DNA of 64,000 nucleotides, from IMG/VR virus record IMGVR_UViG_2974528942_000001, positions 11,381 to 75,380 of that record. One strand, given 5' to 3'. A model generated the notes under the pieces. That model saw nothing but the letters and a program-made list of their open reading frames with translations. It was not told the origin of the DNA and made no database searches. A program made the translations under genes and the position numbers. Of this stretch, positions 1-64,000 are shown piece by piece. This DNA is from a virus. Lineage: Duplodnaviria; Caudoviricetes. Numbering within the stretch: position 1 is the first letter of the stretch; every line of letters begins with the position of its first letter.

Positions 1-1
1 C

Positions 2-1237
2 AAGAGCGAGTCGGGACTCACGCCTGCGCCCGATGTGCCGATCTTTGACGGCATCAAGAAGCGCGGCTCGATCTACAAGGTGCCGGTGGAGAACTCCTTG
101 TGGTACCCGCTGCTCATGCGCCACGGCAACTACTACGGCACTCGACTTCTTCGCACCGCGTTCCAGCCGTGGTTCTTCTCGAGCCTCATCCACCTGTACC
201 AGAACAAGTACTTCGAGCGCTTTGGCGAGCCGGTTCCGATCGGTCGTGCGCCCTACACTGACAAGGTGAAGGTCGGCAACAAGTCCGTTCACGGCTACGA
301 GCTGATGTCGAACATTCTCGCGAACATCAGGTCTCGATCCGCGGTGGTGCTGCCGAACTCGCGTAGCAAAGAGGGCATGAATGATCAGCCCGAGTTCGAT
401 TACCAGGTCGAGTACCTGGAGTCCCAGATGCGCGGAGCGGACTTCGAGCGCTACCTCACCCGCCTGGACGAGGAGATGAGCCTTGCACTCTTTACACCCC
501 TACTGCTGCTGCGGACTGCCGATGCAGGTGGATTCAACCAGGGGATCGCTCACACTCAGGTGTACCAATGGATGCTCAACGCAGTATCGGGCGACTGGGC
601 CGAGTATATCGACAAGTACGTTTTGCGGCCAATGGCTATCTATAACTTCGGGCCTAAGGCAAAACTTCCCCGAATCAAGTTCCGTAAGCTCGGTACCGCC
701 CAGCAGGAGACGCTGCGCGCCATCGTCCAGTCCCTGATCTCCAAGGATAAGGTGATGCCTGACATCGTCGAGCTTGGTCAGCACATCGGTCTCTCGCTAA
801 CCGAGGTCGAGGAAGTCATGGAGAAGAATCCCGACGACGCTGGCATTCACCCCGAGCAAGATGACGATCCGGACGCCGAAGGTGACCGTCGCAGCGGGCG
901 GCCGGAACGGCTCAAAGATGAAGACCTCAAGCCCGGTGCCACCACAAAGCAGATCACGCAGCGGATACACGAGCAGATCAATCGTGTGTACAAACTTGAT
1001 CTATTCAACGAGTGGACTCCTGCTCCGGGATTCAACAAGCAACTAGCCGCCGAACTACAAGCAAACGGCCACCCGGACGCACGGCGGGCGGCAACGGCGT
1101 TCACCGGCGCGGCCATCACCGCGATGACCGACGCAGCAAGACTGGGCACCAAAGTCTTCCCGACGCCGGACGCCATGAAGGACTACGCCACCAAGATTCT
1201 CGAGTCTGAAACGGAGAAGATGTATGCCTCTGCCTGA
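2..1237 (+). CDS. Portal protein, Mu gp29/DUF935-like (5' truncated by window edge)
   Basis: Frame is open from base 2. Sequence resembles the C-terminal half of Mu-type portals (RLDEEMSLALF...YIDKYVLRPMAIYNFG) and it is the first gene of the head module. Confidence 0.75.
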   Translation, partial: KSESGLTPAPDVPIFDGIKKRGSIYKVPVENSLWYPLLMRHGNYYGTRLLRTAFQPWFFSSLIHLYQNKYFERFGEPVPIGRAPYTDKVKVGNKSVHGYELMSNILANIRSRSAVVLPNSRSKEGMNDQPEFDYQVEYLESQMRGADFERYLTRLDEEMSLALFTPLLLLRTADAGGFNQGIAHTQVYQWMLNAVSGDWAEYIDKYVLRPMAIYNFGPKAKLPRIKFRKLGTAQQETLRAIVQSLISKDKVMPDIVELGQHIGLSLTEVEEVMEKNPDDAGIHPEQDDDPDAEGDRRSGRPERLKDEDLKPGATTKQITQRIHEQINRVYKLDLFNEWTPAPGFNKQLAAELQANGHPDARRAATAFTGAAITAMTDAARLGTKVFPTPDAMKDYATKILESETEKMYASA

Positions 1238-3617
1238 GATCGCACTCGATCCCACCGAGTACGGCACCGTCACCTGGACGGGCCTCATCTCCAGGATCGA
1301 CTCCGTGGTGGACCCTGATGACCTGCCCGACAAGTCCCCCGTCACCGGCAGTATCATCTTCAAGCCGAGCGCTGGCGCACTCAAGTTCCTCGGGGCCAGC
1401 CCCGTGTTCACGATGTTCTTGATCGACAGAACAGTGAACATCGTCGATGCGCAGGTTGATGAACAGGGTCGCAAGTATATCAAGCTCGAATCGAACTCTG
1501 CACACTCCACGCCGGAAGCGTTCACGTGGACTGCGGTGTTCAACCTCGAGTACGAGGGCAAGATCATACGGGTGCCGGATGCGAAGTTCTCCCTGCAGCC
1601 TGGACAGGTTCTCGATCTGTCGACTGTCATCTCGTCCGCCGAGGTTACCTACTACACGCCGATTCAGGTTTCAGCTGCGGTGGCTGCGCGCGAGGGTGCC
1701 GAGGCTGCGCGCGACGAGACGGTCACCATCAAGGACGAAGTCGTCGAAGCTGCCGAAACTGTCGATGCAAAGATCGGTGCCATCCCGATTACCGCCTTGC
1801 CGGAAGAAGTTTCGGACGCGCGGTACTCGCCGCGTATCCCGACCTATCAGGCGCAGCTGCTCGGCTCGGCAATGAAGAAGCTGCGCCTTGGGCAAAACGT
1901 CAAGATTGTCTGTCGTGGCGACTCGACTACCTACGGTCACGACACTGTCTCGTCTGATCGTGTTCCCGCGCCGGACGTCACCCTGCCTGATGGAACGAAG
2001 CCGATCTACACTCGGTCGCCAGTTCCATTCCCGCAGGCGATGGAGAACTTTCTGAATCAGACCTACGGCAACATCGTCACGGTCGAGAACCAGGGGCATT
2101 CCGGCGACTGGGTTCAGCGCGGTATGACCCGCTGGCTCAACAACGTTAACGCTGACATCACGGTGATCAGCTACGGAATCAACGATGCACTTTCGACTGG
2201 CGTGCCGGTGGAGTTGCGAGGCAACATCGCCGAGTACATCACCGCCACCGAGCAGATGATTCTTCGTGATCTTGCGTGGGGATCGGCGGTCGTTCTCATG
2301 GCGCCGATCCGCCAGCGCGGTCCTGTCGGAAGTCCCGACGTGGACGCTTACCGCAATGCGCTTCGTGGGTTGGCTGACTCGTACGGCATCCCACTGATCG
2401 AGACCGAGGAGTTCTTGATCACCGCGCCCTGGGATTGCTGGTCCGATGGCAATCACCTCAACACCAAGGGCAACGGGATCATGGGTGCGCGTCTCGCCGC
2501 ACTGTTCGTGGGAGAGGGTCCGCTTAAGAAGAACATTGTTGAGCCGGGGTCGAAGCTACTCGGGCGTCCGACTCTGGACAACCTGGTTCTTCGTGGCGCG
2601 ATCCAGACCAGCTCGTCCGGGTTCGGAACACCTCGCGACGAGGCCGCCATGGCGGCGGGAGTGGCGGTCGGGTTCCAGGGTGGTGGCACAGATGCACTCG
2701 ACGGCGTGGCGACGTGGTCGTTCTACACGGAGTCGCCCGACGTCGTACTCATTCCACTGTCGTACATCAACGGCAACCACGCAGGGGAGACCGGGGCGCA
2801 GATCTCCTACGAGCTTGACTTCGCTGTCGAGCAGGGGCAGAACTACAACGGCGAGGTCGTGAGCCCCGGCGTCGGCGGCAACGGAACACTGTCACCAAGT
2901 TGGAAGATACATGGACCGTATGCAACTGGTCAGGCCGCCAACTACATGAGCGATCCGTTGACGAACCCGCTGGCAATCAGGGTCTCGACTCCGGGCTGGC
3001 ATACGTTCCGAGCTATCTTCCATCGTACCGTCACTGCAGTAACCACAGTGACGCACATGGTCGAGGCGTTCGATTGGCGCACCTATCAGCAGATGCGCAA
3101 GCCTGTTGACTACACTCCGATCCTCACCGCACTCCAGGCTAAGCACATCGGCGTGCCGAACTCGCTTGATGAGTCTACCGACATACTCACAACGAAGGTG
3201 AACTGGCCCGCGCTGATCCAATCGCTTGGTGTTCCGAGCTGGACCAATCAGTACTACAAGGCGCCGATCCTCAAGATGACGGTTCGCACCTACGGCGTCG
3301 GTGTGGTTCAGTACGCATTCCTCGCGACCGTCCGCCCGGACCTGGCTGGTGCCGATGTGGCGCAACGAGCGGTGGATGCTTATGGAGCATCGGAGCCTTC
3401 GTCTGGGATTGCATTCGTACGCAAGCTCGGCGCAGGGTTCTCTACTCTGTCCACAGGCAACCCACCAGAGACCAATCCACTGGGTCGTGAGCTTGCGTAC
3501 ATCGCTTACGAAGCGGCAACGCAATCGCTGGTGTTCACCTGGCGTACCGTCAACTCGGGAGACTCCACAGCAAAGAACATGAAGAAGAACTTCGTGCTTG
3601 ACTTCACGTTGTTCTGA
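1224..3617 (+). CDS. Virion-associated/minor tail protein with SGNH (GDSL) hydrolase domain
   Basis: All four SGNH blocks are present: GDSTT, GHSG, GINDA, DGNH. The N-terminus resembles actinophage tail-anchoring domains. Confidence 0.7.
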   Translation: MPLPEIALDPTEYGTVTWTGLISRIDSVVDPDDLPDKSPVTGSIIFKPSAGALKFLGASPVFTMFLIDRTVNIVDAQVDEQGRKYIKLESNSAHSTPEAFTWTAVFNLEYEGKIIRVPDAKFSLQPGQVLDLSTVISSAEVTYYTPIQVSAAVAAREGAEAARDETVTIKDEVVEAAETVDAKIGAIPITALPEEVSDARYSPRIPTYQAQLLGSAMKKLRLGQNVKIVCRGDSTTYGHDTVSSDRVPAPDVTLPDGTKPIYTRSPVPFPQAMENFLNQTYGNIVTVENQGHSGDWVQRGMTRWLNNVNADITVISYGINDALSTGVPVELRGNIAEYITATEQMILRDLAWGSAVVLMAPIRQRGPVGSPDVDAYRNALRGLADSYGIPLIETEEFLITAPWDCWSDGNHLNTKGNGIMGARLAALFVGEGPLKKNIVEPGSKLLGRPTLDNLVLRGAIQTSSSGFGTPRDEAAMAAGVAVGFQGGGTDALDGVATWSFYTESPDVVLIPLSYINGNHAGETGAQISYELDFAVEQGQNYNGEVVSPGVGGNGTLSPSWKIHGPYATGQAANYMSDPLTNPLAIRVSTPGWHTFRAIFHRTVTAVTTVTHMVEAFDWRTYQQMRKPVDYTPILTALQAKHIGVPNSLDESTDILTTKVNWPALIQSLGVPSWTNQYYKAPILKMTVRTYGVGVVQYAFLATVRPDLAGADVAQRAVDAYGASEPSSGIAFVRKLGAGFSTLSTGNPPETNPLGRELAYIAYEAATQSLVFTWRTVNSGDSTAKNMKKNFVLDFTLF

Positions 3618-3640
3618 TCAGCGTCAATAGAGAGGGTGAC

Positions 3641-3949
3641 ATGAGCACCACGGCAACACAGCACGAACTGAGATGTGACTGTTCAAGTCATAGGCTGCTT
3701 GCGCATTACGGGGTGGACGAGAACGGTAAGCTGTATGTTCTCGTCGCCTCGTTCCGCAACCGCAAACCAACCACCAAGATCTTCAGCAATCACTCCATGA
3801 AGATATTTTGCCCTTCGTGTGAGCGCTGGTTCTCCGTGGTGATCAACAACCAGGAGATTTCCAAGCAGGAGATGCGACTACCTCCGGCACTGCCGGGGGA
3901 GCGAGTAATGAAAAGAGTAGTGCTGGACAATGGCAAACCGAGGCTGTAG
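3641..3949 (+). CDS. Small zinc-ribbon protein (Mu Com-like pattern)
   Basis: RBS GAGAGGG; motifs LRCDC..HRLL and IFCPSCERW. Confidence 0.55.
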   Translation: MSTTATQHELRCDCSSHRLLAHYGVDENGKLYVLVASFRNRKPTTKIFSNHSMKIFCPSCERWFSVVINNQEISKQEMRLPPALPGERVMKRVVLDNGKPRL

Positions 3950-3957
3950 GGTACGGT
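3924..3957 (+). promoter_or_regulatory. Possible SigA-type promoter for the capsid operon (near-leaderless)
   Basis: TGGACA-17-TAGGGT, plus an alternative -10 TACGGT 5 nt before ATG 3963; no SD upstream of that ATG. Confidence 0.3.
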
Positions 3958-3962
3958 GAATT

Positions 3963-5174
3963 ATGGGCCAAGATACGATGACCACCGAGCAGGTGCGTAA
4001 CTGCGTCTTCGTTCGGAACCTGGGACCAGGGTCGGGGCTCTTCGAGAAGAAGCGCCAAGATGGTCAGACGTCGTTGATCATCGAGGGCAAGCCGATCTTC
4101 CGTAGCGGCAACTTCGAGGACAGCAACGGGTTCGCTCACGAGTGGGAAACGCTGCACATGCAGCAGATGTGCGACCACTACACACTCCTGAAGGATCGCG
4201 AGATATTCGCGGACATTCCCGTTCGCAAAGGCCACGTCGACTGGGGTGGCATCTTCAGTGATCCCGTTCGCAACGCGATGGACGAGCTCATCGGGTACAT
4301 GACGAACTTCCGCACGGAGGATCGCAAGAACCCGACCGATGGTCAGACGTACACCTACCTCCTCGCAGACCTCGAGATCCTCGAGGAGACCGCGATCAAG
4401 AACATCAAGAGCGGTCTGTGGAGGAACGTCTCCGCTGAGATCAGTGGATACCGCACCAACGCTGGGGCAGAGTACTGGCCCGTGATGATGGGCGTGGCCT
4501 ACGTGGACATGCCCGCAGTCGAGGGACTCAAGTCCCAGCATTCCAAGGCAAAGAACAATTTCAGTCTGATCCTGGAGGACGACATGAACACGCAGAACGG
4601 CAACACCGATCAGCAGCAGGCCGCTCCCCCGGCACCGCCCGCCGCGCCCGCAGCTCCGGCCGTCCCGCAGAATTTCCAGCAGCCCGCCGCACCGGCGACT
4701 CCGTTCCAGTTCAAGATCGCCGGCAAGGACAGCAGCGATTACGCCGCGGTCCAGGCGCACATCGCCAGCCTCGAGTCGCGCAACGAGACCCTCGAGACCG
4801 CACACCGCGAACAGTTCCAGGCCAGCAAGGCCGCGTTCGTGAAGTCGCTGGTGGACACCAACAAGCTCCCCGCGCCCTCGCAGGACGACACCCTGGAGTA
4901 CGCGAAGGATCTCGACGAGACCCAGTTCGCCTCCTGGAAGAAGATGATGGAAGGGCTGCCCGTCATCGGCATCACCGGCCAGCAGGGAGCGGGGTTCAGC
5001 CAGAGCCACGAGCAGGTCCAGCAGGGAGATCAGACCCAGGACAAGATCGCTTCCCTGAAGGGCATCATCTCGATGCACCAGTCGGGCGGCATGTCTCGCG
5101 ATGCGATCATCGAGACGCCGACCTACAAGGAACTGATCATGCTCGACAAGAACTACACGCTGCCCACGTTCTAG
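3963..5174 (+). CDS. Capsid maturation protease/scaffold fusion (Mu gpI-like)
   Basis: Protease-like N-domain (RNVSAEI, GVAYVDMPAVEGL), Pro/Ala/Gln linker and helical C-domain; lies between portal and capsid genes. Confidence 0.75.
   Translation: MGQDTMTTEQVRNCVFVRNLGPGSGLFEKKRQDGQTSLIIEGKPIFRSGNFEDSNGFAHEWETLHMQQMCDHYTLLKDREIFADIPVRKGHVDWGGIFSDPVRNAMDELIGYMTNFRTEDRKNPTDGQTYTYLLADLEILEETAIKNIKSGLWRNVSAEISGYRTNAGAEYWPVMMGVAYVDMPAVEGLKSQHSKAKNNFSLILEDDMNTQNGNTDQQQAAPPAPPAAPAAPAVPQNFQQPAAPATPFQFKIAGKDSSDYAAVQAHIASLESRNETLETAHREQFQASKAAFVKSLVDTNKLPAPSQDDTLEYAKDLDETQFASWKKMMEGLPVIGITGQQGAGFSQSHEQVQQGDQTQDKIASLKGIISMHQSGGMSRDAIIETPTYKELIMLDKNYTLPTF
4584..5174 (+). CDS. Putative nested scaffolding protein (internal in-frame start)
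   Basis: GGAGG-5nt-ATG at 4574-4586, in frame, exactly at the protease/linker boundary. Confidence 0.5.
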   Translation: MNTQNGNTDQQQAAPPAPPAAPAAPAVPQNFQQPAAPATPFQFKIAGKDSSDYAAVQAHIASLESRNETLETAHREQFQASKAAFVKSLVDTNKLPAPSQDDTLEYAKDLDETQFASWKKMMEGLPVIGITGQQGAGFSQSHEQVQQGDQTQDKIASLKGIISMHQSGGMSRDAIIETPTYKELIMLDKNYTLPTF

Positions 5175-5217
5175 TCCGTCCCCGTCACCCGACGAATCAA
5201 CAGAAGGAAGAATCACA

Positions 5218-5685
5218 ATGGCTGACTTCGTGAGTGGTCGCGAGGACTACGCGACTCACGGCAAGCGACAGATCCTCCGGCACGCACACCCAGGCTCGTA
5301 CAACGTCCAGTCCAAGACCGTCTCGCACGCCGAGTTCCCCACCGAGGAGATCGACGGCCACGAGCAGAAGGTCCTGAACGAGGGCGAGGTGCTGGTGGCC
5401 CTGACCTCCGGCCCGCAGGCGGGCAAGTGCGTTCCGTTCCAGCTCGATCCGGCAACTCCTTTCACCGACGGTCGGTCCACTCTGGCCAACGTCGTCGGCG
5501 TGAACAAGGACTACTTCGGTGCGCAGCTGATGGACCGTGACGTGGAGACCGGCAACCTCGTTCACGGGCACCTGGTCCAGGCTTGGTGCACGATCCGCAA
5601 TGCAGACGGCGAGCGGGTGGCGTTGCCCAACAACGTCGCCGATGCGCTGCGCGCCAAGAAGAACCTCCAGATCCAGTTCTCGTAA
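5218..5685 (+). CDS. Head decoration protein
   Basis: 155 aa immediately upstream of the major capsid gene, strong RBS, GC3-rich codons. Confidence 0.65.
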   Translation: MADFVSGREDYATHGKRQILRHAHPGSYNVQSKTVSHAEFPTEEIDGHEQKVLNEGEVLVALTSGPQAGKCVPFQLDPATPFTDGRSTLANVVGVNKDYFGAQLMDRDVETGNLVHGHLVQAWCTIRNADGERVALPNNVADALRAKKNLQIQFS

Positions 5686-5697
5686 GGAGAGACGACC

Positions 5698-6912
5698 GTG
5701 ACCATCCAACTGTCGGCATTCAACAAGCCGACTCAGCTCCCCGACGGCCGCTTCGTCGTCAATCAGCCGCTGGATCGCCTCGTCCGCAAGGAGGTGATGC
5801 TCGGTGTCATCCGCGAGATCGTCAAGCCCGAGGATCATCTGGGCCTCCAGCTGTTCCCCTTCTACAACGTGCCGAGCGATGACTACATCTTCTCGTACGT
5901 CAAGGGCCTGACCACCGGCCTGGCCCCGGCCATCGCCGAGTCGGCCGAATCGGAACTGGCTCAGAAGGATTCGGGCCTGTCCGGACAGGGCCGCGCGTCG
6001 CTCATCGACTGGCGGCTCAAGGATCACTACGACGCGGGCGATGTCCAGCGGTTCGTGGACATCCAGATGCTCGCCGAGTCCGGCGCGCTCGGTCCCGGCG
6101 GTTTGCCCAGTTCGCTGCAGGGTGACCTCAATCAGTTCCCCGAGCGGGTGGCACGAGACACCGTCGAGCGTCGGCGTCGCCTCGACAACCGAATGGAATG
6201 GCTGCACATGCAGTCCATCTCCAACGGCGGTGTCGCCTACAACGACGGTAACATCAGCTTCGCTGTCGACTGGAAGCGACCCGCCGACCAGCACGCGCAG
6301 GCGCCGCTGGCCTCGCCGGACAACCGCTACGACATCGACACGCACGACCCGATCAACGACATCAACAAGATCAAGCGACTCATGTATGACCGCTACGGCG
6401 TCATCATGGACCGCGCGATCGTCTCGAACAAGTTCCTGCTGTCACTGATCAACTCGAGCAAGTTCATCGTCCGCGCGGGCATGGGAGTCGCCGGCTCGAC
6501 CGGAGCGCCCGAGGCCTCGGACCTGCCCTACGTCGTCAACAACTGGGGACCGCAGGTCGCCATCGACCTCGTCAAGGCGCAGACCGGTATCGAGTTCATC
6601 GAGTACGACTCGGGCTACCGCAGCAAGAACCCCTTCGATCCCTACGGTGCGGTGACCTTCAACCGCTACCTGCCGGAGAACCGGGTCATCTTCCTGCCGT
6701 CGGAGGCCAGCATCCGCGAGTACGACTCGAGCCCGATCGGGTTCGGCAAGATGATGACCTCGCCGCACACCATGGGTGGAAACGCACCCGGCTTCTACGA
6801 CTGGGAGCAGGAGACCACCGATCCCTGGGGCCGCAACATCGGCACCGGCATCAAGGCCTTCCCGCTGTTCCCGCACATGGAGCTGTCCTACACCATGGAC
6901 GTGGTTCTGTAA
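5698..6912 (+). CDS. Major capsid protein (lambda gpE/Mu T-like)
   Basis: 404 aa, GTG start with AGGAG, strong codon bias, HK97-fold-like sequence (RRRLDNRMEW, DPINDI). Confidence 0.85.
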   Translation: MTIQLSAFNKPTQLPDGRFVVNQPLDRLVRKEVMLGVIREIVKPEDHLGLQLFPFYNVPSDDYIFSYVKGLTTGLAPAIAESAESELAQKDSGLSGQGRASLIDWRLKDHYDAGDVQRFVDIQMLAESGALGPGGLPSSLQGDLNQFPERVARDTVERRRRLDNRMEWLHMQSISNGGVAYNDGNISFAVDWKRPADQHAQAPLASPDNRYDIDTHDPINDINKIKRLMYDRYGVIMDRAIVSNKFLLSLINSSKFIVRAGMGVAGSTGAPEASDLPYVVNNWGPQVAIDLVKAQTGIEFIEYDSGYRSKNPFDPYGAVTFNRYLPENRVIFLPSEASIREYDSSPIGFGKMMTSPHTMGGNAPGFYDWEQETTDPWGRNIGTGIKAFPLFPHMELSYTMDVVL

Positions 6913-6949
6913 TCTTTCCGGAGACGTTCGGAAGGGAAGGAGATCGGAC

Positions 6950-7141
6950 ATGGCCAGCGGAAGCACGGTCGTTCTGAAGAAGAAAGGTGATCGGGGTGGG
7001 GTTCTCCCGGGCAGCGGAAACGGTGCCGGGAAGCTTCCCTACAACGCGATCACCGGTGGTCAGTCCGGAGCGAATCCGGTCCAGACCCGAGCCAACATGC
7101 AGGGGCACCTGCGTCGCGTGATCGGGTACGGACAGCACTGA
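6950..7141 (+). CDS. Small basic Gly-rich hypothetical protein (63 aa)
   Basis: GGAAGGAG RBS before ATG 6950; MASGSTVVLKKKGDRGG... Confidence 0.65.
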   Translation: MASGSTVVLKKKGDRGGVLPGSGNGAGKLPYNAITGGQSGANPVQTRANMQGHLRRVIGYGQH

Positions 7142-7149
7142 CCCCCATT

Positions 7150-7194
7150 CGTCCCTGGCACGGGCTGACCCCCTTGCCGCCCGTGCCAGGGACG
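7150..7194 (+). terminator. 16-bp perfect hairpin (terminator or mRNA-stabilising stem)
   Basis: CGTCCCTGGCACGGGC / GCCCGTGCCAGGGACG with a 13-nt loop; no clear U-tract. Confidence 0.55.
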
Positions 7195-7228
7195 CACCAC
7201 ACTTCGAGCTTTGAGAGGAGGAAACACA

Positions 7229-7519
7229 ATGGCAGATGACACCAAGTCCGGAGTCCTCGAGGGCGACGAGACCTTCGTCGGCGTCGATCCGATCTACGCG
7301 AACGCAGCGGTTGCGACCGATGCCCCGCAGTATCCGGAGGGCGACCCCGACGAGCTCGAGAAGTACGAACGCTTCAGCGAGGTGCCGGAACCGGAGACGG
7401 TCAGCAACTACGCCTCCAAGAAGAAGGCCGAGCCGAAGTCGGAGGCCAAGGAAGAGGAGCCGGTCCAGGAGACCAAGCCCTCGACCCCGCCGCCCCCGCC
7501 CGCCGCGCCGCAGAAGTAG
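7229..7519 (+). CDS. Acidic/Pro-rich hypothetical virion protein (96 aa)
   Basis: GAGGAGG RBS before ATG 7229. Confidence 0.7.
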   Translation: MADDTKSGVLEGDETFVGVDPIYANAAVATDAPQYPEGDPDELEKYERFSEVPEPETVSNYASKKKAEPKSEAKEEEPVQETKPSTPPPPPAAPQK

Positions 7520-7528
7520 GAGACCAAG

Positions 7529-8029
7529 ATGGCCCGTCCAGCTTACACCGACGAGGATTCAGTCAAGACTCACCTTCGTAACGTTCGCCTCCAGGCGGGC
7601 GTCACGTACGAGGGCATGATCGAAGCCGCGTCGAACGAGGTGGACGGGCATCTTGGTACCCGCTACAAGACTCCCATCGACGTTACGGTCTCGGACCCCA
7701 GTCAGACCACCGCCGCCTACTGGCTGAGTAACGTCACTTCCATGATCGCAGCAGGTCGCTACCTCATGGCGACCAGCGCGGGTGGATCGCACGACTCGAC
7801 TCATAACTACGGCAGCTATCTCGTTGGTACTGCCATGGCACTCATTCGCTCCGTCCAGAGTGGCAAGACAGATCTCTCCGGGATCGAGACACTCGATGGC
7901 GTTGAGCAGGGGCCAATCATCATCAACCAAGATGCATACTCGCAGGTTGATCTGTTCTACGACAACATGCACCCGGAAGGTTTCATGCCAGGCCGAACAA
8001 CTCGGGGTGACGCGCCGTGGCCGAGGTAA
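7529..8029 (+). CDS. Head-to-tail adaptor (Mu gp36/DUF1320-like)
   Basis: IEAASNEVDGHLGTRYKTP motif; position in the neck module. Confidence 0.7.
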   Translation: MARPAYTDEDSVKTHLRNVRLQAGVTYEGMIEAASNEVDGHLGTRYKTPIDVTVSDPSQTTAAYWLSNVTSMIAAGRYLMATSAGGSHDSTHNYGSYLVGTAMALIRSVQSGKTDLSGIETLDGVEQGPIIINQDAYSQVDLFYDNMHPEGFMPGRTTRGDAPWPR

Positions 8030-8529
8030 GTTATACGGTTGAAACGAAGCGAGTCCAGCTCCGCATTCGTGCGATCGAGCAGCGCATTAATGCTTCGGGC
8101 ATGGCGGCATTCTTCATGAGCGTCGGCACCAACTACCTTCAGGGTCGAGCATCGGAACGCTTTGCAGCACAGGGTGACGACGCATCGGGTAAGTGGCAAC
8201 CGCTATCTCCGCACACAGTTCGTGACAAGGTGCAGGCCGGACTCGATCCGCGGATCAACATTCGCACTGGTGCGATGAAGTCCTATATCGAGGATGCCCC
8301 AGGTTACATCATCGGAGGCGGAGCCAGGGGCACCTCATTCGGCTGGCCGCGCGCGTCTCCGTCTAAGGACATTCAAGATCGAATCCGACTTGCGCAGTTT
8401 GGCAGCGCATCCCTCGGTCTCGATCGAGGTGATGCACGAGATGTTCCAGCCCGCCCGGTGATTGCAGCTGATGCGAGTGACATGATGACACTCGCCAAGC
8501 TGCTGGACTCGTACATCGGGAGCGTCTAG
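8017..8529 (+). CDS. Virion morphogenesis/neck protein (Mu gpG/P2 S-like)
   Basis: RFAAQGDDASGKWQPLSPHT..K and RTGAM motifs. Confidence 0.7.
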   Translation: MAEVSYTVETKRVQLRIRAIEQRINASGMAAFFMSVGTNYLQGRASERFAAQGDDASGKWQPLSPHTVRDKVQAGLDPRINIRTGAMKSYIEDAPGYIIGGGARGTSFGWPRASPSKDIQDRIRLAQFGSASLGLDRGDARDVPARPVIAADASDMMTLAKLLDSYIGSV

Positions 8530-9020
8530 TGCCTTCAATCGAAGACCCCGGGGATACCTTCTTCCCGTACAACGCTATCAGGGTTATCGAGCTTCGTATC
8601 GCTGATCTCGTTGCTCCAGACTTGAACTTCCAGCGTCGTCGTGTGCATCAGGGTGATCCCGACCAGACGGTTGCCACTGTCCCGGTTGACGCCCAGGTCT
8701 CCAACAGGGAGATCGGGCGTGTCGGACCTTCGACTACCGAGTACACGATCTACATTCAGAGCCTCATCATTGATTCGGACATCGAGCGGGGTTTGAGAAC
8801 CCATTCGTTTTTCGCAAAGAAGTTGAGGGATGTGCTTGCATGGGATCGTCTCCTGCATGTAGCATTGGGCCAATTGACCTCAGTGATGGGTCCAGTGACA
8901 GAGTCGACCACTGAGGTCAGGATCGGCGGCCAGCTGTTCCACAACGTCGAGGACAACGGAGCCATGAACTGGCTCAGCACAGCGGACTTGACAATCATCA
9001 CCGAACAGAGATCAAGCTAA
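8529..9020 (+). CDS. Putative tail terminator/tail completion protein
   Basis: 163 aa, synteny upstream of the major tail gene. Confidence 0.5.
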   Translation: MPSIEDPGDTFFPYNAIRVIELRIADLVAPDLNFQRRRVHQGDPDQTVATVPVDAQVSNREIGRVGPSTTEYTIYIQSLIIDSDIERGLRTHSFFAKKLRDVLAWDRLLHVALGQLTSVMGPVTESTTEVRIGGQLFHNVEDNGAMNWLSTADLTIITEQRSS

Positions 9021-9033
9021 CAAAGGGAGAATC

Positions 9034-9462
9034 ATGCCCAGCGTAGACGAACTGCGGGAACAGGTTCGGGCACGTCGCCAGGAACTTCGTGACGCAACAC
9101 GTGAGCGCCAGGAGCTCGAAATCGAGAAGTCCGCCGACGTTCAGAAGGCAGCCCTCGAACGCGAGCTCGCTTCGCTCGAGACCGACATCGCGTACGAGGA
9201 AGCAGCCAAGATCCTCATCGAGCGCGCCGACGAGTTCAACAAGCCCGCGTCCGACGTGGCAGTCGGAGGCATGGAGCCCAAGGGCTCTCCGGCCTCGACC
9301 AAGCCGGCCGACAGCACTCCGTCCGCAGACAGCACTCCTGCTGCGCCGACGGTACCGGACAAGACCGACGACACGGACAAGGCCGACGACACGGACCCGC
9401 TCGCCAGCCTCAACCTGCCGGGCGACTCGTCGGACGACGACGACCAGAAGGAAGGCAAGTAA
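9034..9462 (+). CDS. Hypothetical protein (coiled coil plus acidic low-complexity tail)
   Basis: AAAGGGAG RBS; heptad-rich N-terminus. Confidence 0.7.
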   Translation: MPSVDELREQVRARRQELRDATRERQELEIEKSADVQKAALERELASLETDIAYEEAAKILIERADEFNKPASDVAVGGMEPKGSPASTKPADSTPSADSTPAAPTVPDKTDDTDKADDTDPLASLNLPGDSSDDDDQKEGK

Positions 9463-9465
9463 GTC

Positions 9466-10485
9466 ATGGGCTTCAACGCACAGCAAGGCGCCATCGCCTT
9501 CAAGACCCAGAGCGCCAAGGGCACTCCGGCGACGAACATCGGTACCGAAGGTATCGCCATGTATCGCACCGGCGGTTCGCTGAGTCCCAACGTCGAGCTC
9601 ATGACTCCCGACGCGGAGATCGGTGGACACCGGGACACGGTCGATGCCCTGCTCGGCCCCATCTCCAACGGCGGTGACTTGGAGTTCTACACCCGCTTCG
9701 AGTCGATCGGGTTCCTCCTCAAGGCCGCCCTCGGTGCGCCCGTCAGCGCTGCCGGGACCGTGAGCGGAACTCATGAGCACACCTTCACCCCCTCGGACGC
9801 GCAGCTCCTGCCGTTCTTCACCACGTGGGAGCGCATCGGCGCAGGCCTGCAGCGGGTGCAGTACACCGACTGCGTGGTCAACACCCTCTCGCTCGAGTGC
9901 GACCCGGACGGTTACCTCACCGGCTCGGTCGGCATCATCGGCTGCCGTGCGCTGTACGGAGTCCCGGACATCAACGTCCAGCCGATCCTCGACGAGACAA
10001 AGTTCACCGTCGGCTCCAACATCAAGGTCATGCACGCGGGTGCGGACCTGAAGTCCAAGGGCTTCAGCCTGGAGATCAACAACAACTTCGATGACAGCGA
10101 CTTCCGCATGGGGTCGCGGTACATCGAGGACCTGACCCCGGGTCAGCGCGAGGTCACCGGCTCGGTGAACCTGCGGCACGAGAGCGATGCGATCATGCGC
10201 TCGGCAGTCCTCGGCTCCGCGGTCGCCACCACCGCCGGCGGGCTCACCTCCAAGGAGCCGGTCATCATCGAGATCGAGAGCTACGGAGAGATCGACGGCG
10301 CGGCGACGCCGACGACCAACCGACTCGAGATCGAGTTCCCGAACGTCATCTTCGAACCCTTCGGTTTCGAGCCCTCGGGCGCGGATCAGATCGAGGGTGA
10401 CGTCTCGTGGCGAGCGGTTCGTCCCGACTACAGCACGCCGGTTCTCACAGCGACGTTGCTCAACGGGCTGACCGCTCTCCCTTGA
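9466..10485 (+). CDS. Major tail (tube) protein
   Basis: 339 aa, strong codon bias, HEHTFTP and REVTGSVNL tube-type motifs, followed by a terminator and the chaperone gene. Confidence 0.85.
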   Translation: MGFNAQQGAIAFKTQSAKGTPATNIGTEGIAMYRTGGSLSPNVELMTPDAEIGGHRDTVDALLGPISNGGDLEFYTRFESIGFLLKAALGAPVSAAGTVSGTHEHTFTPSDAQLLPFFTTWERIGAGLQRVQYTDCVVNTLSLECDPDGYLTGSVGIIGCRALYGVPDINVQPILDETKFTVGSNIKVMHAGADLKSKGFSLEINNNFDDSDFRMGSRYIEDLTPGQREVTGSVNLRHESDAIMRSAVLGSAVATTAGGLTSKEPVIIEIESYGEIDGAATPTTNRLEIEFPNVIFEPFGFEPSGADQIEGDVSWRAVRPDYSTPVLTATLLNGLTALP

Positions 10486-10510
10486 TCTTTTCCGGTGCCT
10501 CCGGGAAAGT

Positions 10511-10553
10511 CCGGTCCCGAGTTCCTTGCCAGTGGGGACTCGGGACCGGTTTA
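10511..10553 (+). terminator. Intrinsic terminator after the major tail gene
   Basis: CCGGTCCCGAGTTCC / GGGACTCGGGACCGG stem followed by TTTA. Confidence 0.7.
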
Positions 10554-10588
10554 TAAATGTCAGTAGATAGCCACAGGAAGGGCTCACA

Positions 10589-11188
10589 ATGACAGTTCCA
10601 GTTCCGACTTCGCAGGCCGATCGCACCGCGTTCGATCCCGAAGACGACAAGACACAGCGGACCATCGACCGCATGGCCGAGGCCGGCGAGGTCATCGAAG
10701 AGAAGCGCTTCGTCGACTACTTCGCCGAGCCGGAGACCCACCTCCACAAACTGCCGGACGGCGTCCAGTGGTTCGAGTTCCAGGAACTCCGCGAGGGCGG
10801 CAAGGCCAAGTACGAGAAGATCATCAACCGCGAGGGCATCAAGGTCCAGCGCGCCACGGGCGACGCTCGACTTCCGATCGACCCGGCCATCGCACGGCAC
10901 ACGCTGATTCAGCTCGCCGTCACGAACGCCTACATCATCACCACCCAGAACGGTCGACCCGAGCCGCTGCAGTTCCGCATGGGGCCGAACGAGAAGAACA
11001 CCCGCTTCTGGGAGACCGTCCTCGAGAAGTTCCCGTCGAACCTCATCGACGAACTCCACAAGGAGGTCCAGAAGGTCAACCGCTGGATCGCCGCGGACGA
11101 CGACATCGAGGGCCTCGAGAAGCAGCGCGATGAGCTCGAAGAGCGCATTCGCATGGCCCGGGAGGAAGAGGCAAAAAAGGACTCCTGA
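10589..11188 (+). CDS. Tail assembly chaperone (gpG-like)
   Basis: Lies between major tail and tape measure; ends at a slippery site. Confidence 0.85.
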   Translation: MTVPVPTSQADRTAFDPEDDKTQRTIDRMAEAGEVIEEKRFVDYFAEPETHLHKLPDGVQWFEFQELREGGKAKYEKIINREGIKVQRATGDARLPIDPAIARHTLIQLAVTNAYIITTQNGRPEPLQFRMGPNEKNTRFWETVLEKFPSNLIDELHKEVQKVNRWIAADDDIEGLEKQRDELEERIRMAREEEAKKDS

Positions 11189-11472
11189 TCGAGCAGGCGG
11201 AGGACTTCGTACGGGGTCGTCAGGTCCAGGACCCTCACCCTATTCTTCTGATCTACCAGAGACTGGAGACGTGGAACTGGAATCTTCCGTACGTTCAGGG
11301 TGGCCTCGCCGATCAGGACGTGATGCTCCTTCGTGGCATTGACATAATCGCTTCTGCGAAAGCAAGGTTCGAGCGCGAAGAACAGAAGCGACAAGAGGCA
11401 GCAACAAAGACGAAGAACCCTACCGCCTCTAAGGGTACCCGCCCCGCAGGGCGGCGTGGTCGTCGTCGATAA
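10589..11472 (+). CDS. Tail assembly chaperone, -1 frameshift product (gpGT-like)
   Basis: After the slip the -1 frame reads KKGLLIEQAEDFVRG...GRRGRRR to TAA at 11470-11472. Confidence 0.8.
11173..11179 (+). other. Programmed -1 ribosomal frameshift heptamer A_AAA_AAG
   Basis: gcA AAA AAG is in the X_XXY_YYZ phase, three codons before the stop. Confidence 0.85.
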
Positions 11473-11474
11473 CT

Positions 11475-11520
11475 CACAGCGAGGGTAGTGCTTGATTGCA
11501 CTGCCCTCGCTGTGTATTAT
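11475..11520 (+). promoter_or_regulatory. 17-bp inverted repeat overlapping a SigA-like promoter (TTGATT-17-TATTAT) upstream of the tape measure
   Basis: Arms 11475-11491 and 11498-11514 (one G-T pair); the loop is TTGATT and TATTAT follows the stem directly. Confidence 0.6.
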
Positions 11521-11584
11521 GCTCAGTCATCCCTACGGACACTTGAGGTCCACCTGCACAGTACCTTAAGGTCTGGAGTGTTTA

Positions 11585-14500
11585 GTGCTTACCACTGATA
11601 TGATCATCGCGATTCACGCGAGGACAGCTCAGGCGCAGCGGCAGCTGGCACAGATGCAGGGACAGCTCAAGGCACTCGAACGCGCTGGCATAGACTCAAC
11701 CAACTCGGTGGGTCGCTCCGTTAATGGTCTCGATCGAACCAGTGAGCGGGCGCGCGCGAACTCGAACAAGCCCTGGTTCTCGCAGATGCGAGCGAGTGGT
11801 TCTCAGATTCAATGGGTAGGCAGGCAGATGTCTGTCGGCCTAACTCTGCCGTTGATCGGCGCGATGGCGATGGGTACCAAGTTCGCTCTCGACTTCGAGA
11901 AGAACATGACCCGTGTGTCCAAGGTCTATGGTGACTCTGCGCTACAGGTCTCTCTCGGCAGTAAGGGCATGCAGGAGGAAGTCGACGCCCTGGGTCGCGC
12001 GTTCGTGGAGCTTGGAAACAAGTACGGGCAGAGCGCCGCCGATGTGGCGGAGATCGGCTCCTCCTGGGCGGCTGCCGGTAGCTCGGGTCGCGCACTTGCA
12101 AAGCAAACCGAGCTGACCATGCAGACCATGGTCCTCGGTGAGATGACGGCAGCTGAGGCAACGGAAGCGCTCATCTCGATCCAGGCTCAGTGGGGTGTGG
12201 TCACCGAGTCCAACCAGGACAAGATCGAGGCTGCAGGTGGTGCGGTTCGGAACCGCGCCAAGGATGAGATGAGTCTCACAAATATCCTGCGCCAGCTGAA
12301 CGCGGTCGAGAACGAGACCGGCGCGAAGATGCAGGACCTTGTCAAGGGTTACCAGCGTGCGTCGGGTACCGCCCGGTCGGCAGGTGTGGAAACCGGCGAG
12401 CTTGCTGCAATGATCGCGGCGTTGGTGCCCGCCGCCGGTGGTGCCGCCGAAGCAGGAACCGCCCTGCGTACCATGCTCAACCGCGTGATGACGCCGATGA
12501 ACGACGCCAAGGAAGTCTTGGCGAAGATGAACATCGACGTCACCAAGTCCGACTGGGTCACCAAGTCTGCGACCGAGCGACTCGAGGTCATGGCCAAGGC
12601 CTACCCGAAGTTGACTGGTGCGCAGCAGCAGTGGCTTGGCTTCGTGATCGCCGGTCGCTGGCACGTCAACCGCTTCATGATCCTCATGAACGCGATGGGC
12701 AACGCGAACAGCTACTATGGCAAGACACTCAAGACCCTGAGCGATCAGGCTCGTGTCACTCGCATCGCCGAAAAAGAGCTCGAAGCAGTTCTGACATCGA
12801 ACCCGCAGCGTATGAAGCAGGCGGGCGCGATCATCCAGAACTCGCTGATGAAGGCGATGATTCCGCTTGTCCCGATGATCACGCAGGTTGCCCTGTGGTT
12901 CGGCAAGCTGGCGAACGCCTTCGCGGAGATACCTCCGCACATCAGGACTACCATACTCGCGGTTGCCCTCTTCCTGGGTGTGCTCGGTCCACTGATCATC
13001 TTCCTCGGAATGATCAAGCTCTCGATCGGCATGCTTGCACCAGCGTTCATCGCCATGGCGAAGTTCGTCTTGCTGCCGCTCAAGCCCTTCATGATGATGT
13101 TCGCCCTCGTTGGCAAGGGTCTGACCGCGCTGCCTATCGCCGCAATCGGTGCAGCCAGGGGCATGCTGCTCGGCTTCATGTTCATGATCAAGAGCGTTGC
13201 CATGGTCGGCGCTGCCGTCGGCATGGTCGCTCCGATCGTGTCCACTGCACTGGGCATGGCGGCGACCGCTATCGTAGCCTGGGCTCCAACGGTCGCAGCA
13301 CTGCCTGCCATGATCGCGCTTGCGGTCGGCAAGATTGCACTCGTGATCGACGCACTCATGGCGCTCATGAGGTTCCGCGTCACAGCCGGAATGGCAGTGA
13401 TCACCACACTCTTTGCTGCAGGGCCGATCGCATGGCGGACGGCACTCGCAGTCTCGACCGGCGGCATCGCACTGGTCATGGACGCACTCATGGTGCTTCT
13501 CCGTGTGCGTTTGGTGGCCTGGTTCGCCGCAACCAAGGCCCTGTTCTTCGCTGGTCCGCTCGCCTGGGCTGCAGCAATGCGTACCGGCATGGCAGCTGTG
13601 TACGCCTTCATGGTCGCAGGGCTTGCCGCCAAGCTGACAGCTACTCGAGTGTGGGCCGTGGCGTCTGCACTGATCCACAAGATTCATTGGGCCACTGTAG
13701 TTGCGATCGCCAAGACTGGCATGATCGCACTGGTCACCAATGTGCGCAAGCTTGCGCCACTACTTCTCAAGGCACTGGCCAGTCCGTGGGTCTTGGCTAT
13801 CGGTGCCATCGTCCTGGTCCTGACACTCTTTAAGGATCAGGTGAAGGCCGCGATCACCAACGTGGTCGACTACTTCCGCAACCTTCCGGCTGGCATCAAG
13901 CAGGGTCTCGCCCCGATCGGTCGCATGTTCACTGCGATCAAGAACGGCATCCTCAAGGCATTCAACGCGCTGCCCGAGGGTATCAAGAACGCGATGCTCG
14001 CAGTCATCAATGTGGTCAAGGCCGCGGCGATGGCAGTGTACCGACTGTTCAGTTACCTGAACCCCTTCGCTCACCACTCCCCATCCCTGGTCGAGAACGT
14101 CACCAACGGTATGGCAGTGGTGAACGATCAGTTTGCCAACAGCGCTCGGGTTGCCGAGTCTAACATCAACCGTATCCACTCTGCAATTAAGTCCCTGCAG
14201 GGTGCGGGCGCGGGCATGGTGACCGCCAACGATCAGGCGAAGGATGCAGAGTTCCGCGGCAACGCGGCCAAGGCCGGTGGCGCCAGCGCTCTACCTCAGT
14301 ACGACACACTGAATCGACAGGTCGCCGAGAGCAAGCGTGCCCTCGAGTCCATGAACACTGCGATTGAAGCGCAGGAAGATAAGGTCGAGTCGGTTCAGAA
14401 GTCGATCAAGCGATACGATCAGACGATCAAGGAGATGAATAAGAGCCTGGAGACCACGAAGTCCATCCAGGCCAGCGTGGGTGACGCGCTGGATTCAGCG

Positions 14501-17500
14501 AAGGCTCGATTCGATCGGTACTCGAACGCGCAGGTCGCAGGCTACGGCGCAGCCGAGGATGCCATCTTCGCAAACGAGTTGGCACAGAAGCGACTGCAAC
14601 TCCAGATCAAGCGGATGGAATCTGCCGCCGGTGGAGTGGACAGCGTAACCGACTCGTACGCTAAGCTCCAGGGGCAGATCGAAATGCTCCAGGGCAAGCA
14701 GGCTGAGCTGCGCGCCGGTGGCGCGGGGTCTGACATTCTCGGCCCTTACGACGACATGATCGGTAAGCTCAAGTCGGAGCAGGGCGCGCTCGGTAGCGGC
14801 AACACCGGACCCGGTGCGGCCATCGCACAGCTCACCACACAGCTCGAAGCGCTGCAGCGCCAGGCTGAGATCATGGACCTGGAGAAGGCTCTCAAGTTCG
14901 ATTCGCTGAATCGGAGCATTGAGAAGTTCAAGTCGAACACCGAGGAACTCTCCTACGGCGAGATCATGAACGGGCTCGACTCGTCTCGCAACTCGGTCAA
15001 CGCACTTTCCCTCGCGTACGATAGCCTCGGCTATCAGCTCAAGGGCCAGGAATACCAGATCGCACAGGTCGAAGCCGCGCGCGCCGCGATGCAGGATCAG
15101 TACGACCTGGAGAACGACAAGCTCTCGATCATGAAGGAGAGCTACGACGCTGTCGAGGAGTCGATCCGGGCTGGCGAGCAGGCCATGCAGGACTTCTCCA
15201 GCGCCATCGACGAGACGATCCAGCGCCAGGAAGCGCTCGAGCGCGCACAGGAAGCTGCCAAGAAAAAGAAGAAGAAGGGCGCGGGTGCGGGTGCCGATGA
15301 CGAGTACACCGCAGCCATGGGCTTCGAGGATGCTGGTCAAGCGGACTTCGCCATCCCCGGCAGCTCGAACGCCATCATGCGCGAAGGCGGCATGGGTAAC
15401 CAGGCCGGCGAGATCGACGCATTCACGGACAATCTTCAGAAGTCCATCGAGGAGTCCCTCGGTGGAATGAACCCCTTCGCCCCGGTCATGGCGGCGTGGG
15501 ATCGGATTAAGCAGTGGTTCTCGCAGAACGTCAGCCCTGTCGGCAAGACCGTCGGGGCTATGTTCGCTGGCATTGGCAAGTCCATCCAGGCGGGGTTCAA
15601 TGGCGGCGAGCCTGCTGTCGATGCACTCACCCGTGCGTTCGCCGAAGGGCGAATGGGTGTCGAAGAATATCGAAAGAGGTTGGGTGAACTCGGGGCGGAC
15701 ACCTCTACCCAGGGGATTCTTGCACGCCTGAAGGAAGGCGTCCAGGAGAAGGACAACGTCTTCTACAAGATTGGCCAGTGGGTTCAGCAGGCTTGGGAGA
15801 AGATCGAAGGATTCGGAAAGCTTGCTGGTGACTTCCTCGGCAAGCTGTTCGGTCCCGATCTGAAGGCTACCCTGACCATCATCAAGGATGGACTCTACGA
15901 GATCTGGACCAAGGCGTCCGGTCCTCTGAATGAACTCAAGGATTCCCTCGGGCCGTTCCTCAAGATGGTCGGCGAGCTCGCCGTCATCGTGGGTGGCGCA
16001 CTCCTCATGGCGTTCGAGGTTGTCTGGGAGATGCTCAACGGAGCGCTCGGGCCTGCCTTCAGCTTCATCGCTGACCTCATCGGCGGCCTGATCCTGGTCA
16101 TCACTGGCATCGTCAAGGTGATCACCGGCGCATTCAACATCGTACTCGGTACGGTGAAGCTGATCTTCAGCATCTTCAAGGGCGTGTTCACGTTCATCAA
16201 GGGGCTGTTCTCCGGCGACATCGACATGTCCGGGTTCGAGGGTGTTGGTGCAGCACTCAAGCAGATCTTCGTTGACGGCATCGGCACGGCACTCGGTGGC
16301 CTGTGGACTATCGTCAAGGGTATCTGGGACTCGATCGTAAGCCTGTTCAAGAACGCAGCCAAGATCGTTTGGAATGTGGTCTACGGTTTCGTCAAGGGTA
16401 TCATCGACTTCTTCAAGACCCTGTGGGACGTGCTCGTCGGGCACTCGATCGTGCCTGACACGATCAACTCGATCATCGACTGGTTCAAGGAACTGCCCGG
16501 CAAGCTTCCCGGCATTGTGTGGGGAGTCATCACCAAGGTCATCGGGTTCTTCCTGAAGCTGCCGCTGATGATCGGCAAGGCGCTACTCACCCTCGGCGGG
16601 TTCCTGTTCAACGCCTTCATCACAGCGATGGCGTGGCTGTTGCCCAAGCTGCCCGGCATGATCTGGAACGTCATCAAGTTCTTTGCGACGTTGCCGTTCA
16701 AGATCATCGCCGCACTCGCTGGGTTCGGTATGAAGCTGCTGGGCTGGATCGGGCAGGCCATCGCCTGGTTGGTCCCACAGCTCCCCGGCATCATCTGGAA
16801 CCTGATCACATTCTTTGCAACCCTGCCGTTCAAGATCCTCGGCGCACTCGGTGGCCTCGGACTCAAGCTGCTCGGCTGGATTTGGGATGCGATCAGCTGG
16901 CTCGTACCTCAGTTGCCAGGAGCCATCTGGAATATCATCAAGTTCTTTGCTACCCTGCCATTCAAGATCATCGGAGCCCTCATCGGGTTCGGTGGGCAGC
17001 TGTTCGAGTGGGCGAAGAACGCATTCATCTGGCTAGCCCAGCGTCTGCCTGGGATCGTCCAGGGCGTGATCGACTTCGCCAAGGAGATTCCGGGTAACTT
17101 CATCCGAGGTCTCGGAGTCATCGGCAGGTTCCTGTGGGAGTGGATGAAGAAGGGCTGGGACTTCCTGGTCAACGAACTCCCCGGTATCGTTGCAGGGTTC
17201 CTCAAGTGGATCGCAGGCATCCCCGGCATGCTGCTCGGCAAGCTCGGCGACGGCGCCAAGGTGCTGTACAACTACGGCAAGGACATGATCCAGGGCCTGA
17301 TGAACGGCACCGCGGGTCTGCTCAAGAAGCTCGGCGACTGGTTCCTCGACAAGATCCCCGGCTGGATCAAGACCCCGTTCAAGAAGGCACTTGGCATCGC
17401 GTCGCCGTCGAAGGTGTTCGCTGGCTACGGCCAGAACATTGGCGAAGGTCTCATCCTCGGTATCGACAGCATGCAGCGTCAGGTCGAGCAGGCATCGGTC

Positions 17501-20500
17501 GGAATCGCAGCGGCGGCAGACAAGGGTGAGGTCGCAGGCATGGCGATCTCGGCGGTTGCTGACACTTCGTCGGTGGGTGGCTCGGTATCCGAACTAGGGT
17601 CCGCCGTTGCAGCAACCGGCCCGGTGGGGGTCGATGCGGCCATGGCCCCGACCGCCGACGTCGCCGCGTTGCAGGCTGATCTAGACGCTGCGAAAGCAGT
17701 CTTCGATGCATTCGCAGCCGAGATGGAATCCAAGACGGCAGTGTTCGCTGCGACCATCAGCGCCTCGTTCGGTGCGATGTCTTCGGGTGCCGCTGCATCA
17801 CTGAACAACATCTCGACCGTGGGTGTCAGCTCATTCACTGCACTGCAGACCAGCGTGGTCACGATCGTCACCACCATGGTGACCACTGTGAACGGCCAGC
17901 TGCAGATGTTGATCAGCTACGTCACCGCCTTTGGTACATCGTTCACCGCTGCATGGAACGCAGCGTGGACTGCTTGGATGAGCCAGACCACGACCTCGGT
18001 CGACCACACGGTGAACGAGTGGACCCGCATGGCGACGGGTATGCAGTCGACGCTGGACAACAGCATCCGACCCATGTTCGACGAGATGAAGCTCATGCTC
18101 ACCGAACTGGAGGAAGCCTACACCAGCACTGTCAACAACGTCGGCACCACCTGGGATGGCATCAAGGAAAAGACTGCAGCCCCCGCTCGATTCGTCATCA
18201 ACGACGTCTACAACACGGGCCTCCGTGGAGCGTGGAACAAGTTCAACGAGATGCTCGGCATCGAGGCGTTGCCTGAGTACACCGCCAAGTTCCGGGAGGG
18301 TGGTCCGGTCTGGGGTCCGGGCACCGGGACCAGCGATAGCATCAATGCGAAGCTCTCGCGCGGTGAGCACGTCATCACTGCGGCAGAGGTTCGGGCGGCG
18401 GGCGGTCACGCAGCCGTCGAGGCGCAGCGTCGGTACTGGCGCAGCGGCGGTGGCTACGATGGAGCTATCCAGGCCTTCCGTAACGGAGGCGCGGTCGAGG
18501 GCAAGGCTCGCAGCAACCTGCCACTGAAGAAGGCGAACTCGAACGCCTACATCACCACGCCTATGCAGCAGGCGATGTGGGATGCAGTCTCGACTGCGTT
18601 CCCGAACGTCGCACTCCACTCCGGTACTCGTACGTTCGAGACCGGCGCAGGCTTCGACAACCACATGCAGGGACGCGCGCTCGACCTGAGTCCGATCCCC
18701 GAGGTTGCCAAGTGGATTTACGAGATGAACAAGAAGCAGCCCGTCCTCGAGCTGATCTTCTGGCCGCTCTCGATGCACCCGACCAACCTGCACAGTGGTG
18801 CACCGCTCGACTACGGCGCCGCGACCAACGCTCAGCACATGGACCACGTCCACTGGGCGATGAACTCGATGGTTGATAACGAGGGCAAGGTCGTCTCCAT
18901 GGTCGGCCCTGGTGACGCGATCAACCCTGTCAACTACGTGAAGCTGATCGAAGACGCATTCAAGGAGTTCAAGAAGACTGCGCTCGAAGCTGATCCGAAG
19001 TTCAAGGGTGGCATTGGACAGTGGCCTTCGAAGTCTGTCGATCACGGCATGAAGGCTGTCGATTACCTCCGTCCGTTCGCGGAGAAGCTGCAGACCAACT
19101 ACAGCAGCGGCAACCAGGGTAACATTCCATACAACCTGACTGCCGGTGTCGAGCAGTGGCGCGACCTTGCAAAGAAGATGCTCATCATGCAGGGTGAGTC
19201 GGTCACGTACGTGGATCGACTCCTCATGCAGATGCAGTCGGAGTCGGGTGGTAACCCGAACGCGATCAACCTGTGGGACTCGAACGCGGCGAAGGGCACT
19301 CCGTCGAAGGGCCTCATGCAGGTCATCGACCCGACATTCCAGGCCAACCGAGATCCGCGTCTGCCGAACAACGTCTGGGATCCTGCAGCCAACATCGCTG
19401 CTTCGATTCGCTACACGCGAGGTCGGTACGGTTCGCTGTCGGCTTGGTCCGGAGTCGGCTACGACTCGGGCGGCATCCTGCCCCCCGGCTTCACGCTGGC
19501 CAACAACCAGACCGGTGGCCCCGAAGCCATCCTCACGGATGCGCAGTGGAGCGCGATGTACACTGCAGCTGCGAACTCGAATCAGCTGGAGCCTGAAGAT
19601 GTTCAGCACGCCATGGAGATGGCGAACAAGAACACGGGCAACACTGCCGACAAGCAGGCTGCGGCAATCATCAAGGGCATGGACGTGTGGCAGCGTGCGT
19701 GGACTCCCGAGGTCTTCGACGCAACCGACAAGGTCGCAGATGCGGCCGACAAGGTTGCAGCCTCGACCGAGACCCAGGCCGCGGGTACGGTTCTGCTGAG
19801 CAAGAGCATTGGCAAGTACAACGACGAGATCGCTGCACTGTCGAAGCTGCTCAACGCAGTGTCCACCGCCGCGATGGCCAGCACCAAGGTCACGATCACC
19901 TACGATCAGCAGGGCAACCAGCAGTCGGTCAACAATCCGAACCAGAAGGTTGACAAGAATGGCAAGCCGATCTTCACGGTGGATCAGCCGACATTCTCGA
20001 CTTGGGCTCCGGTGTTCGATGCACTCGCAGGTTTCCTCGAGACCATGCCGTATGCCGAGCGTGACTGGGCTGCCGACAACCCGGTGCCCGGCGAGTCGCA
20101 GACACAGCGCAAGCTGCGTGAAGCGCAGAACATGCTGGTCAACTTCGGCAAGGGTAGCTATAACGTACTCAAGGAAGTCGGCCCGCCGTTGCTGCGTCAC
20201 ACCGGCATCATCGGGTCTGCAGTGGAGAAGCTGATCCAGGAAGATGGCACGGCGTGGACCACCGCGATTGGAATGATCGCGACTGGTAACCAGGCGGGGT
20301 GGGCCATCATCGTACCGCTTGCCCTCAAGGCTGTTGGCACTTTGTTGCCGTTGATCTTAGCGGCGATCCTTGATATAGTCCCAGCGTTGATCCGAGCTAT
20401 CGTACGGTTCCTCACGCAGTTCATGCCAGACTCGGTGTACGCATACGCTGACATGGCAGCTGCCGAGGCTGCGGTTCAGAACCAGCAGGACACCGGCGAG

Positions 20501-20668
20501 ACCGCAATGGGTCAAGGCCAGCGCTACCCGACCGCTCAGTCCACGAACGTTCAGGGTAACGCACCTATCAACATCTACGTCTACGGAGTTGAATTGCCGA
20601 ACATCACAGATGGCGACGACGCCTCCGAGTTCGTGGACCAGCTCAAGCTGTTGGCGGCGAACGAATGA
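11585..20668 (+). CDS. Tape measure protein with C-terminal peptidoglycan-hydrolase domains
   Basis: 3027 aa, Ala/Gly-rich amphipathic repeats, SLT motif (QSESGGNPNAIN...GLMQVI) and a His-motif peptidase-like segment. Confidence 0.95.
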   Translation: MLTTDMIIAIHARTAQAQRQLAQMQGQLKALERAGIDSTNSVGRSVNGLDRTSERARANSNKPWFSQMRASGSQIQWVGRQMSVGLTLPLIGAMAMGTKFALDFEKNMTRVSKVYGDSALQVSLGSKGMQEEVDALGRAFVELGNKYGQSAADVAEIGSSWAAAGSSGRALAKQTELTMQTMVLGEMTAAEATEALISIQAQWGVVTESNQDKIEAAGGAVRNRAKDEMSLTNILRQLNAVENETGAKMQDLVKGYQRASGTARSAGVETGELAAMIAALVPAAGGAAEAGTALRTMLNRVMTPMNDAKEVLAKMNIDVTKSDWVTKSATERLEVMAKAYPKLTGAQQQWLGFVIAGRWHVNRFMILMNAMGNANSYYGKTLKTLSDQARVTRIAEKELEAVLTSNPQRMKQAGAIIQNSLMKAMIPLVPMITQVALWFGKLANAFAEIPPHIRTTILAVALFLGVLGPLIIFLGMIKLSIGMLAPAFIAMAKFVLLPLKPFMMMFALVGKGLTALPIAAIGAARGMLLGFMFMIKSVAMVGAAVGMVAPIVSTALGMAATAIVAWAPTVAALPAMIALAVGKIALVIDALMALMRFRVTAGMAVITTLFAAGPIAWRTALAVSTGGIALVMDALMVLLRVRLVAWFAATKALFFAGPLAWAAAMRTGMAAVYAFMVAGLAAKLTATRVWAVASALIHKIHWATVVAIAKTGMIALVTNVRKLAPLLLKALASPWVLAIGAIVLVLTLFKDQVKAAITNVVDYFRNLPAGIKQGLAPIGRMFTAIKNGILKAFNALPEGIKNAMLAVINVVKAAAMAVYRLFSYLNPFAHHSPSLVENVTNGMAVVNDQFANSARVAESNINRIHSAIKSLQGAGAGMVTANDQAKDAEFRGNAAKAGGASALPQYDTLNRQVAESKRALESMNTAIEAQEDKVESVQKSIKRYDQTIKEMNKSLETTKSIQASVGDALDSAKARFDRYSNAQVAGYGAAEDAIFANELAQKRLQLQIKRMESAAGGVDSVTDSYAKLQGQIEMLQGKQAELRAGGAGSDILGPYDDMIGKLKSEQGALGSGNTGPGAAIAQLTTQLEALQRQAEIMDLEKALKFDSLNRSIEKFKSNTEELSYGEIMNGLDSSRNSVNALSLAYDSLGYQLKGQEYQIAQVEAARAAMQDQYDLENDKLSIMKESYDAVEESIRAGEQAMQDFSSAIDETIQRQEALERAQEAAKKKKKKGAGAGADDEYTAAMGFEDAGQADFAIPGSSNAIMREGGMGNQAGEIDAFTDNLQKSIEESLGGMNPFAPVMAAWDRIKQWFSQNVSPVGKTVGAMFAGIGKSIQAGFNGGEPAVDALTRAFAEGRMGVEEYRKRLGELGADTSTQGILARLKEGVQEKDNVFYKIGQWVQQAWEKIEGFGKLAGDFLGKLFGPDLKATLTIIKDGLYEIWTKASGPLNELKDSLGPFLKMVGELAVIVGGALLMAFEVVWEMLNGALGPAFSFIADLIGGLILVITGIVKVITGAFNIVLGTVKLIFSIFKGVFTFIKGLFSGDIDMSGFEGVGAALKQIFVDGIGTALGGLWTIVKGIWDSIVSLFKNAAKIVWNVVYGFVKGIIDFFKTLWDVLVGHSIVPDTINSIIDWFKELPGKLPGIVWGVITKVIGFFLKLPLMIGKALLTLGGFLFNAFITAMAWLLPKLPGMIWNVIKFFATLPFKIIAALAGFGMKLLGWIGQAIAWLVPQLPGIIWNLITFFATLPFKILGALGGLGLKLLGWIWDAISWLVPQLPGAIWNIIKFFATLPFKIIGALIGFGGQLFEWAKNAFIWLAQRLPGIVQGVIDFAKEIPGNFIRGLGVIGRFLWEWMKKGWDFLVNELPGIVAGFLKWIAGIPGMLLGKLGDGAKVLYNYGKDMIQGLMNGTAGLLKKLGDWFLDKIPGWIKTPFKKALGIASPSKVFAGYGQNIGEGLILGIDSMQRQVEQASVGIAAAADKGEVAGMAISAVADTSSVGGSVSELGSAVAATGPVGVDAAMAPTADVAALQADLDAAKAVFDAFAAEMESKTAVFAATISASFGAMSSGAAASLNNISTVGVSSFTALQTSVVTIVTTMVTTVNGQLQMLISYVTAFGTSFTAAWNAAWTAWMSQTTTSVDHTVNEWTRMATGMQSTLDNSIRPMFDEMKLMLTELEEAYTSTVNNVGTTWDGIKEKTAAPARFVINDVYNTGLRGAWNKFNEMLGIEALPEYTAKFREGGPVWGPGTGTSDSINAKLSRGEHVITAAEVRAAGGHAAVEAQRRYWRSGGGYDGAIQAFRNGGAVEGKARSNLPLKKANSNAYITTPMQQAMWDAVSTAFPNVALHSGTRTFETGAGFDNHMQGRALDLSPIPEVAKWIYEMNKKQPVLELIFWPLSMHPTNLHSGAPLDYGAATNAQHMDHVHWAMNSMVDNEGKVVSMVGPGDAINPVNYVKLIEDAFKEFKKTALEADPKFKGGIGQWPSKSVDHGMKAVDYLRPFAEKLQTNYSSGNQGNIPYNLTAGVEQWRDLAKKMLIMQGESVTYVDRLLMQMQSESGGNPNAINLWDSNAAKGTPSKGLMQVIDPTFQANRDPRLPNNVWDPAANIAASIRYTRGRYGSLSAWSGVGYDSGGILPPGFTLANNQTGGPEAILTDAQWSAMYTAAANSNQLEPEDVQHAMEMANKNTGNTADKQAAAIIKGMDVWQRAWTPEVFDATDKVADAADKVAASTETQAAGTVLLSKSIGKYNDEIAALSKLLNAVSTAAMASTKVTITYDQQGNQQSVNNPNQKVDKNGKPIFTVDQPTFSTWAPVFDALAGFLETMPYAERDWAADNPVPGESQTQRKLREAQNMLVNFGKGSYNVLKEVGPPLLRHTGIIGSAVEKLIQEDGTAWTTAIGMIATGNQAGWAIIVPLALKAVGTLLPLILAAILDIVPALIRAIVRFLTQFMPDSVYAYADMAAAEAAVQNQQDTGETAMGQGQRYPTAQSTNVQGNAPINIYVYGVELPNITDGDDASEFVDQLKLLAANE

Positions 20669-23229
20669 GCAGGGTGATACACCGCCCGAATCAGGCGGTC
20701 GACTACGGAACAGTCAACACGACTGGTCAGGGCAACGTCCTCGGAGACGGGAATAACAACACCTACAAGGACTATTACGAGGACTCGGGCAGCATCATGC
20801 TGTACCCGACCTTCGACCCGGCGCTCGTACCCGATGGTCGCGAGATCATCGCGGTACGAGCGGCCCACGTCCAGCGGAACGGCGGTCTTGTCGGACTGCA
20901 TAACGGCTGGGTCATGGGGTACCTGCGCGTGGACAATGCGCGAGTACTCAAGTCCAAGGCGTACAAGCAAGACGGGTACGCGATCGGCGCTCGAACCATC
21001 GAGGGTGAGCCGATCTACAAAGGTGTCGATGTTCCCTGGGATGCAGCCGACATCAACCGGATGACCACTGACATCGGAGCAGCAACAGGTACGATCGCCC
21101 CGAACAAGCGGAACTTCTGGTGCATCGGCGCAGAGTCTTACATCATCGTTGTGATCGACGATGATGTGCCAGTGCCGACCATCTCGTACCCTGCCAACAA
21201 TCAGGTGATCGACACTTCGTCGGTAGATTTCCAGGCTGTAGCAGTACCCAGCCAGCCGGAGCAGCCGGTCGCGGCCGTGTTCCAAGTGTCGCGTGTGAAC
21301 ACCTTCGATGACGACACTGTCGATACGTTCGTCGGTGGACTCAACGCCAGCATGACCGCGGGCAGCAAGAGCATCTACGACTCAGTCATCGGCAAGGACT
21401 CCTACACTAACCTCGGCCCGGGCAAGTGGTACGCCCGAGTCAAGGGCATGGACTACCGAGAGGTTCAGTCTGACTGGGGTCCGGTCACCTCGTTCACCAT
21501 CACGCACACCGCACTGCTCACGCCTACGCTGTTCAACCCGGCGAGCGGTTCAACCAAGGCGACGCCCTACGGACTGCGTCAGGCGAGCTTCGCAACCAAC
21601 CCGACTGGCGAGCGCTACGTCGGAGCCCAGTGGCAGTTCTGTCAGAACAACGACTTCGCTACTGGACCCGTGGTCTCGTGGACAAACAACAAGGAAGGTC
21701 GGTACAACCTTGGCCTCGTTGGCTACACGTCTGATCCCGACCCGACTATCGAGCCTGGCCTCAACGGTTCGAAGGTTTCCACAGACGATCCAGACCAGTA
21801 CCTCAAGCAGGGCACCTGGTTTGGACGAGTACGTGCTGTGGATGTCTGGGGACAAACCGGCCCCTGGTCCGCATCTCATTCCTTCACCGTCAGTCATCCT
21901 CCGACTGTCCAAGATGTGTGGCCGAGTGGCGGCAAAGCCTTTGACGACGACGCTTTCCCTGTGCGATGGAAGTTCGGTGACGCCTGGGTCGGTGATGCAC
22001 AGACTGCATTCCAGGTTATTGTACGAGATGGCTCTAACAATGTCATCCACGACACCGACAAAGTCTCCAGCGGATTCAACACTCGCAAGGTAGTCATCCC
22101 CGACACCTTCCTGGAGCAGACGCTGAACCTGGCGATCAAGCTGTGGGACAAGGATGACGTCGAGTCCCCGTGGTGGACGGGAACCTTCCGGCTTGCCAAG
22201 GCCCCTGTCATCACGCTGAACTACCCGGCGCCGGACGAGGTGGTCATCACAGGCCAGCCCATCCTCTCCTGGTCGAGTGTGTTCTCCTCGGGGGCAACCC
22301 AGAAGTCCTACCACATCGCCTTCATCAACCGCGCCACCAAGACGGTCGAGTACAAGACGTCCATTGTTGCATCAGCTGCGACGACCTGGAATGCTCCGAC
22401 TGTGGTGCTGAAGAACCTGCAGAACTATCAGCTGGCACTCACGATCACGGACACCAACGATCTGTACACCACGCTGCTACGGAACTTCAGCACAGACTAC
22501 GTGCGCCCGCCGACCATCCAGTGTGAGGCGTTCGTCAACACGTACGAAGATGAAGGCTACATCGACATCATGTGGCCTGACGTGTTGGTCGATCCGCTGT
22601 TCGTGGAGTACCGGCTCTATCGCAAGCGCGTGGACATCGACTTCCAGGACTGGGAACAGATCGGCACAGTCACTGATCCGAACGTGTTCGAGTTCCACGA
22701 CTGGTCCACCAGTGGCGAGGCGGTCTACAAGTTCGGCATCACGCAGGTGGTCATGCTCTACGGAGCGCTTGTCGAATCACTGCCGGACGAGAACGGCGCA
22801 CACCTTGCGGTGCGGGGTAGCCACTACTGGCTCATCATCCCGGACCACGAAGAACTCAACACCAAGGTGTACAACGTCACCGGAGACAAGTCCACACGCA
22901 GGGTGGAGATGAGCCAGCACGTCATCATCGAGGGCGGCGGCTCTCGGGTGAACTACGGCAAGCCCATCGGCATCGAGGGTTCGATGACCGCACAGATTCG
23001 CGGCGGGTCGCTGTACAGTGCGCGCGAGTTCAGCCTTCGCCTGGAGCGCATTCAGTTTGAGCGAGGCTACTGCTTCCTGCGTGACCCGTTCGGCAACTAC
23101 ACTCGCATTGCGCTTGGAGAGATCGGCGAGAGCAGGGTTCCCGGTGTCGGAACAAACGAGTACAAGGACTTGGAGATCCCATACATTCAGGTGGCAGCAC
23201 CACCTGACGAGGGAGGGTACGCAGGATAA
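20665..23229 (+). CDS. Minor tail protein (Ig/FN3-like repeats, Dit-like C-terminus)
   Basis: 854 aa directly after the tape measure; repeated W.GRVRA.D..G..GPWS patterns. Confidence 0.75.
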   Translation: MSRVIHRPNQAVDYGTVNTTGQGNVLGDGNNNTYKDYYEDSGSIMLYPTFDPALVPDGREIIAVRAAHVQRNGGLVGLHNGWVMGYLRVDNARVLKSKAYKQDGYAIGARTIEGEPIYKGVDVPWDAADINRMTTDIGAATGTIAPNKRNFWCIGAESYIIVVIDDDVPVPTISYPANNQVIDTSSVDFQAVAVPSQPEQPVAAVFQVSRVNTFDDDTVDTFVGGLNASMTAGSKSIYDSVIGKDSYTNLGPGKWYARVKGMDYREVQSDWGPVTSFTITHTALLTPTLFNPASGSTKATPYGLRQASFATNPTGERYVGAQWQFCQNNDFATGPVVSWTNNKEGRYNLGLVGYTSDPDPTIEPGLNGSKVSTDDPDQYLKQGTWFGRVRAVDVWGQTGPWSASHSFTVSHPPTVQDVWPSGGKAFDDDAFPVRWKFGDAWVGDAQTAFQVIVRDGSNNVIHDTDKVSSGFNTRKVVIPDTFLEQTLNLAIKLWDKDDVESPWWTGTFRLAKAPVITLNYPAPDEVVITGQPILSWSSVFSSGATQKSYHIAFINRATKTVEYKTSIVASAATTWNAPTVVLKNLQNYQLALTITDTNDLYTTLLRNFSTDYVRPPTIQCEAFVNTYEDEGYIDIMWPDVLVDPLFVEYRLYRKRVDIDFQDWEQIGTVTDPNVFEFHDWSTSGEAVYKFGITQVVMLYGALVESLPDENGAHLAVRGSHYWLIIPDHEELNTKVYNVTGDKSTRRVEMSQHVIIEGGGSRVNYGKPIGIEGSMTAQIRGGSLYSAREFSLRLERIQFERGYCFLRDPFGNYTRIALGEIGESRVPGVGTNEYKDLEIPYIQVAAPPDEGGYAG

Positions 23230-25487
23230 TGGCGAACACTCCACCGCTCCATATCCAGCGCGCGTTCCTCCAGCCGGTCGTCCGAGTCAACCGCCGTCTC
23301 GAGATCTACGAGCAGGACGGCAAGACTCCGTGGCGACGAGACCTATGGACCTCCCTCCTGGTCGGAGGCTCCGTGTCCGTGGACTACGAGCGAGACGAAC
23401 GCAGGTCTATCGACCTGGAGCTTGACAACTCCTATGGTGACCTGAACCCCGAGGCCGGCGGTCTGTGGTACGACAAGGTTTTCAAGCTGTACTACGGCAT
23501 CGACATCGGAGCAACCGAGCGTGGAGTCCGGGTCGCCATCGTCGAGCAGTATCAGGCTGATGGTCAGGCGTTCGCACTCAAGCAGGCACTGTCTCGTGGC
23601 GGGGTCACCGAGGTTCACTATCTGCCTTCGGTGACCACCTACGAGCAGATCCAAGAGTACGACGTACTCGTTTCCATCTCCGGTACGTCTACCCAGAAGG
23701 CAGCCTTCCTGACTCAGTGCTACAACCGAGGCAAGTCAGTCATCACATTCACGATGGATCAGACCGCCGCTTCATTGCCGTTGGTCGTCGGGAACGCGGG
23801 CGGCGCGCCGGTCATTGACGGGGCCACACGCCGCTATGCTGCGGTTGCGGGGGCATCCGACCTATCCGTCGGGTGGGACGAATGGAGTACGAGGGAGTTC
23901 CCTCAATCGCAGAACTTGGTGACGTGGGGCGGCCAGGGATTCGAGGACTTTCCGCTAGGATTCCCCGGAGCTGGTCACTCGACTGGTACGATTATTCAGG
24001 TCTCTGAGGGTTCGAGTGGTGCCCCCACGAAGGTGTACAACACCCCTAGCGCTGGGGCGTTCGTCTCTAGTCCGGCTTTGTTCACTGCCAACGTGACTGC
24101 AGGTGAGGTGTACTACTTTGAGACCTGGGTTCGCAAGACCACTACAGGGGTGACGGGTCGAGTCGCTCTGGTCAGGCGTACAACAGAAGCTGGACTTGCG
24201 AATCCTAACTATTCGCAGATCTTCCTGAACATGAGCGACATGGTTCAGAATCAGTGGCACAAGATGTCTGGCCTACTCACTATTGGTTCAGGCAAGACTC
24301 TTCTGAATCCATACGTTCAAGTTGGCAGTGACATTCCTGCCGGAGATGTTATCCAGTGGGACGAAGTCTACGTCAAAAAGGTTCTGCCCCAAGACTACTA
24401 CCGCAAGGTACTCGCACCGGCGACCGGGGCGCAGACCATCGCAGCCATCAACGATACTCAAGGAGAGTCGGTTGGAGCAATCGCACGAGACGACGGAGAT
24501 CGACGCTGGGTCCATGTCGTCCAATCAAACTTTGAAGAAGATAACTTTGTCGATCCAGAGGACTATGACTCGTTTGCGGGATTCGTTTCGCGAGCTGTTC
24601 AATGGTCTTCGACATACGATTCAGCAGATACATGGGAAATGCAGATCGGTGAGTATCTCGCGGATGCCATCTCCGATGGAGGTTCCTACTCTACGATACG
24701 CATTACAGGCCGCGACCTCACCAAGCTGGCCATCAACTCAAAGCTGGCATCCTCGACAACCTTCTCCAAGAGCACTTCCATCGAGGCGATTGTAAAGGCA
24801 CTCGCCTCGAACGCGGGCATCACAAAGCACAAGATCCCCGTGACCAAGAAGGTGCTCGACAAGGACACCACCTGGGAACGCGGAACGTCTCGGTGGGAGA
24901 TCATCAAGGAAGTCTGCAACACCAACAACCACGAGGTCTTCATGGATCACGAGGGGTACTTGGTGGTGCGGGAGTACCTCGATCCCCTTCTCTCGCCGAC
25001 GAGTCTGTCGCTGTCCGGCGGCGTCGGGGGTAACCTCATATCACGCGGTGCCCGGACATCTGACTCCAAGCTGATCAATCACATCGTGGTGGTCGGCGAG
25101 AGCTCTGACTCCAACGTCCCACCCTCGTACGCCGAGGCGATCAACAACGATCCGAAGTCTCCGACAAGTATCCAGGAGCTAGGCGACAGGGTCGAGGTCA
25201 TCACCTCCGCACTCGTCACCACGGTATCCAAGGCTCAGGAGCTAGCAAACTCGTTGCTCGCGGTGTCGGCACTCGAGGAGTTCGAGCTGTCCTTCGAGTC
25301 CACCCTCCTCCCCTGGGTGGAGCCCGGTGAGATCATTGACATGTCAAAGTCTGATAGCAGGTACTGGGGACCAGATAGGTACCTGCTCACAAGCCTCACG
25401 CTACCGCTGGACCTGAGTCCTATGAGCGGCAATGGAAAGCGAATCGAAAAGGTGGGGGTGAATGATGAGCCAGAGACAGCTGAGTGA
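23229..25487 (+). CDS. Minor tail/baseplate hub protein with inserted carbohydrate-binding-like module
   Basis: Hub-like N- and C-termini; internal jelly-roll-like segment (NLV...FED...YYFETWVR...QWHK...QWDEVYV). Confidence 0.7.
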   Translation: MANTPPLHIQRAFLQPVVRVNRRLEIYEQDGKTPWRRDLWTSLLVGGSVSVDYERDERRSIDLELDNSYGDLNPEAGGLWYDKVFKLYYGIDIGATERGVRVAIVEQYQADGQAFALKQALSRGGVTEVHYLPSVTTYEQIQEYDVLVSISGTSTQKAAFLTQCYNRGKSVITFTMDQTAASLPLVVGNAGGAPVIDGATRRYAAVAGASDLSVGWDEWSTREFPQSQNLVTWGGQGFEDFPLGFPGAGHSTGTIIQVSEGSSGAPTKVYNTPSAGAFVSSPALFTANVTAGEVYYFETWVRKTTTGVTGRVALVRRTTEAGLANPNYSQIFLNMSDMVQNQWHKMSGLLTIGSGKTLLNPYVQVGSDIPAGDVIQWDEVYVKKVLPQDYYRKVLAPATGAQTIAAINDTQGESVGAIARDDGDRRWVHVVQSNFEEDNFVDPEDYDSFAGFVSRAVQWSSTYDSADTWEMQIGEYLADAISDGGSYSTIRITGRDLTKLAINSKLASSTTFSKSTSIEAIVKALASNAGITKHKIPVTKKVLDKDTTWERGTSRWEIIKEVCNTNNHEVFMDHEGYLVVREYLDPLLSPTSLSLSGGVGGNLISRGARTSDSKLINHIVVVGESSDSNVPPSYAEAINNDPKSPTSIQELGDRVEVITSALVTTVSKAQELANSLLAVSALEEFELSFESTLLPWVEPGEIIDMSKSDSRYWGPDRYLLTSLTLPLDLSPMSGNGKRIEKVGVNDEPETAE

Positions 25488-27426
25488 GTACGCGGTAACA
25501 GCTGCAGTCCGGGACGTCATCAAGACCATAGCGCGGAACGAGATTCAGAAGGCTCGTCCGGCCAGTCGGTTGGCGGCTGTTCAGTCGATTGACCCTGTCG
25601 ATCGCTCTGCGCAGGTGATCTTCGTTGGCGAGACCCAGCCCGTTCGTGTGCCCTACACCAGCAAGGCCCCCGCATTCACTGGGCAGTTCGTGCGAATCGG
25701 TGGCACGACTCACGATCGCTACATTGAAGATGTCATTGGTCAGGACTTCACATCACTGGAGTTGGAGAAGACCAAGGAGTCCGTCGGTAAGCTGATGGAG
25801 GCTGCCTATGGCGAGGGGTGGTTCGAGGCCGACCCCGAAGAACTCGGCATCACCATCGGCGAGTACCTGACATCGCTTGACAATCAGGGTGCTGTCGATG
25901 CGCTGGCGCAGACGGTCCAAGAAGTCGAGACCACAGCCAACAACGCCAACACTGCGGCCAACAACGCCAACACCACAGCAGGGCAGGCGCAGTCCACTGC
26001 CGACGCGGCGCAGCAGACAGCCAATGACGCGAACGCTGCGGTCGGCGGCGCGGTCTCGGCCGCCGAGGATGCTGAGGAGAAGGCCAACCTCGTTGAGCAG
26101 ATCACAGCACAGATCACCAATAACATCAACGCTCTTGGTCAGGGCGTTGCCGATGGTGTGTCGGGTGTTGCTGAGATCTTCGAAACCATCGGTCACATCT
26201 TTGGCACAGCCAGCGAGGCGCAGGAGCGTGCGCTCGCTGCCACCACTGCACTGCGTGACCTGATCAATCAGAACGAGGCCGGGGCGGCGGGCGGCAAGAG
26301 TGGTGGCGACAACTTCGAGCGCGTAGACAGTGCTGACCTAGGTCCGAACTGGGTACACGAAGTCACTGGCTCGAGCTACTGGGCAGTCAACGGTGGCAAA
26401 GCTGTCATGGGCTTTGGGTCGGGTAGCTCGTTGGCGCACGAGCGCTGGAACGGGGCCGACAAGCCGGTCGGAGATTATCACCAGGCCACGCTTGTCTTTG
26501 GTAGTGGATACGACGCCTTCGGTAGCCCACTCATCTATCTCTACATCAGGTGGGATGGGCTGTACACTGGATCGGGTACGAACCGAATCCCGCTCAACTG
26601 CTGGGCTGTACGGATCGCTCGCAGTGGTGAGCTCACCCTGCTACGCATTGTCAACGGAGCGATGACAGAAGTCAACTCCATTGATTCTGGTCCGAACATT
26701 GGTTCTGGTACGGTCGTGTCGATCCGGTGCGGGTCTTTGGCAGATGAGCGGCAGATCATCGTCACCCGAGATGGCGAAGCAATCATCTCGCACACCGACA
26801 CTGCCAATCTTTCGCAGATGGGTCCGGGCTTCCGCGAGATGGGATTCGCCGGATACGTCGATGACTGGTTCGGCATTCGCAGGCCACCCGCCAATATCGC
26901 CTCCTTCTCCTGGTCGGACATTCCGGGAGGTGGGGCAATACTTGGTAAAGGCTTCAGGTTCAGTCGAACCAATACCGCAAACCTAACTCAAGTTGCTAAC
27001 GCACAGCTCCCTACCACAACCTTTCAAGCTCTTGTCTATAGCGAGTCTTGTAAACCTATTGCAGGTTCCACCCTTAATGCAGCTCGTGGGGAGTTCGCCA
27101 TACCGTTCGAAGGTTGGTGGGACTTCGAGTTTGGCTTTTACGGCTATACGGTGAGCCTTTCGTCTGGTGCATCTACAGTGCTAGAGCCTGTTCTGTACAA
27201 TGGACAAGGTGCACTGTCTACCACAATCCCCCTGCGCATGTCAAAGATCACCAATGCGGGAAGTACTGCGGGACGAACTCAGATACAAGAAGTTGCCAAG
27301 TTCAGGAAGTACTGCCTAGTCGGCGAGCGCGTTGCTCCGGGCTGGGCTGCCACACGTCTTGATTATATGACTGCAGATGCTGCGGGAAATACTTGCTATT
27401 TCAACGGAGTACTGCTCACACCATAG
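25462..27426 (+). CDS. Minor tail protein/tail fibre (putative receptor binding)
   Basis: Ala/Asn/Thr coiled coil followed by beta-rich domains; AT-richer C-terminal tip. Confidence 0.7.
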   Translation: MMSQRQLSEYAVTAAVRDVIKTIARNEIQKARPASRLAAVQSIDPVDRSAQVIFVGETQPVRVPYTSKAPAFTGQFVRIGGTTHDRYIEDVIGQDFTSLELEKTKESVGKLMEAAYGEGWFEADPEELGITIGEYLTSLDNQGAVDALAQTVQEVETTANNANTAANNANTTAGQAQSTADAAQQTANDANAAVGGAVSAAEDAEEKANLVEQITAQITNNINALGQGVADGVSGVAEIFETIGHIFGTASEAQERALAATTALRDLINQNEAGAAGGKSGGDNFERVDSADLGPNWVHEVTGSSYWAVNGGKAVMGFGSGSSLAHERWNGADKPVGDYHQATLVFGSGYDAFGSPLIYLYIRWDGLYTGSGTNRIPLNCWAVRIARSGELTLLRIVNGAMTEVNSIDSGPNIGSGTVVSIRCGSLADERQIIVTRDGEAIISHTDTANLSQMGPGFREMGFAGYVDDWFGIRRPPANIASFSWSDIPGGGAILGKGFRFSRTNTANLTQVANAQLPTTTFQALVYSESCKPIAGSTLNAARGEFAIPFEGWWDFEFGFYGYTVSLSSGASTVLEPVLYNGQGALSTTIPLRMSKITNAGSTAGRTQIQEVAKFRKYCLVGERVAPGWAATRLDYMTADAAGNTCYFNGVLLTP

Positions 27427-27435
27427 GAGGCACAT

Positions 27436-27654
27436 ATGGAACAGAAGACCGTACAGTTCGACGAGTTGCCGGGCGTATTCACCCGGCTGACACGCGGAGG
27501 TGATGATCAGTTCGGGCCGAACTGGATCACCTACGAGTGCTTCGACTCGAACATGAATCCGATCCCCGGGACAAGGGGCGGATTCAGGGGGCCGGGCGTG
27601 CCGGTGCCTGAGTCTGAATCTGAGGAAACCGAGGACCAGCCCGCTCAACCATAG
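27436..27654 (+). CDS. Hypothetical protein (72 aa)
   Basis: GGAGG RBS. Confidence 0.7.
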   Translation: MEQKTVQFDELPGVFTRLTRGGDDQFGPNWITYECFDSNMNPIPGTRGGFRGPGVPVPESESEETEDQPAQP

Positions 27655-27699
27655 TCCTATGCTTGACGAAGGACTAAGCACGAGCTAGCATGGCACCAT
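27652..27699 (+). promoter_or_regulatory. Lysis cassette promoter TTGACG-17-TAGCAT with flanking inverted repeat and operator-like box
   Basis: -35 at 27663-27668, -10 at 27686-27691; TAGTCCT/AGGACTA flank the -35; ATGGCACCAT at 27690-27699. Confidence 0.7.
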
Positions 27700-27717
27700 C
27701 TCAATAGGAGGCAACCA

Positions 27718-28152
27718 ATGACTGTACCCACCCCAGCGGTGCTACCACCCAACGTCTTGAATATCAGGTCGTTCAACGACTTCATCGCAATGCTCTACGC
27801 ACTGCTCCCGCCGCTGTCGCTGATCCTCATCAGCTATGGCACCTTCACCCAGGAACACGTCACCCTCTGGATCGGTGCGGCGTCGACGATCCTGCAGCTG
27901 ATCCTGCAGTTCGCACGCACACAGGACTTCGCGCGACGGGTGATCTACACCATCTTGAATCTCGCGGTCTCCGTACTCGTTGTTCTCAAGGGACTCGATC
28001 CCGACTTCCTCGATGTGTGGATGCCGTTGCTCGTCCTCATCCTGGGCGCACCACCCGCCGCGTTTGCAGTACAGAACGTCAACACCACCGGAGACAACGT
28101 CGTGCCGATCGACCGGGGCGTTCCGCCCGAAGGCGATCAGCGCGCCGCGTAG
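27718..28152 (+). CDS. Holin-like membrane protein
   Basis: 144 aa with about 4 hydrophobic helices and a charged C-terminus; first gene of the lysis cassette. Confidence 0.65.
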   Translation: MTVPTPAVLPPNVLNIRSFNDFIAMLYALLPPLSLILISYGTFTQEHVTLWIGAASTILQLILQFARTQDFARRVIYTILNLAVSVLVVLKGLDPDFLDVWMPLLVLILGAPPAAFAVQNVNTTGDNVVPIDRGVPPEGDQRAA

Positions 28153-28158
28153 TAAGCC

Positions 28159-28199
28159 CCCGCTGCCCAGGTACTGACCCCCCGGCCCTGGGCAGCGGG
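28159..28199 (+). terminator. 13-bp perfect hairpin after the holin gene
   Basis: CCCGCTGCCCAGG / CCTGGGCAGCGGG; no U-tract. Confidence 0.5.
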
Positions 28200-28217
28200 A
28201 CCCCTCAGGAGGCACCA

Positions 28218-28547
28218 ATGACCATCGGTTACCACAGGAACAACTATCGAGCCGACGCGCTCGAGTCGACCATCGAGCATGTGAAGTGTCACATCGCTTC
28301 GATCGCCGATCCTGATGACGACCCCACAACCTTCCACGATCAAGTCAACATCGAGCTGTCACAGAATGAGGATGGCTCGACCAGGGTGTACGGAACGCTC
28401 GAGCGTGACCCGGCGTGCGACTACTCGCTGCCCGAGGACTACACCCCGCCGCCGGACAGTGAGTACCAGCGCGGCTTCGGCGAGCGTCTCATGAACTCGC
28501 CCCAAGAACTTCACGATCACCTCATGCAGAAGGAGACCTTCGAATGA
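28218..28547 (+). CDS. Hypothetical acidic protein in the lysis cassette (109 aa)
   Basis: AGGAGG RBS before ATG 28218; ATGA overlap with the amidase gene. Confidence 0.7.
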   Translation: MTIGYHRNNYRADALESTIEHVKCHIASIADPDDDPTTFHDQVNIELSQNEDGSTRVYGTLERDPACDYSLPEDYTPPPDSEYQRGFGERLMNSPQELHDHLMQKETFE

Positions 28548-29185
28548 GTGTCGCGATCATCGGAGCGATCGCCCGCGAGAACGTCCGGCTCGGTGGCATC
28601 AGTCGGTACACGCAGGGCTGGGAGACGCGCGGCAACGGACAGCGCTCGAACTACGGCGGCATCCTGCTGCACCACACCGCAGGTGGGCGCAACGTCAACA
28701 TCGACCAGATCTTGATCAACGGACGCTGGGACCTCGCCGGCCCGCTGTGCAACTTCTGCATCATGTACGATGGAGACATCGGCGTGATCGCAGCTCATCC
28801 GGCGAACCACGCCGGTGCATCAGGTGGCTGGGACACCAGCCCCTTCGCTCGCACCGGACTGTTCAACAGTCAGATCATTGGCGTCGAGATTCAATACCCA
28901 GGCACCGAGCCCATGGCACAGGTGCAGTACGAAGCTGCCAAGCGTCTGACCAACGCCACGCTGAATGTGCTGGGCAAGCCTCGCGACTATCGCTGGGCAA
29001 AGTTCCATCAGGGCACCAGCATCGAGGGCAAGTGGGATCCTGGCTACCACCCCTCCGGCAAGACCTACAGCATCGCACAGTTCCGCAAGGACTGCGCGGG
29101 CATGCCAGCAGCGGCGGGCGAGAACCCCGACTCCCCGACCTGGCAGGACAACAGGTTCCAGCTGCTCGGTTCGAAGGCTGCGTGA
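28544..29185 (+). CDS. lysA: Endolysin (lysin A), N-acetylmuramoyl-L-alanine amidase domain
   Basis: Amidase_2 motifs LLHHTAG, ANHAG, IGVEI, H...GKWDPG. Confidence 0.85.
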   Translation: MSVAIIGAIARENVRLGGISRYTQGWETRGNGQRSNYGGILLHHTAGGRNVNIDQILINGRWDLAGPLCNFCIMYDGDIGVIAAHPANHAGASGGWDTSPFARTGLFNSQIIGVEIQYPGTEPMAQVQYEAAKRLTNATLNVLGKPRDYRWAKFHQGTSIEGKWDPGYHPSGKTYSIAQFRKDCAGMPAAAGENPDSPTWQDNRFQLLGSKAA

Positions 29186-30039
29186 TGGTTACTCGATACC
29201 ACCCCATGAAGAAGGGGTACATCATCACCAGCCCTTTCGGGTGGCGTGACTTCGACAAGGCCGTGCATCAGGGTATCGACTTCGGTCACCCCGACGGCTC
29301 GGGTGGTATGCCAGTGTTCGCCGTCCAGGCGGGTACGGTCATCATGGCTGGTACCGCTCAGGGCTACGGTGGGCCTGATCCGCACGGCTGGCTCGTCATC
29401 GACTCGGACGACAGTCAGGGCTCGGGCGTGTTCGAGTACGGACACATCACCCGACTGCCCTCGATCACGGTCGGCACCAAGGTCAAGGCCGGTCAGCGCA
29501 TTGCGACGATCAACCCGAACCGCTCGACCAACGGTGGCACTGCACCTCACGTGCATATCAGCTACATGCCTTACGAGTACAACCCGAACAAGAAGCAGAA
29601 CTGGTCCGGCAAGCTTGCCGGTGCGCTGTACCCGGATGCTCCGGCACCCGCGCCAGCACCGGCACCAACCCCACCGAAGGAGACTCCAGTGGCAGCAGCA
29701 GATGACGTGAAGCTTCAGCTTCGCGGACCCAAGGACAACGGCTGGCCTCAGCTCGCGGCACAGCCCGACGACGATGGCGTGCGCTTCTCCCCGACTCACA
29801 ACGGGCACCGCGACGCACTGTCGCTCGTCGACGGACTCGCGGTCGTGATCAAGGAGGTCACCCTCCGACTCCCGCGCGCAACGCGGGGTGTCCGCGACTA
29901 TCTCTCCCGCAAGGGCGACACGGTCGCAGGCAACGCGGCCAACGCAGCGGCCATCGCCTACGAGAACAACGTGATGCTCAAGGCCTTGTGTCGCAAGGAG
30001 GGCATCGCGCTCGAGAGCTTGACCGACCTGGAGCGATAG
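29185..30039 (+). CDS. lysA: Endolysin (lysin A), M23 peptidase plus cell-wall-binding domain
   Basis: ATG 29185 overlaps the amidase TGA; ITSPFG, HQGIDFG, YGH, PHVH motifs; C-terminal QLRGP..GWPQL. Confidence 0.85.
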   Translation: MVTRYHPMKKGYIITSPFGWRDFDKAVHQGIDFGHPDGSGGMPVFAVQAGTVIMAGTAQGYGGPDPHGWLVIDSDDSQGSGVFEYGHITRLPSITVGTKVKAGQRIATINPNRSTNGGTAPHVHISYMPYEYNPNKKQNWSGKLAGALYPDAPAPAPAPAPTPPKETPVAAADDVKLQLRGPKDNGWPQLAAQPDDDGVRFSPTHNGHRDALSLVDGLAVVIKEVTLRLPRATRGVRDYLSRKGDTVAGNAANAAAIAYENNVMLKALCRKEGIALESLTDLER

Positions 30040-30041
30040 AC

Positions 30042-30494
30042 ATGAGGTCTCCGCTACAACACAAGCTGCACGCGGACGACATCACCAACAGGGACACTGT
30101 TCAAGACCTGACGGGGCTGTTCGGGATTCTTGCAACAGCTTCGGGGTTGTCCCTGGTCATCCAGGGTGAGGCCATCTGGGCACTCGGTGTCTACGATACC
30201 GCCAAGACGCTGCCCCAGTCACCCGAGTCGTGGGGACTGATCGCCATTCTTGCTGGCGTTCTCATGTTCGTCGGCATGTACTGGGGCAAGCGAAAGACGA
30301 TGAAGGCGGGGGCTTGCATCGCGGGACTGTGGAACTTCTTCTTCGCGTTGAGCTTCTGTGACGAAGCCTACAAAGGCAACATTGCCTGGCAGCCTGTGAT
30401 CCTCTATCTCATAACAGCACTCGTGTATGCGGTGCTGTTCTACACCTACAAGGGGTCCAATGCCGTACAGCGAACTGAGGCACGACAGTCGTAA
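30042..30494 (+). CDS. Multi-pass membrane protein (lysis cassette)
   Basis: About 4 hydrophobic segments; ATG 2 nt after the M23 stop. Confidence 0.7.
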   Translation: MRSPLQHKLHADDITNRDTVQDLTGLFGILATASGLSLVIQGEAIWALGVYDTAKTLPQSPESWGLIAILAGVLMFVGMYWGKRKTMKAGACIAGLWNFFFALSFCDEAYKGNIAWQPVILYLITALVYAVLFYTYKGSNAVQRTEARQS

Positions 30495-30936
30495 CCCATT
30501 CCAGTGGGCCGTGATCGCGGGCATCTGGGCTTATAGCATAGTCCAGATTCTCACCGACACATGGCCCGGGCAGATCGAAGAAAATACGAACCAGTTGTTC
30601 AGGTGGATGTGGGGAGGCACTCTTACCCTGGGCGCTACACTGGCTCTCGTTGGCATGTCGTACTCGATCGTACTGAGCCAGCGCAAGCTAGGCAACAAGA
30701 CATCTAAGGGCCTCCCACTCGAGGCCGGCGGATTGTACTGGTTCGGTCTTTGTCTCGGCATCTATGCCGGAACGCTTTACTTGAACGGCAAGGCAAGTGC
30801 CATCCTCGCTGCCATCATGTTCTCCGTGGCGGCGGTGGCGGCAATCATCAGGGGGGTTTGGATACAGAGAGGCTTGCGTCGAGTGGGACGCGGTGAACCA
30901 GCATCTGGAAAGACTCCAGTGCTACCCCGAGAGTAG
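30460..30936 (+). CDS. Multi-pass membrane protein (lysis cassette)
   Basis: About 4 hydrophobic segments; AAGGGG RBS before ATG 30460. Confidence 0.7.
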   Translation: MPYSELRHDSRNPFQWAVIAGIWAYSIVQILTDTWPGQIEENTNQLFRWMWGGTLTLGATLALVGMSYSIVLSQRKLGNKTSKGLPLEAGGLYWFGLCLGIYAGTLYLNGKASAILAAIMFSVAAVAAIIRGVWIQRGLRRVGRGEPASGKTPVLPRE

Positions 30937-30945
30937 GATACCGCC

Positions 30946-31341
30946 GTGGAGTTCAACCTGGAGTTCTGGGTTCAAACTGCTATCACACTTGCGCTTGGCA
31001 CCGGCGGAGTCAGCGTTTTCACTGTATGGAGAGACGGGCGTAAGGCAGAAGCCGAGACCAAAAAGACCAACTCGGAAGCGACCGGCACCGACGCGAACAC
31101 TGCACTTACCAACCAGCAGTGGATGAGTGAAGAGATTGGCCGACTGAAGGAGGCGCGCGAGGAGGAGGGGAAGATCTCCCTCACTCGCAAGCGCGCCGGA
31201 TCGAAGTTGTACCGCTACATGGTGAATCATGAGACCTGGGATAACCAGGTGATTGAGGAGCTTGCGAAGGTCGGAGTTACTATCCCCCGACCTCCGCACC
31301 TGCAGCTGACGCAGGAAGAGTTGGACGCCCTAGAAGTTTAA
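30946..31341 (+). CDS. Single-TM coiled-coil membrane protein (lysis accessory)
   Basis: N-terminal TM followed by a charged helix; last gene on the + strand. Confidence 0.7.
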   Translation: MEFNLEFWVQTAITLALGTGGVSVFTVWRDGRKAEAETKKTNSEATGTDANTALTNQQWMSEEIGRLKEAREEEGKISLTRKRAGSKLYRYMVNHETWDNQVIEELAKVGVTIPRPPHLQLTQEELDALEV

Positions 31342-31488
31342 CGGCGATCCCTGCTGCGGGCTGGGGAGGGCACTCGTTGATGTCCAGACGTGGTGCTCAC
31401 CCTCTGGGCACGGGTACCCCGAGTCCTCCCCACCCCGTAGACAGTCACAGTTCTTGCAGTACTCGATGCGAGGCTGGTTCTTCTTCAC
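31330..31488 (-). CDS. Small Cys/His protein (52 aa)
   Basis: GTGA overlap with the Cas4-like gene; MKKNQPRIEYCKNCDC...CPEGEHH. Confidence 0.5.
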   Translation of the reverse strand: MKKNQPRIEYCKNCDCLRGGEDSGYPCPEGEHHVWTSTSALPSPQQGSPLNF

Positions 31489-32690
31489 GTGCCCACCTTC
31501 TTCTCCTTGATGATTCGAGCGGTCACCTTTGGCCGCGGTTCACTGACCTTCGTGTTGGTGCATCCCCGCAGTAAAGACTTCTGAATGGAGTCCAGGTCGG
31601 ACCCCTTCAGCATCTTCTCGATGTTGGCCTTGGTGCACTTGCCGCCGATCGAGTTAAAGAGCTCCTCGCCGATGATGCCCTTCACCTGGACGGGGTCGTA
31701 GCTAGATCGAGTCTGCGAGATCATCTCGACATGGAAGTCTTCCGTATCGTAGCTGATCTCGTCGGTCTCCATTGCGTCCGCGATCATGAGGTTGTCGATC
31801 TCTTCGAGCGCGTACTTGAGCTGCTTCATGCCCGACTCCAGTTCGAGCCGTTTCTGGGCCAGCAGGTTGCGATCTCCTGCTAGATACATGAGCCCGCCAC
31901 CATCGGCGTTGCGTTGCCATGCAGTACAGGTGGCCTTGATGGGGCAGAACATGCACCCCTTGCCGAGCTGTCGCTGCCCCTTGCCGGTGGTAGCGAGTAT
32001 GCGCTCGGCAGTGTCCTTGACGTAGCGCCAGGTGATGACGTTATCGTCCCTGGAGAAGTGAACCTCGACCGGACCGTAGCGGAGCAGGTAGAACTGCACC
32101 CAGATTTCATCGGGGTCGAGGTCTTTGTACTCTGCCTGCGCAGCCATACCGTACATGCGAGCCTGGACTCGCTGCATCAGCTGCTCAGGGGAGATAGGTT
32201 CTCGCACGGTCTTGTAATCGACCACGCGAATGATGACCTTGCCATCCTCCTTGATCAGATCGACCCGGTCGAAAATGAAGTTCATTCTCTTGGGGCCGTC
32301 GGAGGTCTTGATCATCATGTGCATCTTCTCTTCGACCTGCATGACTTCCACGCTGGGGTCGAGGAGTTCTCCGATTCGATCGTGCCAACGCTGAAGCATG
32401 TCCTTGCCGTCGGCGTACAGCGGATTCGACATCGAAGGCATCTCGCGAAGATGCTTCACGAAGGATACATCAAAGAGTGCGAACAACCTGTCCTCATCGA
32501 CCTCGTGAGTCTTGTCGATGAACACCTCTTTGACGTAGAGTTCGAGTGGCTCGTGGACAGCGCTGCCCAGCAGAGCGGGCTTGGATGAGCTACCCACCCT
32601 GGGCAAACGCTCGACATACTCGGCGTGCCAGCCGCGCGGGCACTCCTCAAACTTAGTCAGCGAGGACGCCGAGATGGTCTTCAGTTCCAC
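31485..32690 (-). CDS. Cas4/RecB-family PD-(D/E)XK exonuclease
   Basis: SASSL..FEECP, FDRVD, VVDYKT and CMFCPIKATC (1+3 Cys Fe-S pattern). Confidence 0.85.
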   Translation of the reverse strand: MELKTISASSLTKFEECPRGWHAEYVERLPRVGSSSKPALLGSAVHEPLELYVKEVFIDKTHEVDEDRLFALFDVSFVKHLREMPSMSNPLYADGKDMLQRWHDRIGELLDPSVEVMQVEEKMHMMIKTSDGPKRMNFIFDRVDLIKEDGKVIIRVVDYKTVREPISPEQLMQRVQARMYGMAAQAEYKDLDPDEIWVQFYLLRYGPVEVHFSRDDNVITWRYVKDTAERILATTGKGQRQLGKGCMFCPIKATCTAWQRNADGGGLMYLAGDRNLLAQKRLELESGMKQLKYALEEIDNLMIADAMETDEISYDTEDFHVEMISQTRSSYDPVQVKGIIGEELFNSIGGKCTKANIEKMLKGSDLDSIQKSLLRGCTNTKVSEPRPKVTARIIKEKKVGT

Positions 32691-32693
32691 GTG

Positions 32694-32894
32694 TCACTCT
32701 CCCTTCTTCCTGCGGTTGGATCGCCCGCCCCAGATTCCATCTGTTGAGCCGGTGACCTTCTTGTGATTCCAGCACTGCTCCGTTACCGGACAGGTGGAGC
32801 AAACCTTCTTCGCACGTTGTGCTCGCGCTGTCTGGCCTGGCCCAGGGAAGAATGCATCGGGGTCTGGATAGTCGATGCAGTTCGCCTGGGCCAC
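32694..32894 (-). CDS. whiB: WhiB-family transcription factor
   Basis: C..D.FFP, CSTCPVTEQC and GIWGG motifs. Confidence 0.9.
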   Translation of the reverse strand: MAQANCIDYPDPDAFFPGPGQTARAQRAKKVCSTCPVTEQCWNHKKVTGSTDGIWGGRSNRRKKGE

Positions 32895-32905
32895 CCAGGA
32901 GAGGT

Positions 32906-33358
32906 CTACTCCTCGCTTTCGGGGAGCCGGGGCGGGGCCGGAGGTGTCACCTTCTCCGCAGATGCAGGCGTCTCCGACACGGTCGGCGCAGGGGAACTCG
33001 GGATCGGCTCCGTCTGCAGCGGCTCGTTCTTCATCTGAGCCACCACCTCCAGCGGGTCTGTCGGCTCCGTCGTCCCGTCCGGCGAGAGTTCGGCAGATTC
33101 CGGTACATCTAAAGGGGTCCGGCCTCCGGCGGACTGGCGCTGCATTTCCGCCTCGAATCCAGTCTTCGCCGGGACGGTGGCTGCCACAACTTCGGCAGCC
33201 CTCTGCTCGGCTTCGCGTGCCGCCTTCGCCTGGGCGGCGAACTCGGACTGGAATGCGGTGGGAACTTCTGGTGCAGCAGGCCCAACAGTCGGGGGGGCGG
33301 TCCGAAAGTCAACATCGAGGTTGTCTTTGATACCACTGATGGGGTGCTTGTGTTCCAT
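32906..33358 (-). CDS. Pro/Ala/Glu-rich hypothetical protein
   Basis: AGGAG RBS; 150 aa. Confidence 0.7.
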   Translation of the reverse strand: MEHKHPISGIKDNLDVDFRTAPPTVGPAAPEVPTAFQSEFAAQAKAAREAEQRAAEVVAATVPAKTGFEAEMQRQSAGGRTPLDVPESAELSPDGTTEPTDPLEVVAQMKNEPLQTEPIPSSPAPTVSETPASAEKVTPPAPPRLPESEE

Positions 33359-33392
33359 TGTGAGTGTTCTCCTAAGGTGGGTAGGGGGATAC

Positions 33393-33410
33393 CGTGGTGC
33401 TATCCTAGCA
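33393..33410 (-). promoter_or_regulatory. Extended -10 promoter TGcTAGGAT followed by AGCACCAC
   Basis: Minus strand reads gcTAGGATAGCACCAC, parallel to the lysis promoter gcTAGCATGGCACCAT. Confidence 0.5.
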
Positions 33411-33444
33411 TGGGCTTGTCACCCGCGCTAGATGGGACTTTCGT

Positions 33445-33558
33445 TTACTCTTTCTTCTCCTTATCCTTGAACTTGCGTACCGAGTCGAGGACTGTGTCCA
33501 CCACAAAGCACGCACCTGCCATGATGATGAGAATCTGAAACACCAGTGACCAGCTCAT
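33445..33558 (-). CDS. Small membrane protein (37 aa)
   Basis: ATGA overlap; MSWSLVFQILIIMAGACFVVD plus basic tail. Confidence 0.6.
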   Translation of the reverse strand: MSWSLVFQILIIMAGACFVVDTVLDSVRKFKDKEKKE

Positions 33559-34271
33559 TCGTCCCACAGGCTCCCTTCCTGTTCTTCCAACTTCTTCTTT
33601 GACTTCTCGAACCGCTCGGGATCGAGTTCGATCGCAACGGCGTTCCGCCCCGCGTTGCGCGCGGCCCGGACAAGGCTGCCCGAACCACCAAAGGGGTCGA
33701 CGATGAACTCGCCGGGTTGCGTGGAGTGCTTGATCAGGATTTCAAGCAGTCCCTCCGGCTTCTCGTGGGGGTGGATCAGCTTGTTGGGCCGCAGCTGGGG
33801 GAAGTGGATCACTCCATTGCGCCGCTTGGAGTGAATCGGCACCCGACCCTTCTTCAGGAAGATGATGAACTCGTGGCCCTGACCCCAAGAATCGAGATCC
33901 CCCATACCTGGTCCGTCTTTTTCCCAGACAAGGACAGCCTTGCGCTCAAAACCGTGCCGGGCACCCAGCTCATCGAGAGCCGAAAGCCATTCCTTGAGGA
34001 CTTGATACGCGGTGAAGACATAAAGGTCGCAGTCATCTGCCGTCTTAGGCAGGAGCACGTCCATGACTTCGTTGAAGAGCTTGAGGGCAACTTCAGGAGA
34101 CTCGTCATTCTTGATCTTAGTGGCATGCTTCTTGCCGGCCTCCGTCTTTGCCATGTTGGACTGATTGTCGACCCCAAAGGGCGGGTCAGTGATGATGCAG
34201 TTGACCCGCCCCGGCTTGAACTTCTGACACAGTTCGACAGAATCTCCAAGCCACATCTCATGTATCTTCAC
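33555..34271 (-). CDS. Orphan DNA methyltransferase (N6A/N4C, beta class)
   Basis: Motif IV DPPF precedes motif I DPFGGSGS; HPHEKP. Confidence 0.9.
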   Translation of the reverse strand: MKIHEMWLGDSVELCQKFKPGRVNCIITDPPFGVDNQSNMAKTEAGKKHATKIKNDESPEVALKLFNEVMDVLLPKTADDCDLYVFTAYQVLKEWLSALDELGARHGFERKAVLVWEKDGPGMGDLDSWGQGHEFIIFLKKGRVPIHSKRRNGVIHFPQLRPNKLIHPHEKPEGLLEILIKHSTQPGEFIVDPFGGSGSLVRAARNAGRNAVAIELDPERFEKSKKKLEEQEGSLWDE

Positions 34272-34525
34272 TTCACCCCGTATTCCTCTTCGTCGTCGAA
34301 TCCGACCGCTTCAGCCTCGACCGAATCGAGCTTGAATCCCCATGCAGTGATCTGATTGACGATCGCCTGCAGTCCGTCGACGTTCTCCATCTCGGTCATG
34401 ACCTCTTCGGAGCAGACCTCGGCCAACTCCTCGGGGCTGATCTCCTCGCCAGGCGACAAATCGAGTACTCCGTCGTCGACCTCCACCTTACCGTCCTTCA
34501 GGTGGAGTACCAAATGCAGTTCCAT
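34268..34525 (-). CDS. Acidic hypothetical protein (85 aa)
   Basis: GGAGG RBS; coupled to neighbouring genes. Confidence 0.7.
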   Translation of the reverse strand: MELHLVLHLKDGKVEVDDGVLDLSPGEEISPEELAEVCSEEVMTEMENVDGLQAIVNQITAWGFKLDSVEAEAVGFDDEEEYGVK

Positions 34526-34534
34526 GCCATCCTC

Positions 34535-35362
34535 CTAGATGAGTTCGAGTTCTTCTTTGATGGTGTTGGCTATGTATCTTGGCACCGTCAAGCCGGGCTT
34601 GATCTCGTAGTTCACGTAGTGACCGTGAACTCCAGTGCGGAGGTAGAAGGCCACCGCCTGCCCGGTGAGGTCAGCCCGCCGACGGAACTCGAAGAATCCA
34701 CGGATGCCGGGGAACTTCTTGCGAATGTCGTTGTACAGACCACGGTCAGCGTGGTACTTACCGAGAGCGTACGCCACCCACTGGTCGGGGCGACCGACCC
34801 AGAACTTGATCAGGTACGGAGCGAGCTCGGGCAACAGTGAATCCGTCTTGACTGTGGTGGCGATGAGGTCTCCACGGATCGCGAACTGGTGAACTCGATC
34901 TTCGACCGTGCCCCACGAACCTCGCCCGCCAAGGATGCCCTCGCCTGCGATGGTTCCGCCCACTCGATCACGGCCATCTCGTCGAGGATCGGACAGTCCG
35001 AAGTACCCGATGAACTTCTTTCCGTCCAGGGGGAGGGTGCCGAGGCCGATCTCCTGCGCGATGTTGCCCGCGATCCAGGCACCCTGCGAGTATCCGACGA
35101 GTGCGAACGCTGCACCGGGGGGCAGTGCGGCGATCGCGTGCTGCAGTTTGGTCTCGCCATCCTTGACGCTGTCCACGGCGGCGGCTTCACCACCGAAGCG
35201 GGCGAGGTATCCGATCGACCTGCAGTAGATTCGGTAGCCGTTGTAAGCGCCCGGCAGCTGATCGACCACCTGCTTGAGTAGACCCTCGGGTTCGCGCAGG
35301 CTGTTGGACGATTGCGTTTCCCAGGTGCCCGGCACCAGGATGACATAGAGGATCTTGCTCAC
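34535..35362 (-). CDS. lysB: Lysin B (cutinase-like mycolyl esterase)
   Basis: VPGTWE, GYSQGA nucleophile elbow, DPRR, GDLIA, C-terminal His. Confidence 0.8.
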   Translation of the reverse strand: MSKILYVILVPGTWETQSSNSLREPEGLLKQVVDQLPGAYNGYRIYCRSIGYLARFGGEAAAVDSVKDGETKLQHAIAALPPGAAFALVGYSQGAWIAGNIAQEIGLGTLPLDGKKFIGYFGLSDPRRDGRDRVGGTIAGEGILGGRGSWGTVEDRVHQFAIRGDLIATTVKTDSLLPELAPYLIKFWVGRPDQWVAYALGKYHADRGLYNDIRKKFPGIRGFFEFRRRADLTGQAVAFYLRTGVHGHYVNYEIKPGLTVPRYIANTIKEELELI

Positions 35363-35363
35363 G

Positions 35364-35858
35364 TCAGTACTTCTTTCCGTGCTTGTAGGGGCGGGTGAAG
35401 TTGTACCTGATCTTGCGGATCAGTGCCTGCCCGAGCTGGCGATCCTTGATCCGAGCACGGGATGAGTCCGCGATCCGCACGAACACGTCAGCGAGCTCGG
35501 TTGCCGCGCCCTCGGGCTTGCGGAGCACGAGGTGCATGTCGTCATCGGGGTGGGTACTCGTCGGCAATCGGTGAATGCCCTCGACATTCTTGTCCGAGTA
35601 CCACAGTGCGGGGCGACCGGCACGGTCCTCTTCGAGTGCTTCGCTGACCTCACTGTGGATGAGGGCGATCTCCTCGGGGAAGCCGCGCTCGGACTCGTGA
35701 AATCCGTGCGACTCGGTGATTCGCCAGCAGGCTTCCTCGAGTACCGCTATGGCGTCGATGATCAGCTGCTCGCCATCGTCGGTGAGTTGGCCGTCCTCGA
35801 GAACGAAGGCTTCCATCTCTGCCTTGGTGGGCGGCTGCGGCACGTACTTGGGGTCCAT
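35364..35858 (-). CDS. MazG-like nucleotide pyrophosphohydrolase
   Basis: EEIALIHSEVSEALEEDR and ELADVFVRIAD. Confidence 0.85.
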   Translation of the reverse strand: MDPKYVPQPPTKAEMEAFVLEDGQLTDDGEQLIIDAIAVLEEACWRITESHGFHESERGFPEEIALIHSEVSEALEEDRAGRPALWYSDKNVEGIHRLPTSTHPDDDMHLVLRKPEGAATELADVFVRIADSSRARIKDRQLGQALIRKIRYNFTRPYKHGKKY

Positions 35859-36311
35859 CTACTTGCTCCTTTTACTCTGACCGGAGGGTCCGGTCGGGGG
35901 TCTGCGGGACTGGGCTTGCTTCATAGCTGCGCGCTGCTTGAAGGCTTGAACGTAGGGCGAGTCTAGTCCGCTTGTGGTGCCGTCGCGGTGACGCACAACC
36001 TTCCACTGCTTTGCGGAATTGAGACGGGGCCTGTATAGGATTGGATTCTTTTTGTCCATCTTCCGGCATCGGCGCTTATGACTTGGACTTAAGTATGGAT
36101 ACCTGATCCAGCGAGGATCGAAGGCTCCCCCCACCACCATCCATAAGTCCCAGCACTGATCACATCGCCAGACAGAACCCACGCCCTCGGCGGCTCCGTG
36201 AACATTCCCCAGGTCACTCCAGGGACGCCACTCGCCTTCGGGAACCGGCTTCTGTGGCGGCTCGCATTGGTGCGGCTTGGGCTTCAATGGCTCTTTTCCA
36301 AGTACAACCAT
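35859..36311 (-). CDS. Hypothetical protein (150 aa, WRCDQC)
   Basis: TGATG overlap with the RusA stop; C-terminal part of the listed 446-aa ORF. Confidence 0.55.
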   Translation of the reverse strand: MVVLGKEPLKPKPHQCEPPQKPVPEGEWRPWSDLGNVHGAAEGVGSVWRCDQCWDLWMVVGGAFDPRWIRYPYLSPSHKRRCRKMDKKNPILYRPRLNSAKQWKVVRHRDGTTSGLDSPYVQAFKQRAAMKQAQSRRPPTGPSGQSKRSK

Positions 36312-36847
36312 CACGGCTCCCAGGTATTGTCGATGATCTCGGGTCTCAAGAACTCTTGGAACACCCGCTTGAGTTCTTCCTGTGCCGGATCGCCAAGCGG
36401 CGGGTCGAGTTCGTACGTCTCCAACTGCGACCACACCTCGATGATCACGTACGGCACAGTCGAGACCATCTGCGGCCCGGCGAGCCGCCCGCCGACGTCG
36501 ATCACGTCCCGGTCGTTGCCGATTGCCACCCCCTGTAGGGCATCCTCCGTGGCTTTCTGCATGTTTGTGGTGTCCGCGACATGCGACGTTGAAGTAGACG
36601 TCCGGTTGACTGCGATCTCCAGTTGTCGGCTGAAGGTGAACCGCAGTCTGTACATGCCAGGCTCGACCTGAACGTCCCGAGCTTGCAGCTCCGCGCGCAC
36701 CGCGTCCTGGTAGGCCTTGAGCTGTCGATTCGGGCTGTACTTGGGCCAGTGCTTTTTGGTCTTGGGGTTGTAGATCATCGTCGGCTTGCCCATGGCCCAC
36801 GGTTCTGGGTTCAGTCCGACGCCCCAGACCCTGTAAGTTGCAGTCAT
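36311..36847 (-). CDS. rusA: RusA-like Holliday junction resolvase
   Basis: DTTNMQKATEDALQG...NDRDV resembles the RusA catalytic segment; ATGA start at 36847. Confidence 0.7.
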   Translation of the reverse strand: MTATYRVWGVGLNPEPWAMGKPTMIYNPKTKKHWPKYSPNRQLKAYQDAVRAELQARDVQVEPGMYRLRFTFSRQLEIAVNRTSTSTSHVADTTNMQKATEDALQGVAIGNDRDVIDVGGRLAGPQMVSTVPYVIIEVWSQLETYELDPPLGDPAQEELKRVFQEFLRPEIIDNTWEP

Positions 36848-37212
36848 TCTGGCACCTGACTGCCCCAGGTGTACGCACGCTCGAGCTTGGTGTCCTCGTG
36901 AATGCGATACACCTTGAACTTGAGGTGATGTGCGACATGCAGTTCGAGTCGGGCACCCCGCGACTTGGTCCAGCCAGGCATGAGCGCAATCCGCTCGCAC
37001 AGGAGCAGGCCGTTGCGCAGATCGTTGCGCAGATACTCGTGCCACTCGAGGCGACCGATGTGCTCGGGGTTCTCCTCATGGATCTTGCGGGTGAGGTCGG
37101 CCGGACTGTGGACCTCGTAGCCCCGATCTCGCAGCGCCTTGGAGTACCGATCGAACTCGGGGATATTGTAGTTCTCGATCCCCGACATCGGACCTGCAAG
37201 ATAGATGTTCAC
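36844..37212 (-). CDS. DUF4406/nucleoside 2-deoxyribosyltransferase-like protein
   Basis: IYLAGPMSG, F..Y...L...G..V.SPA, MPGW.KS.GARLE. Confidence 0.8.
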   Translation of the reverse strand: MNIYLAGPMSGIENYNIPEFDRYSKALRDRGYEVHSPADLTRKIHEENPEHIGRLEWHEYLRNDLRNGLLLCERIALMPGWTKSRGARLELHVAHHLKFKVYRIHEDTKLERAYTWGSQVPE

Positions 37213-37367
37213 GGTAGGTATCTCCTTACTTGTACATCTTTGCCGGCTTTAACCCCTTCGCGGTACGCTCGCCAGGCCTTCCATGCCGAGTCTCCTGCGT
37301 AAGTGGTATCCCATGCGGCGCCTCGTGGAAAGGTATTCCACACACTGACGATGAACTTCACACTCAC
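37209..37367 (-). CDS. Small Trp-rich hypothetical protein (~52 aa)
   Basis: GTGA overlaps at both ends; fills the gap between dnaN and DUF4406. Confidence 0.55.
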   Translation of the reverse strand: MSVKFIVSVWNTFPRGAAWDTTYAGDSAWKAWRAYREGVKAGKDVQVRRYLP

Positions 37368-38476
37368 GTAGTCCTCCTCGGCATGGCGATGGCCTCGTAG
37401 CCATCTTCACTCTGGAACTTGACGAACGTACTCGGCTTGTCCTTGTTGTAGTGCATGATGACGCTTTTGCCGGGCGCATTCTGCACTGCACTCTTGAAGT
37501 ACTCCGAAGAGAACTTGAACTTGACCGGCGGGTGTTCGCACTGATCCACCATGAAGATGGATTCTTCCACACCCTCGCCCGTGTCGGAGGATCGGACAGC
37601 GAAGATCGCCATCTCATCACCGATCTCCAGCTCCATGGCAACCTGTCGGTCGTCAGTGCCTGCCGAGCACACACGCTCCACGATCTCCACGATGTACTGC
37701 TTGTTCTCAAAGACGAGAATGTCGGGGAACTCGCGGGCAAACACCGAATCGACGTTCTTGTAGGCGTCATCGTAGAGCACGCACTTGATGTGCACATCTT
37801 CCGAGGGCGCGATCAGCAGGTACGAGTCCTCGACACCCACCTTGACCTCGTCAAAGTTGCGCAGCACCGGGCCAAGCAAGCGAACCGGCACCACGATGTT
37901 CTCGTGATCCGATTCGGACAGGTCGATCTTGATGGGCATGGTGGCCAGCGTGTAGTTGTTCGAGGCGACGAGCTTCTCCTCGTCGATGTACACGCCCGTG
38001 AGTGGCGGGTCATTCTTCTTGGAGCACGACCACGCCACTGCATCAACGAGCTTGCCGAAGTTCTCCACCACCGGGAGGTCGGTGTCGTCGAAGTCATTCC
38101 ACTCAGGGAATGCTTCGTGCGAGACGATCGGCAGCGTGGCCTTCATGGAGCCGCTCGTCATTGACAGCTGGGTTGACTGCTCATCACTGAGTACCAGCTT
38201 CGACCCCATCCTGGACGGCAGCCGAGCAGTCAGGTTGAACATGAACTTGCTGGACACCCGCCAGGTGACGGGTGGGCCGTCAGACTTGACGGGATACAGC
38301 GTCTCCATGTAGAAGATGTCACCGTCAGTGCAGCGCAAGGTCACGTACTCGCCGTCGAACTCGAACACGAAGCCGTGGAAGTCCATGAATCGGTCGCTCT
38401 TGGTGGGAGCTACCGAGCTGGCCTTCTTGATGGCGTCGGCGAAGGCGGAGTTCTCAAACTCGATTGTCGTTGGCAC
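37364..38476 (-). CDS. dnaN: DNA polymerase III beta sliding clamp
   Basis: 370 aa from GTG with GAAGGAG RBS; three-domain clamp patterns (CTDG, FPEW, LTGVYI, ASNNYTLA, F..EY...A, Y..+.MP.R). Confidence 0.85.
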   Translation of the reverse strand: MPTTIEFENSAFADAIKKASSVAPTKSDRFMDFHGFVFEFDGEYVTLRCTDGDIFYMETLYPVKSDGPPVTWRVSSKFMFNLTARLPSRMGSKLVLSDEQSTQLSMTSGSMKATLPIVSHEAFPEWNDFDDTDLPVVENFGKLVDAVAWSCSKKNDPPLTGVYIDEEKLVASNNYTLATMPIKIDLSESDHENIVVPVRLLGPVLRNFDEVKVGVEDSYLLIAPSEDVHIKCVLYDDAYKNVDSVFAREFPDILVFENKQYIVEIVERVCSAGTDDRQVAMELEIGDEMAIFAVRSSDTGEGVEESIFMVDQCEHPPVKFKFSSEYFKSAVQNAPGKSVIMHYNKDKPSTFVKFQSEDGYEAIAMPRRTT

Positions 38477-38711
38477 TGGTCTCCTTCGCTTGTTCGACAT
38501 TCTTGGTGCGCAGCTTCATGCTGGCGATGAACAGGTCACGGGCGAGTTCGGGGTGGGTGTCCTTAACTGCCGTGGCGTAAGCGTGCAGTGCGCTCGGCGT
38601 GGCCGGGTCGGACTCCTCGAGGACGAAGCACCAGCCCATGGGCTTGCCGTCGATCCTGGATACGAAGTACTTCGCGAGGAGTCCGTCACGGCTCGGATCT
38701 TTGGCGGGCAT
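38454..38711 (-). CDS. Hypothetical protein (85 aa)
   Basis: Coupled to orn; LLAKYFVSRIDG...FVL..SDP...AL.AYA. Confidence 0.7.
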   Translation of the reverse strand: MPAKDPSRDGLLAKYFVSRIDGKPMGWCFVLEESDPATPSALHAYATAVKDTHPELARDLFIASMKLRTKNVEQAKETSANDNRV

Positions 38712-39361
38712 TACTCGCCGATCACCAATTTACGCAGGTCGGCGGGGTCGGCCGAGTCGAGTGTGATTGCTCGCGCCTCAGCTGCCACGTGGTACACCCA
38801 CTTGTCGAGCCGGCGCTGCAGGTCGATCGAGAAGAAGATGTCGCTGATGACGTCGTGGTTGCCCTTGGCTTCCTTGCTGGGGTCACCCTCGATCGCGCCG
38901 GTGAGCGTGGGGTAGTGGTACTTGACGAACTCCATCTGCGATGACGAATCCACGCAGCGGTGACTGAACAGATTGTTCAGGTCGGCCATGTGAGCGGCCA
39001 GGAAGCCGCGGTCGAAGTGCACCGAGCTGCCGTACACCGGAACCTTGCCCAGGTTCCACGCCTTGACAACCTCGACGGCCCGTTCCTCGACCTTGTCGGG
39101 CGTGAAGAATCCGGGCGAGTCGGCCTGAACGTTGACGAGCTTGGCGAGTAGGCCCGAGCCGTCGGGTCCGTGCATCTCCTTGATCACGTCGTCGAGCGTG
39201 CCAGCCTGGATTTGCATGATCACACTGGGAGAAACCACCAGCGAGTGGAACATGTCCACCACCGTGTAGTTCTCGACCAGGGCAATGCCGATCTCGGTGA
39301 TGTGGTGGTAGGTGGGGATCAAGCCGGTGGTCTCGAGGTCGATGTAAACGGACTGTGTCAT
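38711..39361 (-). CDS. orn: Oligoribonuclease-like DEDDh 3'-5' exonuclease
   Basis: YIDLETTGL, GSSVHFDRGFL, HRCVDSSS, H..ISDI. Confidence 0.85.
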   Translation of the reverse strand: MTQSVYIDLETTGLIPTYHHITEIGIALVENYTVVDMFHSLVVSPSVIMQIQAGTLDDVIKEMHGPDGSGLLAKLVNVQADSPGFFTPDKVEERAVEVVKAWNLGKVPVYGSSVHFDRGFLAAHMADLNNLFSHRCVDSSSQMEFVKYHYPTLTGAIEGDPSKEAKGNHDVISDIFFSIDLQRRLDKWVYHVAAEARAITLDSADPADLRKLVIGE

Positions 39362-39546
39362 TTGTTGTACTCCTTCTTGAAGTATGCGTGAATGTCGGCG
39401 CGGGGTATGAGCCAGTTCCTTCCCGGTCTGATTGCACCTGGGTATACCCCTTCACGCAGGTGCTTTCTGATCGTCCATTCGGTGACGCGCAGCAGCTTAG
39501 CTGCCTCCCGCACCGTCAAGTACTCGGGCTTCTCCTCGGTTGCCAC
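39358..39546 (-). CDS. Excisionase-type helix-turn-helix DNA-binding protein (62 aa)
   Basis: YLTVREAAKLLRVTEWTIRK..R.G..PG..R.GR.W.IP; GTG with AGGAAGG RBS. Confidence 0.85.
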   Translation of the reverse strand: MATEEKPEYLTVREAAKLLRVTEWTIRKHLREGVYPGAIRPGRNWLIPRADIHAYFKKEYNK

Positions 39547-39811
39547 GGTTAGCCTTCCTGTACTCGTGGATTGAGTGGTCTTCTTTGGCGACGTCTTCGA
39601 TGTAGTTGATGCACCTGGTGTAGTGATACCAGCACAGGCGCACAACTCGCCGGGTTGCAGGTGATGGGTAGTTGTTCCACTCAAGATCTAGTTCAACCTC
39701 GCGGATTTCTTCCCCACCACTGCGGTAGTTCTGTGCATGCACAGGTACTGCGTTAGCCCGAGGGGTGTGAGGCCACTGGCAATTCTCCCGGATGCACCCG
39801 TTTGTCTCCAT
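39497..39811 (-). CDS. Hypothetical protein (104 aa)
   Basis: AGGAGGG RBS before ATG 39811. Confidence 0.55.
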   Translation of the reverse strand: METNGCIRENCQWPHTPRANAVPVHAQNYRSGGEEIREVELDLEWNNYPSPATRRVVRLCWYHYTRCINYIEDVAKEDHSIHEYRKANRGNRGEARVLDGAGGS

Positions 39812-39995
39812 CACCCTCCTTGCATACTCGTTCGTGCCATTCATCAGGGCTGAACAGCTTGCCGTCGTGCGTAGTCGGCGAGCCGCAGCCGGGGCACCGA
39901 TGCAAGTCGTAGTCGCACCTGTCACAGCACTGATAGCAGCCGCCCTCACGTGCGTGAGCTTGGGGATCACAGTTCTCGGTGGGTAGATCAGTCAC
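39753..39995 (-). CDS. Cys-rich zinc-binding hypothetical protein (80 aa)
   Basis: CYQCCDRC and CPGC motifs. Confidence 0.55.
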   Translation of the reverse strand: MTDLPTENCDPQAHAREGGCYQCCDRCDYDLHRCPGCGSPTTHDGKLFSPDEWHERVCKEGDGDKRVHPGELPVASHPSG

Positions 39996-40239
39996 GGAAG
40001 AACACCTCCAGTGTGTCCATGGCGCTGCGTATGCCATCGGCCTTGGCCTTGGCCTTCAGTGCCCTGTCTGCATGGATGCTGTACCCGTTGCCACGCTTGA
40101 CATCGTTGTAATACTCTTTCGATTCGCGGCCCACAGTCTCCTCGAGTGCTGCGATCTCGAGATGCATCCTGATGATGGCGAACTGGATACGCTGCTCGGC
40201 CGACATTCTGCGCGTGATGTTGAATCCAAAGATTCTCAC
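39988..40239 (-). CDS. Hypothetical protein (83 aa)
   Basis: GTGA coupling to the helicase gene. Confidence 0.65.
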   Translation of the reverse strand: MRIFGFNITRRMSAEQRIQFAIIRMHLEIAALEETVGRESKEYYNDVKRGNGYSIHADRALKAKAKADGIRSAMDTLEVFFRD

Positions 40240-41939
40240 AGCGTCCCCTCCATTGCTTCCTCGAGCTTCTGCATGAAGCCCTTCGACTTGGCTGCGCCCT
40301 CAATGATGGCTTCGTTGGCGAAGTTCTTGTCTCGAATGATCGCCTCGACACGAGCCTCGCAGCTGTTGCGCACGAAGTACTCCATCACAGTGATCGGCGT
40401 GCCGTGGCGCTCGGAACCAATGCGCCGCAGTCGACCGACACCCTGCTCGTTGAGGGCTGGGCTGAACTCCTTGTCGATGAACTGGCAGTACCGAGCCTCG
40501 GTCATGTTCAGTCCGACGCCCATCGCTTTGATGATGCCGATGATGATGGCAGGCCCGTCTGTGTTGGCCCACTCCTTCACCACCTTCTGACGCTTGTCCT
40601 TTTTCACGTCGCCGTGAATCTCGTAGATCGGTACGTCAGGGTCGATCGCGCGCAGCCGCTTGATGTACGCTTCGATGATCGGCCTGAACTGGCTGAACAC
40701 CACGACCTTCTCGCCCGAGTCAATCAACTGCTTCACGTCTTCGATTGCCAGATCCAGCTTCGGGCTCTCGTCCGAGTCCGGCAGCAGCGTTGACGTGCCC
40801 GCGCAGATCTGACGCAGCCGTAGGTTGCGAACCATGGCATGCTTCTCGAGGATATTCTCGTGCGGTTCCTTCTCCTCGAGATAGATGAGGCCCCATGGAT
40901 CGAGGTTGCGCCACTGAACCAGATGGTTGTACATCTCCTTCGGGAGACCCTCCAGGGAGACGTTGCGCTTGATGAAGTTGACCTCGGGTAGGTCCAGCAC
41001 CTCGTCGATCTTGCGGCGCAGCATAACCTGCGAGAGCTTCGTGCGCAGCAGGTTCTCGTTCTTGATCGACACGGACTTGTGATCACCCTGAATAGTGATC
41101 TTCACAAACTTGCTCTTGAATGCTGCGAATGTACCCCACTGTCCGGGGGTCACGATGTCGAGCAACGTCCACAAGTCGACGACCTGGTTCATCATCGGCG
41201 TGCCGGTGACGCAGAACTTGCGGGGTGCGTTCAACTGCTTAGCATTCTGGTACCGCTGAGACGCGGGGTTCTTGATGTTGTGTGCCTCATCGAAGACTAC
41301 GATGTCAATGTCAAAGGCGTTGAGCTGCTGGACATGTTCTTTAACCTGCTCGTAGTTGAGCACTACGATCTTGTCGCCGGGCAGCGCACGGAAGCGCTCC
41401 ACCTGAGCGAACCGCTCCACCACATTCGCACCCGTTACCAGGCAGCTCTGAATGTTGGTGAACTTCTCGATCTCCTCGGCCCAGTTCAGGCGCAACGAAG
41501 GTGGTACAACAGCGACCATGGTGCAGTCGCGGTCGGGGTTGATCTTCTTGACCCGCCAGCAGTGCATGCCGAACACGGCGAGCATCTGCAGCGTCTTGCC
41601 CAGGCCCATCTCGTCGCCTAGGATGGCACCCTTCTTGTCCTTCATCCACTTCACACCATCGACCTGGTGCTGCTTGAAGACGATCGAGTCCTTGATCCAG
41701 GGCTCAAGACTGCCACGGTTGCCGAGCTTCTGCGGTCGACTCACTCGGCTACCACTGACTGTGTTGTTGCGTACACGAGGGGCAATGTACTCATCGGGGG
41801 CTGCCTTCGCTCTGGTTGGCGGTGCTGTCCGCTTCGGACGGACCGGAGCTTGTGTTCGCTTTGATTCAGTTATGCGCTGCTGTTCGGCGGCTGAGCGCCG
41901 ATCAAACTCGGCGCTAGCTGCCTTCAAAGCTTTGAACAA
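40236..41939 (-). CDS. SNF2-family (SF2) helicase
   Basis: GDEMGLGKT, DEAH, TGTP, FSQF, GVGLN and QGVGRLRRIG motifs. Confidence 0.92.
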   Translation of the reverse strand: MFKALKAASAEFDRRSAAEQQRITESKRTQAPVRPKRTAPPTRAKAAPDEYIAPRVRNNTVSGSRVSRPQKLGNRGSLEPWIKDSIVFKQHQVDGVKWMKDKKGAILGDEMGLGKTLQMLAVFGMHCWRVKKINPDRDCTMVAVVPPSLRLNWAEEIEKFTNIQSCLVTGANVVERFAQVERFRALPGDKIVVLNYEQVKEHVQQLNAFDIDIVVFDEAHNIKNPASQRYQNAKQLNAPRKFCVTGTPMMNQVVDLWTLLDIVTPGQWGTFAAFKSKFVKITIQGDHKSVSIKNENLLRTKLSQVMLRRKIDEVLDLPEVNFIKRNVSLEGLPKEMYNHLVQWRNLDPWGLIYLEEKEPHENILEKHAMVRNLRLRQICAGTSTLLPDSDESPKLDLAIEDVKQLIDSGEKVVVFSQFRPIIEAYIKRLRAIDPDVPIYEIHGDVKKDKRQKVVKEWANTDGPAIIIGIIKAMGVGLNMTEARYCQFIDKEFSPALNEQGVGRLRRIGSERHGTPITVMEYFVRNSCEARVEAIIRDKNFANEAIIEGAAKSKGFMQKLEEAMEGTL

Positions 41940-41942
41940 GCT

Positions 41943-42524
41943 CTACCCCCATCGTTCCTTGTGTTGGCACCCGAGGCACCCGGCGAATCTGATCTCAGTC
42001 TCGATGCGATCCTCGATCGTCGAGTAGTTCTTGCCGCAGCTCTTGCACTTAAATCCCTTGGACTTGCCGCCGGGCGTGAGTTCGGGCTCCAGGTTGTACT
42101 CGTGCATGAGTACCGAGGGATCGTCGGGCTGTCCGATCTCGGGGTCGGGCTCCGGCGGGGTCGTCTGAATGTCCTGAAGCTTCGGCACCGGATTGTTCCG
42201 GTCGAGCTCGTCTCGCTCCTGAATCTTGGCCCACTCTTCGTTGGCATCCTTGCCTTCGACGGTGAGCCCCTGCAGGAATACCTGCGAGCCGATGGTGAGC
42301 CCGGCCAGTTCGATCCGCACGTGCGGGTCCGAGGCGCGTTCGATCATGGAGCGAAGCGTGCGCGTCTGCTCGATGGTGAGCTCGGACAAGAAGTGTGTGA
42401 ACTCGGACAGGAATGCCGAGTGCTCGCTCTCCATCTCGGCGGTGATCTGCTGTTGCTTCTCGCGCTGCCACAGCAGGAAGGCTGCGTGGCCCTGCATTTC
42501 CTCGGGTAGTTCTTGTTCGCTCAT
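41943..42524 (-). CDS. Hypothetical protein with C-terminal Zn ribbon
   Basis: CKSC...CLGC; GAAAGGGG RBS. Confidence 0.7.
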   Translation of the reverse strand: MSEQELPEEMQGHAAFLLWQREKQQQITAEMESEHSAFLSEFTHFLSELTIEQTRTLRSMIERASDPHVRIELAGLTIGSQVFLQGLTVEGKDANEEWAKIQERDELDRNNPVPKLQDIQTTPPEPDPEIGQPDDPSVLMHEYNLEPELTPGGKSKGFKCKSCGKNYSTIEDRIETEIRFAGCLGCQHKERWG

Positions 42525-42547
42525 GTAAACCCCTTTCACTTAAAGGA

Positions 42548-42585
42548 GTGACCGGGAACCTGCCCCTCGTCAGATTCCCGGTCAC
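42548..42585 (-). terminator. Hairpin terminator after the SSB-like gene
   Basis: GTGACCGGGAA / TTCCCGGTCAC 11-bp stem followed by TCCTTT on the minus strand. Confidence 0.65.
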
Positions 42586-42609
42586 ACTTTGTACCGTCAG
42601 ATCAGCTGA

Positions 42610-43662
42610 TCAGAACGGTGGCTCGTCGTCGTCGTCGTACGTCGAGGTCCCCGCCGAAGCCGTTGGCGCCACGGGCTCGGGCTGCTTGACCCGACCCTTG
42701 GTGCTGAACACCTTCTCCTTCTCGGGTTCCGGTTCCGGCTGTGCCTGTGCCTGCGGCTGGGCCGGCTGCGGCTCTTCGACCACGTCGGCGTCGATGGTGT
42801 TGTTCTCGACCACCTCGTTGTTGAGGTTCGGGTCGTCCGACTCGTTCGAGTCCTCGTCGCGCGGCAGCGGGTACTGCTTGAGGAACTCCTTGGCCGACCG
42901 GAAGGACTCGTAGTAGTCCGGGTGGTCTGCCTCGTCGGTGATGCCGACCTTCTCGTACGTCGGCGTGCAGTACTTGACGCTGCCCCGGCGGAACTTGTCG
43001 AGACCCAGCTTGGTCACCGCCGTGAACGTGTTCGTCTTGCGCGTGACGAAGGGGGTCAGGTAGGTCTTGGTGGGCTTGACACCCGACCGACGAACGCTGA
43101 ACAGGGCCGGAGACCAGACGGCGTCGTCGCCCTCGCCCTCCATGTAGAGCAGCGGGAGCGTCCACTCCTCGGCGCACCACGGACGCTTGCCGCTGGGGTC
43201 GGTGTTCCACTCACGGAACTTGCACTTCTCGCAGGGCAGCGACGGCTCGGTGAGCATCGGAACTCCGAGCACCTCGACCTCGATGGGCTTGAGGTCGGCG
43301 GTCGTGAACCGATCCTGAGCCTCCCACGGGAAGCGCTTGTCACGCGGCACCTCGGTGCTGAGGTTGGGGAACCCGTGGCGGAAGTCGGGCGACTTGCACA
43401 ACGGCGAATCCTTGGACTCGCCCTCGCCGATCTCGGCGGGCCACATGAGCCGGCCCTTGTGGAGACCGAGGATGATGACGGTCAGTTCGTCGAAGGTCTC
43501 TTCGGTCTGGCTGTGCTTGAACACGCCGTCGGCGTGGTCGATCTGGAGCCGGGGCATCGAGATGTCTGACTGGTCGAAGTCCTCGAGGCCCTCGAGGCCG
43601 GTCGAGTTGGCTTTCCAGTTGACAACGTCGGTGGACTCCGACACGGGCTGAACAGAAGTCAT
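42610..43662 (-). CDS. Putative ssDNA-binding/recombination protein
   Basis: MPRLQI N-motif, acidic disordered tail ending DDDDEPPF (SSB-like), strong codon bias. Confidence 0.6.
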   Translation of the reverse strand: MTSVQPVSESTDVVNWKANSTGLEGLEDFDQSDISMPRLQIDHADGVFKHSQTEETFDELTVIILGLHKGRLMWPAEIGEGESKDSPLCKSPDFRHGFPNLSTEVPRDKRFPWEAQDRFTTADLKPIEVEVLGVPMLTEPSLPCEKCKFREWNTDPSGKRPWCAEEWTLPLLYMEGEGDDAVWSPALFSVRRSGVKPTKTYLTPFVTRKTNTFTAVTKLGLDKFRRGSVKYCTPTYEKVGITDEADHPDYYESFRSAKEFLKQYPLPRDEDSNESDDPNLNNEVVENNTIDADVVEEPQPAQPQAQAQPEPEPEKEKVFSTKGRVKQPEPVAPTASAGTSTYDDDDEPPF

Positions 43663-43746
43663 GTTGGTTTACTCGCTTCGTTGGTGTGAAGGTCTGTAGA
43701 TCTGAAGGTTCGTAGCGTTGCTGTCCGCACCAGGCGAACGTAGTAC

Positions 43747-43775
43747 ATGGTACCACACAATGCTACACATGTCAA
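43747..43775 (-). promoter_or_regulatory. SigA-type promoter TTGACA-17-TGG.TACCAT with upstream A-tract
   Basis: -35 at 43770-43775, -10 at 43747-43752; AAAAGAAAAAA UP-like element upstream. Confidence 0.8.
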
Positions 43776-44095
43776 CGCCGGGCGCGATTTTTTCTTTTGA
43801 GCAACCTCCCTGGAACTGGTTCGGTGAACTGAATCCCGTGCGCCACCATCCACACCTTGAAGTCAAGCTCACTGACACGCCAGTCAGGAACCGATTCAGG
43901 TGCGGCGATGTTGGTGATGCGCAAGCGAGTGCCCTGCCTCCCCTGGCTGCGCCCGGTGAAGTACCCAAGCTCGTTGATGATCTTGGATTCGGGGCAGTCG
44001 AGGAGGTAGGCAATCTGATCCAGTGTGTAGAAGAACTCTCGCAGTGGGAGGATCACCTCATTACGAATGTGATCCTCGTCGAAGATGCTAGGCAT
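43772..44095 (-). CDS. HTH-like DNA-binding protein (107 aa)
   Basis: FYTLDQIAYLLD...WRVSELDFK.WM resembles a MerR/Xis-type winged HTH. Confidence 0.6.
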   Translation of the reverse strand: MPSIFDEDHIRNEVILPLREFFYTLDQIAYLLDCPESKIINELGYFTGRSQGRQGTRLRITNIAAPESVPDWRVSELDFKVWMVAHGIQFTEPVPGRLLKRKNRARR

Positions 44096-44396
44096 CTTCC
44101 TTCGGAGTCCAGTCCGACTCCACCACCTTGCCCACACCGTTGCGCAGGAAGGGGGTGAACTCTGCATGCACGAAGGGGAACATGTCTCGTGCCGCACGAG
44201 GTGACACGATCACGGCCTTCTGTCCGTTGCCGTACTTCTTGCGCTGATGGTTGTAGACCTTCTCGATGTCTCGCACCATCTTCTGCACAGCCTCGGGCGT
44301 GGCCCGCGCAGTCTGGAAGGTGTGGAACCTGATGTACACCTGCTCCGCACCGGAGAACAGGGGTATCCTCTTTCTCTCTTCTTCGAGTGTGCCCAT
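44088..44396 (-). CDS. Hypothetical protein (102 aa)
   Basis: GAGGAGG RBS before ATG 44396. Confidence 0.7.
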   Translation of the reverse strand: MGTLEEERKRIPLFSGAEQVYIRFHTFQTARATPEAVQKMVRDIEKVYNHQRKKYGNGQKAVIVSPRAARDMFPFVHAEFTPFLRNGVGKVVESDWTPKEDA

Positions 44397-44398
44397 GG

Positions 44399-45055
44399 CT
44401 ACCTCCTCTTTGCTTTCTGTTTCATTGCCTCGAGCCCGAGTTGCATTCCGTCCAGGGTGAGGCCCGAGAAGAAGATCGGCCGACGATGGATCTGTGCGTA
44501 GCCGATACGAGACCACCGATCGAAGACCGCTCCGATAGCTCCCGAAGACGGGGGGTTCTCGGGATCAATGAGCAGTCCTACCTGCGCCGGTGTGAGTGGT
44601 CCGTCGAGGTCATACTTGCCGGCCTGGTATGCGATGCAGACTTTCTGAACTTCGACTTCGAGCTGGCCCCTGGCGCGCGTGCCGGTGGACGTGGGCTCGA
44701 ACGTGCGTGCCGATTCCGATAGGGTGGGAGCGACGGACGCGGGTTGCTCCGGTCGTTGTGTGGGACGGGCCGGGTCGATCAAAGAATCAGCCCTAGCCAG
44801 TGCTATCTGTCCCATCCAAGTCGGCTCAGGTGGCTCGTAGTTGGGGTTGCCGTGCTCCTTTCGCTTGGCCCCTGCCATCTCGTACATCTTGTTGATGGTG
44901 ATGTGACACTTGCAGGAACATATCTCGTGAGCTGTGCAAACCTTCATGGGCTTGCCGCTCGGGCTTACCGGTGCCAGTCCTTCATGTGCGCCAGTTCCAC
45001 AGAAGCCGGTGATGTAGTTACTCTTGGGCTTCTTGACCTTCGTTTCTGTTGACAC
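44399..45055 (-). CDS. Hypothetical protein, N-terminal Cys/His cluster and C-terminal winged-helix-like domain
   Basis: FCGTGAH...C...CSCKCH; LTPAQVG..IDPENPPSSGAIGAVFDRW. Confidence 0.65.
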   Translation of the reverse strand: MSTETKVKKPKSNYITGFCGTGAHEGLAPVSPSGKPMKVCTAHEICSCKCHITINKMYEMAGAKRKEHGNPNYEPPEPTWMGQIALARADSLIDPARPTQRPEQPASVAPTLSESARTFEPTSTGTRARGQLEVEVQKVCIAYQAGKYDLDGPLTPAQVGLLIDPENPPSSGAIGAVFDRWSRIGYAQIHRRPIFFSGLTLDGMQLGLEAMKQKAKRR

Positions 45056-45542
45056 CTATCATCTCCTCTTTTGCGACGAACACGCCGACGGGTGCTGATG
45101 AGAAGGCGGTGGCCTGCTGTTCGAGGATCGCTCCCGAATCCCCAGACCAATCGCGCTTCAGGTACGGTAGATCGAACTCGTCACCCTCGCGAACGAGGAC
45201 GGCAGACTGCGGGCGGAAGCACCGGGGGTACTTAGTGCTGCCCTCTTCCAATGCGCGGTACGCTATGCGATCGCGCTCACGTACAACCTCGCGCGCATTC
45301 TCGCACGAGATGGTGATCATTCTTTGGAACGCCGTGAGCTCATCTTCACGCATGGCAGTGAGCATGAGCTTGATTGTCGTGGCCTTGTCCGAGAGGATCA
45401 GGGTTACCTCGGCACCATCCTCTGCCGAGTCCCTCTCACTCTTCCGGGTGTCGATGTAGAGCGTAGCCATGAAGGTCTTGATCGACACCCAGGCACGGCG
45501 AGATGGGGACAGTACGTCGGAGGTACGAGTTCGCCCGGCCAT
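45018..45542 (-). CDS. Hypothetical protein (start at 45542 or 45470)
   Basis: Open frame coupled to both neighbours. Confidence 0.6.
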   Translation of the reverse strand: MAGRTRTSDVLSPSRRAWVSIKTFMATLYIDTRKSERDSAEDGAEVTLILSDKATTIKLMLTAMREDELTAFQRMITISCENAREVVRERDRIAYRALEEGSTKYPRCFRPQSAVLVREGDEFDLPYLKRDWSGDSGAILEQQATAFSSAPVGVFVAKEEMIGVNRNEGQEAQE

Positions 45543-45543
45543 C

Positions 45544-45807
45544 CTACGGTGCAAGTTTCGCTTGTCGTTTGGCCCTGGCAACTTCCATCCTCTCCTGGTG
45601 GGACACTCGGGCTGGCGCGTTGTAGTCGTCGTCGTTGTACAAGCAGCGATCGCAGAACCACTCGAGTGCCCGGGTGCGGAAGACGTTTCCACGAGAGCCC
45701 ATCGTGGCAAAGACCACTTTCTTCACCGAGAGGTTATCCCGAGGAACGATGGCTCCGCACCCTGTGCAGGCGTAGTCTCCTGCCGGGTCGGGCTTCGTGA
45801 ATGCCAT
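45544..45807 (-). CDS. Zn-ribbon hypothetical protein (87 aa)
   Basis: CTGC...CDRC; AGGAAGG RBS. Confidence 0.7.
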   Translation of the reverse strand: MAFTKPDPAGDYACTGCGAIVPRDNLSVKKVVFATMGSRGNVFRTRALEWFCDRCLYNDDDYNAPARVSHQERMEVARAKRQAKLAP

Positions 45808-45819
45808 TGTCTTGCCTTC

Positions 45820-46710
45820 CTATAACGGTTCCGAGATGGTACTCGGAAAGGTTCGCCTGCTTTTGAGCGCGTCGTTGTTGTTCACGACACAGTTCAGACA
45901 CTGATGCTTGGTGACCAACAGCAGGGAGTCGATGTCGTTCTTGAGTGCAGCCAGGGGGCGGGCGCAGGAGCTGCACTGACGGGTGCGATCCGCGCCGGTG
46001 ACCTCAGCAAAGCCGATGCCTGCATCCATGAGCATGCCAGCGATCTGGTCGTGGGTCACTGTGAACAGGTCAACGTCACTGCACACGGGGATGATTGCAG
46101 GCATAACGAGCCCACCGAACTTGTACTCACCCATGCAGAAGATGTCCACCATCGAGGTGTGAATACTCTCGTCTCTGTCAACCATCGAGGGCACGATGAT
46201 CAACTCGAAGTGAAGTATCACCTCGCCCGCATTGAAGATCGGACCCTTGAATACGACGGGAGCAGGCTGGAACCAACTCGCAATGTACGGCAGAAGGTTG
46301 AGATCTGCGTAGGTCTGGGTCGTTGCGCGGTGGTGCGGGAGGCTGTAGCACTCCTTCGACTTGTCTTGAAGGTGGTCGCCCCTGCACTGTGTGATCAGGT
46401 TGATGTAGGGGATGTCAGGCATGTTGGACATGGTCAGTCCAAGGCCGGCTCGAATGTCCATCTGAATCCTGATGCCAGGCTCGTTGGAAAAGTCAAAGGT
46501 CCATCGAACCTTGTTACCGTAGTCATCGAGGCGGGCGCTGGTTATTTTGAAGTCGAAGTACTGCTTGTTGTGCTCGGCACGCATTCCAAGCATCTGGGTG
46601 TTGAGTTCGAGGTGGGTGTCGAGAAACTTCTCGGTCACCAGGTAGCGGAAGTCAACGACCTCGACGCCGGGAATGTGATCTTGTATACCGAACTTGTCAC
46701 TGCTCGTCAT
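45820..46710 (-). CDS. Hypothetical protein (296 aa) with C-terminal CxxC...CxxC
   Basis: AAAGGGGG RBS before ATG 46710. Confidence 0.7.
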   Translation of the reverse strand: MTSSDKFGIQDHIPGVEVVDFRYLVTEKFLDTHLELNTQMLGMRAEHNKQYFDFKITSARLDDYGNKVRWTFDFSNEPGIRIQMDIRAGLGLTMSNMPDIPYINLITQCRGDHLQDKSKECYSLPHHRATTQTYADLNLLPYIASWFQPAPVVFKGPIFNAGEVILHFELIIVPSMVDRDESIHTSMVDIFCMGEYKFGGLVMPAIIPVCSDVDLFTVTHDQIAGMLMDAGIGFAEVTGADRTRQCSSCARPLAALKNDIDSLLLVTKHQCLNCVVNNNDALKSRRTFPSTISEPL

Positions 46711-47038
46711 CGTCACCCCCTTTGTATTTGAGTAGCTTGCCCGTGGGCTTGGACGGGCCGAGCTTCTCTTTGTGCTTGCGTACCTCGGGGAGGCTGAGCA
46801 TCCCATTGGTGTGGAACAATCTGATTGCCGAGTCCATGTCGTGGTCGACCTCGACCACTGGCTTGCGGCGTGCTGGCTTGGGTGCTGGCTTGGCCTCGAC
46901 CTTGGGCTTTGGTTTGGGCCGAAGCTTGGCGGAGGTGGTGGATGCCTTGGGCTTTGCGCTAGCCTTCTTGCGTGCGGGCTTGTTGCACGAGCACGGATAC
47001 TCGTCACAGAACAGGCAGGGTTCGCCACCCTTTGGCAT
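46697..47038 (-). CDS. Lys/Pro-rich basic protein with N-terminal Cys cluster
   Basis: CLFCDEYPCSC followed by a histone-like KPK-rich stretch. Confidence 0.65.
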   Translation of the reverse strand: MPKGGEPCLFCDEYPCSCNKPARKKASAKPKASTTSAKLRPKPKPKVEAKPAPKPARRKPVVEVDHDMDSAIRLFHTNGMLSLPEVRKHKEKLGPSKPTGKLLKYKGGDDDEQ

Positions 47039-47042
47039 TCAC

Positions 47043-47162
47043 TTACCTCCCATTCTTTAGCTTATCTTCAGCATGCATTGCCCAGAGGATAGAGCCAACG
47101 CAGATGCCGCCAACAACAAGACCCCACGCAGCGGCAATGCATATGGCGATCAGTGTGTTCAA
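47043..47162 (-). CDS. Small membrane protein (39 aa)
   Basis: TTG start with GGAGG RBS, directly under the 47.2-kb promoter. Confidence 0.6.
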   Translation of the reverse strand: MNTLIAICIAAAWGLVVGGICVGSILWAMHAEDKLKNGR

Positions 47163-47185
47163 TCTCTGCCTCCGTTGTTTCGTAC

Positions 47186-47215
47186 ATGGTACCATACGGT
47201 ACGCGCGGGTGTCAA
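47186..47215 (-). promoter_or_regulatory. SigA-type promoter TTGACA-18-TGG.TACCAT
   Basis: -35 at 47210-47215, -10 at 47186-47191. Confidence 0.8.
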
Positions 47216-47382
47216 TCCGATGACTTGCTCTCGCGTATGGCATCTGCGAGATCGAGGATAGCCACTGCAACAGCAGTGGTTGCGGTGGCGGTGGCTCGGT
47301 CTACAGCCCGATCGTAGTTGGCCGTGCGATCTTCGGCAGAGCGGATGAGTCGCTCGGCTCGTACTCGATTGGCGCCCTTCAC
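47212..47382 (-). CDS. Small helical hypothetical protein (56 aa)
   Basis: GTGA coupling. Confidence 0.55.
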   Translation of the reverse strand: MKGANRVRAERLIRSAEDRTANYDRAVDRATATATTAVAVAILDLADAIRESKSSD

Positions 47383-47531
47383 TGCTGCTCCGTTCCTGGA
47401 TGGTTGGTGTGCTCGTTGCAGTGCTCGGTGATGGTGACATCGAGCTCTGTGTAGTCGTACATGTCTCGGGCATCGACCTCGCCCTTGCATCCACACTCGG
47501 CAACGAAGTCACCGAAGAAGTTAACTGCCAT
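47379..47531 (-). CDS. Small hypothetical protein (50 aa; ECGC...HC..H)
   Basis: Fills the gap with overlaps at both ends. Confidence 0.5.
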   Translation of the reverse strand: MAVNFFGDFVAECGCKGEVDARDMYDYTELDVTITEHCNEHTNHPGTEQQ

Positions 47532-48282
47532 CGAGCTTCGCCGCCTCGTGGTCGTACTGATCGGAGCTGATCTTTAGGATCGACATGATCGTCTCCTTCG
47601 GAAAGTTGCCGTGCATCTTCTTGATGGCGGCGAGGTCGGACTCCTTGAGTGCCTTGAACTTGCCGGTCTTGGGGTCGGCAGCCGGGCCAGTCGGTGGGCG
47701 CTTGGGCTTGCGCTGCTTGGGTGGCTCGCCCATGTACACCTCGCCGGCACTGATCGCACGACCTCGCTCGATCTGCTCATCGGTGCGGCAGCCGGGTGTC
47801 TGTGCGTAGTCGAGCTCGCCTCGGTTCATGCGGTAGCGCTTGCGTGCCCACTGCGCTACGGCTTTGACGTCGGGGAAGTGACTGAGCGGAGACACCAGCC
47901 AGATGGAGTAGGCCAGGCCCTGGGCCTCGCCCTGCATCCTGATGTATCCATCGACGAGCTTCTGTCCCTGGCCGGTGTCGTCGGGCTCGGACCACTCTTC
48001 GATGTTGGACTTGTTCTCGATCAGATACTTGGTTATCTGATCGAGCTTGGCCCACATCGCTTCCATCGGGGGCAGTCCGTTCGGGTCGTTCAAAGGTCCC
48101 TCCTCGATCTTGTATGGGCAGGTAAGACTCTGGTGTCGGGTACGCTCAGCGTATGCACCCTCTTTGCTGCGATGGAAGGTACGCCAGTGGCACCCTGCAA
48201 CACCGCACTCGTATGTGTACTTTTCCCGACCCTCGTTCTCGGGGAGATCGAGGGTCGGGAAAATCTCAGGCCAGCCGGACAC
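47521..48282 (-). CDS. Hypothetical protein (253 aa), N-terminal C..C...H..C and possible C-terminal HTH
   Basis: Long ORF with phage-like codon usage, coupled to neighbours. Confidence 0.7.
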   Translation of the reverse strand: MSGWPEIFPTLDLPENEGREKYTYECGVAGCHWRTFHRSKEGAYAERTRHQSLTCPYKIEEGPLNDPNGLPPMEAMWAKLDQITKYLIENKSNIEEWSEPDDTGQGQKLVDGYIRMQGEAQGLAYSIWLVSPLSHFPDVKAVAQWARKRYRMNRGELDYAQTPGCRTDEQIERGRAISAGEVYMGEPPKQRKPKRPPTGPAADPKTGKFKALKESDLAAIKKMHGNFPKETIMSILKISSDQYDHEAAKLDGS

Positions 48283-48710
48283 TAGCCGTCGTCTCGGTTG
48301 AGGCGCTTGATGTAGTCCTGATACTCGTTCTCTGTCATGGGCATGCCGTGAAGAGTTCGAGTCTTCGGCTCCTTGTCCGTCTCGGGGGTGGCGTCGTCGA
48401 CCTTCTTGATCGTCGCCTCCGAGTCAGTGACCACAGCCGGAGCCATGCCGTAGTTGAAGGCGGCATCCACTCCGGTGGGAACCTTGCTGGACACACCGCC
48501 GACGTTGCGCGCCACGTGCTGGAACAGGTTGAGGTAGCCGGTGTTGCTGCCGACCAGGAAGTTGGCGAGTGCATCCTTCACGTCTTGCGGAATGTCGTTT
48601 GCGCTGATGCCCCCCTCGGGTTCGGTGGCGCGGCCGACCTCGATGCGCCACGTGCCGCTCATGTACACCACGTCGGTGACCTTGGGCTGGAAGGCGGGAA
48701 TGTCTGTCAT
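48282..48710 (-). CDS. Hypothetical protein (142 aa)
   Basis: TGATG overlap; strong codon bias. Confidence 0.7.
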   Translation of the reverse strand: MTDIPAFQPKVTDVVYMSGTWRIEVGRATEPEGGISANDIPQDVKDALANFLVGSNTGYLNLFQHVARNVGGVSSKVPTGVDAAFNYGMAPAVVTDSEATIKKVDDATPETDKEPKTRTLHGMPMTENEYQDYIKRLNRDDG

Positions 48711-48961
48711 CAGAAAACTCCTGGGGGTTTCGTGTTCTCGGTGTTGCAGTGCCATTTGCCTGCGGCGTCGGCTTCCTGTGTGGTGCGAAGGGCCATCGAA
48801 AACCATCCACACTTGCACTGTGCCATCGGGAGCCGGTACTCACCCCGCCCATCACGTTCATTGAGGGGCGGGGTGAGGCACAGCTCGTACTCATGAGCGG
48901 GACCACCGGGTGTGCCGATCGGCAACACCTCGATGATCTCGAACTCCGGCTCGTCGGACAT
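48710..48961 (-). CDS. Hypothetical Cys/His protein (83 aa)
   Basis: QCKCGW...KWH. Confidence 0.65.
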   Translation of the reverse strand: MSDEPEFEIIEVLPIGTPGGPAHEYELCLTPPLNERDGRGEYRLPMAQCKCGWFSMALRTTQEADAAGKWHCNTENTKPPGVF

Positions 48962-49281
48962 CAGTCCTCGGCGGGGGCTTCCGGCTCGGCGGGGGCCTCG
49001 GGCTCCGGGTCGTCGAAGTACGTCGGCCGCTCGTAGGTGTAGTCCGGGCCGTTGCTCGGCAGGTCACCCATGTTGATCGGCTCGCTGTTCGCGCCGCCTC
49101 CGATGTTGTCGCCGTTGGTGGAGATGATCGGCGGCGGGCAAGGTGCCGGGCCGGTCGGGGTCGAGATGGTGCAGGCGGTGCTGACGTACGCCGGTGCCGG
49201 GGTCGGGCTGGCGACGGCGATTGCCGGTGCTGCGAATGCGAGGGCTCCTGCTGCGAGCCCGAGTGCGATGCGCTTGATCAT
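48961..49281 (-). CDS. Secreted Pro-rich protein (signal peptide)
   Basis: MIKRIALGLAAGALAFAAPAIAVA/S signal; Cys pair. Confidence 0.75.
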   Translation of the reverse strand: MIKRIALGLAAGALAFAAPAIAVASPTPAPAYVSTACTISTPTGPAPCPPPIISTNGDNIGGGANSEPINMGDLPSNGPDYTYERPTYFDDPEPEAPAEPEAPAED

Positions 49282-49322
49282 TGTGTGTTCTCCTTCTTGT
49301 TGTTACTGCGGTGGTTGGTGAG

Positions 49323-49715
49323 TCAGTAGCAGCCGGTGAACGAGTAGTAGTCGCTCGTGTCCTCGGACTTGGCGACGAGGACTCCGTCGAGGTAGATGGC
49401 GCAGTACACGTAGCCGCCGTCCTCGTCGGTGATCCAGGTGCTGACGTACGAGACGTCGTCACCTGCGTTGAATGTCTGCCACCCACAGCTGCGAGTGCCG
49501 TCGCCGATGCGACCGGACAGTCGGAAGGTTCCGTCCTCGGTGCCGCCGTAGGCGTTGGTGTTCTCGATCTGCACGTCGGCCCCGCTGTCGGTGCACCAGA
49601 CGTACTTGACGTCGTCGTACTCGTCGACGCTGACTGCGGACGCTGTGCCTGCCGATGCGGCGAGGATGGCTGCGGCGCTGACACATGCGATGCCAGCCTT
49701 CTTGAGCATGTTCAT
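49323..49715 (-). CDS. Secreted protein with MmpS-like beta domain
   Basis: Signal peptide ending ASA/V; GGYVYCAIYLDGVLV...GC resembles the MmpS C-terminal pattern. Confidence 0.65.
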   Translation of the reverse strand: MNMLKKAGIACVSAAAILAASAGTASAVSVDEYDDVKYVWCTDSGADVQIENTNAYGGTEDGTFRLSGRIGDGTRSCGWQTFNAGDDVSYVSTWITDEDGGYVYCAIYLDGVLVAKSEDTSDYYSFTGCY

Positions 49716-49732
49716 TGAGTTCTCCTTGGTCT

Positions 49733-49741
49733 GTGGTACCA
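49733..49741 (-). promoter_or_regulatory. Extended -10 element TGG.TACCAC just upstream of the secreted-protein pair
   Basis: Same core as the other promoters but no good -35. Confidence 0.45.
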
Positions 49742-49755
49742 CGGTGTAGGTAGAA

Positions 49756-49785
49756 AACAGGCCCGGCCTAGTGACCGGGCCTGTT
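49756..49785 (-). terminator. Intrinsic terminator
   Basis: AACAGGCCCGG / CCGGGCCTGTT stem running into TTTT on the minus strand. Confidence 0.8.
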
Positions 49786-49810
49786 CAAAGCGACTACGAC
49801 TGTGACGCGG

Positions 49811-50257
49811 TCAGTCGTCGTCGCCGTCTTCGGACTCGCCGGCCTCGTCGTCGTCCTCTTCCGGCTTCGGCGGGGGGTCCGCATGGAAGTGACCGAGGGG
49901 CGAGTGGTCGAGGCTCTCGTGGAACTCGAACGCCGCCTCCGGGGTCATGGCGTCGATGTCGGCGAGCGGGTAGCCGTGGCGATCCACGAGGTGACGCTTG
50001 ATGTTGGTGATCGCGATGGGGTTGAGACGTCGGGGCTTGAGCTCGGCGACGGCCTCGGGTGCGAGCGCCGGGTTGCTGATCTGTGCGGTCGGAACCATGA
50101 CGCCGTTCGACTTGCCCTTGGGCTTGTAGAAGGTGAACTGTTCCGAGGTTGCCTCGATCGTGGCCTCGACCTGGACGGGCTCGGCGCCCTCCTCGGTGAG
50201 GGTGAACGAAACCTTGCGGCCGACGTACTCGTCGAGTTCTACTGTTGGTGCGGTCAT
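49811..50257 (-). CDS. Monocistronic two-domain protein: Sm/SH3-like barrel plus His-rich domain (148 aa)
   Basis: AAGGAGG RBS; own promoter and terminator; strong codon bias. Confidence 0.75.
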   Translation of the reverse strand: MTAPTVELDEYVGRKVSFTLTEEGAEPVQVEATIEATSEQFTFYKPKGKSNGVMVPTAQISNPALAPEAVAELKPRRLNPIAITNIKRHLVDRHGYPLADIDAMTPEAAFEFHESLDHSPLGHFHADPPPKPEEDDDEAGESEDGDDD

Positions 50258-50301
50258 TGTGCCTCCTTGGATTGGTGAGATGTTTTTGGTTGCTCCGTTG
50301 T

Positions 50302-50331
50302 ACGGTACCACACACGACAACCCGTGTGCAA
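50302..50331 (-). promoter_or_regulatory. SigA-type promoter TTGCAC-18-TGG.TACCGT
   Basis: -35 at 50326-50331, -10 at 50302-50307. Confidence 0.7.
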
Positions 50332-50344
50332 TACCCGTCCGTGA

Positions 50345-50425
50345 CTAACTTTTGCTATCGAGCCACATCATGAATCCAATGAGTGCTACAACAGCGAGTG
50401 CCACGATTGTGTCCTGCCAAGTCAT
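50345..50425 (-). CDS. 26-aa membrane peptide
   Basis: MTWQDTIVALAVVALIGFMMWLDSKS; ATGA overlap. Confidence 0.5.
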   Translation of the reverse strand: MTWQDTIVALAVVALIGFMMWLDSKS

Positions 50426-50895
50426 CGTAGAACCTCGAGCGAGTTGAGTCCGGCGAGACTGATGTACCGCATGAGCTCCGGCCAGGTGAAGCCGGACTCG
50501 GGATGATCCTCGAGGGTCGGGGCCACGAACCACTTGGCTGCATGCTGTCCGTTGTCGTCCGACATCAGAAGCGCTGCGCCGATGGCAACCGAGGGCACGG
50601 TCATGGCTCGCTCGACACCCTTCGAATCCTCGCCTTCGCGCACGAGATCGAAGGCCACCACCGCTGGGTAGATGCGGCCCTCCTCGAATCGAACCTGAGG
50701 CTCGAGTGCGTAGATCTCCTCGATGAGTGCGGTCTGCTGCTTGAGCAACGCCTCGTCGTCGGCGTCGCCGTCGGCCTCGACCCACGACTGCAGCTCCCGA
50801 GCCAGTCGCTTGCACTTGGCTTCGAGGAGCTGCGCTCGGGACAAGAACCCGAACCCCCCAGTGTTACGACGCTTCCGAGTTTTCTTTGTACTCAC
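50422..50895 (-). CDS. Hypothetical protein (157 aa)
   Basis: GAAGCGAGGG RBS; phage-like codon usage. Confidence 0.7.
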   Translation of the reverse strand: MSTKKTRKRRNTGGFGFLSRAQLLEAKCKRLARELQSWVEADGDADDEALLKQQTALIEEIYALEPQVRFEEGRIYPAVVAFDLVREGEDSKGVERAMTVPSVAIGAALLMSDDNGQHAAKWFVAPTLEDHPESGFTWPELMRYISLAGLNSLEVLR

Positions 50896-51025
50896 TCGCC
50901 CTCGCTTCTCTTGATAGGTGATGCCATCTCACTGACACTCTCGTGTTGCCTTCCGGCCTGGTGCAGGGCTGGTCACGCGGCGCGAAGCACGCCGGGCAGC
51001 TGACCTTACTGGCGTGTACTGCCAT
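50864..51025 (-). CDS. Small zinc-finger protein (53 aa)
   Basis: CPACFA..DQPC..P.G......HH..R; AGGAG RBS. Confidence 0.65.
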   Translation of the reverse strand: MAVHASKVSCPACFAPRDQPCTRPEGNTRVSVRWHHLSREARASEYKENSEAS

Positions 51026-51539
51026 CTGTCTCCTCGATTCGTCTGGTCTGGTTGCGATACTCGGGCGGCGGAAGCAGGCGCTCGTCTGTGGGGTCGACGC
51101 GCCTGGGCCAGGGCTTGATGCCAGGGCCTGTGATGGGGCCATTGATCGGGTAGCTTCCGATAGGCTTTGCTTCCTTTGCCTTGCGCCTGGCTATGATCCT
51201 TCGGCCACGTTTGTTCTTGCCCTGCTCGGTGTTCACTCGTTTGAGCCACTGCTTTGGGGTCTCGTCATACCAGCGACCGATCTCCTTTGGCCCCACCCAG
51301 ATGGTGTGCTCTGGTAGGCGATGGCCTCGCCGCAGATTGCACAGCATGTGGGTTGGTCTCAGGTTGTCCTTGCTATCGGTGCCTCCGAGAAACCTTGGTA
51401 TGTAGTGGTCAGCGTTGAAGTACCAATACCCACCCTTGAGTGTGTAGTCAATCTCCTCTCCGCATATCCAGCACGGCGGCTGAAGGATTCGACACTCGCG
51501 CTTGAAGCTCAGTATCGCCATGCGATCAACCGAAGCCAC
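51006..51539 (-). CDS. HNH endonuclease
   Basis: CWICG, ADHYIP...GG.D..DNLRPTH..CN..RG. Confidence 0.9.
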   Translation of the reverse strand: MASVDRMAILSFKRECRILQPPCWICGEEIDYTLKGGYWYFNADHYIPRFLGGTDSKDNLRPTHMLCNLRRGHRLPEHTIWVGPKEIGRWYDETPKQWLKRVNTEQGKNKRGRRIIARRKAKEAKPIGSYPINGPITGPGIKPWPRRVDPTDERLLPPPEYRNQTRRIEETDGSTRQ

Positions 51540-51813
51540 CGGTCTCCATCACCTTCAGTCGGACCTTGCCGCGCTGCGCCCGGTCGAGTCCGCCCTTGAT
51601 GTGGTACCCCTTGGGGTAGGTGTAGGTACGGTTCTTGATGAAGCCTGTACGACGCTCGATCAACGCACGCCGACGCAGCCCGCACCGCAGGCACCCGAGC
51701 GTTTCCCAGTAGCCCTCGGTGTTGAAGATGATGTCGCCTACTGCATCCCAGGCGTGGCCGTAGATACGACAGCGTGCGTGGTCATCGTCGAGGTTAACCT
51801 TACCGATCTTCAT
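51526..51813 (-). CDS. Zn-binding hypothetical protein (95 aa)
   Basis: CRIYGHAW...CLRCG; GGAGG RBS. Confidence 0.7.
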   Translation of the reverse strand: MKIGKVNLDDDHARCRIYGHAWDAVGDIIFNTEGYWETLGCLRCGLRRRALIERRTGFIKNRTYTYPKGYHIKGGLDRAQRGKVRLKVMETGGFG

Positions 51814-51817
51814 GTGT

Positions 51818-52162
51818 TCACCTCCATCTCCTGTGCTCTTCGTCCCACGTCTTGACCCCGGCGTCGGGGTAGTACAGGTAGGTCTCGTGTCGGTTCTCGT
51901 AGTCGTACTCGGCCGACACCACCTGACCCTGGCCGAGGATCACCAGCCCGGCGTTGCCCTGTGGCGTGGGTGGATACAGGTGTATGATGTTCAGCTCGGC
52001 GATGTTGAGATCATCCACATTTGCAGACTCGAGGACGATCTCGTAATCGTCCGGCACATCGGCGAGCGCGGCCTTCATCTCACCAACCGAAGCAGACCAC
52101 TTGTTGGACCACTTCATGTTCTCCGGATCATCGCCCACCGGTTCGGGCATGAACTTGCTCAT
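51818..52162 (-). CDS. Acidic hypothetical protein (114 aa)
   Basis: AAGGAGG RBS; TGATG overlap. Confidence 0.7.
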   Translation of the reverse strand: MSKFMPEPVGDDPENMKWSNKWSASVGEMKAALADVPDDYEIVLESANVDDLNIAELNIIHLYPPTPQGNAGLVILGQGQVVSAEYDYENRHETYLYYPDAGVKTWDEEHRRWR

Positions 52163-52374
52163 CAGTCCTCCTTGATCCTGACCCTAAAGTTCGGGAACCC
52201 TCGCTCCCGAGCGTAGATGTAGTCATCCCAGAATCCCTCGGCCTTTGCATAGGCCTCGATCTCTGGGATCGAAACGAACTGCGAGGTGTGGCAGTACCCG
52301 CACCCTCCCTGGAGGCACACCCCATCGGGGCCTGGCCAACAGATCTTCAGTGCGGTTACCTCTGCCTCTGCCAT
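52162..52374 (-). CDS. Cys-rich hypothetical protein (70 aa)
   Basis: C...C..GGCGYCH; AAGGAG RBS. Confidence 0.65.
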   Translation of the reverse strand: MAEAEVTALKICWPGPDGVCLQGGCGYCHTSQFVSIPEIEAYAKAEGFWDDYIYARERGFPNFRVRIKED

Positions 52375-52384
52375 GGTATTCTCC

Positions 52385-54412
52385 TTACCTCAATCGCTTG
52401 CCCAGGTGCTCAACCACAGTGCGGTAATCAGACGGACCATCCACCCGCACAGTCTCGAGTCCGTGCTTGGTGGGCGAGTCCGTGCCTGCGCCCACACCGA
52501 GCACCGTGTAGCGCTGGCGCTTGCACAACTCCAACTCGTCCTTGAGAATGTCGAGCTCTTCGTTGTAGTTGGAAGCGGGCATGGCTCCGTCGGTGTAGTA
52601 CATGATGATCTTCTCGGTGGCCTTGGCCTTGTCCGCACGGCTCCGGTAGAACCGGAGCGAGTGGCCGTCCAGGTTGCCCGACACTGCCGTCGCCCGGCGC
52701 AGTCGATCCTTCTGTGCGGTGGACCACGGCTCGTCGGCGGCCTTGATCTCGTAGAACGCAGCACCCATGCGTGCCTCGCTCCAGTACTCGTAGTCATCAC
52801 CGTCGAGGTCGTAGGTGGTGTGACCCCAGATCTCGAACGAGACATTGACACGAGAACACACGTCAGCCATGCCAAGCACGGCCATCTTGATGTTCTCGTA
52901 CGTGCGACCTGCGGTCGAACCACTCGAGTCCATGCCGATCACCACGTGGTAGCTGCGTGCATCCGGTCGTACCTTGGTAGCGAAGATGCGATCGTCACCG
53001 AAGGGCACGCGCTTAGCCAGTGACTTGCCATGCACCCGCCCGCTCCGCTGGTTGCGATGCTTCTCCACTCGTGCATTGAACCCGAAGGCGATGCGCGCCT
53101 GGTTGACTGACGCGCCGACGATTGACTCGGGAACCTTGAAGTTCTGCTTGTTGGTGACGTAGCTGCCGTAGTATCCCGACTCGGTCCACATCTCATCCTT
53201 GCTGTCACCCTCTCGGATGATCAAGGGCTGGGCCACGTTGATCGGCACGCTACCCAGCAGGGCCAGCGACTCGATGACCTTGGTCAGTTCTTCCTCGGTC
53301 TTGGCATCGGCGGGTGCGGCCTTGCCGTGGTGGTTACCACCTGCACCCCAGGCATCTTCGTCTTCTTCGTCGTCGTCGTCATCGTCACCACCTGCTGGCG
53401 CTTCGCCCTCATCCTCGCCGCCGGCCTGGGCCTTGCCCGTCTGGCGCTGCGGCGTGTCGTTAGCACCACCTGCACCATGCCCGATGAACTGGGCGAGGAA
53501 CTTCATGAGCTCCTTGAGCAGCTCGTCGAGCTCGTTGTCGTCAGCGTCGGCGTCGAACAGGCACAGGTCATTGTCGTTGGCGAACTTGAGTGCGCATGCG
53601 GCAGCGACCATGGTGTCGTAGACATCCCGAGCGTTGAGGAACTTGTCGAGGATCATCTCACCCTTGGGCGAGTCCACTAGCTCCACCACCTCAGGATCGA
53701 AGTGGTATTCGTACTCGACCCCGGTGGCTTTAACTAGAAAGATCAAGGAGATTTGCTTATCCTTGTCGAGGTCCGAGTACAACGTGAGGCCACCGTCGTT
53801 ACCCTCGATACCCTCGTTGATGATGCGGTCACCCCTGGCACGGAACTCGTCCTCCATCTCGGGGAACTCGTCGAACATCTTCTTGTTGCATCGGATGTCC
53901 TCGCCCATCAGCGTGAACGCCTGCAGCCAGGGGTGGCGCGCGAGGGACACGAACTTGAGGCTCGTGTCGTACGTGCCGATCTCGCTGAGGCCTTCGTGCA
54001 GACGTACGTAGAAGTCCCACGTGAGGAAGGTGCGCATGGTCGCGACTGCGTTAGCAGTGCGCTGGTTCTCCAGCTTCTCGAACGAGCCCATCATGCAGTG
54101 CCCGATCTCATGCTGCAGTGTAGCCATGATGAACTGCCGATCCGCACACGAGGGGCACAGGCTGGTACCCAGTGCGTCATAGACTCGGCACAGCGTGGGG
54201 CGATGGCGCTTAGTGTAGGCCAGCGACATCGGAGGTCGCAGCCAGATCGTGTCCCCGTCGGTCTGCGACTGTGACCCGACCGCCAGCTTGAGCTTCTTGT
54301 TGCCGGTCATGTCACGTGCGTAGACCTGCAACTGCGGCAGCATGCTACGCAGGTTGCCGATCGCCCGGTCGTAGCGGCTGTACTTGGCGGGGACGAACGA
54401 TGTCCTGGGCAC
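52385..54412 (-). CDS. VWA-domain protein (CobT/NorD-like) with N-terminal HExxH
   Basis: MIDAS DSSGS, GNLDG, YTDG; QHEIGH; acidic linker; GTG start with AAGGAGG RBS. Confidence 0.85.
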   Translation of the reverse strand: MPRTSFVPAKYSRYDRAIGNLRSMLPQLQVYARDMTGNKKLKLAVGSQSQTDGDTIWLRPPMSLAYTKRHRPTLCRVYDALGTSLCPSCADRQFIMATLQHEIGHCMMGSFEKLENQRTANAVATMRTFLTWDFYVRLHEGLSEIGTYDTSLKFVSLARHPWLQAFTLMGEDIRCNKKMFDEFPEMEDEFRARGDRIINEGIEGNDGGLTLYSDLDKDKQISLIFLVKATGVEYEYHFDPEVVELVDSPKGEMILDKFLNARDVYDTMVAAACALKFANDNDLCLFDADADDNELDELLKELMKFLAQFIGHGAGGANDTPQRQTGKAQAGGEDEGEAPAGGDDDDDDEEDEDAWGAGGNHHGKAAPADAKTEEELTKVIESLALLGSVPINVAQPLIIREGDSKDEMWTESGYYGSYVTNKQNFKVPESIVGASVNQARIAFGFNARVEKHRNQRSGRVHGKSLAKRVPFGDDRIFATKVRPDARSYHVVIGMDSSGSTAGRTYENIKMAVLGMADVCSRVNVSFEIWGHTTYDLDGDDYEYWSEARMGAAFYEIKAADEPWSTAQKDRLRRATAVSGNLDGHSLRFYRSRADKAKATEKIIMYYTDGAMPASNYNEELDILKDELELCKRQRYTVLGVGAGTDSPTKHGLETVRVDGPSDYRTVVEHLGKRLR

Positions 54413-54660
54413 TAGACCTCCTTGTGTTCGACGAACTCTCGACAGTTGCAATAGTAGTGGGAGCAGTAATGCTCGACTTCCTCGTCCTCGCTGTGGTCCA
54501 TCTTCTTGTGACCACACAGGCAGGGCCTGGTACTCTCTGCCATCATGCGTTCCCAGATCTCACGCAGCTCCGGATCAAGCCGCCGACCTATGGGATGATC
54601 GACGAGCTTGTTCCACTCTTCCTCGGTGATGCCCCGGTACTCGGTGTCCCACTCGGCCAT
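54412..54660 (-). CDS. Zn-binding hypothetical protein (82 aa)
   Basis: CLCGH...H...C...CNC. Confidence 0.7.
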   Translation of the reverse strand: MAEWDTEYRGITEEEWNKLVDHPIGRRLDPELREIWERMMAESTRPCLCGHKKMDHSEDEEVEHYCSHYYCNCREFVEHKEV

Positions 54661-54974
54661 CAGAACGGCATGCCATCCGACGAGGAGTTGAACACCATGC
54701 GATCCCTCAGGTCAATGGGAATGCGTGCTGCAACCCTGATCCAGAATGCATCACGATCGACAGCGATGATGTCGCCGCACGTCTCGTAAGCAAGGCGCCG
54801 ATCCTTATTCACTGTCATCAGCACCTCGACCATAAAGAAGCACTCGCCGCTGTTTACCTGGCGACGAAGGTTGCTGTAGTACCCGCTGTGCTTAACCAAC
54901 ACGGCGAGATCTTCGGGAGGTAGCACCACGAACTTGCGCTTCCTGATCGGCGGCGCAGGTGGTATGTCAGTCAC
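54660..54974 (-). CDS. Hypothetical protein (104 aa)
   Basis: GAGGGG RBS before GTG 54974. Confidence 0.6.
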   Translation of the reverse strand: MTDIPPAPPIRKRKFVVLPPEDLAVLVKHSGYYSNLRRQVNSGECFFMVEVLMTVNKDRRLAYETCGDIIAVDRDAFWIRVAARIPIDLRDRMVFNSSSDGMPF

Positions 54975-55140
54975 GACGGTGCCGCCCCTCGTAGTTGGGC
55001 CTGCACCCGGTGAGTACCGCTCGATACAGCAGCCTCGATGCGGCGACATGCTTGCCGTTTGCGTGGTCGCTGGAGTTGCCTGTGCACTTCTTGCGAGCCA
55101 GCATGATCTGAACCTGGACATTCTCCTGTGTGTCTCTCAT
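54967..55140 (-). CDS. Small basic hypothetical protein (57 aa)
   Basis: TGATG overlap with the ATPase stop; GAAGGAG RBS. Confidence 0.55.
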   Translation of the reverse strand: MRDTQENVQVQIMLARKKCTGNSSDHANGKHVAASRLLYRAVLTGCRPNYEGRHRRD

Positions 55141-56687
55141 CAGCGCTCCTTCATCTTCTGATCCACGATGTCGAGGATGGTTGCCTTCTGCTGGGGCTCG
55201 AGGTAGTCAGCCACCGCCAACTGGTAGGCGCGTGGCATCTCGAACCACTTGGTTGCACGTGCCACCTTGATCTGCGGGCGGATGCCCCACGTGACTGCGA
55301 GTGTCTGGTCCTCGGACATGGACCGCAGCGCCTCGGCGATCTTCATGATCTTGTTCAGCGTGTTCTCGCTGATGTCGTAGTCGTCGAGCTTGCACCGAGC
55401 CTTGATGATCTCACGCTCGAGCTCGGGCTCGGGCAGCGTGACGAACAGGTGCATGAGGCGTGAGCCGTCGGCGTCACCGAGGACTGCGGCACCCACGTTG
55501 CGAGGATCCCAGGCGGGGTTCATCGCCATGCCGAGGAAGGCGAACGAGTTCCGCTGAATGATCTCACCCTTGTTCGCACCGATGGCGAGCTGCTTGCTGT
55601 TGTCGGTGAGCGGGCGGATGAACTGCCACACTGCGGACGGTCCGACGTTGGGCTCGTCCAGGAGGATGACACCCGGCTTGTTCCAGCGGCTTGATACCTG
55701 GCCATACTGGAACACGGTCTCGTTGTTCTCGAACAGCAGCTTGCCCTCGAGATCGTCACGCTCGCTGTCCTCGGTGATCGAGATGCGAGTGAACGGGAGC
55801 TGCATCAGCCACGCCATGTGCCTGAACAACTCCGTCTTGCCCGTGCCCGCTTCACCATGCAGTGCGGGAGTCTCGTCGAGCTCCATCCACAAGCAGGCGA
55901 TGACGTAGACCAGGCCCATGTGGTCGACGTAGTTCTCGGGATGCTCGTCCGACCCAGTAACCGGGATGAGCGCTCGCTCTTCCGGAGTGAAATGCTCTGG
56001 ATCGAAGATGGGTAGGTAGACCGGCGCGCGCGGCCCGTCGATGCGCCGCCACGCCCGGATGCCAATGGCCGATTGCTGCGGGGTGACGTCCCGATCGCTC
56101 GTGTATTGGGCCGGATCGGTGTCGGTGTCTACCCCGCCGTATCCCGATGAAGCAACGCCGTTGTTCAGTTCGATGAACTTACCGAGCAACGGGTCGAGGT
56201 TGAACGTACTCATCAACGACTCGATGTGCTGACCTGTGTTCGAGGCGTTGATCCGGGTAGCAGCGGTGCACTTCTTCGCAACCGCACTGGCACGTGGCTC
56301 GGGCACGAGGTTACCGAACTTGGTGCACAGTGGCATGTTCATGCCGACCAACTCAATGGACTTGGATGCGGGTGCGAGGTAGTGGCACGACCGGCACGAG
56401 TTGCATGCCGAGTGTGACTTCGGCGCCTCGGGTGCGCCGAACCCGATCTTGAGTGTGACCTTGCCGTTGGACTTGGCATACGGCTTGCCGTAGTCAGGGC
56501 AGGTGGTGGCGTGCTCTGCGAACGACTGCTCGCACGCTGCCGCCCTCATGTCCGGGGTGGACAGCACCTTGCCTAGGCGGGCACACGATGCTGCGCCGGT
56601 GACCTTGCCATACAGGTGGGACTGTACGGAGTGGTCACCCTCGCCGACGAACGACGGACAGTTGATACAGGTTGGGTTGGTGTTCAT
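55140..56687 (-). CDS. MoxR-family AAA+ ATPase (CbbQ/NirQ/CobS-like) with Cys-rich N-terminus
   Basis: Walker A GEAGTGKT, Walker B LLDEPN, AMNP sensor, DGSRL. Confidence 0.9.
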   Translation of the reverse strand: MNTNPTCINCPSFVGEGDHSVQSHLYGKVTGAASCARLGKVLSTPDMRAAACEQSFAEHATTCPDYGKPYAKSNGKVTLKIGFGAPEAPKSHSACNSCRSCHYLAPASKSIELVGMNMPLCTKFGNLVPEPRASAVAKKCTAATRINASNTGQHIESLMSTFNLDPLLGKFIELNNGVASSGYGGVDTDTDPAQYTSDRDVTPQQSAIGIRAWRRIDGPRAPVYLPIFDPEHFTPEERALIPVTGSDEHPENYVDHMGLVYVIACLWMELDETPALHGEAGTGKTELFRHMAWLMQLPFTRISITEDSERDDLEGKLLFENNETVFQYGQVSSRWNKPGVILLDEPNVGPSAVWQFIRPLTDNSKQLAIGANKGEIIQRNSFAFLGMAMNPAWDPRNVGAAVLGDADGSRLMHLFVTLPEPELEREIIKARCKLDDYDISENTLNKIMKIAEALRSMSEDQTLAVTWGIRPQIKVARATKWFEMPRAYQLAVADYLEPQQKATILDIVDQKMKER

Positions 56688-56724
56688 GCCTCCCTCTCGG
56701 TGATTCATTGGCTTGGTTCAGCAT

Positions 56725-56756
56725 ACATGGTACCACGGCGTGTGGTACCATGTCAA
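56725..56756 (-). promoter_or_regulatory. SigA-type promoter TTGACA-18-TGG.TACCAT inside a perfect 12-bp inverted repeat
   Basis: ACATGGTACCAC-GGCGT-GTGGTACCATGT at 56725-56753. Confidence 0.85.
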
Positions 56757-57367
56757 ACTACGAAAGCAGGCGGGCGACCGTCGGCCTGTAGCTCCGCGAA
56801 GTGCTTGTCACACAGCGGGCCAGGTCGATACTCGCCTAGCCTGTACATCTTGTTTGCCATGGGCAGGCCGGCCAGGTTGATGGCGCTTCCGATCGGGGTG
56901 ATCTCGGCTGCCGTGCGTACGCACTGGACGCAGACGCGGGCACTGTGCTGGATCATCCACCCGTGCATCTTCTCGGCAGCGAACAGCGGGTTCGGGATCA
57001 GCTCGTATCCGTTGTTGAGTTTGCGCAGGATGCGGGCGACTCGATCGACGGCGACGTAGAAGTCCATCCCGAACATCTCGTCTTGGAACAGGACGGTGAC
57101 CGGCACGACAGGCTGTTCGTACTTGTTGTCCGGGTCGGTGTTGTAGATGGCGGCACACAGGTTGGTGTTGTTCTCGTCCCATGCGATGTGGTCTGAGAAG
57201 ATTCTCGACAGCCACTTGTAATGGCTGCGCGTGTAGTTGGCCTCGACCTGTGACCACGTCGGGTCTTCGGTCATGCCTTCGAGGCGTAGCTCCAGGCGGG
57301 CGGGTAGTTCCCACTCACCTGATGCTGCGGGGTCGAACACTTCTGCGGCGACGATCTCGATACTCAT
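56753..57367 (-). CDS. Hypothetical protein (204 aa) with C-terminal CxxC...CxxH
   Basis: TAATG overlap. Confidence 0.7.
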   Translation of the reverse strand: MSIEIVAAEVFDPAASGEWELPARLELRLEGMTEDPTWSQVEANYTRSHYKWLSRIFSDHIAWDENNTNLCAAIYNTDPDNKYEQPVVPVTVLFQDEMFGMDFYVAVDRVARILRKLNNGYELIPNPLFAAEKMHGWMIQHSARVCVQCVRTAAEITPIGSAINLAGLPMANKMYRLGEYRPGPLCDKHFAELQADGRPPAFVV

Positions 57368-57825
57368 TAGTCGCAGGCACCCTCGAGCTGGGCGATGCGC
57401 GTCTGCGCTGACCCGATGTCGATGTAAGCATTGTTCATCTCGTTCTCCACTCTCCAGAAGTTGCGCTTGAGTGCAACGCCGTCGTTCGGATTCTGCGTAC
57501 CGATGTTGGCCTTGATCTGCCGCACCATCACGGTGAGGTCAGCCTTCGTTGCGCTCAGTGCATCGGTCGCTGCGTTCAGGTCATTCACTGCACGTATGAG
57601 ATAGCCGCACTCCTTTGTCTGTTGCTTCTCCACTGTCTTGGTGATGGTGTGTACCTGTGGATCGGGAACGAAGATCACTTGCTCTTCGGTCACGGTCTCG
57701 GTCTCGACAGTTGGATCAGTCCACGCTGCGCACAGCCACCAACCTAGTAGCACGAGGCATAGGATCTTAATGCCTCGTGCTATCCAAGCGGTGTGTGCGT
57801 AGTGCCTGCGGTACTTGTGCTTCAT
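57367..57825 (-). CDS. Membrane-anchored coiled-coil protein
   Basis: N-terminal TM, TETVT stalk, helical C-terminus with Cys. Confidence 0.7.
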   Translation of the reverse strand: MKHKYRRHYAHTAWIARGIKILCLVLLGWWLCAAWTDPTVETETVTEEQVIFVPDPQVHTITKTVEKQQTKECGYLIRAVNDLNAATDALSATKADLTVMVRQIKANIGTQNPNDGVALKRNFWRVENEMNNAYIDIGSAQTRIAQLEGACD

Positions 57826-57828
57826 GCC

Positions 57829-58629
57829 TCAGTCCTGTTCGGCTCCCGGCACGAACGGTCCCTTGTTGCTGTTGACCCAGCCGATGACATCGGGCCGAGC
57901 CTTCTCGCACTCGGGTCCGATGCCGTAGTGCCTGGATCGTGCGTCGGTGAGGTTGGTGCCGCAACTGCAGCACCGATGCTCACGCTCGGCGAAGCGATGC
58001 GCTGCACCTTGGGGGTCGACGAACACCTGTGCCCAGGCCTCGGGCAGTATGGTGCCCTTGTAGCTGTTGCTGTACTGGGATACCTGACCACTCGGCCAAT
58101 AGACGGTGTGCCTGTTCCAGTCCTCGGCGATGCGGTGCTGCAGCACGGTGGCCCCGGCCATTCGTGTGTTCTTTGCGTCGGACTTGTGTGATGTCTTGCG
58201 GAGGAAGATGGTCTCGGTGTTGTCGTCAGCGGTGATGGCGTATCGCCCGTCGGTGATCTGACTGACCATCATCAGTGGCAGCGGGTCGTACACCTTCTGC
58301 ACTGCGGGTTCGGGCTCGACTTCCTCGGCGGCCACTTCCTCCACCACTGGCGTGGGCTGTGGTTTGGGAGGGGGTGCTGCCTTCGGGATGGTGCCCAACA
58401 TGCTGATGAGGTTCGATGCCTGCCACCCGAGGGCGGGCTTGTCGTAATCCACGTTGCGCTCGTCTGCCATCCGCTCGATGGCTGCAAGCTGGCGCTGAGT
58501 AGCGGGTCGGCGATGCCAGTCACGCATGGAGACGGGCGGCTTGCCGAATCCCAGCGTGATGCGAGTTGGGCTGGTGACCTCCACCTTCCCGTCGCCCAAG
58601 CAGTGCGGGCACACCTCGTAGTTGGTCAT
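57829..58629 (-). CDS. Hypothetical protein with DUF6011-like C-terminal Zn site
   Basis: CPHCLGDG; RPATQRQL; CCSCGTNLTD..SRHYGIGPEC. Confidence 0.7.
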   Translation of the reverse strand: MTNYEVCPHCLGDGKVEVTSPTRITLGFGKPPVSMRDWHRRPATQRQLAAIERMADERNVDYDKPALGWQASNLISMLGTIPKAAPPPKPQPTPVVEEVAAEEVEPEPAVQKVYDPLPLMMVSQITDGRYAITADDNTETIFLRKTSHKSDAKNTRMAGATVLQHRIAEDWNRHTVYWPSGQVSQYSNSYKGTILPEAWAQVFVDPQGAAHRFAEREHRCCSCGTNLTDARSRHYGIGPECEKARPDVIGWVNSNKGPFVPGAEQD

Positions 58630-58673
58630 GATCAGGTACTCCTTTCGGTAGTGCCTTGTTGGTGGGGCTGTGA

Positions 58674-59282
58674 TCAGACCCCGTGGTATGAGCGGTGCGC
58701 AGCCTCGATGTCTGCGTCGGTGATCTTGGTGTTCACGTCACCGAACTGCATGTAGTCGATGACACTGCCGGTGACGATCAGGCTCAGCACCATGGCACGC
58801 AGCTCGGCCAGGGTGTTGGAGATGCTGGTAAGCATGTCCCACTCGCTGTCGCTCATTTCGTACATGCCCAGAGCCATGCGTGCCTGCTCCCCGACGCTGC
58901 TCGTGAGCACGTCGCCGATCGGGACGGCGGACAGGCTGATCTCATCGGCGATCCCGTCGTTGTTCAGTGCCTGGAGTGTCACGTCGGTGAGTGTGAAGTC
59001 AGATGCAAGTACGAACTCGCGATCGACGTCACCGCTGTAGACCACGCGCTTGTGCATGCCCGAGATGTACAGCGCCCACCCGGCGAAGCACATGGCAGTC
59101 TTGCATCCGTGCTGCTTGAGCTCGTCGAGGTCGACGATGGCCCTGCCATCGAGGCCGGTCCGCTTGTTGAGCTCCAACTGCATCTCGTCAGTGATCCACA
59201 TGCTGGTCCACGTGGACTGATCCCAGTCCTCAGGGTGGTCGACGATGGTGTTGTATGTCTTGACCAACAGGTCATTGTTCAT
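58674..59282 (-). CDS. Hypothetical protein (202 aa)
   Basis: WDQSTW, CKTAMCFAGWA; GAGGAGG RBS. Confidence 0.7.
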   Translation of the reverse strand: MNNDLLVKTYNTIVDHPEDWDQSTWTSMWITDEMQLELNKRTGLDGRAIVDLDELKQHGCKTAMCFAGWALYISGMHKRVVYSGDVDREFVLASDFTLTDVTLQALNNDGIADEISLSAVPIGDVLTSSVGEQARMALGMYEMSDSEWDMLTSISNTLAELRAMVLSLIVTGSVIDYMQFGDVNTKITDADIEAAHRSYHGV

Positions 59283-59590
59283 TCTTCCTCCTCGTTGTGC
59301 ATGATGCGCAGTGCTTTCTCAAACATCTCGGTTGCGATGTGTTCGACCTGGCCGGACCAATAAGTGTGCGACAGGTGGCCTGTGACTGTGTAGTACCGCA
59401 GTGTGCCTTCGACCATCCATGTCACCGAGATGGATGCGTCTGTTGCATTCACCGTGGCATAGAGGCCGTTGCGCTCTATGCCTGACAGGCCAGCGGCTAG
59501 CATCTCGAATGTCTGTCTCCAGATACTCGTGCGTTCGGACGCCTTTAGTATCTGACTACCACTAGCTGCGCTCGGTGGTGGTCTAGTCAT
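59279..59590 (-). CDS. Hypothetical protein (103 aa)
   Basis: Coupled; start uncertain. Confidence 0.55.
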   Translation of the reverse strand: MTRPPPSAASGSQILKASERTSIWRQTFEMLAAGLSGIERNGLYATVNATDASISVTWMVEGTLRYYTVTGHLSHTYWSGQVEHIATEMFEKALRIMHNEEEE

Positions 59591-59696
59591 CTTCCCACTC
59601 GCGCATGTCGCACACCAGTGCGGTCGCGAGGATGACAGCGACAACGAGGATCGTGAGTATCACTGCTACCTGCAGTGCGTGCAGCCAGGGGTTCAT
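59583..59696 (-). CDS. Small membrane protein (37 aa)
   Basis: MNPWLHALQVAVILTILVVAVILATALVC; ATGA overlap. Confidence 0.55.
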   Translation of the reverse strand: MNPWLHALQVAVILTILVVAVILATALVCDMREWEDD

Positions 59697-60001
59697 CGCA
59701 TGAGCTCCCGTCGTCGGACCTCGGCGAGCAACTGCTCGTCGGTCGCCTCGCGCAGCGATAGCTCCACGCCCGCTGCACGAATGGACTTGATGTTGCCTCT
59801 GCGCATGCGGTTCTCCCAGGCGCGATTGAGTAGTACCGCTGCCGGGAACGCCTGCTGTTGGATGGCATCGACGCAGGCCAGTCGAAACATCTCGGCCCAG
59901 TCGAGGTCGGGGTTGGCTTGCACCAGTGTGTTGATCTCGTGGCGGTCATCCCGCTTGGCCGCCGACACGAGGGCGGCGAGGATCTTGTTACGTTCGGACA
60001 T
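59693..60001 (-). CDS. Helical hypothetical protein (102 aa)
   Basis: GAAGG RBS. Confidence 0.7.
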   Translation of the reverse strand: MSERNKILAALVSAAKRDDRHEINTLVQANPDLDWAEMFRLACVDAIQQQAFPAAVLLNRAWENRMRRGNIKSIRAAGVELSLREATDEQLLAEVRRRELMR

Positions 60002-60033
60002 GAGGGTTACCTTCTTGTCTGAGTTGTTCGGGT

Positions 60034-60357
60034 CTAGCGGAGGATCTCCGTGCGCAGGGGTGTCGCATCCACGTACAGGTGACGCGCAGCGTCTGCGTAG
60101 TAGGGCTGGTCAGCGATGAACACGCTGCGTGTGATGACCACGGTCAGCTGATCCGAAGCAATGTTCACCTCGGTGACCACGGCTCCGATGCCGTGCCAGG
60201 GATGAAGGACTGCAGCGAAGGTGGCAACGTCCACCTCGTTGGGGTCCTCGCCGGAGTTGTGTTCTCCGACTCGACCGAGGTACTCGTCGTACACCTGCGT
60301 GTGCCAGGATGTCCACTGGTTGAGGTCACCAACCTTGAGTACTTCCATGTGTGCCAT
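60034..60357 (-). CDS. Hypothetical protein (107 aa)
   Basis: GAAAGGGG start-associated sequence. Confidence 0.7.
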   Translation of the reverse strand: MAHMEVLKVGDLNQWTSWHTQVYDEYLGRVGEHNSGEDPNEVDVATFAAVLHPWHGIGAVVTEVNIASDQLTVVITRSVFIADQPYYADAARHLYVDATPLRTEILR

Positions 60358-60387
60358 ACTTGCCATCCCCTTTCGGTGGTTGGTTGT

Positions 60388-60555
60388 TCAGTCTGTGGAC
60401 TGCTTGCGGATGCCCAGCAGGCGCTCGTGCCTGATGTCGGCTACACGCTTGGCCTCGACCTCGGCGACATGACGCTGTTCGTCGAGGTCATCCTGCAGGG
60501 TGGCGAGCTGATGGTCGGTGAGTCGATTGAGCTCACGCTTGCTGCGAGGTGGCAT
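60388..60555 (-). CDS. Small coiled-coil protein (55 aa)
   Basis: GAAAGGGG start-associated sequence; MPPRSKRELNRL... Confidence 0.65.
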   Translation of the reverse strand: MPPRSKRELNRLTDHQLATLQDDLDEQRHVAEVEAKRVADIRHERLLGIRKQSTD

Positions 60556-60588
60556 ACTACCATCCCCTTTCTGGTGGTTGGTTGGAAG

Positions 60589-60630
60589 AGCGATGACCGG
60601 GCAGCATCCCCTGCGTGCCCGGTCATCGCT
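60589..60630 (-). terminator. 15-bp perfect hairpin
   Basis: AGCGATGACCGGGCA / TGCCCGGTCATCGCT; short TCTT tail on the minus strand. Confidence 0.6.
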
Positions 60631-60691
60631 GCTGTGGGTGGGCAGGACTCGCACCTGCCTGTGTGCTACTCACCCTCCCTTGCTGGGTAGA

Positions 60692-61630
60692 TCAGACCGC
60701 GATCGCACCCTTCACGCCCTGGCCGTCGGTGGCGGGGCGGAGGTTGGTCCACTCCCGATCCTTGCCCGACTTGGGGAACAGTGCGGCGGCGACTGCACCC
60801 GAGCTCGGGTTGTCGTCGCCGTACTCCTCGGAGACGTGCTTGGTGATGTCCACGATCTTGAGGAACGTGCCCGACTCGAGTCCCTCGAACGCCGACTCGA
60901 TGTGCTTGGCGACGCTGCGACGCGGCCCGTCGTAGCTCGAGACTCGGGTGCCGCCGCCGGACTTGCGAGCCTTCTTGGCCTTCTTGCCCTTGATGATGGC
61001 CAGCGCCACGGTCGCGACGTCACCGAGCTCGGGCTTGTCGTCCTCGTCGCGGTCCTCGGTGCCTTCCCAGTCGAGGTAGTTCGAGAGTTCCTCGAACGCG
61101 GTCTCGGTGTCGGGCACTTCGTAACCCTCGGCGTCGGTCGGCACGTTCTCGCGCAGGTAGTCGAGCGCGGTCTCGTGAGCCGCGACGAGCTTGCCGTACT
61201 CCTCCTTGGGGTCGACGGTGACAGCGGGTTCGGCGCTGGCCGAGCCGGCCTGGATCAGCTCGTTGATCGCGTTGAGGGTGACCGCGTTCGGGAAGCGGGC
61301 CTCGTTGATCGCGTTGCTGATCTCGTTCTGCAGCCACTTCTTGCCGAGGTTCTTGTACTTGATCCCGCCGGTGATCGCTCGGTAGGCGAGGACTGCGCCC
61401 TCGAGGAACGACTTGGCCGCGACTCCGGTGGCGTCGTCGGCCTCACGCAGCGCGACCTTGACCTGGTTCTCGAACTCGTCGATCGAGTCCTGGTGCGGAT
61501 CGGCCTCGGTCTCGGGGGTCTCGGTCGGCTCGGTGCCGGGAGCCGGGGCCTGCGCCTGCTCGGTCTCGACCTCGAACGCGGTCTCGTCGGTCTCGGTGTC
61601 GAAGTCGGTGTCGAAAACGTCTCGTGCCAT
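60692..61630 (-). CDS. Abundant acidic early protein (312 aa), possible C-terminal winged helix
   Basis: AAGGAGG RBS, extreme codon bias, D/E/T-rich N-terminus. Confidence 0.8.
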   Translation of the reverse strand: MARDVFDTDFDTETDETAFEVETEQAQAPAPGTEPTETPETEADPHQDSIDEFENQVKVALREADDATGVAAKSFLEGAVLAYRAITGGIKYKNLGKKWLQNEISNAINEARFPNAVTLNAINELIQAGSASAEPAVTVDPKEEYGKLVAAHETALDYLRENVPTDAEGYEVPDTETAFEELSNYLDWEGTEDRDEDDKPELGDVATVALAIIKGKKAKKARKSGGGTRVSSYDGPRRSVAKHIESAFEGLESGTFLKIVDITKHVSEEYGDDNPSSGAVAAALFPKSGKDREWTNLRPATDGQGVKGAIAV

Positions 61631-61674
61631 GATGGTGCCTCCTTGGTTGGGGGTGATTGGAACTTCTACTGGAT

Positions 61675-61704
61675 AGACTAGTTCAATGGTGGCACCATTG
61701 TCTA
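61675..61704 (-). promoter_or_regulatory. Promoter TAGACA-18-TAGTCT with spacer palindrome CAATGGTG-G-CACCATTG
   Basis: -35 at 61699-61704, -10 at 61675-61680; palindrome at 61684-61700. Confidence 0.7.
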
Positions 61705-61725
61705 GCCGTTGTGCGGGTTTGGTTG

Positions 61726-61741
61726 TGTGATGTAGGTCACA
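61726..61741. promoter_or_regulatory. Perfect CRP/GlxR-type site TGTGA-TGTAGG-TCACA
   Basis: Exact TGTGA-N6-TCACA with central TA; 21 bp upstream of the -35. Confidence 0.75.
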
Positions 61742-61770
61742 CAGCCGGGTTGGCCGTCGTGACCAGCCCC

Positions 61771-61809
61771 AGCCAGGGAGTTTGTATTGCTACAAACCCT
61801 TTCCTGGCT
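61771..61809 (-). terminator. Hairpin with GCAA tetraloop
   Basis: Minus strand AGCCAGG...GTTTGTA-GCAA-TACAAAC...CCTGGCT. Confidence 0.5.
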
Positions 61810-61826
61810 CGGACTCGGCACGCGGA

Positions 61827-62006
61827 CTAGATGAGCTGGTTCGGGGCCTTCGGTGCGGACCACAGCTCGGTCGGAGCGAACGCCAGGTCGAGCTGGGACT
61901 CGAGGATCCTGTCGAGCTCGCGCTGTTCGCGCTTGGTCGGCCGCCGGTACTTGGTTGTGCGGATGGTCTGGTCGTACTTGGACGTGTACTTGCGCGTGTG
62001 GGACAT
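61827..62006 (-). CDS. Small basic early protein (59 aa) with QLDLAF motif
   Basis: AGGAAGG RBS; below the 60-aa cutoff of the ORF track; phage-like codons. Confidence 0.7.
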   Translation of the reverse strand: MSHTRKYTSKYDQTIRTTKYRRPTKREQRELDRILESQLDLAFAPTELWSAPKAPNQLI

Positions 62007-62010
62007 GGTG

Positions 62011-62349
62011 TCAGGCCTTCCTGGCTAGTCGGAGGGTGTCCTCGAGGACCTTGGTGTAGATCTTGGCTGCCTGTGTGGCGAGGTAGGGCACTCGGGTGGC
62101 GTAGTGCAACTCCTGGACGTCGAGCGCTACGCATGCCACCTCGTACTCGAGTGAACTGCTGCTGCGCCATACTTCCACCGAGACCCAGCGGGACATGCTG
62201 GTCACGTCGACGTTGAGCCGGTAGGAACCGAGCTCGGCCTTGTCGGCGTCGAGGGAGCTGTCGTGAACAATCTCGATGAACTCCTCGAGTGCCTCGATGC
62301 AGCGGGCGATGGACTCGGGGCAGGTCGAGCCTGAGTAGATGGTGCGCAT
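62011..62349 (-). CDS. Hypothetical early protein (112 aa)
   Basis: GAAAG RBS; similar to its neighbour. Confidence 0.7.
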   Translation of the reverse strand: MRTIYSGSTCPESIARCIEALEEFIEIVHDSSLDADKAELGSYRLNVDVTSMSRWVSVEVWRSSSSLEYEVACVALDVQELHYATRVPYLATQAAKIYTKVLEDTLRLARKA

Positions 62350-62353
62350 GATC

Positions 62354-62656
62354 TTACCGGCTTTCTTGTGCGTTGTCGTAGAGTGCTGCGGCGATGTCGC
62401 CGAGCTTGGAGGTCGAGTCGTGCTTGACTACAGTCTCCATGAACCGCGAGATGTCGTCCCACTCATTCGAGCTCGAGAGCTTCTGCACCTTGACGTAGAA
62501 CCCTATGGTCGGCTCCGTCTCGAAGGGGTGCGCGTCTACGCGATAGTCTCCGACCAGGGGATCGGGATGGTTCTGATCGAGAGCCGTCATCTCGAGAGTG
62601 ATGAACTCGAGGGCTTCATCGAGCCATTGCGGACGTGTGGTGCTGTGGAACGACAT
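62354..62656 (-). CDS. Hypothetical early protein (100 aa)
   Basis: GAAAGG RBS; first gene under the 62.7-kb promoter. Confidence 0.7.
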   Translation of the reverse strand: MSFHSTTRPQWLDEALEFITLEMTALDQNHPDPLVGDYRVDAHPFETEPTIGFYVKVQKLSSSNEWDDISRFMETVVKHDSTSKLGDIAAALYDNAQESR

Positions 62657-62669
62657 GGTGATGCCTTTC

Positions 62670-62725
62670 TAGTTGCATGGTGCAACTATCTAGTTGAATG
62701 TTGCAATAGTTACGATCTGCAACTA
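62670..62725 (-). promoter_or_regulatory. Promoter TTGCAA-18-CACCAT overlaid by three 19-bp operator-like sites
   Basis: TAGTTGCATGGTGCAACTA (perfect IR), TAGTTGAATGTTGCAATAG, TAGTTACGATCTGCAACTA. Confidence 0.6.
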
Positions 62726-62751
62726 TCGAGATCAGTATTGTGGACTACGTC

Positions 62752-63237
62752 TCACAAACCACACAACTTGGCGACGTCCGCCCGGTACCGCTTGGGGACG
62801 TCGAGGCGTAGGGTGCGATGGGGCCAGAGCGACCTTTTCACGACTTCGCTGTACCGGACCACTGCGGAAAAATGTAGGTCATCGCGGTCTACGCGGCGTG
62901 TAGAACTCTTGTTCTTTTTCACCCTAGCGGTTTTCGGTGCCGGGTTTTTGGGTTGCACAGGTCGCATGGTCTGATTCTCAACCATCGTTTTCACGTTGGC
63001 TTGAATCCCCGTCATGTTCCAACTATAGGCCGTGGTCTCGTCTGGGCGTGTTTCATCTTTGCCCGCCCAATTGTCCTTGTTGACACAATCCGCCTCGGTC
63101 CGTTCCCGCATAGCGATCACGGTATTCAGCGGTGTTAGCGGGGTGTTGATACCCGTACCCCGTTTAGCGGTGGCGCGTACCCGTTTGGTCACGGTGACCG
63201 TACGTGGTGCAGACGCCATAGGCAGCGGTCTACCCAT
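62752..63237 (-). CDS. Possible basic protein (161 aa), atypical codon usage
   Basis: Good GAAAGGG RBS, but rare codons (CTA, AAA, CAA, AGT) and it overlaps a short-motif array. Confidence 0.4.
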   Translation of the reverse strand: MGRPLPMASAPRTVTVTKRVRATAKRGTGINTPLTPLNTVIAMRERTEADCVNKDNWAGKDETRPDETTAYSWNMTGIQANVKTMVENQTMRPVQPKNPAPKTARVKKNKSSTRRVDRDDLHFSAVVRYSEVVKRSLWPHRTLRLDVPKRYRADVAKLCGL

Positions 63238-63239
63238 GA

Positions 63240-63881
63240 TGAACCCTTTCGTTGTGTGGTTCTAGTCCGTTGTGCAGCGATGAAACTGCACGCATGTATT
63301 GATCTAGCGTGTCACTATTGCCATGCGTCAACCCTACGGTTGCCAGCGGTCGACCCGTCCGTTTCATTCGGTGACCATCGCGCGGTCGTTCCTACACAAC
63401 TCATGGAGACCCTAGACGTCCATGCCGTTGTGCGTGTGGGCCGGTATAGCGGTCGCCCGCTAGAACCCTAGTCCGTTAGCGGTCTAGTGCCCGTATCACC
63501 CGCGCGAAGCGGATCTAGATTCAATTTGTATCGCGGTGGTTAGCGATGAACCCTAGACAAAGTCTGCCCTTCCACAGTTCGCGCGTCCGCTGAGCCGGTC
63601 TTATGTACGTGCATGAACCCGCTGGTTGCGGGGGCCGTAGCTATTACACATGCACTGCCGTGCGGTGCCTCACGTTCTAGTGATCCCGTACCGGCTAGAA
63701 CCCTAGCCGTCATCCGCTTTAGGGTGCGTTCGACCCGCTACCGTGTTTCCACGGCCTATCCGCTTTTTCGCAGCGTTCATCGCGGCGCGTGTGCCCGTAG
63801 GTCCCGCGCGTACCGACCGCCATCCCGCCCGCGCCGCGCGCGGGACCGGGGCCGGGGGGCGATTGCCCCCCCCGATTCGGT
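63240..63881 (-). ncRNA. Candidate long structured leader/ncRNA or iteron-like array
   Basis: No ORF with phage codon usage; multiple hairpins; repeated GAACCC(TAG), CTAG, AGCGGT; lies directly downstream of the 63.9-kb promoter. Confidence 0.4.
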
Positions 63882-63887
63882 AGGTCT

Positions 63888-63917
63888 ACCGTACCACGGC
63901 GCGTGGCACCACGGCAA
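63888..63917 (-). promoter_or_regulatory. Rightmost leftward promoter TTGCCG-18-TGG.TACGGT
   Basis: Spacer TGGTGCCACGCGCCGTGG differs at 2 positions from the 56.7-kb promoter spacer TGGTACCACACGCCGTGG. Confidence 0.75.
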
Positions 63918-63938
63918 CCCCCCCGGGGCCGCTGCGTG

Positions 63939-63954
63939 TGTGACGTGCGTCACA
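63939..63954. promoter_or_regulatory. Perfect CRP/GlxR-type site TGTGA-CGTGCG-TCACA
   Basis: Exact consensus; 21 bp upstream of the -35. Confidence 0.75.
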
Positions 63955-63968
63955 TTTGGGAGCGGGTT

Positions 63969-63990
63969 TTGTACCAGGGGTTGTACCAGG
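63969..63990. repeat. Direct repeat TTGTACCAGG x2
   Basis: Copies at 63969-63978 and 63981-63990. Confidence 0.7.
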
Positions 63991-64000
63991 CGCGTTATAC

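Follow-up and report, generated by a model that had tools for sequence, protein, structure and literature searches.

Two Crp/GlxR-type palindromes upstream of predicted leftward promoters in the lytic Gordonia phage Katyusha/Benczkowski14 are probable binding sites for host Crp

The window analysed here is a stretch of 64,000 nt that forms the right-hand 64 kb of the genome of Gordonia phage Katyusha/Benczkowski14, a lytic phage of subcluster CS4. Towards its right end lie the gene for gp95 and genes 99 to 96, served by predicted leftward promoters A and B, respectively, and upstream of each promoter stands a palindrome of the form TGTGA-N6-TCACA (box A and box B; Table 1). Pfam assigned no family to gp95-99, and PHROGs placed them in families of unknown function only. 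The window closes with the right copy of a direct terminal repeat (DTR), which takes in box B, promoter B with its leader, and gene 99 up to codon 136, and whose length as found here agrees with the published one (PMC4919401). Since box B lies inside the DTR, virion DNA holds a third box copy, at genome position 1111, outside the window. A candidate third site at genome positions 1497-1535, likewise outside the window, pairs the half box TGTGAC with TGGTGCCACC; its spacing is 15 nt shorter and it has no clear -10, and it was not counted. Comparison with Rfam gave a single match, by chance (E=0.85).

Table 1. Features at the right end of the window (window coordinates; promoter elements are predicted).
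Feature	Position	Strand	Remarks
gp95 gene, 312 aa, phrog_6708	60692..61630	-	served by predicted promoter A; homologues in 94 phage records
Predicted -10 of promoter A, TAGTCT (TANNNT)	61675..61680	-	invariant in 7 CS4 phages; inferred start near 61668
TGGTGCCAC motif in 18-nt spacer of promoter A	61689..61697	-	core TGG-YR-CCA
Predicted -35 of promoter A, TAGACA	61699..61704	-	21 nt downstream of box A; invariant in 7 CS4 phages, spacer varying
Box A, TGTGATGTAGGTCACA, Crp/GlxR-type palindrome	61726..61741	.	upstream of gp95; exact match; half-sites invariant in 6 CS4 relatives
Imperfect hairpin, gene 96 stop to box A	61773..61807	-	fully conserved in 7 CS4 phages; terminator-like, no U run
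Genes 99, 98, 97, 96 (161, 100, 112, 59 aa)	61827..63237	-	function unknown; downstream of promoter B and a leader of ~640 nt
Direct terminal repeat, right copy, 1,172 bp	62829..64000	.	identical to genome 1-1172
Predicted -10 of promoter B, TACGGT	63888..63893	-	inferred start near 63881
TGGTGCCAC motif, start of promoter B spacer	63903..63911	-	either orientation in relatives
Predicted -35 of promoter B, TTGCCG	63912..63917	-	21 nt downstream of box B
Box B, TGTGACGTGCGTCACA	63939..63954	.	exact match; half-sites invariant, three N6 variants among relatives

On the minus strand, the two sites share one layout, in which the box is followed by 21 nt, a -35 hexamer, an 18-nt spacer (ATGGTGCCACCATTGAAC at site A, TGGTGCCACGCGCCGTGG at site B) and a -10 hexamer. 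An earlier reading of the sequence alone had described exactly this, with leftward promoters and the TGGTGCCAC motif in each spacer, and the coordinates bear it out at both sites. Its description of the -35 hexamers as suboptimal can stand for TTGCCG and not for TAGACA, which at a 5/6 match to TTGACA is hardly suboptimal. At the promoter A motif position, relatives carry TGGCACCAC, with the centre dinucleotide inverted, and demosthenes-type relatives have TAGACT in place of the promoter B -10. Both promoters have the form of SigA-type actinobacterial promoters (a -10 of type TANNNT preceded at 16-18 bp by a -35-like hexamer), and their prediction rests on this actinobacterial logic and on conservation. 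A generic sigma-70 scan with E. coli-type thresholds returned no promoter in 60500-64000, which we count against the interpretation favoured below. A sigma-54 reading of TGGCAC was rejected, as the downstream element is unfit; to our knowledge, RpoN is absent from these hosts.

The predicted centre of each box lies near -65.5, some three turns of the helix (32 bp) away from that of the -35 hexamer. At lac, an E. coli class I CAP-dependent promoter, CAP is centred at -61.5 (Busby & Ebright, as cited in PMC4117774). The phage layout is like that class in placing a dimer site upstream of the -35 on about the same helical face, with 32 bp between centres; it is unlike it in that the predicted centre misses the canonical phase by 4 bp (-61.5, -71.5, -82.5, -92.5), as the sequence-only reading had noted with its estimate of about -65, in its 18-bp promoter spacer, and in that both polymerase and Crp are actinobacterial. 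The departure from the E. coli class I phase is likewise counted against the favoured interpretation.

Box A and box B are the only exact matches to TGTGA-N6-TCACA in the window, as had been claimed by eye, compared with a mean of 0.09 expected from dinucleotide shuffles, none of which (0/100) contained two matches. The whole genome holds a single one-mismatch site, in the structural-gene block at window position 12265. Both boxes conform to the 16-bp definition of a Crp/GlxR (CRP_Mt-type) site, (C/T)GTGA-N6-TCAC(G/A). The degeneracy of the CRP_Mt motif has been described, and its G4 and C13 are essential for binding and separate CRP_Mt from Cmr sites, two base changes at these positions being enough to abolish CRP_Mt binding (PMC5758884). 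The two discriminator bases are present in all copies of box A and box B examined, and the central TA noted earlier at the first site is indeed found in box A and in many site A copies of relatives.

The conservation of these sites was followed through related phages. In six CS4 relatives, the half-sites of both boxes are invariant and N6 is variable. The copies in relatives differ only at positions 1 and 16 and inside N6; the TIN2 box, for example, reads CGTGA...TCACG. These variants follow the published CRP_Mt degeneracy (PMC5758884), which we count in favour of Crp binding. The 21-nt distance from box B to the -35 is kept in Hollow, Demosthenes and ASerpRocky, even though the gap agrees at only about half of its positions and includes a compensated 1-nt shift.

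Beyond CS4, an equivalent of box A occurs upstream of gp95 homologues (~40% amino acid identity) in CS1, CS2, CS3, TIN2 and TIN3/4, and the surrounding DNA is unrelated in CS1-3 and the Tsukamurella TIN phages. In PokyPuppy, GTE7 and TIN2, box A is the sole GTGA-N6-TCAC of the whole genome. When 2,816 patterns of palindromes with 4-mer arms were screened, GTGA-N6-TCAC alone was common to 8/8 upstream regions, which between subclusters have just 1-26 of ~193 8-mers in common. The identical geometry claimed earlier holds within CS4 and fails in other lineages, where the box to -35 distance is 20 nt (CS2/3), 16 nt (GTE7), 22 nt (TIN phages) or, at a second box in Woes, 5 nt; predicted centres outside CS4 lie at about -64.5, -59.5 and -65.5, and at about -49.5 for the second Woes box. 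This variation in distance is a further observation that we count against the favoured interpretation. The shuffle counts, the sole-in-genome copies and the palindrome screen together exclude a chance origin of the boxes. Selection on both boxes is supported in silico.

The host offers a fitting regulator. Gordonia Crp (224 aa) aligns end-to-end with M. tuberculosis CRP (PDB 3H3U/3MZH, E=5e-136) and with the GlxR structure 4CYD (E=1e-110), and its recognition helix, SRETVNKAL (R188, E189, K193), is identical to that of M. tuberculosis CRP; each Gordonia genome has one close copy. This comparison was made at the level of the genus to which the laboratory host strain, G. terrae 3612, belongs; the genomes were reached with a 69-residue Crp probe that served as bait, and conclusions were drawn from the returned real sequences only. 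The 31 Gordonia genomes searched hold 221 copies of the motif and 29 of a reversed control (~7.6-fold enrichment), and per base the boxes are ~18 times as dense in the phage as in host genomes. In one Gordonia genome, 8/10 sites are intergenic, beside genes for Rpf-like, isocitrate lyase, esterase and molybdopterin oxidoreductase proteins. The targets of CRP in M. tuberculosis include rpfA, and in C. glutamicum GlxR acts on the glyoxylate-bypass genes. Among published entries, icl1 is listed (PMC4117774). A six-frame search of the 75,380-bp phage genome for PF13545 (HTH_Crp_2) gave no candidate, with 14/14 control genomes positive.

On balance, these observations suggest that host Crp binds both boxes and probably activates promoters A and B from about -65.5, a reading drawn from sequence comparison that we consider the better bet, with appreciable room for doubt. 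One box persists in relatives whose DNA at this place has otherwise almost nothing in common with that of the phage, which makes it probable that the phage uses a host regulator. Moreover, the inverted repeats of the core promoter vary between subclusters and the upstream box is constant, as would be expected if the binder of the box were an unchanging host protein. The palindromes would thus serve to bind the Crp/GlxR orthologue of the host; seated ~65 bp ahead of each predicted start, a Crp dimer would help the host SigA RNA polymerase to use the leftward promoters, so that a Crp-aided terminal promoter in the DTR would serve genes 99-96 and a separate Crp-aided promoter the conserved gene for gp95. 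The CRP sites of M. tuberculosis that are linked to activation range from -44.5 to -128.5 and are not confined to E. coli phases (PMC4117774). We infer binding in vivo, activation rather than repression, early timing and dependence on cAMP or energy state, and the terms "cAMP gating" and "earliest promoters" should be taken for promoters A and B in the same presumptive sense. DNA binding by M. tuberculosis CRP is little dependent on cAMP and, because the protein is also abundant, cAMP gating may be slight. The abundance of M. tuberculosis CRP is described as very high (PMC4117774).

The boxes could instead be recognised by a dimeric DNA-binding protein of the phage, foremost gp95 through its C-terminal domain, acting as autoregulator or regulator of an early operon, with the match to the Crp consensus being coincidence or mimicry. 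Such a binder is conceivable because box A travels with gp95, always lying directly upstream of its homologues, and gp95 is a predicted winged-helix protein. Structure prediction gives it, after a disordered acidic N-terminus, a helical domain and a basic linker, followed at the C-terminus by a winged helix (pLDDT 81), for which all top structural matches are winged-helix domains (Z 5-6), many of them DNA binders; the most conserved segment of gp95, PSSGA[VI]SARLF, is the putative recognition helix. Foldseek with full gp95 found no significant match, and VIA-align with the whole model found generic helical repeats only (residues 43-132). The protein might even enter with the DNA, given that the TIN4 homologue is labelled "putative structural protein", a label whose source is unverified. 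However, these Z scores are modest, and winged helices serve in protein contacts as well; the recognition helix is also kept in ReqiDocB7, Perlina and L023, all of which are without a full box; and in L024 the boxes lie upstream of other small genes, none directly at gp95. In addition, the site lies upstream of the -35, unlike a typical autorepressor operator, and a perfect host consensus in a Crp-filled cell would presumably be occupied by Crp anyway. As for the other products, gp96-99 are ruled out as universal box binders: when the right ends of the other phages were compared, none was conserved outside CS4, and gp98 alone had a weak match there. On balance, we regard a phage-encoded binder as unlikely.

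Alternatively, host Crp might bind without activating, and repress, insulate or bend the DNA, for example limiting read-through or helping another factor. The predicted centre off the E. coli class I face and the varying spacing among lineages would suit such a role, and in M. tuberculosis one CRP site, at -76.5, is associated with repression, and many others leave transcription unaffected (PMC4117774). Against this, M. tuberculosis sites between about -44 and -130 mostly go with activation (PMC4117774), full boxes go with non-consensus -35 hexamers whereas Rhodococcus relatives with a consensus TTGACA -35 have no full box, and a hairpin already stands between gene 96 and promoter A. We judge binding of this kind to be improbable. 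A part in packaging or replicating the DNA in the neighbourhood of the terminal repeat, suggested by the position of box B 46 nt from the right genome end beside two TTGTACCAGG repeats, with an AT-rich, repeat-laden stretch directly upstream in concatemers, is very improbable, as are functionless palindromes, because box A lies 2.2 kb inside the genome, is linked to a promoter and has been kept by phages whose ends differ, the second box of Woes falls outside its 184-bp DTR, and chance is excluded as described above.

If host Crp is the binder, the closest known counterparts are the CRP_Mt (Rv3676)/GlxR regulon sites of Mycobacteriales, with which the boxes share the 16-bp motif with G4/C13 and an identical host recognition helix; as at activated M. 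tuberculosis promoters, such as whiB1 with its site at about -58, they stand upstream of the -35. They differ from the regulon sites in lying on a lytic phage genome, in having consensus strength, and in that one copy is in a terminal repeat. We found no report in the literature of Crp at actinobacteriophage promoters. The early promoter Pe of phage Mu depends on host IHF, and the arrangement proposed here would similarly have a phage borrow an abundant host factor to start transcription, with another factor and in other phage and host lineages. The stoperators of Cluster A phages are also short conserved sites repeated at phage control regions, but they are asymmetric, 13 bp long, present in large numbers and specific in each phage to the repressor that it encodes (PMC5559632), unlike two palindromes that equal the host consensus in a phage that has no repressor.

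A bolder scheme may be offered tentatively, and with more doubt than belief. In Cluster CS Gordonia phages and Tsukamurella TIN phages, host Crp would be a co-activator that the gp95 promoter, and in CS4 the terminal operon too, cannot do without; host cAMP or energy state would set the pace of the lytic start, which would run at full speed in growing cells and stall in starved ones; and phage proteins using the lineage-specific inverted repeats (TGG-YR-CCA in CS4) as operators would switch the promoters off later. If host Crp does drive promoters A and B, a strictly lytic actinobacteriophage would read the global metabolic regulator of its host when infection starts, and its productivity would follow the carbon and energy status of the cell in Gordonia and Tsukamurella, and perhaps in further Mycobacteriales. 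Such a link would bear on phages against foaming sludge bacteria and on the logic of mycobacterial phage therapy, and would provide compact natural Crp-dependent promoters usable as genetic tools.

The window holds exactly two copies of the motif TGTGA-N6-TCACA, as the sequence-only reading had found by eye; 0.09 occurrences are expected per shuffle, and none of 100 shuffles reached two. Box A, upstream of gene 95 (product gp95), and box B, inside the direct terminal repeat (DTR), each stand beside a predicted leftward promoter (A and B, respectively). The identical geometry claimed for the two was confirmed on the minus strand, including the 21-nt gap, the 18-nt spacer and the presence of TGGTGCCAC in both spacers. 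Both -35 hexamers had been called suboptimal, which needs correcting for TAGACA of promoter A, a match at five of six consensus positions. An E. coli-style promoter scan called neither promoter A nor promoter B. Assuming that the -10 hexamer spans -12 to -7, both box centres lie at -65.5 from the predicted start and 32 bp from the -35 centre.

Boxes, promoters and neighbouring features of the phage and its relatives (gp95 identities are to the window)
Feature	Position	Sequence or arrangement	Detail
Site A	window 61726-61741 (box)	box / 21 nt / TAGACA / 18-nt spacer / TAGTCT	minus strand
Site B	window 63939-63954 (box)	box / 21 nt / TTGCCG / 18-nt spacer / TACGGT	minus strand
gp95	window 60692-61630		312 aa, minus strand
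Woes (CS3)	upstream of gp95	TGTGACGTAGATCACA; 20 nt to -35	gp95 ~40% identity
Five Montyvirus/CS2 phages	upstream of gp95	TGTGACGTAGATCACA or TGTGACCTAGATCACA; 20 nt to -35	gp95 ~40% identity
GTE7 (CS1)	upstream of gp95	TGTGATCTACATCACA; 16 nt to -35	gp95 ~40% identity
TIN2	upstream of gp95	CGTGACCCGCGTCACG; 22 nt to -35	gp95 ~40% identity
TIN3/4 type	upstream of gp95	TGTGACGCACGTCACA; 22 nt to -35	gp95 36% identity
L024 boxes	L024:1821-1836 and 2108-2123	TGTGAGTCTCGTCAC[AG]	287 bp apart
DTR	genome 1-1172; window 62829-64000		1,172 bp
Gene 99	window 62752-63237		minus strand
Leader, promoter B to gene 99	window 63238-63887		~640 nt, non-coding
Leader repeat	window 63463, 63548, 63698	GAACCCTAG	exact; near copies at 63240, 63406
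Hairpin	window 63854-63873	G/C runs	just past predicted promoter B start
Gap upstream of gene 98	window 62660-62745	TAGTTGCA-N3-TGCAACTA	95 nt; perfect inverted repeat
Terminal repeats	window 63968-63990	TTGTACCAGG twice	13 nt apart
Left-end region	genome 1173-1860	several AAGAAACTATAA/TTATAGTT repeats	AT-rich

Identity to Gordonia phage Niagara is 97%, and to Kvothe, Teatealatte, Tredge, Hollow, Demosthenes and ASerpRocky 83-93%; all belong to the genus Demosthenesvirus. In six relatives from CS4, the phage's own subcluster, all ten half-site bases are kept in both boxes. The central six have two versions at site A (TGTAGG, TGTCGG) and three at site B (CGTGCG, CGTCCG, CATGCG). The site A -35 and -10 hexamers are invariant in the CS4 relatives; the spacer between them has been replaced in several of these phages, yet TGGTGCCA or TGGCACCA is always there. 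At site B, the gap in the three demosthenes-type phages agrees with the window at only about half of its 21 bases and includes a compensated 1-nt shift, yet its length remains 21. The conservation of site and spacing that had been proposed as a check holds within CS4 for both boxes and the 21 nt; in CS1-3 and the TIN phages a box recurs at gp95, at a distance that ranges from 16 to 22 nt.

Phages of Gordonia, Tsukamurella and Rhodococcus carry gp95 homologues, 94 records in all. When all palindromes with 4-mer arms and gaps of 0-10 (2,816 patterns) were screened across eight 200-nt regions upstream of these homologues, GTGA-N6-TCAC was the only pattern in all eight, and the two runners-up were the same box, one base wider or shifted. 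Upstream regions from different subclusters have 1-26 of ~193 8-mers in common, and in PokyPuppy, GTE7 and TIN2 the box upstream of gp95 is the sole GTGA-N6-TCAC genome-wide. Chance placement of box A is excluded, because such sites number 1-3 per 75 kb, or ~0.005 per 200-bp window, yet the box recurs in six lineages; on a rough estimate the odds are negligible. Among the gp95-homologue regions compared, the box is absent from two distant metagenomic relatives, and a third (locus L024) carries two, each followed after ~75-95 nt by a small gene, other than gp95, that starts AGGAGACGTTATG. A counterpart of box B was found only in Woes, where it precedes the first gene by ~620 nt but stands 5 nt from a TAGACA hexamer. 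The CS1-3 and TIN phages also have in common CTAGTACC between box and -35 hexamer (L009:3060-3075, L010, L011, L012, L014-L021), which is missing from CS4 at the gp95 upstream regions compared; Woes has two further copies around its second box.

No HTH_Crp_2 protein was found encoded in the phage genome. Gordonia Crp was retrieved with a 69-residue probe based on the M. tuberculosis CRP C-terminus, which served as bait only, the conclusions coming from the real sequences; matched Gordonia loci were 94-96% identical to it, with one close copy per Gordonia genome. Over its full length, the 224-aa protein can be aligned with both M. tuberculosis CRP (PDB 3H3U, 3MZH; E=5e-136) and C. glutamicum GlxR (4CYD; E=1e-110), and its recognition helix, SRETVNKAL, is identical. 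CRP_Mt recognizes (C/T)GTGA-N6-TCAC(G/A), contacts bases through R188, E189 and K193, and loses binding when G4 or C13 is changed (PMC5758884). Both positions are kept in every phage box, and the sole half-site variation seen, in TIN2, where the outermost bases (positions 1 and 16) are C and G, is permitted by that motif; at the level of sequence, the phage boxes have every feature expected of a CRP_Mt/GlxR site. A count of exact motif copies across 31 Gordonia genomes gave 221, compared with 29 copies of a reversed control, and site density is ~27 per Mb in the phage versus ~1.5 per Mb in the hosts. Some host sites are identical in several species (such as TGTGACTAAGGTCACA in five genomes and TGTGAACGGAATCACA in four; G029, G025, G021, G016, G006), which points to a core Crp regulon conserved within Gordonia. 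In one complete Gordonia genome, eight of ten sites are intergenic, and genes beside them include an Rpf-like transglycosylase, isocitrate lyase, an esterase and a molybdopterin oxidoreductase. The rpfA and glyoxylate genes are classic CRP/GlxR targets. Among the tabulated M. tuberculosis CRP targets is icl1 (PMC4117774).

The main alternative is that gp95 autoregulates through box A, which is conceivable since box A always precedes it. In the gp95 model, a disordered, acidic N-terminus leads through a helical domain and a basic linker (KKAKKARK) to a C-terminal winged helix. Taken alone, this last domain has a pLDDT of 81, and its best 50 structural matches are all winged helices (Z 5-6). However, phages that lack a full box conserve the putative recognition helix just as well, L024 carries its boxes away from gp95, and the match to the host consensus, permitted degeneracy included, would become a coincidence. 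There is also a weak language-model lead from gp95 to HARE-HTH, and the annotation of its homologue in TIN4 reads 'putative structural protein'. The products gp96-99 cannot be universal binders, as they are not conserved beyond CS4 in the right-end regions compared.

Most likely, the boxes are host Crp sites, at which bound Crp would activate promoters A and B. This reading draws on the -65.5 centres and on M. tuberculosis, where CRP sites at -44.5, -54.5, -57.5, -59.5, -88.5 and -128.5 are associated with activation that depends on Crp, and those covering the start with repression (PMC4117774). The predicted centre, with the start taken from the -10 placement, may lie off the E. coli class I positions. 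A host binder also fits a box that is constant among lineages while core-promoter inverted repeats are lineage-specific (TGG-YR-CCA in CS4, CCCTAC-N8-GTAGGG in CS2/3, an 11-bp repeat in GTE7). It likewise fits the pairing of full boxes with non-consensus -35 hexamers; the Rhodococcus phages ReqiDocB7 and Perlina, with consensus TTGACA promoters, have only the half-site GGGAA-N6-TCACA. The abundance of CRP in M. tuberculosis is close to that of nucleoid proteins, and starvation lowers both its occupancy and cAMP (PMC4117774). We infer that promoters A and B act early; cAMP gating is possible, perhaps weak. A literature search found no paper describing Crp-type sites at actinobacteriophage promoters.

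In genome length (75,380 bp, with the window at bases 11,381-75,380) and in terminal repeat, the phage matches Katyusha and Benczkowski14, CS4 phages of Gordonia terrae 3612 that lack integrase and repressor and have a 1,172-bp DTR (PMC4919401, PMC5559632). The DTR was confirmed here as two identical copies. As one ends with the window, that end is the physical right end of virion DNA, and as box B lies within the DTR, a third box copy stands at genome 1111. The DTR begins within gene 99, so the left-end copy comprises promoter B, the leader and a truncated gene 99 without its last 25 codons and stop. The last 46 nt of the genome, almost invariant in seven phages, may therefore be an end-recognition sequence; TTGTACCAGG is repeated between box B and the right end. 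The region at genome 1173-1860, left of the window, has a strong terminator after gene 1, would sit directly upstream of box B in concatemers, and could be an origin or packaging region. Upstream of gene 98, the inverted repeat is accompanied by two further TAGTTG/TGCAACTA copies, and these repeats may together be a set of operators with no connection to the Crp boxes.

Follow-up and report, generated by a model that had tools for sequence, protein, structure and literature searches.

A gene-free, hairpin-rich interior of the direct terminal repeat in Gordonia phages of the Katyusha type and its possible role as an early leader

By its sequence, the window (the whole stretch of 64,000 nt that was analysed) is of the Gordonia phage Katyusha/Benczkowski14 type, subcluster CS4. 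Its positions 63240-63881 are the gene-free interior of a direct terminal repeat (DTR). Comparison of two lineages, the Katyusha group and the Demosthenes group, indicates that the hairpins of this interior are under selection, with pairing conserved rather than sequence. Our tentative reading, held with a confidence just short of even, is that the interior is a structured 5' leader of about 640 nt belonging to the first early operon, with its last hairpin over the ribosome site of gene 99.

Location within the terminal repeat and coding status

The right DTR copy spans 62829-64000 (1,172 bp), and the physical right end of the genome is the last base of the window (64000). Genome positions 74209-75380 are 100% identical to positions 1-1172, in the same orientation and at both physical ends, and Kvothe and Demosthenes likewise carry a DTR at both ends. 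The 1,172-bp DTR of Katyusha/Benczkowski14 has already been published (PMC4919401, PMC5559632), having been deduced from read coverage (PMC4919401). A preliminary description of this DNA did not record that 63240-63881 belongs to the DTR.

Within the Katyusha group, 63240-63881 is ~99% identical, compared with 94% for the adjoining gene and 80% for DNA past the DTR. Between lineages, identity is only 54-62% over large parts of the stretch and reaches 84% at 63386-63525. The most conserved block (63481-63518, 38 nt) has two variable positions in seven genomes and contains two CTAG and the palindrome ATCTAGAT. A G+C-rich tract with G and C runs (63771-63935), which includes an 11-bp stem and a G/C hairpin, is 54% identical between lineages yet rich in G/C runs in both. 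The G+C content of 63240-63881 is 61%. Exact-pattern scans for further lineages returned Demosthenes alone among viral contigs, no match among metagenome contigs and, among genome contigs, either nothing or chance 20-mers in unrelated MAGs.

The stretch had been described as non-coding, and this holds. Coding potential was excluded by stops in all six frames in both lineages, by the lack of codon periodicity (substitutions by codon position of 77/76/71, versus 65/38/29 in the adjoining gene) and by indel lengths, 6 of 24 being divisible by three.

The adjoining gene is the last one, annotated in Kvothe and Niagara. Its product, gp99 in Kvothe (161 aa; 62752-63237, minus strand), has its start and first 135 codons inside the DTR and its last 26 codons outside. 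It belongs to PHROG 24747, of unknown function, and has no match in Pfam. The AF2 model is mostly of low confidence (pLDDT 59.7), with only a C-terminal three-helix unit confident. Foldseek found no match for it, the best VIA Z of 3.9, to the same three-helix unit, being uninformative, and an Atlas search gave low-score neighbours only. Across the Pfam, PHROG and AF2 comparisons, gp99 has no recognisable RNA-binding fold. Homologues of gp99 are P0002, P0004 (on a 73.5-kb contig) and P0005.

Selection on hairpin pairing

Minus-strand RNA of 63240-63881 has a predicted minimum free energy of -275.4 kcal/mol (z = -3.7), and folding as single-stranded DNA gives z = -6.0 for the minus strand and -4.3 for the plus strand. 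The stretch is thus richer in hairpins than chance allows, as had been proposed, and every hairpin named at that time was found (63854-63871, 63800-63847, 63741-63754, 63692-63709 and 63272-63291), within an array of about ten small hairpins.

To score conservation, a hairpin counted as retained despite stem changes when at least three arm bases had changed and the same place still held a perfect hairpin with a stem of 6 bp or more, whatever its register. This was the case for 6 of 14 Katyusha hairpins here versus 5 of 96 elsewhere in the genome (Fisher p = 4.6e-4). The register-free test replaced a BLAST-register variant, which covered 283 nt of the stretch. In helices compared in register, 98.4% of cells were paired and three pairs were changed on both sides, with none so changed in slid controls. 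Different stems stand at the same place in the two lineages at H1, H4, H6, H7, H8 and H9, and at least seven inverted repeats with unrelated stem sequences show compensating change between lineages. Covariation had been suggested as a check on the structure: pairs kept through compensatory change, as looked for in a leader RNA, were found, but in two lineages only, and every compensatory change therefore counts as one event.

Nearest gene 99, H0 (GAACC/GGTTC; 63241-63262, minus strand) takes up in its stem the GG of GAAAGG, the ribosome-binding site immediately ahead of the gp99 AUG. All seven genomes retain this hairpin; a change in Demosthenes and ASerpRocky reads as G-U in the minus-strand sequence and as A-C in the plus-strand sequence. 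H1 (63272-63291) gives way in the other lineage to a GCACAGT/ACTGTGC stem. H2 (63290-63328) has a 7-bp stem, whose outer pair goes from A-T to G-C, and a nearly invariant 25-nt loop. H3 (63395-63432) combines an outer CACAAC/GTTGTG stem and an inner CATGGA/TCCATG stem with an invariant 11-nt loop, GACCCTAGACG; two inner pairs are changed on both sides between lineages and none is broken. Within 63443-63487 lie H4 (TAGCGG/CCGCTA with outer GGT/ACC, replaced in Demosthenes by a 10-bp stem of other sequence), H5 (CTAGTCCG/CGGTCTAG, in which a T-T mismatch becomes an A-T pair in Demosthenes) and, alongside both, the 12-mer CTAGAACCCTAG.

H6 (63609-63655) has a 7-bp outer stem and an inner CCCGC/GCGGG stem, and a different 7-bp hairpin stands there in the Demosthenes group. 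H7 (CGGCTAG-AACC-CTAGCCG; 63692-63709) overlaps a dyad, ACCCTA...TAGGGT, at 63700-63725; its position in Demosthenes reads CCCCTAG...CTAGGGG. H8 (63741-63754; CCGTG-TTTC-CACGG on the plus strand, with a GAAA loop on the minus strand) has as counterparts GAGCC-TAC-GGCTC in Demosthenes and Hollow and GAGCG-TATG-CGCTC in ASerpRocky. The 11-bp stem pairs 63800-63810 with 63837-63847, where Demosthenes has a 10-bp stem of different sequence, and the G/C hairpin lies at 63854-63871. Stems in the array are almost all Watson-Crick, without clear strand preference. Both wobble changes seen in stems within a lineage are valid on the minus (mRNA-sense) strand only; wobbles between lineages are mixed, some favouring the plus strand.

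We also considered whether the inverted repeats could be dimer-binding palindromes on duplex DNA, making the stretch an operator array of an early control region. Palindromes do occur in or near it (TGGTRCCA, TGTGA-N6-TCACA and ATCTAGAT), some loops are invariant while their stems vary, and the corresponding region of sister phages holds obvious operator-like arrays (six copies of GTGGTACTAG in Monty, GTTGCAACTA arrays in Woes). Since the stems all differ in sequence, they cannot be explained by one duplex-binding protein; the seven or more unrelated compensating stems would each need a separate co-evolving protein, and loops of 3-25 nt share no common dimer geometry. We therefore judge an operator array to be rather improbable.

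CTAG and other recurrent motifs

Eleven CTAG fall within 63262-63706, where 2,000 local dinucleotide shuffles of 63240-63881 give an expectation of 1.6 ± 1.1 (maximum 6). The density is 17.1 per kb in 63240-63881, 0.65 in coding DNA and 4.2 in other non-coding gaps (Poisson P = 1.2e-4 against the non-coding rate). Counts and shuffles thus confirm the reported abundance of CTAG here and its scarcity in coding DNA. The second lineage has 10-11 CTAG, though only 7 of 11 positions are shared.

These figures bear on the simplest alternative, that the stretch is relaxed non-coding DNA whose features are by-products of chance or composition. Outside the genes of this phage CTAG is generally commoner than inside them, and the low identity of large parts of the stretch between lineages would agree with such relaxation. 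However, the density of CTAG here is about fourfold that of other non-coding DNA, the second lineage keeps the number with only 7 of 11 positions shared, the hairpins survive stem changes, and the stretch is more alike within the Katyusha group than the adjoining gene or the DNA beyond the DTR. A lack of function is hardly credible on these grounds.

The sequence GAACCCTAG occurs on the plus strand at 63463, 63548 and 63698 and is absent from the other 62.7 kb on both strands. ACCCTAG lies at 63409, 63465, 63550 and 63700, on the plus strand only, with 0-1 copies in the other 62.7 kb, and the ACCCTA hexamer has a frequency of ~0.12 per kb elsewhere. The stretch also holds ATGAACCC (minus strand: GGGTTCAT) three times and GTGCCCGTA and CCGTTGTGC twice each, so that the GAACCCTAG triplet is where it had been placed and the other recurrent motifs are present. 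Three ACCCTAG copies are kept in the Demosthenes group. AGGGU(U)C occurs 5-6 times on the minus strand; the ribosome site of gene 99 is among these copies, and some lie in loops (H3, H7). Inspected by eye as possible -10 elements, the ACCCTAG copies had no fitting -35 sequences. MetJ-type boxes were dismissed, AGACGTCT being a single copy in the Demosthenes H3 loop; we know of no MetJ in Actinobacteria.

The spacing of ACCCTAG is irregular (56, 85 and 150 nt), which fits poorly with the replication iterons put forward in the preliminary description. An iteron-bearing origin would suit non-coding, repeat-bearing DNA that adjoins the helicase and primase genes in the concatemer. Yet 63240-63881 has no DnaA box at up to one mismatch and, at its G+C content, no AT-rich unwinding element, and origin-like DNA that is AT-rich and bears repeats and a DnaA box is found elsewhere, at genome 1230-1860, just outside the left DTR copy (a single DnaA box outside the DTR, at genome ~1290-1299). 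We regard an origin in this stretch as very unlikely.

Promoter-like site and genome end

A host-type promoter-like site, by sequence a candidate for the housekeeping-sigma (SigA) type, lies on the minus strand at 63888-63917, about 120 bp from the right physical end. Its -35 TTGCCG (63917-63912) and -10 TACGGT (63893-63888) are separated by an 18-nt spacer that contains TGGTGCCA, and the predicted start, near 63881, would read leftward into the genome. The site is a near-copy of TTGACA-18-TACCAT at 56.7 kb; members of this promoter family also occur at 47.2 and 43.7 kb (minus) and 27.7 kb (plus), always oriented with the genes. Its position is kept in all seven genomes (TTGC[CG]N-16/18-TANNNT), in keeping with the earlier idea of a promoter just upstream of the stretch on this strand. 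A generic consensus promoter scan left TTGCCG-18-TACGGT uncalled. No terminator-like site (G+C-rich hairpin plus T run) occurs in 63238-64000 on either strand, the hairpins of 63240-63881 being without T tails, and a strong terminator closes the upstream left-arm operon.

Upstream of the promoter-like site, a CRP/GlxR-like palindrome, TGTGA-N6-TCACA (63939-63954), has invariant arms and a variable 4-nt centre in the seven genomes. It is followed by a conserved right-terminal block (63955-64000) with TTGTACCAGG at 63969-63978 and 63981-63990 and the ending ...TATAC. This block is 88% identical between lineages, versus 54-62% nearby, and can be partly aligned to Monty and Woes; it is a candidate cutting signal, outside 63240-63881. 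The ACCCTA element stands at 301 nt from the right end in Katyusha, 323 in Demosthenes, 357 in Monty and 335 in Woes. With its sequence and approximate end distance kept across subclusters, the dyad looks more like an end-linked protein site on DNA than an RNA helix.

Location in the DTR interior and an ACCCTA dyad at similar end distance across subclusters strengthen a reading at the DNA level, the main rival of the leader, which we hold to be unlikely but worth weighing. The stretch would be a genome-end, packaging or injection element whose hairpins form in single-stranded or supercoiled DNA and whose ACCCTAG copies are protein sites. With the same low probability, and by analogy, it might serve in concatemer cutting and DTR duplication, in end recognition by terminase, or in pausing or anchoring the entering DNA. 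Consistent with such an element are stems that are nearly exclusively Watson-Crick and show no clear strand preference, a fold excess that is greater under DNA parameters, the single orientation of all ACCCTAG copies, a dyad that in four lineages lies 301-357 nt short of the right end, terminal 60 nt that align across subclusters, and the precedent of T5 repeat region 3 (10.1101/866236), although the T5 function is itself hypothetical. However, the physical ends and conserved end blocks lie outside 63240-63881, analogous DNA in Monty and Woes is mostly outside the DTR, and T5-like DnaA boxes are absent. Single-stranded hairpins in the DTR would moreover hinder annealing of the repeats, and H0 sits exactly on the gene-99 ribosome site.

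A candidate leader of the first early operon

A conserved promoter-like site and the absence of a terminator before gene 99 make a structured early leader a reasonable reading of the stretch. With the terminase gene near the left end, gene order suggests that packaging probably finishes with the right end, which would then lead on entry into the cell. From a start near 63881, host RNA polymerase would transcribe leftward through 63240-63881 into gene 99 and on into the early genes of the right arm. The leader hairpins would stabilise this long untranslated RNA, and H0, covering part of the ribosome-binding site, would set the level of gene-99 translation. More speculatively, the (U)AGGGUUC copies, which resemble this ribosome site, could be protein contact points. 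As the stretch is inside the DTR, its left-end copy would yield the same leader, running off the end.

Leaders are short at the other promoters of the family, which makes a long one here special. CTAG-rich DNA in Monty and Woes lies mostly outside the DTR, which ties the trait to the early region and not to repetition. The fold excess of the predicted RNA (z = -3.7), the two within-lineage wobbles valid on the minus strand only and the position of H0 on the ribosome site all count for a leader. Against it count the folding of single-stranded DNA, at least as significant (z = -6.0 and -4.3), and stems that are almost all Watson-Crick.

The preliminary description had proposed an abundant structured early RNA that resembles no known family. 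Its structured, early character is reasonable for a leader, given the promoter-like site, the absence of a terminator before gene 99 and the selected hairpins. An Rfam 15 search agreed with the lack of resemblance: the sole match, Tymo_tRNA-like on the plus strand at 63820-63896, scored 19 bits (gathering 40; E = 0.49), and the left DTR copy and Demosthenes gave none at E ≤ 1. ARAGORN found no tRNA or tmRNA genes in the three sequences scanned.

That such an RNA stands alone or is processed from a longer transcript, and acts as a decoy or sponge, we consider improbable. By analogy with CsrB/RsmZ, its (U)AGGGUUC copies might titrate a host or phage RNA-binding protein; equally improbably, the ~640-nt hairpin array, first made in infection and from both DTR copies, could expose (U)AGGGUUC together with CUAG as the decoy. 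This reading shares the transcription and structure evidence with the leader; the minus-strand AGGGU(U)C copies, which include the ribosome site of gene 99, would suit it, and two DTR copies double the template. Against it, between the stretch and gene 99 there is neither a terminator nor a processing site, just three motif copies are retained in the second lineage, and gp99 lacks a recognisable RNA-binding fold, with no candidate partner protein found.

Implications

Terminal repeats of tailed phages are usually reported as a length alone. The DTR interior described here bears clear marks of selection on nucleic-acid folding and carries a motif nearly absent from the rest of the genome. If it is a leader, it would offer a tractable case of translational or RNA-stability control over the gene that a lytic actinobacteriophage expresses first of all. 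If it acts as DNA, it would be an actinobacterial counterpart of the untranslated T5 terminal-repeat region that has long lacked an explanation, and a handle on end recognition and cutting by cluster CS phages. Should the sponge reading hold, actinobacteriophages would have a class of large structured early RNA not described before. The reach is modest in any case, since the element occurs only in a small group of Gordonia phages.

Comparison with known systems

The left terminal repeat of phage T5 contains a 1.66-kb part that is non-coding, stop-rich, rich in repeats and palindromes, and conserved among relatives (10.1101/866236). The same traits (gene-free, stop-rich, bearing repeats and palindromes, conserved among relatives) were found in 63240-63881, and like T5 repeat region 3, or injection-stop-signal region, it is a large gene-free, stop-rich part of a long DTR whose function is inferred and unproven (10.1101/866236). 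The two share no sequence similarity, and 63240-63881 lacks the paired DnaA boxes by which the T5 region is defined. The T5 DTR is ~10 kb, whereas that of the Gordonia phage is 1.2 kb with only one partial gene sharing it; in addition, the host here is an actinobacterium and the promoter-like site would direct transcription across the stretch into a gene. T5 injects its DNA in two steps, which the Gordonia phage is not known to do.

At the left end of T7, as reportedly described by Dunn and Studier in 1983, a terminal repeat and short repeat arrays are followed by the host-type promoters A1-A3 and by a long leader, containing an RNase III hairpin, that precedes gene 0.3. There, as in the Katyusha type, the end that enters first (here an inferred one) is gene-free for several hundred base pairs, promoters for host polymerase point inward, and the first transcript has a long structured leader (here a predicted one). 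The T7 promoters and leader lie outside its 160-bp repeat but inside the DTR here, and the stems described above are short (5-11 bp), unlike the RNase III-type duplexes of T7.

The sponge RNAs CsrB and RsmZ and structured cis-regulatory leaders contain multiple covarying hairpins. They resemble the present stretch in a repeated G-rich motif like a ribosome site and in a hairpin over the downstream ribosome site. There is no homology and no Rfam match, and the motif copies here are few and partly conserved; to our knowledge, CsrA does not occur in Actinobacteria.

Further parallels are in the sister Gordonia phages Monty (subcluster CS2) and Woes (CS3). Their non-coding right-end regions have a lower G+C content (47-49%), other repeat families dominate in them, and they cannot be aligned here except at the ACCCTA element and the terminal 60 nt. 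Their CTAG-rich unannotated DNA extends over ~1.65 kb, nearly all of it outside DTRs of 184-191 bp. Nevertheless, the DNA ahead of the last gene, in a matching genome position, has 17 CTAG in each phage and a high density of hairpins; both also share the ACCCTA/TAGGGT dyad, at 335-357 nt from the right end, and a related terminal 60 nt.

Location within a known terminal repeat

Over its final 1,301 bases, the window matches the Gordonia phages Niagara (99.4%), Kvothe (98.2%), Teatealatte and Tredge (both 96.7%), with more distant matches (~81%) to ASerpRocky, Hollow and Demosthenes. Two places match in each phage record, the left end giving the best match in the distant group. The source record (75,380 bp, of which the window is bases 11381–75380) is classed with direct terminal repeats (DTRs), and genome positions 1–1172 are identical to 74209–75380, or 62829–64000 in the window. 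The published size of Katyusha and Benczkowski14 (subcluster CS4) is 75,380 bp with a DTR of 1,172 bp, whereas the repeats of its sister subclusters are much shorter, 191 bp in CS2 and 184 bp in CS3 (PMC4919401, PMC5559632). Because 62829–64000 is a DTR copy, and record size and repeat length are the published ones, we conclude that the stretch at 63240–63881 lies inside an already known terminal repeat and is its gene-free part.

The DTR boundary splits gene 99, the last gene (62752–63237, minus strand), 77 nt ahead of its stop. The left-end copy is truncated by 26 codons. These contribute to a predicted three-helix unit, the one portion of the protein modelled with confidence; transcripts of this copy would run off the DNA end. 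Analysis of gp99 gave no functional clue. Its homologues are P0002 (JGI contig, 86% identity), P0004 (73.5-kb assembly contig, 62%) and P0005 (ENA contig, 58%); the phage collection therefore lacks one or more lineages of this group, from which covariation data could come.

Non-coding status and motif content

The preliminary description had called the stretch non-coding, dense in CTAG and unlike any recognised RNA family, and all three points held. Stop codons interrupt every frame in both lineages compared, substitutions by codon position show no periodicity (77/76/71, vs 65/38/29 in gene 99), and of 24 indels only 6 have a length divisible by three, which rules out a coding stretch. A search of the stretch found no Rfam family, tRNA or tmRNA. 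CTAG occurs 11 times between 63262 and 63706, far above the 1.6 ± 1.1 (maximum 6) expected from 2,000 local dinucleotide shuffles; its density is 17.1 per kb, compared with 0.65 in coding DNA and 4.2 in other non-coding gaps (Poisson, 1.2e-4). GAACCCTAG was found three times and ACCCTAG four times, every copy on the plus strand, vs none and one, respectively, on either strand of the other 62.7 kb.

Hairpins retained in diverged sequence

Each hairpin listed in the preliminary description is present. Relative to shuffles, the fold z-score of the stretch is −3.7 for minus-strand RNA, and −6.0 (minus) and −4.3 (plus) for single-stranded DNA. Two lineages were available for comparison, the Katyusha group (four records in addition to the window) and the Demosthenes group (three records). 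Their identity to each other is uneven, reaching 84% at 63386–63525 and 88% in the last 65 bases, but 54–62% elsewhere and 66% in the DTR part of gene 99. Members of the Katyusha group share ~99% identity in the non-coding stretch, 94% in gene 99 and only 80% in the DNA just past the DTR. For Teatealatte against Katyusha, identity falls from ~99% inside the non-coding DTR to 80% directly past its boundary (genome 1173–1860), where Teatealatte is in places Demosthenes-group-like; this pattern suggests that a recombination boundary coincides with the edge of the repeat.

In diverged sequence, the hairpins (numbered H0–H9 from gene 99 towards the right end) keep their alignment position while their stem letters differ. 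From the Katyusha to the Demosthenes group, H1 changes from GTGCAG/CTGCAC to GCACAGT/ACTGTGC, H4 from TAGCGG/CCGCTA to a 10-bp stem of other sequence, H7 from CGGCTAG/CTAGCCG to CCCCTAG/CTAGGGG, H8 from CCGTG/CACGG to GAGCC/GGCTC (GAGCG/CGCTC in ASerpRocky), and H9 from an 11-bp stem to a different 10-bp stem. The outer pair of H2 switches from A-T to G-C, and two inner pairs of H3 are changed around an invariant 11-nt loop. A register-free test took Katyusha hairpins with at least three arm changes in Demosthenes and scored as retained those still forming a perfect hairpin, 6 bp or longer, at that position: 6 of 14 were retained in the stretch vs 5 of 96 in the rest of the genome (Fisher p = 4.6e-4, approximate because some hairpins overlap in the G+C-rich part and so lack independence). 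The stretch holds 26 hairpins per kb, vs 12 elsewhere. Among in-register helices, pairing holds in 98.4% of cells; in three pairs both partners have changed, a case absent from all slid controls. The feature is genuine and statistically sound; that it has no function is scarcely credible.

An array of operators recognised on duplex DNA is improbable: every stem sequence differs and each palindrome would need its own co-evolving protein, so intra-strand pairing is by far the simpler explanation. As to the strand, and hence RNA or DNA, the four within-lineage stem changes comprise two minus-only wobbles, one compensated change, one mismatch and no plus-only change, and between-lineage wobble pairs are mixed as to strand.

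A putative promoter upstream of the stretch

A promoter-like site on the minus strand at 63917–63888 (TTGCCG, 18-nt spacer, TACGGT), ~120 bp from the right physical end, is a near-copy of a site at 56.7 kb (TTGACA-18-TACCAT). Sites of the same family at 47.2, 43.7 and 27.7 kb each point in the direction of their genes; members of the family other than the site at 63917–63888 lie 20–45 nt from their genes. At the latter position, all seven genomes keep the form TTGC[CG]N-16/18-TANNNT. Between the site and the start codon of gene 99 (63237), no terminator-like site was found. The left-arm operon ends at a strong terminator (genome 1838–1802, 16-bp stem and T run), which makes read-through from a neighbouring genome in a concatemer unlikely. 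Upstream of the promoter-like site, towards the physical end, a perfect TGTGA-N6-TCACA palindrome (CRP/GlxR-like) occupies 63939–63954; across the seven genomes its arms never vary, whereas its centre does. A second perfect copy lies at ~61730–61745. In hairpin H0 (63241–63262), the final Gs of the ribosome-binding site that immediately precedes the gene 99 AUG are base-paired. H0 is kept in 7/7 genomes, two of which carry a change that pairs as G-U when read on the minus strand but mispairs as A-C when read on the plus strand.

In our reading, the stretch is a composite region within the DTR that serves early control. Its best-supported role, favoured tentatively, is that of a structured 5′ leader, ~640 nt long, on the transcript of the first early operon, in which hairpins would stabilise the long untranslated RNA, H0 would gate gene 99 translation, and the AGGGUUC copies may act as protein contacts. 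That the same structures belong to a stand-alone sponge RNA seems unlikely.

The gap between genes 99 and 98 (62657–62751) carries TAGTTGCA...TGCAACTA-type palindromes and two CTAG. Its GTTGCAACTA motif forms arrays of 5–7 copies in Woes (CS3), occurs also in the DTR of Monty (CS2), and is likely a cluster-wide operator for some regulator.

Physical ends and sister subclusters

The left physical end starts GCGACCTTTT in all CS4 phages (62829, the left DTR boundary), with similar starts in Monty (GTGCATCTTT) and Woes (GCGCACTTTT). The right end reads ...GCGCG(T/G)TATAC, and right ends are related across subclusters (...TGGGA..(N)..TTTGGA/TTTGTA...), which suggests a shared end-recognition sequence despite the six-fold difference in DTR length. 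Both boundaries and their conserved blocks fall outside the stretch, which is therefore not the cutting site itself. DNA packaged last is usually ejected first; with the terminase gene near the left end, the right end and its inward promoter-like site would enter first.

Monty and Woes carry ~1.65 kb of unannotated DNA after the last gene, hairpin-dense and with 17 CTAG each, but with different repeat families. Only 191 or 184 bp of it is DTR, so the CTAG and hairpin trait tracks the region upstream of the last gene and not repeatedness. Four phages share an ACCCTA element, whose distance from the right end is 301 nt in Katyusha, 323 in Demosthenes, 357 in Monty and 335 in Woes, pairing with TAGGGT as a dyad in Katyusha, Monty and Woes and forming a CCCTAGGG palindrome in Demosthenes; elsewhere the hexamer occurs at only ~0.12 per kb. 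The terminal 60 nt can be aligned across all four phages. The strongest case for a function at the DNA level and related to the end, at least of the ACCCTAG motif, comes from this conservation of sequence and end distance in four lineages. An end, packaging or injection element acting as DNA, comparable to untranslated repeat region 3 of phage T5, is the main rival to the leader and a possible, if rather doubtful, account of the stretch.

A tract at 63771–63935 and its Demosthenes-group counterpart, 70–230 bp from the right end, have extreme G+C with long G and C runs (four G7–G8 runs on the plus strand in Demosthenes). Its composition is conserved and its sequence is not; G-quadruplex, melting barrier and pause site are candidate roles.

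Junction beyond the left repeat copy

A 690-bp unannotated AT-rich junction (genome 1173–1860), which the window does not include, adjoins the left DTR copy on its right side. It carries a conserved rightward promoter-like site (TTGACG, 18-nt spacer with TGGTACCA, TATAGC), terminator-like hairpins on the plus strand (genome 1621–1659), TTATAGTTTCTTT-type repeats and a DnaA-box match (TTATCCACA at 1299 in Demosthenes, TAATCCACA at 1290 in Katyusha). No Rfam match to the junction was found. It is a candidate origin and/or ~0.4 kb non-coding RNA.

The preliminary description had proposed a structured early RNA or DNA iterons. The former survives as the putative early leader. A replication origin in the stretch is very improbable; it is weakened by the location of the AT-rich, repeat-bearing DNA with the DnaA box, which sits at genome 1230–1860, outside both DTR and window.

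Comparison with known terminal repeats

In the terminal repeat of T5, untranslated repeat region 3 lacks genes, is rich in stops, is packed with repeats and palindromes, is conserved in related phages and still awaits an explanation (10.1101/866236). The stretch resembles it in the first four respects, and represents a variant within an established class, that of structured control regions which stay untranslated in phage terminal repeats or early leaders.
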